Shown here in pieces: positions 1-27,257 of a stretch of DNA of 27,257 nucleotides. Each line of letters starts with the position of its first letter. Position 1 is the first letter of the stretch. Position numbers and translations under genes: made by a program. The stretch is from Propionibacteriaceae bacterium (GTDB lineage: Bacteria; Actinomycetota; Actinomycetes; Propionibacteriales; Propionibacteriaceae): positions 1-27,257 of the forward strand of contig JAITED010000130.1 in the NCBI GenBank assembly GCA_031282235.1, read 5' to 3'. A model generated the notes under the pieces. The model did no database searches, was not told where the DNA came from, and saw nothing but the letters and a program-made list of their open reading frames with translations.

Positions 1-41
1 CTGCGACTGCGTTCGCTGCGCTCACTTCGCGCAGTATGACG
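1..41. repeat. Right half of a CGTC-tagged REP-like palindromic element (truncated by window edge)
   Basis: Ends in ...GCGCAGTATGACG (reverse complement CGTCATACTGCGC, the CGTC-REP foot). Internal stem CTGCGC(16-21)/GCGCAG(29-34). The core CGCTGCGCTCACT(T)CGCGCAG is repeated at 55-74. Confidence 0.6.
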
Positions 42-91
42 GATAAGGGGGGTGCGCTGCGCTCACTCGCGCAGGGGGACGTATGGGGGTA

Positions 92-1087
92 TCAGTACCA
101 GTTTTTGGCTAGGAAAAAGTCCCAAGCACCGCAGGGGGTGGCGTAGCGGTTGGCGATGTAGTGCAAGCCCCACTTGATTTGGGTTTCGGCGTTGGTGCGC
201 CAATCGTCTCCGAACGCGGCCATCTTGTCGCCGGGGAGTGCTTGCGGGATGCCGTAAGCACCGGACCACTCGTTCTCCGCAGTGACCCGCCAGTTCGATT
301 CGCGTTGCCACAGGTTGACTAGGCACTGAAACTCGTTGTCATCCCAGCCGCGCTCGGATACGAGTCGGTGTGCAACCTCTTGCGCGCTGCCTGCGCTGAC
401 CACGCCGACGGAACCCACGCCAATCTCCAGTTTTTCTAGCACTGGCTCGCTGGTGATTTCGTCTAACAGCACGGTACGTGATTCCTCCACGCCGTCTACG
501 TATGTCACCTGCGATTTGATGGTACGAATCCCCGGCACGCCAGCCGCCAGCACCCGCGTCTCACCGGGGGCGAGGTCAGCGGTGTAGCTGCGGTTGGTGG
601 AGAAAGCTATCTCCTCCTCCTGAGTTTCCTCCTGCGTCACCACCCGCTGCAACCGGAGACGCATACCATCACGGACGCGAGCGGCGAGCGTGGCATTCAG
701 CCGGTCAGCGGCACCTAGCGTAAGGCCGCGCTCCAGCAACAGCGCCTCCACCGTATTAGCAGAGGTGTTGAAGTGGTGCGTGGCACCATCAACGCTCAAG
801 GTGACGTATTTAGGGGGATTGGTGCTGGGTTGCGAGTAGTTGATGGCGACGGACAACCCGTCGTAAACGTGGGTATCGGGCGAAGGTTCCACCGTCATAG
901 TGGGCGCAATGGGCACTCGCTCCGCAAAAAGCAGTTCTGCGACGGTATCAGCGTCGCTGCGCACAGTAGCGCTAACCCCGTCCACAGTGAGTGTCACATC
1001 GACTGTGGAGGCGCTAGTCATACCCAGGCCACTACATGTGGCACCCAAAGTGAGCGCCACAATACCTATTAACCTACGTAGCTGCAA
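92..1087 (-). CDS. Secreted cell-wall protein: DUF348 x2 + G5 + lytic transglycosylase-like domain (RpfB-like architecture)
   Basis: TTG start with SD GGAGGGG and a signal peptide. Two 'VTLxVDG...T...TV..LL' DUF348 repeats, a G5 domain (EEIAFST...PGETRV...GVPG), and a C-terminal CLVNLWQRESNW...SGAYGIPQALPG..M...DWRTN..TQIKWGL.YI..RY.TPC.AW catalytic domain. Confidence 0.88.
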   Translation of the reverse strand: MQLRRLIGIVALTLGATCSGLGMTSASTVDVTLTVDGVSATVRSDADTVAELLFAERVPIAPTMTVEPSPDTHVYDGLSVAINYSQPSTNPPKYVTLSVDGATHHFNTSANTVEALLLERGLTLGAADRLNATLAARVRDGMRLRLQRVVTQEETQEEEIAFSTNRSYTADLAPGETRVLAAGVPGIRTIKSQVTYVDGVEESRTVLLDEITSEPVLEKLEIGVGSVGVVSAGSAQEVAHRLVSERGWDDNEFQCLVNLWQRESNWRVTAENEWSGAYGIPQALPGDKMAAFGDDWRTNAETQIKWGLHYIANRYATPCGAWDFFLAKNWY

Positions 1088-1189
1088 CGGCTTCCCCTCC
1101 GTTAGCTTACGAATTACTTAGTCCACCCTACCGCCATCGCGCTTACCTTATCAAAACGCTAAGCCCGATTCGCAGTGTGGCTAGGGAAG

Positions 1190-1804
1190 TTAGACGAGCG
1201 CCCCCACCGCTTTGGCAGCGCTCAACCGGGCGGCGACATCATCCCAGTTGATTACGTTCCACCACGCGTTCACGTAGTCGGCTTTCACGTTGCGATACTG
1301 CAGATAGAAGGCGTGCTCCCACATGTCGAGTTGCAGTACGGGGAGTTGTCCCAGCGGTACGTTGCCCTGTTGGTCGAACAGTTGCAGCGTATTGAGGCGC
1401 TGCCCGATGGTGTCCCACGCCAGCACTGACCAGCCGGAACCTTGGATGCCCAGCGCGTTAGCGGTGAACTGCGCTTGGAACGGCGCAAAACCGCCGAAGT
1501 CAACGCCGATTTGTTCCGCGACCGCACCGGTCGGCTCGCCGCCGCCTGCCGGGGAGAGGTTCTTCCAAAACACTGAGTGGTTCAGATGCCCGCCCAAGTT
1601 GAACGCCAAATCTTTCTCCAATTTGTTGATAGCGCCGAAATCTCCCTTGTCGCGGGCTTCGGCCAACTTCTCCAACGCAGTGTTCGCACCGGCCACATAC
1701 GCGGCGTGATGCTTGTCGTGGTGCAGTTCCATAATCTGCGCACTGATATACGGCTCCAGCGCCGCGTAATCGTAATCCAAATCTGGGAGGGTGTAGACAG
1801 CCAT
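1190..1804 (-). CDS. sodA: Fe/Mn superoxide dismutase (Mn-type or cambialistic signature)
   Basis: [28 protein letters not shown] and [11 protein letters not shown] motifs. SD AAGGAG before the ATG. Confidence 0.96.
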
Positions 1805-1941
1805 TTTGTCTCCTTCGATAGTGGCTAAGGGGAGTTTCCCTTAATCCGTGCTGTTTAGAGCAGGTTCTTATCTACATCAACCTTAGCTTTCCGCTACGTA
1901 TTCCGCGCGCCTAGCCTTAACTTGCTGGCAGAATGGAGACT

Positions 1942-2883
1942 ATGACCCAACCCAACCCGTACCAATTAGACGAGTCACCCAACCCATACGAACCGTTGCG
2001 CGCCGCGGCGCCAACCCCAGAATACGACTCGCCCCAGCCATCCGAGTCGCCCGATTTGAGTACGCTGCCGCCACCAACGCCACCAACGCCACCAACCCCC
2101 ACCCCACCCGCCTACGATTTAACCCATCCGGCGGTAGAGATTGTGGGGCTACACAAGAGTTTCGGTGATAAGCACGCAGTGGACAACCTCACCATGGCGG
2201 TGCCCTCCGGGTGCATGTTTGGGTTCGTGGGGCCAAACGGCGCTGGCAAAACCACCACTTTGTCGATGGTTACTGGGTTGTTGCGCCCGGATTACGGCAC
2301 TATCCGGCTGCTCGACTTCGATGTTTGGGAGCATCCGGTAGCAGCCAAGGCGCTGATAGGGGTGTTGCCGGATGGATTACGGCTATTCGACCGGCTCTCC
2401 GGCCTAGAGATGTTGCAGTTGTCCGCCGAGCTACACGGTATCTCCCCGCAGGTGGCGCATGAACGCGCGCAGCAGTTGTTAGAGGCGTTAGACCTCGCTA
2501 AAGACGCCGACATCATGGTCGCTGACTACTCGGCTGGCATGACCAAAAAGATTGGGTTGGCCTGTGCGCTGGTGCACAACCCTAAACTGTTGATTCTTGA
2601 CGAGCCGTTTGAGGCGGTGGACCCCGTATCTGGTCAGGTGATTCGGGAGATTTTACGGCAGTTTGTCGCCGCTGGCGGCACGGTCATCATGTCCTCACAT
2701 GTGATGGAGTTGGTGGAAACGCTGTGCGATGTGGTGGGCGTAATCGCCGCTGGGCACCTGTTGGCCGCCGGGCCGCTGGAGTCGGTGCGCGCCGGTAAGA
2801 GCCTGCAAGACCGCTTCGTGGAGTTAGTGGGTGGACGCGACCTAGACGGCGAGGGCTTGTCGTGGTTGGGTCAGGGGCACTGA
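1942..2883 (+). CDS. ABC exporter ATP-binding subunit with Pro-rich N-terminal extension
   Basis: Walker A GPNGAGKTT, signature YSAGM, Walker B LLILDEP, H-loop SSH. SD GGAG at 1935-1938 favours ATG 1942. Confidence 0.93.
   Translation: MTQPNPYQLDESPNPYEPLRAAAPTPEYDSPQPSESPDLSTLPPPTPPTPPTPTPPAYDLTHPAVEIVGLHKSFGDKHAVDNLTMAVPSGCMFGFVGPNGAGKTTTLSMVTGLLRPDYGTIRLLDFDVWEHPVAAKALIGVLPDGLRLFDRLSGLEMLQLSAELHGISPQVAHERAQQLLEALDLAKDADIMVADYSAGMTKKIGLACALVHNPKLLILDEPFEAVDPVSGQVIREILRQFVAAGGTVIMSSHVMELVETLCDVVGVIAAGHLLAAGPLESVRAGKSLQDRFVELVGGRDLDGEGLSWLGQGH
2070..2096 (+). repeat. 3 x 9-bp tandem repeat (GCCACCAAC) encoding Pro-Pro-Thr
   Basis: Read directly from the sequence: GCCACCAAC GCCACCAAC GCCACCAAC. 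Confidence 0.9.
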
Positions 2884-4529
2884 TGATTAAGCAACTGGGC
2901 ATCCTGCAACTCAAACTCACTTGGCGGGAACTGCATTCGTCTCGGCTCACCCTCATCGTTTCGCTACTGATGTATCTGGGGATAGTGGGCGGGGTGCTGC
3001 GGGCATCAATCGCGCTCGCTGACCTCTCTGATGCCTCCACAGCTTCGCTGGCGGCGATTACGGTGGCCGCTTTTGGGCTGCTCACGTTCTTATGGCCGGT
3101 TTCGATGGTGTTCGTGATGGGCAGCAACGAGATTCTTGACCCCGGGCGTTTCGCGCTCTACCCAATTAGCGGGCGCAAACTGCTGCCCGGCCTGCTCGCC
3201 GCAGGCTTTTTGGGGATGGGCGGGTTGTGTATGACGATTCTCTGGGTGGGTTATCAGATAGCTTGGTCTAGTGGCTCCGTAGCCGTGAGTGCGACCGCGC
3301 TGTTGGGGTACGCGCTGGGGTTCACGCTGTGCGTATTGTCGGGGCGTACCCTGTCGGCGCTGCTCACCAAGGTGTTCGCCAAACGCAAAGCGCGCGATGT
3401 GGGGATGGTGGGGTTGATGTTGTTCATCATCGGGCTGTCTTTTCTGGTGCAAATGCTGCCGATGACCATGGGCGACGGCGAGGGCGATATCGGTGTCAGT
3501 ATCAGTATCGAATCGCTGGCGAGTGGGTTGGGTGGCATCGCCGCTGTGATGAGTTGGACGCCGTTTGGCTGGCCATGGGCGGTTCCCGCCGCCGCTGCTG
3601 CTGGGAACTGGGGATTGGCGGCGCTGTTTGCACTCGGTACGCTCGCACTGTTGTGGGGTTTGGCTTGGGTGTGGCGGCGCGAGATTGAACGCGGGCTGGT
3701 CTCTCCGCTGGAGGTGGGCGGCACTGGGGAGCGTATCAAAGGCACGGGCTGGTACGACCGTTTCTTCCCGGCTGGCCCGGTGGGGTCAATCGCCAAGCGT
3801 TCCATGCGGTATTGGCGGCGGGACCCCAGACGCTTGATGGGGTTGATGTCGATGCTGCTGGTGCCGGTAATCTCCACCGTCAGCGTATTAGTAGGCATCA
3901 ACCAAGCCGGCGAGTCCATCGACGACCCGGTGGTAAGTATCGTAGTCAGCTATCTGCCGGTGCTATTCGCTTTCATGGCTGCCACCGCCACCATGTGGGA
4001 CATCTCATACGACGGCTCGGCGCTCGGCACCCAGATTGTCGCCGGAGTGGACGGGGTGACGGATAGGCGTGGCCGCGCTTGGGCGGCTTTGGCGATTTTT
4101 GTGCCGCTGCAACTGGTCTATCTGTTGGGAGTCTTTATTTACTTCGGAGTTTGGGAACAGTTCCCCAATGTGTTTGGGCTGAGCGTCGCTATTCTCTTGG
4201 GCGGTGTCGGTATCGGCTCTTGGGCGGGCGGCTATTGGCAGGCGGCGCAGCGTCCCGCTGGGCAGCTTACGTTTGGGAAGTCCAGCATGGTCGGCGGAGG
4301 AGCCACGTTCCTAGGTGCTTTAGTGGGGTTGCTCGCGCCGCTGGTTATCGTCATCCCCACCGTAGTCTGTGTGGTTTTTAGCTTCTGGCACCCTTGGCTC
4401 GCCGCCGTCGCGCTCCTAGTAGGTGTCGGTAGCGGCGCGCTGGTGTTGCACTTGGGCATAGTCCTCGGTGGCCGCCATTTAGATGCCACTTGGCCAGAAG
4501 TGCTGGAGCGAGTCACCTGGAAAGGTTAG
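2883..4529 (+). CDS. ABC-2-type exporter, large multi-pass permease
   Basis: Many hydrophobic segments in two halves separated by a basic loop ([11 protein letters not shown]). ATG 2883 overlaps the ATPase stop (TGATG), indicating translational coupling. Confidence 0.85.
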
Positions 4530-4546
4530 CTGCTAGATTAGTTGAC

Positions 4547-6373
4547 GTGAACAACAAACGCCCTCAGGACGTATTGCGCGAAATCTTTGGATACCACGAG
4601 TTTCGCGGGTTCCAAAGCGAAGTGATAACGCGGGTGTGTGCGGGTGGCGATGCCGTGGTTTTGATGCCCACCGGCGGCGGCAAATCGTTGTGTTATCAGA
4701 TACCGGCACTGCTGCGAGACGGCGTGGGGGTGGTGGTATCGCCGCTTATCGCGCTGATGCAAGACCAAGTGGATGCGCTGGCGCAGGTGGGCATAAAGGC
4801 CGGGTTCTTGAACTCCACTCAAACCAGGAGAGAACGCGCGGCGATGGAGTTGGCTTATCTGAATGGGGAGATTGACCTGCTGTATCTGTCCCCGGAGCGC
4901 TTAGTAATGCCGGAGACTCAGGAACTGTTACATCAGGGCAACGTGGCACTGTTCGCCATTGATGAGGCGCACTGCGTATCACAGTGGGGGCACGACTTTC
5001 GCCCCGAATATCTGCAACTCGATGTGTTGGCCGACGAGTGGCCGGACGTGCCGCGTATTGCACTCACTGCCACCGCCACGGTAGCCACTAGGGCAGAGAT
5101 TCGGGAACGGTTGCGCCTAGCGGACGCAGAAATGTTCGTAGCGTCGTTCAACCGCCCCAACATCCGCTACCGCATCGTCCCCAAAAGCTCGGAACTGTCG
5201 CAGTTGGTGGAGTTCATCCAAACGGAACACGCGGGGGAGTCCGGCATCGTATACGCGATGACCCGCAAGCGCACCGAGGACATAGCGGAGCGGCTGCGGA
5301 GCGAGGGTGTCACCGCGTTGCCGTATCACGCCGGGCTGTGCGCGCTGGAGCGCCGCGCCACCCAAGAGCGGTTCTTGCGCGAGGACGGTGTGGTGGTGGT
5401 CGCCACTATCGCGTTTGGGATGGGGATTGATAAACCGGATGTACGTTTCGTAGCTCACCTAGATTTGCCCAAGTCAATCGAGGGTTACTATCAGGAGACC
5501 GGGCGGGCGGGGCGTGATGGTGAACCCGCCGACGCTTGGATGGCGTATGGCCTTTCGGATGTGGTGGGGATGCGCCGGATCATCGCGGGTTCGCCAGATG
5601 AGCGCAACCAGACCCGATTGTTGAACGCGATGCTCTCGCTGTGTGAAACCGGGGAGTGCCGCCGGGTTGAGATGCTGCACTATTTCGACGAAGACACTGA
5701 ACCCTGCGGCAACTGTGACACCTGCCTGCAACCCCCGGTGCTGCTTGATGCCACCGTCAACGCTCAGAAACTGTTGTCCACCGCCGTCCGGTTGGAGCAG
5801 CGCTCGCAGCACTTCGGGGCGGGGCAGATTATCGACATTCTGCGCGGGCACAGCACCGCAAAAACGACGCAGTGGCACCACGAAACCCTATCCACTTGGG
5901 GCATCGGAGCAGATTTAGGCGATACCCAATGGCGGGTGGTGGTGCGCAGGCTGCTGGCCGACGGTGATTTAAGCGTGGGAGCGCACGATACGCTCCGGGT
6001 CACGCCCTCCGGTTGGGAGGTGCTGCGCGGGAATCGTAGCGTACAGATTCGTGAGAGCGTCATGGAATCGAAGCCTCGGGCCGCAACGGGAAAGTCCCGT
6101 TCCCAAGCTAAAGATGCGCTCGCCGCTGTCCCCGCCGCAGACCGGAAGCTGTTCACAGCGCTGCGGGCTTGGCGCGCCGAAGTCTCCAAAACTGACGGTG
6201 TGCCAGCGTATGTGGTGTTCCACGACGCCACCCTGCTAGAAATCGCTGGGCTGCGCCCCACGTCGCTAACCGAACTGGCCGCCGTAAACGGGGTGGGACA
6301 GACCAAACTGGAGCGCTACGGTGCAGCCGTACTGGAGATAGTAGCCACCCAATCCTTATACGAAACAACCTAA
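4547..6373 (+). CDS. recQ: ATP-dependent DNA helicase RecQ (helicase + RQC + one HRDC)
   Basis: [41 protein letters not shown], Zn motif CRR..YF...C.NCD.C, HRDC LRAWR...[16 protein letters not shown] 4547 chosen as start because the longer ORF overlaps the permease. Confidence 0.95.
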
Positions 6374-6392
6374 CTTTCCCTCTTTCCCCTCG

Positions 6393-6407
6393 TCTTGGTT
6401 AGCGAGC
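6393..6407 (+). repeat. Left copy of 15-bp direct repeat TCTTGGTTAGCGAGC flanking the rpn gene
   Basis: Exact match to 7463-7477. Confidence 0.9.
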
Positions 6408-6430
6408 GCAGTCACAGCATCGTGAATCCG

Positions 6431-6457
6431 AGGTGTGGGGTTCAATCCCGCATCTTT
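6431..6457 (+). terminator. Hairpin downstream of recQ (possible weak intrinsic terminator)
   Basis: AGGTGTGGG / CCCGCATCT forms a 9-bp RNA stem (two G-U pairs) with a 7-nt loop and only a short T run. Confidence 0.4.
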
Positions 6458-6625
6458 GGCGCTGACACCGTGAATCATCTTCAAAAGTTATCCACAGATT
6501 GGGATTGGGTATGGATTAAACCTGTTCAAACCTGTATAAGCTCGAACATCAACGCACGCTGTAGACACACCGCGCACGCTACAACTACAAACCCAGCAAC
6601 GCCCAGAAAAGGGAACCCAACAAAC

Positions 6626-7441
6626 ATGCCTTTATTAAAATATCGACTCACCAATGATGTGCTATTCAAAATACTGTTTTCCCAAGTCCCAGACTTCCTT
6701 AAACGACTCGTCGCCGGAGTGCTAAACATTAGATTTGAAGACATTACCCAATTCGAGGTGGAACCAGCAGAAATACCACCAGAAGCAATCAACGATAAGT
6801 TCCTGCACCTAGACATCAATATGGTGCTGAACGGGCAACTAATCAATTTAGAGATACAGGTTGCCAACCAAAAAGACTACTTAGAGCGTTCCCTATACAA
6901 TTGGGCAACAATTTTCGCTAACGCACTGCCCGCCGGAGAAAAATACGCAGAACTACCCCGCGTAATAGTAATCAGCATCCTCGACTTCAAACAGTTCAAA
7001 AGCAAGGATTATCACTCGGTGTTTCAGGTGTGGGAAAACTCTCGTGGAGAACTTTTAACAGACCGGTTAGCGTTACATTACTTAGAGCTTAAAAAACTTC
7101 CCAAAGGCACAAATAGAGCAAGTGAATTAGAATTGCTGCTAAGCGCGTTTCGTGCTAGAACAGTCGAAGATTTGGAATCAATGCGAGAATCAGCGGTTCC
7201 GAACATGAACGAGGTGATAGACATGTACTGGAAAGTAACAGCAGACACCAAATTCCGCGAAATAGCACGCCTAAAAGAGAGAGCCCGCCACGACGAAGCC
7301 TCTGCTTTAAGCCAAGCAGAACAAAAAGGTGAACAAAGAGCCGACAAGAAGTGGAAACGCTTAACCGCCCAAAAAGATGCCGAGATTGCTAAACTAACCG
7401 CCGAAATCGCCCGCCTACAAGCCACAATCAGTCCCGCCTAA
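6626..7441 (+). CDS. Rpn family recombination-promoting nuclease / putative transposase (PD-(D/E)XK nuclease fold)
   Basis: N-terminal NDVLFKILF, catalytic LDI...INLEIQ, ERSLY, VIVISILDF, YLELKK, and a C-terminal coiled-coil tail. ATG 6626 follows AAAAGGGA. Three sampled 60-nt lines gave 37-47% GC, lower than the flanks. Confidence 0.9.
   Translation: MPLLKYRLTNDVLFKILFSQVPDFLKRLVAGVLNIRFEDITQFEVEPAEIPPEAINDKFLHLDINMVLNGQLINLEIQVANQKDYLERSLYNWATIFANALPAGEKYAELPRVIVISILDFKQFKSKDYHSVFQVWENSRGELLTDRLALHYLELKKLPKGTNRASELELLLSAFRARTVEDLESMRESAVPNMNEVIDMYWKVTADTKFREIARLKERARHDEASALSQAEQKGEQRADKKWKRLTAQKDAEIAKLTAEIARLQATISPA
7223..7441 (+). CDS. Putative intragenic small protein (RpnS-like antitoxin, 72 aa), in frame within rpn
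   Basis: SD GAGGTGA (7211-7217) lies 5 nt before an in-frame ATG at 7223, which starts the helical/coiled-coil C-terminal region. Confidence 0.55.
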   Translation: MYWKVTADTKFREIARLKERARHDEASALSQAEQKGEQRADKKWKRLTAQKDAEIAKLTAEIARLQATISPA

Positions 7442-7462
7442 CCATCCCACAGGCTTACCATA

Positions 7463-7477
7463 TCTTGGTTAGCGAGC
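7463..7477 (+). repeat. Right copy of 15-bp direct repeat TCTTGGTTAGCGAGC
   Basis: Exact match to 6393-6407. Confidence 0.9.
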
Positions 7478-7723
7478 AGTGAGGGTAGCGCACTTTTCCG
7501 TCGTGCTGCGAGATGGGGGCATAGGGTGGGGAGTGTGAAAAGTTTTGGGAAAGAGGATTTTGGGAGGAAGGATTTTTCTATAAACGGGATAACTCCGAAT
7601 AACTTTGCAAGGAATGCCACATAATTTGCAGTGACATGCGATGAGATGCACTGCATGTGGGGCGCATGATGCGTCCGAAGCCGTATCGTTTCAGATATCT
7701 TGCTGTTTTCGCTTGATATTTCC

Positions 7724-7752
7724 TTGACAACTGCTCGGGTACTGATTACCAT
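7724..7752 (+). promoter_or_regulatory. Sigma70-type promoter for the lipoprotein/ABC cassette
   Basis: TTGACA (7724-7729), 17-nt spacer, TACCAT (7747-7752). Confidence 0.7.
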
Positions 7753-7782
7753 GCGGGTAATAGAACAGCGGAGGGTGGATGT

Positions 7783-7804
7783 GGGGGGTAGTTATACCCC
7801 CCCC
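7783..7804. repeat. G/C-tract inverted repeat in the predicted 5' UTR
   Basis: GGGGGGTA-GTTA-TACCCCCC(CC): 8-bp perfect arms, with a C8 tract at 7797-7804. Confidence 0.7.
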
Positions 7805-7891
7805 GAAGTTACGACTCTTGCACGGTGTGTCGGGGCGCTCGTCCCTTTCGGGTGGTGTTTCGGCCTTAATTCAAAGGAAAGAGGCAGATAA

Positions 7892-7948
7892 ATGTTTAAG
7901 ATGCATCGTGCTTACTGCGAATGTGTGAGTTCCCCATGCGCGGCCTGA
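7892..7948 (+). CDS. Possible 18-aa upstream ORF MFKMHRAYCECVSSPCAA
   Basis: Purine-rich SD AAAGGAAAGAGG (7873-7884) precedes ATG 7892. The ORF overlaps the lipoprotein start out of frame. No homology evidence. Confidence 0.35.
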   Translation: MFKMHRAYCECVSSPCAA

Positions 7949-8661
7949 GGGTTCTAACCTCTGCGTTGCTGGGCGCGTTGTTGTTGGGTGCCTGCGGGGT
8001 ATCCGGCGATGGCGCGCCCACGCCGTCTGATACGGCTACGGTAACGGACGAGTCTGGTTATGAGCAGTTCATGGAGGCAACGAAAGGGCTATTCGAACGC
8101 GCTTGGGAGAGGTCGCAGGCTGGTGAATATAAGCTGCTGTTTCCGGGACCGGAGATGCCGTTTCCTGAGACGGAGATTGTGCGGTTTGTTACTCTTTCTG
8201 AAAAGCCGGAGGCGTGGCGGGCTTGTATGGTGGAGGCTGGTTGGGATGTTTCGGTTAGCTCTGATGGTGGGATGACACCGCCTAGAGACCTTCCATATGA
8301 GCAGATGGATGCTTATCAGATGGCAAGTTACATCTGTCTGGCATCGTATCCGATAGACGCTAGGACGCAGCAACATAGTGCTGAGCAAGTCAAAATTCGG
8401 TATGACTACTTGGTTGAGACTCAGAAGCCGTGTTTGGAAAGCTATGGTATTCAAGTCTCTGAGCCGCCGTCGTGGGAGACGTATCGGGCAGGTTGGGTTT
8501 CTGATGGTCACGGTGGTCTAAGCCCCGACGGCGCGGGTAACTGGTCTCCGTATGAGTTTGTGCATGTGAGTGAGGATTTGTGGAACACGTTGAATGAAAA
8601 CTGTCCGCAGTCTCCGCCGGATGAGTTAATGTGGCCTGATGGTGTGCCCAATGGTGATTAA
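7936..8661 (+). CDS. Uncharacterised lipoprotein with two Cys-paired helical repeats
   Basis: Signal peptide with lipobox LLGA-C (Cys20 from ATG 7936; alternative start 7921). Repeats ACMVEAGWDV...C and PCLESYGIQV...C. Confidence 0.8.
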   Translation: MRGLRVLTSALLGALLLGACGVSGDGAPTPSDTATVTDESGYEQFMEATKGLFERAWERSQAGEYKLLFPGPEMPFPETEIVRFVTLSEKPEAWRACMVEAGWDVSVSSDGGMTPPRDLPYEQMDAYQMASYICLASYPIDARTQQHSAEQVKIRYDYLVETQKPCLESYGIQVSEPPSWETYRAGWVSDGHGGLSPDGAGNWSPYEFVHVSEDLWNTLNENCPQSPPDELMWPDGVPNGD

Positions 8662-9766
8662 ACGCGAAAGTTTGGCGGTGTTGGAACCGGGCAAAACGGA
8701 TAAGCCTAGGGTTATGGGAGTGCTTCGGCGGCGGGTGTCGCTGCTTATCAATGTGGGTTTAGTGTTGGTGGCGTTGGGCGCTGGTTGGTGGGCGGGGCGG
8801 GTTACGTTGACTGGCTCTAATGAGGGTGGAGTGGAGGCTCCGCAGCAGGTTGTGGTTGAGGTTACGCAGGGGAGTGTTGGGCGTACCTTGGGGGTGGGGG
8901 TTACGGTGCGGCAACCGGTGGAGGTGGTGGCTACTAATACGCTTTACGGCATGGTGACTTTTGCTAGGGCGGCTGGCGAGGTGAATAACGGGGATGTGGT
9001 GTTTCAGGTGGCAGGGGCGCCGGTGCGCGTGGTAGCGGGAACGGTGCCGTTTTATCGGGGGTTGTCGTCTGGGGCGCGGGGCGCGGATGTGGCGCAGCTC
9101 AATGAAGCGTTGGTGGCGTTGGGGTATTTAGCTTCGGGTAATAATGGGGATTATTTTGGTACGGCTACGTATAACGCGGTACGGGCTTGGCAGCAGGCTT
9201 TGGGGGTGGAGCGCACTGGGGCGGTGCCGTTGGGGGAGGTGTTGGCGGTGCCGCAGTTGCCTACGGTTATCCGGTTGGGGGAGGCTATCCGTACTGGGCA
9301 GTTGGTGAGCGGTGGCGAGGCGGCGGTGTTGGCTAGCAGCGGGGCGCAGGAGTTTGCTTTGGTGCTTTCTTCCGACCAATCCAACACCATCACTAACGAT
9401 GTTGCGCTGCGGGTGTTTTTTGAGGATTTGGTGTGGGAGGCGCGTTCTGTTGGTTCACGGATGGACGCTAGTGGTTATACGGCGCGCATTCTGGCGGCTG
9501 TCGATGGTGGGGCGGTGTGCGGGGCAGATTGCGCCAGACTGCCTGCTGACGAGCAGTTATCGCTGCGGGCTGAGGCGATAGTTATCCCGGAGGTGAGTGG
9601 GGCTACGCTGCCCGTTGGCGCGGTGCGTACCGCAGCGGATGGGGGAACGTATGTACGGTTGGCTGACGGCACCGAGCGTGACATAAAAGTTTTGGGTTCC
9701 GGGCAGGGGATTGCTGTGGTGTCAGGTTTGGAAGTTGGCGAGCAAGTCATAGTTTATGGGGAGTGA
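8651..9766 (+). CDS. Peptidoglycan-binding membrane-fusion/adaptor-like protein (YknX-like)
   Basis: N-terminal TM helix, a V..GSVGRTL adaptor segment, a PG_binding_1 motif (LSSGARGADVAQLNEALVALGY...YFGTATYNAVRAWQ) and a C-terminal LP..AV...DG...V...GL.VGE.V segment. Confidence 0.82.
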   Translation: MVIKRESLAVLEPGKTDKPRVMGVLRRRVSLLINVGLVLVALGAGWWAGRVTLTGSNEGGVEAPQQVVVEVTQGSVGRTLGVGVTVRQPVEVVATNTLYGMVTFARAAGEVNNGDVVFQVAGAPVRVVAGTVPFYRGLSSGARGADVAQLNEALVALGYLASGNNGDYFGTATYNAVRAWQQALGVERTGAVPLGEVLAVPQLPTVIRLGEAIRTGQLVSGGEAAVLASSGAQEFALVLSSDQSNTITNDVALRVFFEDLVWEARSVGSRMDASGYTARILAAVDGGAVCGADCARLPADEQLSLRAEAIVIPEVSGATLPVGAVRTAADGGTYVRLADGTERDIKVLGSGQGIAVVSGLEVGEQVIVYGE

Positions 9767-9772
9767 GCGGTT

Positions 9773-10408
9773 GTGTTGGCGGTCACCGAGCTGACGTTCT
9801 CTTATCGCCCCGGCGGTGAGGAGTTATTTGGCGCGTTGACTAGGGAGTTTTTGCCTGGCGCGGTTACGGCGCTCACTGGAGCATCGGGGCGAGGTAAATC
9901 CACGCTGTTGTATCTGTTGGGGTTGCTGTTGCGTCCGCGCACTGGGCAGGTGTTGATTGATGGGGTGGTTGCGTCGTCTCTGTCGGATGAGGAGTGTTCT
10001 GGGCTGCGGGCGACTCGTATTGGTTTCGTTTTTCAGGATGCCGCACTTGACCCGAGCCGTACCATTTTGGATGCCGTGGTGGAGCCAGCGTTGTACGCTG
10101 GAGCGACCATAACCGCAGTACGCCCCCGCGCTTTGCAGTTGTTGGATGAGTTTGGATTGGCACACCGCGCCACCCATCGCCCGGGGCAGATTTCTGGTGG
10201 GCAAGCGCAGCGTGTCGCCTTATGCCGTGCGTTAATCACCAACCCCAGTATCATTTTGGCTGATGAACCCACTGGTAACTTGGACATGGACAGTGCCGAG
10301 ATGGTGTTGAGCGCGCTAGTGGCTGCTAGCACGCAGGGGCGTACCGTAATCATCGCCACCCACAATGCATACGTGGTGGAACGCGCAGCTGATGTGGTGC
10401 AGTTATGA
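9773..10408 (+). CDS. ABC transporter ATP-binding subunit (LolD/MacB family)
   Basis: GASGRGKST, IGFVFQD, ISGGQAQRVALCRAL, ILADEPTGNLD, ATHN. Confidence 0.92.
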   Translation: MLAVTELTFSYRPGGEELFGALTREFLPGAVTALTGASGRGKSTLLYLLGLLLRPRTGQVLIDGVVASSLSDEECSGLRATRIGFVFQDAALDPSRTILDAVVEPALYAGATITAVRPRALQLLDEFGLAHRATHRPGQISGGQAQRVALCRALITNPSIILADEPTGNLDMDSAEMVLSALVAASTQGRTVIIATHNAYVVERAADVVQL

Positions 10409-11493
10409 AACCGTTGATGTTGCTAAGAGAGGCTTGGGTTTCCACTTTTACCCGGGTGGTGCCTGCGGTGATGGTGGCGGTGTTGTGCGCGTCCATGTGT
10501 GCTACCACGTTGCTCACGGTGGGGCGTACCGCTAGCGCTGAGGCTGATGTGATGGCTCGTATGGAGCAGGCGGGTTCGTTGGAACTCGTTATCGGCGATA
10601 ACCGTAACGCTGGGCTGTTGAGCCCTACGGTGGTAAACAATGTGGCGGCGTTAGATGTGGTGGAGCGTGCGGTGGGGTTGGGTTCTGCAGTTGATGTGCG
10701 CTCCGGCACTCTCGCTGCTGGTGGTAATCGGGTGCCTGCTTGGGGGGTGGTGGGGGATATTACTGCGGTGGCTACCCTCATCGGGGGACGGTTCCCGTTG
10801 CCGGGGGAGGCGTTGGTTTCGCAGGCTGCTTTAGAGAAACTCGGCCACGATTATCCCACTGGGTATGTGACGCAGGGGAGTGTGGATTATCCGATTGTGG
10901 GGGTTTTTGTGGCGCGTGAACCGTTCAGTGATTTAGCTGCCGGTGTGGTGTTTGTTGCGGAGGTTGGCACTCCTGCGCATACGTTGCACGTCATCACGCA
11001 CACTGCGGCTGCTGCGGTGCTCACGCAGCGGTTGGTGTTGGCTATCGTGAGCGCTCCTAAACTGGAGGATTTAACTGTGCAATCCGCTACCGCATTAGCG
11101 GCGCTACAAGGCGAGATAGCGGGCGATTTCGGGTTGTTCGGTCGGCAATTGTTGCTGTTGGTTTTGGGGGCTGGTGCCCTCCTCACCGGTGTAGTGGTGT
11201 TGGCAGATGTGTTGTTGCGCCGCGCCGATTTGGGCAGGCGGCGCGCTTTGGGGGCTACCCGCCGTATTCTCATCGCGCTAGTGATGCTCCGCGCTCTAAT
11301 CGCCGCTTTGTTCGGAGTGGTGCTGGGTTCAGCAGCGTCCCTAATCGTACTAACGGTTTGGGATGTCAGTGTGCCTACTGTGTTCGTCATCGCCACCGTC
11401 GTCCTGACGTTACTAGCCGCTCTAGCCGCCGCTCTCGGCCCTGCCGTAAAAGCCGCCACCCTTGACCCAGTTACCGTATTGCGCACCCCTTAA
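10405..11493 (+). CDS. MacB/FtsX-type ABC permease
   Basis: N-terminal TM, extracytoplasmic domain, then three C-terminal TMs with RRALGA and AATLDPVTVLR motifs. ATGA overlap with the ATPase stop. Confidence 0.88.
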   Translation: MKPLMLLREAWVSTFTRVVPAVMVAVLCASMCATTLLTVGRTASAEADVMARMEQAGSLELVIGDNRNAGLLSPTVVNNVAALDVVERAVGLGSAVDVRSGTLAAGGNRVPAWGVVGDITAVATLIGGRFPLPGEALVSQAALEKLGHDYPTGYVTQGSVDYPIVGVFVAREPFSDLAAGVVFVAEVGTPAHTLHVITHTAAAAVLTQRLVLAIVSAPKLEDLTVQSATALAALQGEIAGDFGLFGRQLLLLVLGAGALLTGVVVLADVLLRRADLGRRRALGATRRILIALVMLRALIAALFGVVLGSAASLIVLTVWDVSVPTVFVIATVVLTLLAALAAALGPAVKAATLDPVTVLRTP

Positions 11494-11522
11494 GTAATAC
11501 GCACGCTCTGAGCCGCGCGGGT

Positions 11523-11552
11523 TTGGCGTTCGGGGTGGGCTTCTAGTAGAGT
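11523..11552 (+). promoter_or_regulatory. Putative promoter of the rplJL operon
   Basis: TTGGCG, 18-nt spacer, TAGAGT, immediately upstream of the L10 leader. Confidence 0.45.
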
Positions 11553-11555
11553 CAG

Positions 11556-11680
11556 TGACCGCCAAAGACCGCCGGTAGTCGTAAGACTTTAAAGCCTTTA
11601 AGGGGCACCTGCGCAGGTACATGTGGTAGCTGCTTTTGAGTAGCGTTTTAGCCCCGTGCGCTTGCGCCGGGGTTTTCTTA
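11556..11680 (+). promoter_or_regulatory. L10 leader (ribosomal-protein autoregulatory RNA) with attenuator-like hairpin
   Basis: CCAAAGACCGCCGGT...CCTGCGCAGG core typical of actinobacterial rplJ leaders, followed by the hairpin GCCCCG...CGGGGT and a T-rich tail (11650-11680). Confidence 0.75.
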
Positions 11681-11731
11681 TTTGTTTTATACCGGGACGG
11701 GCGGCGGCACCAAGATAAGTTAGGAGACCAA

Positions 11732-12397
11732 ATGGCGAGGCCCGACAAGGTCACCGCAGTCGAGTCGCTGACGAACGAGTTTTCGTCCAGCGCTGCGGCG
11801 GTGTTGACCGAGTATCGCGGTCTGAGCGTGAAGCACCTGAAAGAACTACGCAGGTCGCTAGGCTCAGACGCCAGCTATGCCGTTGCGAAAAACACCCTGA
11901 CCAAGCTCGCTGCCGAGAACGCTGGCATTGCGGGGCTGGACGATATTCTCGTCGGCCCCACCGCCATCGCGTTCATCAAAGGCGATGTGGCTACGGTCGC
12001 TAAAGGGCTACGCGATTTCGCAAAGGCTAACCCACTTCTGGTCATCAAAGGCGGCGTCATGGACGGGAAAGTCCTAGACGCTGACACCGTAAAGAAACTC
12101 GCCGACCTAGAGTCGCGCGAAGTGCTGCTCTCCAAGCTGGCCGGTGCCATGAAAGGCACCGCTCAGAAAGCCGTATCGCTGTTCGCCGCTCCGCTTACCC
12201 AAGCGGCGCAGTTGTTCGGCGCACTGCAGGAGAAACGCGCTGCCGGTGAAACACCAGATGCGACAGCGGAAGCTGTCACCCCAAGTGCTGACGCAACTGA
12301 TACGTCTGCACCCGATAACGCCGCCCCTGCGGCATCCGAGGCGTCCGATGTGGCCTCGGCTCCCCAAGACGTAGCTGTTGCTGCATCGAATGAATGA
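11732..12397 (+). CDS. rplJ: 50S ribosomal protein L10 (with acidic Ala-rich C-terminal tail)
   Basis: MARPDK..AV, EYRGL.V..L..LRR, V.KNTL, GPTAIAF, LVIKGG..DG, LADL.SREVLL. SD AGGAG. Confidence 0.96.
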
Positions 12398-12415
12398 GTG
12401 AAGGAAAAGAAAACT

Positions 12416-12811
12416 ATGGCTAAAAAGCTCACCACTGACGAGCTGCTTGAAGCTTTCAAGGAAATGACGCTGATTGAACTCTCCGAGTTCGTGAAGCTGT
12501 TTGAGGAAACCTTTGACGTGAAGGCTGCCGCTCCGGTGGCCGTCGCCGCCGCAGCTGCGCCTGCCGCCGCTGAGGAATCCGCCGAAGAAGAATCTTCCAA
12601 CGAGGTTGATGTCGTGCTAGAGGACGGCGGTGACAAGAAGATTCAGGTCATCAAGGTGGTACGCGAACTGGTTTCGGGTCTCGGCCTCAAAGAGGCGAAA
12701 GACCTCGTAGAAGCCGCTCCGAAGATTGTCATCGAACGCGCCACCAAAGAGGCTGCCGCCAAAGCCAAAGAGGCTCTGGAAGCCGCTGGCGCCAAAGTCA
12801 CCCTCAAGTAA
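12416..12811 (+). CDS. rplL: 50S ribosomal protein L7/L12
   Basis: [63 protein letters not shown]. Confidence 0.97.
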
Positions 12812-12846
12812 GGGCGAAACATCTCCTATTGGGAGAGATACGTACG

Positions 12847-12910
12847 GGAAGCCCCGCTGCAAAGCGGGGCTTCCTGCGTATAAAAGAGCAGGGCTTCCTG
12901 CGTATAAAAG
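12847..12910 (+). terminator. 12-bp hairpin after rplL with tandemly duplicated 3' arm
   Basis: GGAAGCCCCGCT-GCAA-AGCGGGGCTTCC. GGGCTTCCTGCGTATAAAAG occurs at both 12867-12886 and 12891-12910. No U-tract. Confidence 0.55.
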
Positions 12911-13061
12911 CGTGACTGAACGCGCAAATCATTTGATACCTACCAGTGGCGCGGTATGATTCACTGTGACGGCACCCGTTAGGGCTTTTAACATGATTAC
13001 CGAAGTCGGGAGCCGAGATGCTGGCAGCGTTGCTAGGAGTGTCTGGGTTTGTGCGCGCGAG

Positions 13062-13090
13062 TTGCGCTCTGCGACTCACTGCGGTACTAT
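13062..13090 (+). promoter_or_regulatory. Putative rpoBC promoter
   Basis: TTGCGC, 17-nt spacer, TACTAT. Confidence 0.55.
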
Positions 13091-13179
13091 GGGCAGTTGT
13101 ACGTCTTGACCTTTCTGCGCCTTTTGGCGTGGGAGTGAAAGGTACGCCTTAGCCGCAAAGGCATTTGGAAGGATATATC

Positions 13180-16650
<3,471 letters not shown>

Positions 16651-16766
16651 TAAGGCTTTTAAGCCCCCCACAACTTAAAGAAGTAAGAAGTAACTGCAGC
16701 CGTTAGCTGTTCCGCAACTTAGGAACCCAAAAGGTAAACCGGGGAAGCGGAGGAGGAGAAATAGAA

Positions 16767-19700
16767 GTGCTTGACACCAACGCATACGATGCGCTCCGCA
16801 TCGGTCTGGCCGTAGCTGAACAAATCCGTGAGTGGAGTCACGGTGAGGTCAAGAAACCGGAGACCATCAACTACCGCACCCTGAAGCCAGAGCGCGAAGG
16901 TCTTTTCTGCGAGAAGATTTTCGGTCCCACCCGGGACTGGGAGTGCGCCTGCGGCAAATACAAGCGGGTGCGTTTCAAAGGTATCGTCTGTGAACGCTGC
17001 GGCGTTGAGGTGACCCGGAGTGCGGTACGCCGGGAGCGGATGGGTCACATCGAACTGGCCGCCCCCGTCACCCACATCTGGTACTTCAAGGGGGTGCCGT
17101 CTCGGTTGGGCTACCTGCTGGACGTGGCTCCGAAAGACTTGGAGAAAGTGATTTACTTCGCCGCCTACATGGTGACGAAAGTTGATGAACAGCGCCGTCA
17201 CGATGATCTGCCCACCTTGGAAGCCAAAGTGGCTTTGGAGCGGGAACAGATTGCGAAGAAGTCCACTGATGACGCGGAGAAGCGCCTCCAAAAGCTGGAG
17301 GAAGATTTGGCCACGCTGGAGGCCGAGGGTGCTAAATCCGAACAGAAGAAGCGGCTGCGGGATACCGGCGAAAAAGAGGTCAAAGCGATACGCGACCAGG
17401 CCGCCAAGAAGCTGGATATGCTGAACGCCGTATGGGACCGGTTCAAGACCCTAAAGGTGCAGGATTTGGAGGGCGACGAGCGGCTCTATGACGAGATGAA
17501 GCAGCGTTTCGGGCGCTACTTTGAGGGTTTCATGGGTGCCGAAGCCATCAAACGGCGGCTGGCGGACTTCGATTTGGAGTCCGAGTCTGAGCGGCTGCGC
17601 GACGACGTGAAGAACGGCAAGGGGCAGAAGAAAACTCGAGCCTTGAAGCGGCTCAAGGTCATCAACGCTTTCCTCTCCACCGGCAACAAGCCGATAGGTA
17701 TGGTGTTGGATGCAGTGCCAGTGTTGCCGCCGGATCTGCGTCCGATGGTGCAGTTGGACGGTGGCCGTTTTGCCACGTCTGACCTCAACGACCTGTATCG
17801 CCGCGTCATTAACCGTAACAACCGCTTGAAGCGGCTGCTGGATCTCAACGCCCCTGACATCATCGTGAACAACGAAAAGCGCATGTTGCAGGAAGCCGTT
17901 GACGCGCTGTTCGATAATGGGCGGCGTGGGCGTGCAGTCACTGGGCCAGGCAACCGCCCGTTGAAGTCCATCTCCGACATGCTGAAAGGCAAGCAGGGGC
18001 GTTTCCGTCAGAACTTGCTCGGCAAGCGCGTGGATTACTCTGGCCGTTCCGTCATCGTGGTGGGCCCGCAGCTCAAGCTGCATCAGTGCGGTTTGCCGAA
18101 AAACATGGCGTTGGAGTTGTTTAAGCCGTTCGTGATGAAGCGGTTGGACGACCTGAAGATTGCGCAAAACATCAAGTCCGCGAAGCGGATGGTGGAACGC
18201 CAGCGCCCCCAAGTTTGGGAAGTGCTGGAGGAGGTCATCAAGGAGCATCCGGTGTTGTTGAACCGGGCACCAACGCTGCACCGCCTTGGCATTCAGGCTT
18301 TCGAGCCGCAACTCATCGAGGGCAAGGCCATTCAGCTGCACCCGTTGGTGTGCGCGGCTTTCAACGCTGACTTCGACGGTGACCAGATGGCAGTCCACCT
18401 GCCGCTGTCTGCGGAGACGCAAGCGGAAGCCCGCCTGTTGATGCTTTCGACGAACAACATCTTGAAGCCGGCTGACGGTCGCCCGGTGGCGCTGCCCAGC
18501 CACGAGATGATTATCGGCATGTATTACTTGACGATGGATTTGGACGGTCTGCTGGGCGAGGGGCGTATCTTCTCCGATGTGGCCGAGGCCATGATGGCGT
18601 TTGACCGCCGCGAGCTTGATGTACGCGCTAAGGTGCGTATTAAGTTCTCCGACATAACGCCGCCGAAGGACTCTGCAACTCCGGTGCGCGCCGACGGCTC
18701 CATCGTGTTGGAAACCACGCTCGGTAAGGCAATCTTCAACGAGGCGTTGCCGGACGATTATCCGTATGTGAATTATCACGTTGGCAAGAAGCAGATTTCG
18801 CAGATTGTCTACGATGTGGCCGATAACTATCCGCGCACGGTAATCACCGAAGTGCTTGATAAGTTGAAAGATTTAGGTTTCAAGTGGGGTACGCAGTCTG
18901 GCGTTACCGTGTCCATCGGGGACGTGCAGACCCCGCCGAACAAGCCGGAACTGCTGGCGGGCTACGAAAAGAAAGCCGCCAACATCAAAGCGCAGTTCGA
19001 TATGGGCGCGACCACCGAGGGGGAGCGTAAATCTGATTTGGTGAACCTGTGGACTAACGCCACCGAGGAACTCACCAAAGAGATGGAGAAAAACTTCACC
19101 AAAACCAACCCAATTTTTATGATGATTGACTCCGGGGCGCGCGGCAACCTCACCCAGATGCGGCAGATTGCCGCTATGCGTGGCTTGGTGGCGAACCCTA
19201 AGGGCGAGATTATCGAGCGGCCAATCAAGTCGAACTTCCGTGAGGGGTTGACGGTTTTGGAGTACTTCATCTCCACCCACGGTGGCCGTAAAGGGCAGGC
19301 CGACACCGCACTGCGCACCGCAGACTCCGGGTATCTGACTCGCCGTCTGGTTGACGTATCGCAGGATGTCATCATCCGGGAGGAGGATTGCGGCACTGAA
19401 CGCGGTCTGACTAAGGATTTGGTGACCACTGACCGCGAGGGCAACACCGTTCCGCTCAGCGCCGACCTGTTGGATTTGGGTATTCATGGGCGGTTGCTCG
19501 CGGAGGATTTGTTGGACGCTAAGGGCAAGGTCATACTCCCGGCGGGTACGGACATGACCGCTGCCGACACCAAAGCGGCTATCGCTGCGGGGGCTAAAGA
19601 GCTGAAAGTACGCTCCGTGCTCACCTGCGAGGCGGTCTCTGGTGCTTGCGCCAACTGCTATGGCCGCTCGCTGGCCTCCGGCAAGCTGGTAGACGTGGGC

Positions 19701-20669
19701 GAAGCCGTGGGTATTCAGGCGGCACAGTCCATCGGTGAACCGGGAACCCAGTTGACGATGCGTACGTTCCACACCGGTGGTGTGGCTGGCGAGGACATCA
19801 CCTCCGGTCTGCCGCGCGTGGTGGAACTGTTCGAGGCGCGCACCCCCAAGGGTAAAGCTCCCATCGCGGAAGCCTCCGGGCGGGTGCGGATTGAGGAAGC
19901 CGAGGGTGGCCGGGGCGCTAAGAAGCTGGTCATCGTACGTGACGACGGCGAACCGGACGTGGAGTATCTGCTGCCGCGCCGCGCCCGCTTAGAGTGGGAT
20001 TTGAGCAACGGCGGCAAGCGTCGTATCAACGACGGCGACCACATCGAGGTTGGCGACCAACTCACCGCTGGCACCATCGACCCGCAGGACGTGTTGCGGG
20101 TACGTGGGGTGCGCAAGGTGCAGGAGCATCTGGTGGAGGAAGTGCAGAAAGTGTACGCCACTCAGGGCGCGCCGATTCACGACAAGCACATCGAGATTAT
20201 CATTCGGCAGATGTTGCGCCGGGTCACCGTAATCGACTCGGGCGACACCGACATGATGCCCGGTGACTTGGTGGACAGGCAACTGTTCGAGGCGAAGAAC
20301 CGCGCCACGTTGGACGTCGGCGGACAGCCCGCCGAGGGTCGTCCGGTGCTCATGGGCATCACGAAAGCCTCGCTGGCTACTGATTCGTGGTTGTCCGCCG
20401 CGTCGTTCCAAGAAACCACTAAGGTGCTAACCGATGCCGCTATCAACGCGAAGTCCGACCACCTGTTGGGTCTGAAAGAAAACGTCATCCTAGGCAAGTT
20501 GATTCCAGCCGGTACTGGCTTGGAGCGTTACCGTTCCATTCGGGTACGCCCCACCGCCGACGCCCAACCGTTCGCGTTGGCCGACCTCTCCGGCAATCTG
20601 GATTACAACGTCCTAGACTACGAAGACCTCTACCCGAAAGACCTAGACTTCCGCGACGACTTCGAATAA
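16767..20669 (+). CDS. rpoC: RNA polymerase beta' subunit
   Basis: Zn finger CACGKY..CERC, actinobacterial coiled-coil insert, [29 protein letters not shown] start after GGAGGAGGAG. Confidence 0.98.
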
Positions 20670-20693
20670 CCGTCCCCGGACGTAACCGGACAT

Positions 20694-20757
20694 AATACGC
20701 AGTGCCCCCGCTAAACAGCGTGGGGCACTGTGTGTTTTGTGGGGCACTGCGTATTTT
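20694..20757. terminator. Hairpin between convergent rpoC and the prenyltransferase gene, with duplicated 3' arm
   Basis: The 5' arm AATACGCAGTGCCCC pairs with GGGGCACTGTGTGTT (via G-U) or perfectly with GGGGCACTGCGTATT. Each 3' copy is followed by T's. Confidence 0.7.
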
Positions 20758-20790
20758 TGGCTGTGTGTTTCTGGGGGTGCTGCGTGGAGG

Positions 20791-21573
20791 TTAGCGGCCG
20801 TAGCGGCGTTTGCGCCCGGCGTAGGAGCGCAGCGCCCGTAGGAAGTCGATGTAGCGGAAGTCGGGCCAAAGGGCTTCGCAGAAGTAGAACTCGGAGTGGG
20901 CGCTTTGCCACATCAAGAAGCCGGAGAGGCGTTGTTCGCCGGAGGTGCGGATGATGAGGTCGGGGTCGGGTTGGCCTGCGGTGTAGAGGTGGGCGGCGAT
21001 TTGGTCAGCGTCGAGGGTTTCAGCCAGTTCGGCTAGGGTGGTGCCTTTGGCGGCTTCGGCGGCGAGCAGTTCGCGTACCGCATCGCGCAGTTCGTGGCGG
21101 CCACCGTAGGCTACGGCGACGTTCACCTGTGTGCCGCTAAGCTGCGGCGGGGTGGTGGGGATAGTGGCAGCGCGCAGCCCGGCGGCGGCTGCAGGGGGCA
21201 GCAGGTCTAGGTCGCCTACCACTTGCACGTTTAGGGTGGGGTCAGCAGCGAGGTTGCGTACCAGATTGGCGATAACCTCTAGCAGCGGATGGAGTTCATC
21301 GGCGGCAGAGCGTTGCAGATTATCGGTGGATAGCACCCAAAGGGTGAGCGTATTCAACCCCAGTTCTTGACACCACCCGACGAACTGCTTGAGTTTCGCA
21401 GCCCCAGCTTGATAGCCGACGACCAACGGGGACTCTGGGGCGTTTTGCCTAGCCCAACGCCTATTGCCATCCGCAAGCACCGCAATATGCTTCGGCAGCG
21501 TGGCAGGTGTCAAGCGACGGCGCAACCAGTTGGAGTACAACCGATAGACCGGGTTCAACAATGATTCAGCCAC
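20791..21573 (-). CDS. uppS: cis-isoprenyl diphosphate synthase (UppS family; likely the short-chain Rv1086-type paralog given its divergent linkage to trhA)
   Basis: PKHIAVLADGNRRWAR, TLWVLSTDNL, VAYGGR.E, PDPDLIIRTSGEQRLSGFLMWQSAHSE. Confidence 0.92.
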   Translation of the reverse strand: MAESLLNPVYRLYSNWLRRRLTPATLPKHIAVLADGNRRWARQNAPESPLVVGYQAGAAKLKQFVGWCQELGLNTLTLWVLSTDNLQRSAADELHPLLEVIANLVRNLAADPTLNVQVVGDLDLLPPAAAAGLRAATIPTTPPQLSGTQVNVAVAYGGRHELRDAVRELLAAEAAKGTTLAELAETLDADQIAAHLYTAGQPDPDLIIRTSGEQRLSGFLMWQSAHSEFYFCEALWPDFRYIDFLRALRSYAGRKRRYGR

Positions 21574-21612
21574 CCCCTAAGCCTACTGGTTTGTGAGCGC
21601 CGCTCACCAATA

Positions 21613-21711
21613 ACCCCCGCCGACTTCGCCGGCACCCCCTTTGAAAAGGGGGCAACAAACGCACTAAAGCCCCCTTCTTGAAGGGGGTGGCAGGCGCAGC
21701 CTGACGGGGGT
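21613..21711. repeat. REPIN/BIME-like element: two inverted units of about 40 bp, each with internal hairpins
   Basis: Left unit ACCCCCGCCGACTTCGCCGGCACCCCCTTTGAAAAGGGGG (21613-21652). Reverse complement of the right unit (21670-21711) is ACCCCCGTCAGGCTGCGCCTGCCACCCCCTTCAAGAAGGGGG. 17-bp spacer. Confidence 0.8.
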
Positions 21712-21766
21712 ACGCTTCTCCGTCATGGCTAGCGCGGCGTGAACGCGGTGGGCGTGATTTGCGCGG

Positions 21767-22522
21767 GTGAACGAGGGGCAGAGTAACGTAAAGCCCGTGA
21801 GTGTAACTACGGAGGAGTATCTGGAGGAGTTGGCTGCGGCAGCAGCACCGCAGCAACCGCTGGCGTTGCCGTATCCGGATGAGGAGTGGATGGACACCGA
21901 TAAACCTCGGATGCGGGGCGTGCTGCACGCCGCCTGCACGTTGACGGCGCTGGCCGGGGGTTTGATGCTCATCTTTATGGCGCGCGGTGGGGCAGAGATT
22001 GCGGCGGCGGCGGTGTATATGGCATCCGCGCTGCTGCTCTTTGGGGTGAGCGCCGTTTACCACCTCGGCAACTGGAATAGGCGACAGGACAAGGTGCTGC
22101 AGCTGCTAGACCACTCCAACATCTTTGTGTTTATCGCTGGTACATACACCCCTATCGCCGTGGGCGTGTTGCACGGTGCCAGCATGATAGTGCTTATCAG
22201 CCTCATTTGGAGCATCGCTCTGCTGGGCGTGGGGTTGGGGATTTTCGCGTTGAAAACCCCGCGCTGGGTGCAGGCGGGTCTATACGTGGCGATGGGTTGG
22301 ATTGCTGTGGGTTGGCTTCCGGCGCTCTGGGTCGCTGCCGGGTTTGAGGTGCCGCTACTGCTGCTGCTGGGCGGTCTGGTCTATACGCTGGGAGCGGTGG
22401 TATACGCCAAGAAGCGCCCCGACCCGTCCCCGCGCTGGTTCGGCTACCACGAGGTGTTTCACGCCTGTACCGTGGTGGCCGCCGTGCTGCACTGGGTAGC
22501 TATCTATCTCTCCGTGCGTTAA
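21767..22522 (+). CDS. trhA: Hemolysin III / PAQR family membrane protein (TrhA)
   Basis: KPRMRGVLH, LFGVSAVYH, LDHSNIFVFIAGTYTP, GYHEVFH motifs. Exact start uncertain. Confidence 0.9.
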   Translation: MNEGQSNVKPVSVTTEEYLEELAAAAAPQQPLALPYPDEEWMDTDKPRMRGVLHAACTLTALAGGLMLIFMARGGAEIAAAAVYMASALLLFGVSAVYHLGNWNRRQDKVLQLLDHSNIFVFIAGTYTPIAVGVLHGASMIVLISLIWSIALLGVGLGIFALKTPRWVQAGLYVAMGWIAVGWLPALWVAAGFEVPLLLLLGGLVYTLGAVVYAKKRPDPSPRWFGYHEVFHACTVVAAVLHWVAIYLSVR

Positions 22523-22536
22523 GCAAGTTGAGCAGG

Positions 22537-23151
22537 TTAAGCAAACAACTCTGGCCAGGCTATGCCGAGTTCGGCCAGCAGTTGCCGCAACAGGGGTAGT
22601 GAGAGTCCGATTACGTTGTGCGGGTCGCCTGCGATGTGGGTGATGAATGGGCCGCCCAAACCGTCGATGGTGAACGAGCCCGCTACCTGCACCGGCTCGC
22701 CGGTGGCGGCGTACCAAGCTATCTCGGCATCGCTCATATCCGCGAAGTACACCGTTGTGGTAGCAGCCCGTATCCTCCGCGTCACCACTCCAGTAGCGTC
22801 TATCACCGCCACGAAATGCCCGGTGTAGAGGGTGCCGCTGCGCCCCCGCATCTCAGAGAGCCGCTCCAGCGCCGTAGCTTCGTCGCCCGGTTTGCCATAC
22901 GAACGCCCGTCCAACTCCAACATGGTATCGGCGGCCAACACTACCGTCGTATCGCCCGGTGCCTCAGCCAGCACTTTAGCCAGCGTCACTTCGCCTTTTA
23001 GCCGGGCGAGCTCGTTGACTAGGCTTTGGGTATCGGGGGCGGAAACCGTATCTTCATCCACTGCGGATATGACCACCTCCGGTGCGATGCCAGCGGAGCG
23101 CAAAACCGCAAGCCGAGCCGGTGAAGCCGACCCGAGTATTACTCGTATCAT
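22537..23151 (-). CDS. maf: Maf-family nucleoside triphosphate pyrophosphatase
   Basis: ILGSASPAR..L...G, VDE, LA..K, ADT, GKP, AGSFTIDG, GDPHNVIGL. Confidence 0.93.
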   Translation of the reverse strand: MIRVILGSASPARLAVLRSAGIAPEVVISAVDEDTVSAPDTQSLVNELARLKGEVTLAKVLAEAPGDTTVVLAADTMLELDGRSYGKPGDEATALERLSEMRGRSGTLYTGHFVAVIDATGVVTRRIRAATTTVYFADMSDAEIAWYAATGEPVQVAGSFTIDGLGGPFITHIAGDPHNVIGLSLPLLRQLLAELGIAWPELFA

Positions 23152-23155
23152 AGGT

Positions 23156-23809
23156 TCAGAACAGATTTCCGAGGATGTCTCCCAGCACGTTGCCGCTGCT
23201 GGATTTCTTGGTGCTTTGGGTGCTGCCGCCCAGAATGCCGCCCAATATACTGCCCAACAGCCCGCCGCCGCTATCCGCTGACTCTGACTCGTCCGCGCCG
23301 CCGCCCAGCAGCCCGCCGAGGAGTCCCCCTAGGCCGGTGTCATCGGTTTGCGTTGTAGCTTTCTTCTTTTTGGTGCTGGTGCTGCTAGTGGACGAACCGT
23401 CGCCGAACACCTTACTGGCAAGGTACGCCATCACCACCGGAGCCAGCATCGGCAGCAGTTTGGACAACAGCGACTGCTCGGTGCCGGTGGCGCTGGAGAG
23501 CGCCGAAGCCGCCTCATCAACATCGGTGCCGAGGGCGTGAGTCACAATTTTCTTGCCGTCACCCACGTCGATGGAGTCGATACTGATTTTCTTACCGCTA
23601 GCCACCGCTTTACCGGTTTCAGTGTGCTGTTGCAACGCTTTGGCTAGGCTGGCTTCGCCATCCGAGGTTGACGCGTTGGACTGCAAACCACTGAGCAGCG
23701 TCTGGATGGCTTGGGTGGACGCGGACTTCGCCTGCGTCTGACTGATGCCCAACTGTTCAGCGATACTGCTTAGGGGGAGAGACGAGAGAATGTCGTTGAT
23801 TTCGCTCAT
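23156..23809 (-). CDS. DUF937 domain protein
   Basis: I..QLG.......A....LL.GL..NA, I...DG.KIV.HALG, L.KLLPMLAPVVM.YL, and a Gly-rich GGLLGGLLGG tail. SD AGGAG. Confidence 0.82.
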   Translation of the reverse strand: MSEINDILSSLPLSSIAEQLGISQTQAKSASTQAIQTLLSGLQSNASTSDGEASLAKALQQHTETGKAVASGKKISIDSIDVGDGKKIVTHALGTDVDEAASALSSATGTEQSLLSKLLPMLAPVVMAYLASKVFGDGSSTSSTSTKKKKATTQTDDTGLGGLLGGLLGGGADESESADSGGGLLGSILGGILGGSTQSTKKSSSGNVLGDILGNLF

Positions 23810-23963
23810 GCGTTGCTCCTAGGGAGATAAGATGCGGGCATTCCGTCGCGCGCATACGCGTACAGTTTAGATGATTAATCTCGCCGTTTGGGCAAGTTAT
23901 CCACGGTTCCGTAGCTGTTTGAGCCGGTAGTTATGTACGTCTAATTCGTGGGAGAATAGGGGG

Positions 23964-24794
23964 ATGCGCATTGAATACGCCAAAGGGCATGGGGCACACA
24001 ACGATTTCGTGATTGTACCGGCGCTGGACGGCACGCCCGACCTCGCGCCTGATGAGGTGCGGCTGCTCTGCGACCGGCGCGCGGGAGTGGGTGCGGACGG
24101 GGTGCTGCGGGTGACGTATGGTCGTCAAATTGCCGATTGGCAAGGGGATCCTGACCTGCTGTTTATGGATTACCGCAACGCTGACGGTTCTCCCGCCGCG
24201 ACCTGTGGCAACGGATTACGGGTGTTCGCGCATTACGTTTTGGAACATGGTCTTGCGGTTGGGCCTGAGGTCACTATCGGCACCCGTGCTGGGCTATACA
24301 CCGCATGGAAGCTCGCAGATGGTCGCTATAAGGTGAATATCGGCAAAATTACAGTGGCGAACAGTGACACTTGGACGGGGTTGGACGAACGTCGCTTCAA
24401 GGCGATTGCGGTGAACGTTGGCAACCCGCACGCCGTGGCGTTGTTGCGCCCCACTGATTCGGTGGCGGCGCTTGACCTCAGCGAGGAGCCGGATTACGAC
24501 CGTGCTGTGTTCCCGCAGGGGGTCAACTGCGAGTTTGCCCGCGCCTTAGCTCCGGGTCTATTCGAGATGCGGGTGTACGAGCGCGGTGTGGGCGAAACTT
24601 TGGCCTGCGGTACGGGAGCGGTGGCCACCGCAGTCGCGTACGCTCATAGTGCAGGGCTGATCGGACAAGAGTTGAAACTCGCTTTCAATATGCTCGGGGG
24701 AAGGCTGGATATAGAGCTGAACGCTGATTCGCAGGCGTATCTCATCGGCCCAGCGGTGATTAACGCGCATGGAGTGTTTGAGGGTACGGAGTGA
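23964..24794 (+). CDS. dapF: Diaminopimelate epimerase
   Basis: KGHGAHNDF, GADG, NADGS...CGNG, VGNPH, N.EF, ERGVGETLACGTG (both catalytic Cys present). Confidence 0.95.
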   Translation: MRIEYAKGHGAHNDFVIVPALDGTPDLAPDEVRLLCDRRAGVGADGVLRVTYGRQIADWQGDPDLLFMDYRNADGSPAATCGNGLRVFAHYVLEHGLAVGPEVTIGTRAGLYTAWKLADGRYKVNIGKITVANSDTWTGLDERRFKAIAVNVGNPHAVALLRPTDSVAALDLSEEPDYDRAVFPQGVNCEFARALAPGLFEMRVYERGVGETLACGTGAVATAVAYAHSAGLIGQELKLAFNMLGGRLDIELNADSQAYLIGPAVINAHGVFEGTE

Positions 24795-26263
24795 GTATGG
24801 GTGATGATATTTTGGACGAGCTAGACGAACTATTAGATGACGAACCATTAGATGACGAACTGTTAGATTGGGACGCGCTTGATGCCAGCGACGGTGAACT
24901 AGACCTAGATGCGCGCAACTCGCTGCGCCGCGTGCCCGGGCTCTCCACCGAACTGAGCGACATCACCGAGGTCGAGTACCGGCAGCTACGGCTGGAGCGG
25001 GTGGTGCTGGTCGGCGTTTGGGCGAGTGGCACCGAGGAGGAGGCCGAAAACGCCATGCACGAGTTGGCGGCGTTGGCTGACAGCGCCGGGTCGCAGGTGT
25101 TGGACGCGTTCATTCAGCGCCGCAAGCGCCTAGACCCAGCCACTTACATCGGGCGCGGCAAGGTGGATGAGGTACGCGCTGCAGTGCGCGCCGCCGGTGC
25201 CGATACGGTAATCTGCGACGGCGAACTCACCCCAGCACAGTTGCGCAACCTAGAGGATCGCATCAAGGTAAAAGTGGTGGACCGTACCGCACTGATTCTG
25301 GACATCTTCGCGCAGCACGCCAAGAGCGCCGAGGGCAAAGCGCAGGTGGAGTTGGCGCAGTTGCAGTATTTCAAGCAGCGGCTACGCGGCTGGGGGGAGT
25401 CGCTTTCGCGTCAGGTCGGCGGGCGCGCCTCAGGAGGTGTCGGCATCGGCGGGCGCGGCCCCGGCGAGACCAAAATTGAGACCGACCGGCGCCGTATCCG
25501 CACCCGTATCTCACATTTGAAACGTAAATTACGTCAGCTGGATGCGCAACGTGCCTTGAAGCGGTCGGAACGGCAACGCAACCTAGTGCCATCAGTGGCC
25601 ATCGTCGGCTACACCAACGCCGGGAAATCTTCACTGCTCAACCGGCTCACCGCCGCCGGGGTGTTGGTGGAGGACGCGCTGTTCGCCACCCTAGACCCGA
25701 CCACTAAACGCGCCAAAACTGCGGACGGACGCGGCTATACGCTCACCGACACCGTGGGTTTTGTACGCCATCTGCCGCACGAGTTGGTGGAAGCGTTCGC
25801 GTCCACCTTGGAGGAAAGCGCCCAAGCAGACCTGTTGGTGCATGTGGTGGACGGCGCAGAGCGCGACCCATTGGGGCAGATTGCTGCGGTGCGGCAAGTG
25901 CTGCAAAACATCGGCGCCGCCGCCCTGCCCGAGATTCTGGTGGTCAACAAAATCGACGCCATCACCGCAGAGACGCTGCGCGACTTAAGCCGCGCCCTGC
26001 CGGATGCCCTGTTCATCTCCACGCTGAGCGGGGCGGGGTTGGATACACTGCGCGCCGCCATTGAAGCGGCACTGCCCGCCCCCGATGTGGAGGTGAATGT
26101 GGTGGTGCCGTGGGCGCGCGGCGATTTGGTGGATCGTATACACCGTAGTGGGAACATCATCAGCAGTGAGCATGTCGCCGCCGGGACGCTGATACGTGCC
26201 CGAGTTCACCCGGCGTTGGCTGCAGAACTGGACGCTGGGGCGCAGCCTGTAACGGTAGGCTAA
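24791..26263 (+). CDS. hflX: Ribosome-splitting GTPase HflX
   Basis: DPATYIGRGK, RTALILDIFAQHA.S.EGK.QVELAQ, GPGETKIE.DRR, GYTNAGKS, DALFATLDPT, DTVGF, NKID. Start is GTG 24791 or ATG 24797. Confidence 0.96.
   Translation: MSMGDDILDELDELLDDEPLDDELLDWDALDASDGELDLDARNSLRRVPGLSTELSDITEVEYRQLRLERVVLVGVWASGTEEEAENAMHELAALADSAGSQVLDAFIQRRKRLDPATYIGRGKVDEVRAAVRAAGADTVICDGELTPAQLRNLEDRIKVKVVDRTALILDIFAQHAKSAEGKAQVELAQLQYFKQRLRGWGESLSRQVGGRASGGVGIGGRGPGETKIETDRRRIRTRISHLKRKLRQLDAQRALKRSERQRNLVPSVAIVGYTNAGKSSLLNRLTAAGVLVEDALFATLDPTTKRAKTADGRGYTLTDTVGFVRHLPHELVEAFASTLEESAQADLLVHVVDGAERDPLGQIAAVRQVLQNIGAAALPEILVVNKIDAITAETLRDLSRALPDALFISTLSGAGLDTLRAAIEAALPAPDVEVNVVVPWARGDLVDRIHRSGNIISSEHVAAGTLIRARVHPALAAELDAGAQPVTVG
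24833..24860 (+). repeat. 13-bp direct repeat at 15-bp period (TTAGATGACGAAC) encoding LDDE(P/L)
   Basis: Copies at 24833-24845 and 24848-24860, with degenerate LDE units on either side. Confidence 0.8.
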
Positions 26264-26267
26264 GCGT

Positions 26268-27257
26268 ATGCCAACGCAACCCGTATCCGGTGGAGTGCAA
26301 CTCATCGAGAAATCACTGTGGGATGAGCGTGACAACGGGGCAGCGTTGACTCGGGCGTTGCAGGGAGTGGCACCCGCGATGGAGGTTGATGCGCGGCTGA
26401 GCGCCGATGGGGTGTTCCTCCTCTCGCACAGCGACACCACCGCTTCCGGGAAAAGCATCAGCAGTTCCACAGCCGCCGACTTGACCGGCCTGAGCGGATT
26501 AGCGGAGGCGTTGCCGTTGCGTGCGGCGCTTGAGGTGCTGGCTGCCCATCCCGACAAACACCTAGTGGTGGAGGTGAAAACGCTGGGGGAGTCGTCGGTG
26601 CAGGAGAATAATGCGGAGCGTTTGCGCGCTTTGGCGTTAGCTTCCGGGGTTGCGGAACGTATCACGATTTCGAGCCTTTCGCCCAGCATACTGCTGCTGG
26701 TGCATCGGGTGTGGCCTGAGGTGCCTTTGATACTCAACGCCGCTATCGTCCCGGTGTTCTCGTATCCCACCGGTTGGTTTGGGCGCCTAGTGGCGAAGCG
26801 TTTACGCGCTGGGCGCGGCTATCTTAAGCTCGGGTTCCGGCAGAAATACGTCGTGCTGGCGACTGGGGAGGGGGCGCTGACCCGCCCCAGAGTTCAGGGC
26901 GCCGATGGCGTGGACGGCGACGTATCGTATGCCCTAACTGAACTGCCAGAAGCGCTGTTGCAGGTGTTACGCGACCAAGCGGCGCGCGGGGTGCGCTTCG
27001 GCGGGGCGGTTTCGGTGGCGAGCGTGACCGCGTACTGCAATGGGCTGCGGCGCATAGTGTTTTTGCGCGGATACGCCGACCGCATCCACGCCCAGGCCAT
27101 CGCGGCGCTGCATCAGCGGGGGGTTAATGTACAGAGCACCACTTGGGGCGCTATCAATACGGAAACCCGGGTGGCTGACTGGCAACCTGTAACGCAACTG
27201 CGGCGCTTGTTGGCCGCTGGGTTCGGCAGAAACGATATGGTGTATACGCACGGCATT
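26268..27257 (+). CDS. Glycerophosphodiester phosphodiesterase (GDPD)-like protein, 3' end beyond the window
   Basis: My own translation gives 330 open codons from ATG 26268 with no stop (hence absent from the ORF track): MPTQPVSGGVQLIEKSLWDERDN...MEVDARLSADGVFLLSHSD...LVVEVK...RITISSLSP. Confidence 0.72.
   Translation, partial: MPTQPVSGGVQLIEKSLWDERDNGAALTRALQGVAPAMEVDARLSADGVFLLSHSDTTASGKSISSSTAADLTGLSGLAEALPLRAALEVLAAHPDKHLVVEVKTLGESSVQENNAERLRALALASGVAERITISSLSPSILLLVHRVWPEVPLILNAAIVPVFSYPTGWFGRLVAKRLRAGRGYLKLGFRQKYVVLATGEGALTRPRVQGADGVDGDVSYALTELPEALLQVLRDQAARGVRFGGAVSVASVTAYCNGLRRIVFLRGYADRIHAQAIAALHQRGVNVQSTTWGAINTETRVADWQPVTQLRRLLAAGFGRNDMVYTHGI

Follow-up and report, generated by a model that had tools for sequence, protein, structure and literature searches.

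REP sequences flank the genes of REP-associated tyrosine transposases (RAYTs) (PMC3116915, PMC3337134). In the Ssn family of GIY-YIG nucleases, NTS repeats flank ssnA, cleavage of the repeat has been demonstrated, and the system modulates natural transformation (PMC11893778). Rpn/YhgA/PDDEXK_2 genes are among the commonest bacterial genes annotated as "putative transposase", and Mg-dependent DNA endonuclease activity is a trait of the family. [quoted passage not shown] Genes of this group spread horizontally and have been proposed to drive the mobility of islands and cif genes, with element ends and insertion mechanism undefined so far (PMC5350276, PMC12445526, PMC13439711). The text of PMC5350276 contains neither "direct repeat" nor "inverted repeat" and mentions no bracketing repeat box. 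We found no paper connecting Rpn/PDDEXK_2 genes with flanking repeats. Two further arrangements also serve as references here. In IS26-type translocatable units, cargo located between direct copies of an element can move by recombination with another copy. Integron attC sites have RYYYAAC ... GTTRRRY cores, are folded, span about 55 to 140 nt, and are accompanied by an integron integrase.

The window analyzed here, by which we mean the whole stretch of 27,257 nucleotides from a termite-gut Propionibacteriaceae bacterium, contains an rpn gene directly behind recQ. The features under discussion are as follows.

4547 to 6373, forward strand: recQ helicase gene (Pfam DEAD, Helicase_C, RecQ_Zn_bind, RQC, and HRDC)
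6393 to 6407, forward strand: left 15-nt copy, a T2 box with core TCTTGGYTAGCG (from the repeat search and box contexts)
6404 to 6481, forward strand: truncated left half of a palindromic MITE of ~225 nt (profile positions 41 to 118)
6486 to 6497, forward strand: AGTTATCCACAG box, remnant of a two-box promoter/operator-like module (from paralog comparison)
6626 to 7441, forward strand: rpn, 271 aa, PD-(D/E)XK nuclease of the Rpn/PDDEXK_2 family (PF12784, TIGR01784)
7463 to 7477, forward strand: right 15-nt copy, a T2 box 21 nt past the rpn stop
7478 to 7512, forward strand: rest of a canonical T2 unit, comprising AGTGAGGGTAGCGCA, a short C/T spacer, and a T1-type box CCGTCGTGCTGCGAG

Both Pfam and NCBIfam confirmed the identities of recQ and rpn. 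The recQ frame is open from 4490, and its called product has 608 aa (P0121). Rpn matched PF12784 over positions 2 to 229 of 229 (E = 1.4e-36; 126.8 bits, cut-off 27.4) and TIGR01784 at 90.6 bits (cut-off 52.1). It shares with RpnA-E and RpnL/RpnS a superfamily and an NCBI family name, as well as sporadic distribution, multiple paralogs, horizontal spread, and a lack of defined ends; unlike RpnA-E, it matches the sister Pfam family PF12784. An alignment of 15 relatives shows no variation at residues D63, E76, and Q78, in agreement with the conserved D...ExQ catalytic core; these residues probably correspond to D63/E82/Q84 of RpnA (PMC5350276), an equivalence that we infer rather than take from an alignment. 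The nearest homologues of the gene are ~50% identical and occur in termite-gut MAGs of many phyla, a spread that would fit horizontal arrival.

As a sequence-only reading of this DNA had stated, TCTTGGTTAGCGAGC occurs exactly at 6393-6407 and 7463-7477. No further matches with up to two mismatches were found in the window (0.06 expected). The whole 1.52-Mb assembly likewise contains the 15-mer twice, without a third copy. The source run has also been assembled independently by Logan, and that assembly spans both copies (99.95% identity). As a baseline, we examined the 887 gene-like ORFs of this genome (G000) from 400 nt upstream to 200 nt downstream; 4 have an exact direct repeat of 15 nt or more, and 1.6% have one of 12 nt or more. 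The larger stop-codon module of the sequence-only reading was also recovered. CCTAAC lies at 6369-6374 and 7437-7442, with its TAA serving as the stop of recQ (6371-6373) or rpn (7439-7441), and is followed by the 15-mer after 18 nt (left) or 20 nt (right); the stop-to-repeat distance is 19 to 21 nt at both copies. Past the 15-mer come GC-AGT at the left copy and AGT at the right, and the identity of the two copies breaks off sharply on either side.

Other parts of that reading fared less well. The pairing of CTAAC with GTTAG is not in the predicted fold, and local folds at the two copies show no extra stability relative to shuffled sequences (z = -1.4 and -0.9). The unit described as low in GC does have a GC content of 0.459 between the repeats, versus 0.59 for both window and genome, but low GC (0.497) runs on to about 7920, ~440 nt past the right copy; thus, GC does not delimit the unit. 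The reported lack of terminal inverted repeats, integrase, and tRNA was reproduced: the ends of 6393-7477 have no terminal inverted repeat, the window contains neither a tRNA nor an Rfam match, and the rpn-bearing contig encodes no tyrosine recombinase (three are present in the assembly, all on other contigs). The unit resembles an integron cassette in having one gene, a length of roughly 1 kb, and a direct repeat shortly past each stop, and (A/G)CCTAAC fits the RYYYAAC core. We rejected the attC interpretation because GTTAGCG departs from GTTRRRY, the span of 39 to 41 nt is too short, no stable fold was predicted, the contig contains no integrase, and the repeat belongs to a REP/MITE family.

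As judged from alignments, the two 15-mers are same-orientation 5' terminal boxes (T2) of a genome-specific REP/MITE-like family. Both are a local variant of the 12-nt box TCTTGGYTAGCG, which begins family units. In this genome, 32 dispersed and mostly intergenic loci match the MITE profile, the 12-nt core occurs eight times (reversed-pattern control, 0), and T2 boxes number about nine. Both window copies align with family members past the 15-mer itself. On the left, 6404-6481 directly abuts the box and matches the MITE profile (nhmmer E = 1.3e-11) as well as, by blastn, sequences on contigs C7, C155, C120, C208, and others. On the right, the copy opens a canonical box unit spanning 7463-7512, and local alignment of 7442-7560 with a solo unit on C210 scored 20, compared with 8.4 +/- 1.5 for shuffled sequences (z = 8). 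A full-length MITE copy folds into one long hairpin (-127.8 kcal/mol; z = -7.6), while the T2 box by itself is non-palindromic. The sequence-only reading had overlooked the dispersed-repeat copy at 6400-6481, which overlaps the left 15-mer. A T-loop-like GGTTCAATCC within it (6443-6455) was considered as a trace of tRNA or tmRNA origin and rejected, as ARAGORN retrieved nothing and Rfam retrieved nothing at E values up to 10.

The alternative offered by the sequence-only reading, that both copies are remnants of a dispersed REP-type repeat, is therefore close to the outcome, as both belong to a REP/MITE-like family. Its notion of a locus-specific random target does not hold, given that TCTTGGYTAGCG is common to several loci. 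These results bear directly on classical transposition, in which an rpn-encoded transposase would have moved a 1,055-bp element to a random target, with a 15-bp duplication. An exact, sharp-edged 15-nt direct repeat around a low-GC single-gene unit is the signature that such an event would leave, but both copies are members of a dispersed family, terminal inverted repeats are lacking, no near-identical rpn copies sharing the ends of the unit were found in this genome, and the same motif brackets another paralog as a 12-nt rather than a 15-nt repeat. We consider classical transposition highly improbable.

The arrangement resembles RAYT/REP-REPIN systems, in that a single nuclease/transposase-type gene is flanked by genome-specific short palindromic repeats that are also dispersed intergenically, mostly just past genes. 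Unlike in those systems, the enzyme is a PD-(D/E)XK Rpn nuclease rather than an HUH Y1 enzyme, the boxes are direct rather than inverted, there are several diverged paralogs, and the hairpin core also occurs in relatives without rpn. A RAYT as mobilizer of the repeats was rejected because no RAYT (Y1_Tnp, PF01797) gene was found in eight genus genomes, all of them incomplete MAGs. The full MITE was confined to G000 in a search covering seven genus relatives and 39 further genomes of the family, as were T2 boxes in repeat context among the five genus genomes tested. G000 is also the rpn-rich genome; the co-occurrence of T2 box and MITE with rpn represents a single lineage. G003, G004, and G055 have tens of copies of the palindromic hairpin core; G003 lacks rpn and G004 has an rpn fragment only. 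No boxes were present at the uninformative rpn loci of two genus relatives, G002 and G004.

Within this genome, box and MITE are strongly tied to rpn paralogs. Half of the core copies (4/8) flank the two complete rpn ORFs (binomial P = 2e-10), and both complete paralogs (2/2) have the bracket. The only complete paralog besides that of the window, on contig C132, has the same box on both sides, at distances of 219 nt from the start and 25 nt from the stop, compared with 233 and 21 nt in the window; the bracketing repeat is 12 nt at C132 versus 15 nt in the window. The C134 paralog is followed by a two-mismatch box, a canonical unit, and a MITE start ~60 nt past the stop. In total, 5 of the about nine T2 boxes adjoin rpn ORFs, and a MITE match lies within 300 nt at 4 of 8 assembled rpn flanks, versus 0.9% expected (P = 4e-7). 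The exact box is absent from paralogs C148 and C141 and from loci L023 and L119; the paralogs on C148, C141, C134, and C176 are cut by contig ends. With respect to paralog flanks as raised by the sequence-only reading, C132 is thus bracketed by a shared motif, while C148 and C141 lack the exact box. The rpn paralogs are 40 to 48% identical at the protein level (48% for the window and C132), which indicates no recent burst of movement.

One explanation for this association is that the boxes have a function within the rpn unit and would act as cognate sites of the nuclease or its regulator, with dispersed boxes and MITEs as further targets. The same motif on both sides of two paralogs that are just 48% identical would be in keeping with such a role, as would the restriction of full MITE and in-context T2 boxes to the rpn-rich G000 among the genomes searched, and Ssn/NTS is a published precedent (PMC11893778). 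A Treponema MAG with three rpn paralogs, each between two MITE copies (see below), would add to this, but that trio counts as one event, most related loci elsewhere have no flanking repeat, and the exact box is missing at the four loci named above. Boxes as functional parts therefore seem improbable to us.

We favor, at a probability of roughly 45%, a scenario in which recombination or duplication at the level of the box placed a ~1-kb rpn cassette there. The cassette would comprise 6484 to about 7455 (promoter remnant and ORF), with the MITE half on its left, and this low-GC piece would sit inside a T2 unit behind recQ that is otherwise ordinary. A piece with one box, either circular or linear, may have recombined with a chromosomal box; alternatively, the piece may have inserted and the box been duplicated. 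Joining could proceed by short homology, independently of RecA, as reported for Rpn nucleases. The repeat would then be the junction footprint of capture or translocation and not a transposase's fixed-length target duplication. The flanks are informative here. The left copy has a C/T-rich leader ending in CG, which is usual for T2 boxes, and the right copy has a non-canonical leader followed by the canonical continuation; the two outer flanks joined by one box therefore make a normal unit. This is what would be expected had about 1.07 kb inserted there. Insertion with target duplication, as the sequence-only reading proposed, accordingly stands in part: the repeat is non-random, the 15-mer is unique to the locus, C132 is bracketed, and the flanks rebuild a unit, while the random target falls away. 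The repeat more likely marks a repeat-guided insertion than classical transposition, as far as sequence comparison can tell. The sequences directly show that both copies belong to the family, that box, MITE, and rpn are linked, and that C132 has a parallel bracket; an origin of the bracket in insertion or recombination is an inference from these, and Rpn itself may act on the box.

Several observations run against placement of a cassette at a box. The closest paralog locus, L023 (81% aa identity), can be aligned with the window only from 6484, at the AGTTATCCACAG box, to about 7455, a segment that excludes both repeat copies, and L023 has no boxes. Its upstream repeat array has the opposite orientation to that of the window, and homology between the two right flanks was rejected as not significant (z = -0.9). 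The orthologue of the L023 paralog on C91 has decayed in place via internal deletions, with no clean excision. The low GC past the right copy, the low identity of the paralogs (40 to 48%), and the narrow extent of sharing in most other multi-paralog genomes (see below) likewise fit poorly. At C132, the outer flanks are non-canonical unit sequence, so a pre-existing box fits less well there.

The limits of the L023 alignment also favor the main rival explanation, in which two independent members of the repeat family landed one behind recQ and one behind rpn. REP/MITE elements would settle just past stops and in foreign, AT-richer DNA, and local copying or gene conversion across the 1 kb that separates the neighbours would account for their extra likeness; the repeat would then be uninformative on how rpn arrived, and the locus would be an ordinary case of REP-type elements gathering round foreign genes. 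Consistent with this, each copy lies 19 to 21 nt past a stop codon and continues into a known arrangement, the left box being followed by a MITE body and the right box by a unit, and the hairpin core abounds in relatives without rpn (G003) or with a fragment (G004). Boxes at unrelated loci also agree at 13 to 14 of 15 positions, so an exact match is just one step above this background. Against independent copies, T2 boxes are rare and five of the about nine adjoin rpn ORFs, C132 shows the same geometry, the canonical leader is missing at the right copy, and the identity edges are sharp. In addition, the window copies share two derived bases, T7 and A13, that occur in no other box, and match the other boxes at only 10 to 13 of 15 positions. 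We regard independent landing as possible but rather unlikely.

Evidence of an empty site, circle, or excision junction was sought in several collections. No contig encoding the exact RecQ protein was found among those searched, which may have left out near-identical genomes, and the left-junction 25-mer was absent from metagenome contigs, where RecQ relatives were at most 61% identical. In the protein collection, RecQ identity peaked at 75%, for a protein whose contig differs from the window in gene order. In the nearest relative (72% nucleotide identity in recQ), recQ is inverted with different neighbours, and genus genomes share recQ alone with the window locus. Logan contigs from one termite-gut run (depth about 7) showed no excision or circle joint.

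Parallels in unrelated genomes came from 70 related rpn loci. Direct repeats of at least 80 nt flank 7 of these, compared with 0/67 recQ loci and 0/205 cross-locus pairs, an enrichment that we count in favor of placement at a box; most of the 70 have no flanking repeat, and short flanking repeats (14 to 27 nt) were indistinguishable from the recQ control (4/67). At L161, in a Clostridia MAG, the repeat is 250 nt long, occurs only twice in its genome, and is the duplicated 5' part of the host spoIIID. L211 has a locus-specific 146-nt flanking pair. In the Treponema MAG, the three intact paralogs lie between copies of a species-specific, palindromic MITE of 190 nt (at least 40 copies), and duplication of the MITE-rpn-MITE units was exact, with the outer MITE ends as its limits. 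These paralogs are recent copies of one unit and thus record one event. The Treponema MITE was not found in 30 relatives searched, so no correlation of its presence or absence with rpn is possible. In most other multi-paralog genomes, sharing is limited to the ORF plus about 5 to 100 nt upstream. The Treponema units resemble MITE-bounded composite units. Like these and IS26-type units, the window has cargo flanked on each side by a direct copy of a dispersed element, but no transposase was identified for the repeats, and the flanking elements share only 15 nt.

A broader idea is that Rpn/PDDEXK_2 proteins are cognate enzymes of host-specific palindromic repeats that cut boxes, as a PD-(D/E)XK counterpart of RAYT/REPIN and Ssn/NTS. 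Cutting at boxes would spread or maintain the repeats, the ~1-kb cassette would enter and leave repeat copies, and its junctions would retain direct repeats that vary in length from 12 to 250 nt. We advance this as speculation that is more probably wrong than right. A reproducible bracket would give concrete substrates (T2 box, MITE hairpin, and the predicted junctions of an empty site or circle) for tests of the cleavage targets of Rpn nucleases and of the mobility of their genes. The Ssn NTS/SRM system is similar in that a nuclease gene often has its cognate dispersed repeat on both sides; it differs in nuclease fold, and the exact box here (about nine copies) is far rarer than NTS. A further link is an upstream signal, the GTTATCCACAG module, which some rpn paralogs share with ComEA- and Tad-type genes; under the broader idea, some copies here would be expressed together with DNA-uptake genes.

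The 15-nt direct repeat TCTTGGTTAGCGAGC occurs exactly twice, at 6393-6407 and 7463-7477. No third match was found in the window even at two mismatches (0.06 expected), and no third copy is present in the assembly (1.52 Mb, 220 contigs). The sequence-only reading had reported this pair, together with a larger module in which CCTAAC encloses the stop codon of recQ on the left and that of rpn on the right; both observations were borne out. The features concerned are as follows.

6369-6374, CCTAAC enclosing the TAA stop of recQ
6393-6407, left copy of the repeat
6626-7441, rpn, encoding a 271-aa protein matched by PF12784 over its whole length and by TIGR01784
7437-7442, CCTAAC enclosing the TAA stop of rpn
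7463-7477, right copy of the repeat

The spacer from CCTAAC to the repeat is 18 nt on the left and 20 nt on the right, and identity between the two copies ends sharply on either side. In line with the sequence-only reading, neither terminal inverted repeats nor a tRNA was found; no Rfam family was matched. The CTAAC/GTTAG pairing proposed for each module was missing from the predicted fold, and the region was no more stable than shuffled sequence. Low GC content was confirmed between the repeats (0.46 versus 0.59 for the genome), but it is not confined to the unit, remaining at 0.50 up to ∼7920. The bracket is not an assembly artifact, as the Logan assembly, made separately from the source run, covers the whole stretch at 99.95% identity. 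That run, a termite-gut metagenome, is the only one containing the stretch; the source is a termite-gut Propionibacteriaceae MAG, its RecQ relatives being assigned to that family. The recQ product carries DEAD, Helicase_C, RecQ_Zn_bind, RQC, and HRDC domains, and D63, E76, and Q78 of the Rpn protein are invariant among 15 relatives. Before the ATG at 6626, the rpn frame continues without a stop for 77 codons (6395-6625), from a TTG within the left repeat copy; this extension is probably due to chance, since homologues begin at the ATG.

Both copies are members of one repeat family and share one orientation. Full copies of a dispersed repeat, to which 6400-6481 belongs (overlapping the left copy at its 3′ side), align as a palindromic MITE of ∼225 nt whose ends consist of the hairpin GTCATGCTGCGCG/CGCAGCATGAC (T1 box) plus CAGTCGCAGCATCCAGGA. 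A full copy is predicted to fold into one long hairpin (z = −7.6). A profile search retrieved 32 loci in the assembly, the window piece being a truncated left half (profile positions 41-118). Short units, each with a C-rich leader, a box, and a GTGAGCG-type segment, stand before many MITEs. On contigs C38, C199, C208, and C210, such units open with a rarer variant of the box, CCG-TCTTGGCTAGCG (T2 box). Family membership follows from the contexts of the two copies: the left is a T2 box with canonical leader joined straight to the MITE body, and the right is a T2 box leading into the canonical unit remainder (7478-7512; alignment with the solo unit on C210, z = 8). The proposed alternative of a REP-type repeat was thus right as to sequence identity. 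At the MITE center (6443-6455), GGGGTTCAATCCC resembles a tRNA T arm and is conserved in some family members only; neither tRNA nor tmRNA was predicted at this motif.

The boxes are closely tied to rpn within this assembly, which holds five PF12784 matches, plus fragments, 40 to 48% identical to the window protein. The only other paralog with both flanks assembled, on C132, is likewise enclosed by two copies of the 12-nt T2-box core, at distances of 219 nt upstream of the start codon and 25 nt downstream of the stop codon (233 and 21 nt in the window). A further paralog (C134) is followed ∼60 nt past its stop by a two-mismatch box variant and then a canonical unit and MITE start. The exact 12-mer occurs eight times in the assembly (reversed control, 0), and half of these (4/8) are no more than 250 nt away from the two complete rpn ORFs (P = 2 × 10⁻¹⁰). 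Likewise, a MITE match lies within 300 nt in 4/8 assembled rpn flanks versus 0.9% of random windows (P = 4 × 10⁻⁷). As a baseline, exact flanking direct repeats of ≥15 and ≥12 nt accompany 0.5% and 1.6%, respectively, of 887 gene-like ORFs in this assembly. In four genus relatives, the 12-mer occurs 0 to 3 times per genome and there only in apparent coding sequence. T2 boxes in repeat context were found only in this assembly among five genus genomes; the full MITE, sought in seven genus relatives and 39 further genomes from the family, likewise turned up nowhere else. The hairpin core is present in tens of copies in three related genomes (G003, which has no rpn match, G004, and G055), so rpn alone does not account for the repeat family. 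A search of the genus for RAYT genes gave no match.

RAYT and Ssn genes are already known to be framed by the repeats on which their nucleases act. By analogy with RAYT/REP and Ssn/NTS, the boxes might also serve the nuclease as cognate or regulatory sites. This reading is distinctly unlikely; it is compatible with the preferred reading given below. The literature searched described neither defined ends of Rpn/PDDEXK_2 "transposons" nor any link of these proteins to flanking repeats.

Several features argue that the bracket is a junction footprint. The window copies are identical (15/15) and share T7 and A13, found in no other box, while matching other boxes at 10 to 13 of 15 positions. Moreover, the left outer flank, one box, and the right outer flank together form a normal T2 unit, leaving the inner junctions as the unusual ones. 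C132 has the same geometry, and its inner junctions are similar: the left one reads box-(AG)CGCAGT and the right one CCA(TA)-box. Against a footprint, unrelated boxes agree with each other at up to 14/15. In addition, the closest paralog locus (L023; 81% protein identity; present in a JGI termite-gut sample as well as in the source run) aligns with the window only from 6484 to ∼7455. There, a two-box promoter module takes the place of the MITE half, the repeat array is oppositely oriented, and no T2 box is present. Finally, C91 carries a decayed orthologue of the L023 gene (15800-16065, compared with L023:3900-5020), of which two internal deletions spared the upstream box, ∼110 nt in the middle, and the downstream flank, with a short CGCTG overlap at the first deletion junction. 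At C91, rpn was thus lost by decay in place and not by clean excision. The search for an empty site turned up no near-identical strain. Low-depth contigs of the single source run included no excision joint.

Repeat-guided capture or translocation of the rpn cassette would be consistent with the RecA-independent, short-homology joining promoted by Rpn proteins (PMC5350276). Such an event would have brought the cassette to a T2 box by recombination or duplication at the level of the box, our preferred reading (probability of roughly 0.45). Two independent repeat copies whose likeness was raised by local copying are somewhat unlikely. Classical transposition with a 15-bp duplication, to which the exact pair would correspond, is highly improbable; both copies are repeat-family members.

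Repeats also flank rpn elsewhere. We compared 80 loci of the nearest rpn relatives (42 to 53% aa identity). As these are spread almost entirely over termite-gut MAGs of many phyla, they point to a gene family exchanged within the termite-gut community. The relatives at about 45 to 53% (L140-L219) belong to Bacillota, Spirochaetota, Synergistota, Acidobacteriota, Coriobacteriales, and Adiutrix. Exact direct repeats of ≥14 nt, from 400 nt upstream to 200 nt downstream, were found at 7/72 loci versus 0.2% of cross-locus pairs, and blastn detected direct flank similarity at 10/70 loci versus 0/205 cross pairs. recQ control loci gave weak direct matches (4/67) and none of ≥80 nt (0/67); repeats of that length occur at seven rpn loci from five genomes, one being a tandem gene pair. 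Three cases are the clearest. In a Treponema MAG (G063), a species-specific palindromic MITE of ∼190 nt with ends CCCCCGCCGCGCGTGAG ... CTCACGCGCGGCGGGGG (L196, L199, L206, and L220-L237) encloses each of three paralogs (89 to 94% identical) as a pair of direct copies. This MITE has at least 40 copies (∼90% identical), three alternative right-hand extensions, and no visible target duplication, and was found in 0/30 relatives. It stands on both sides of every intact rpn paralog, and what was duplicated is the complete unit, bounded by the outer ends of its two MITEs. In a Clostridia MAG (L161), rpn lies between 250-nt direct repeats (1210-1459 and 2480-2729; 97% identity) with only two copies in that genome. 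The repeat includes the first 129 nt of the neighboring minus-strand spoIIID and its upstream region and is therefore clearly duplicated host sequence, with an rpn unit of 1,020 nt between the copies. A Lachnospiraceae MAG (L211) carries a locus-specific 146-nt pair. Bracketed units measure ∼0.9 to 1.06 kb, one repeat copy excluded. The bracket is thus recurrent, not universal, since most genomes with several paralogs share only ∼5 to 100 nt upstream plus the ORF.

The nearest recQ relative (72% nucleotide identity in recQ) has this gene in the opposite orientation, between the counterparts of the window's pre-recQ gene and rplJ-rplL-rpoB (4323-15299 versus L238 and contig C24 of G007). Relative to it, the window has 5.2 kb more from recQ to rplJ:

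6374-11560, rpn and a four-gene ABC/FtsX-type operon (unknown protein, PG_binding_1 protein, ABC ATPase, and FtsX permease)

The rpn/repeat region lies at a rearrangement breakpoint in this comparison.

A conserved promoter/operator-like module recurs in the genome: GTTATCCACAG, ∼20 to 30 nt, GTTATCCACAATTG, ∼8 nt, GTTGGCCGGTTT, ∼12 nt, and GTAGAG. The assembly contains at least nine:

6486-6497 in the window, and contigs C4, C20 (two sites), C87, C137, C146, C196, C148, and C141 (loci L120-L126), promoter/operator-like module

One module box is kept at the window rpn and two at C132, L023, and L119. Genes 20 to 100 nt downstream of the module encode ComEA-like, ParA/CpaE-like, DUF4244, SAF-domain (CpaB-like), and M23 peptidase proteins and two rpn paralogs. 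Its position before ComEA-, CpaE-, and CpaB-like genes and rpn paralogs suggests that rpn genes are wired into a DNA-uptake/pilus regulon. TTATCCACA, the DnaA-box consensus, occurs 46 times versus ∼12 expected.
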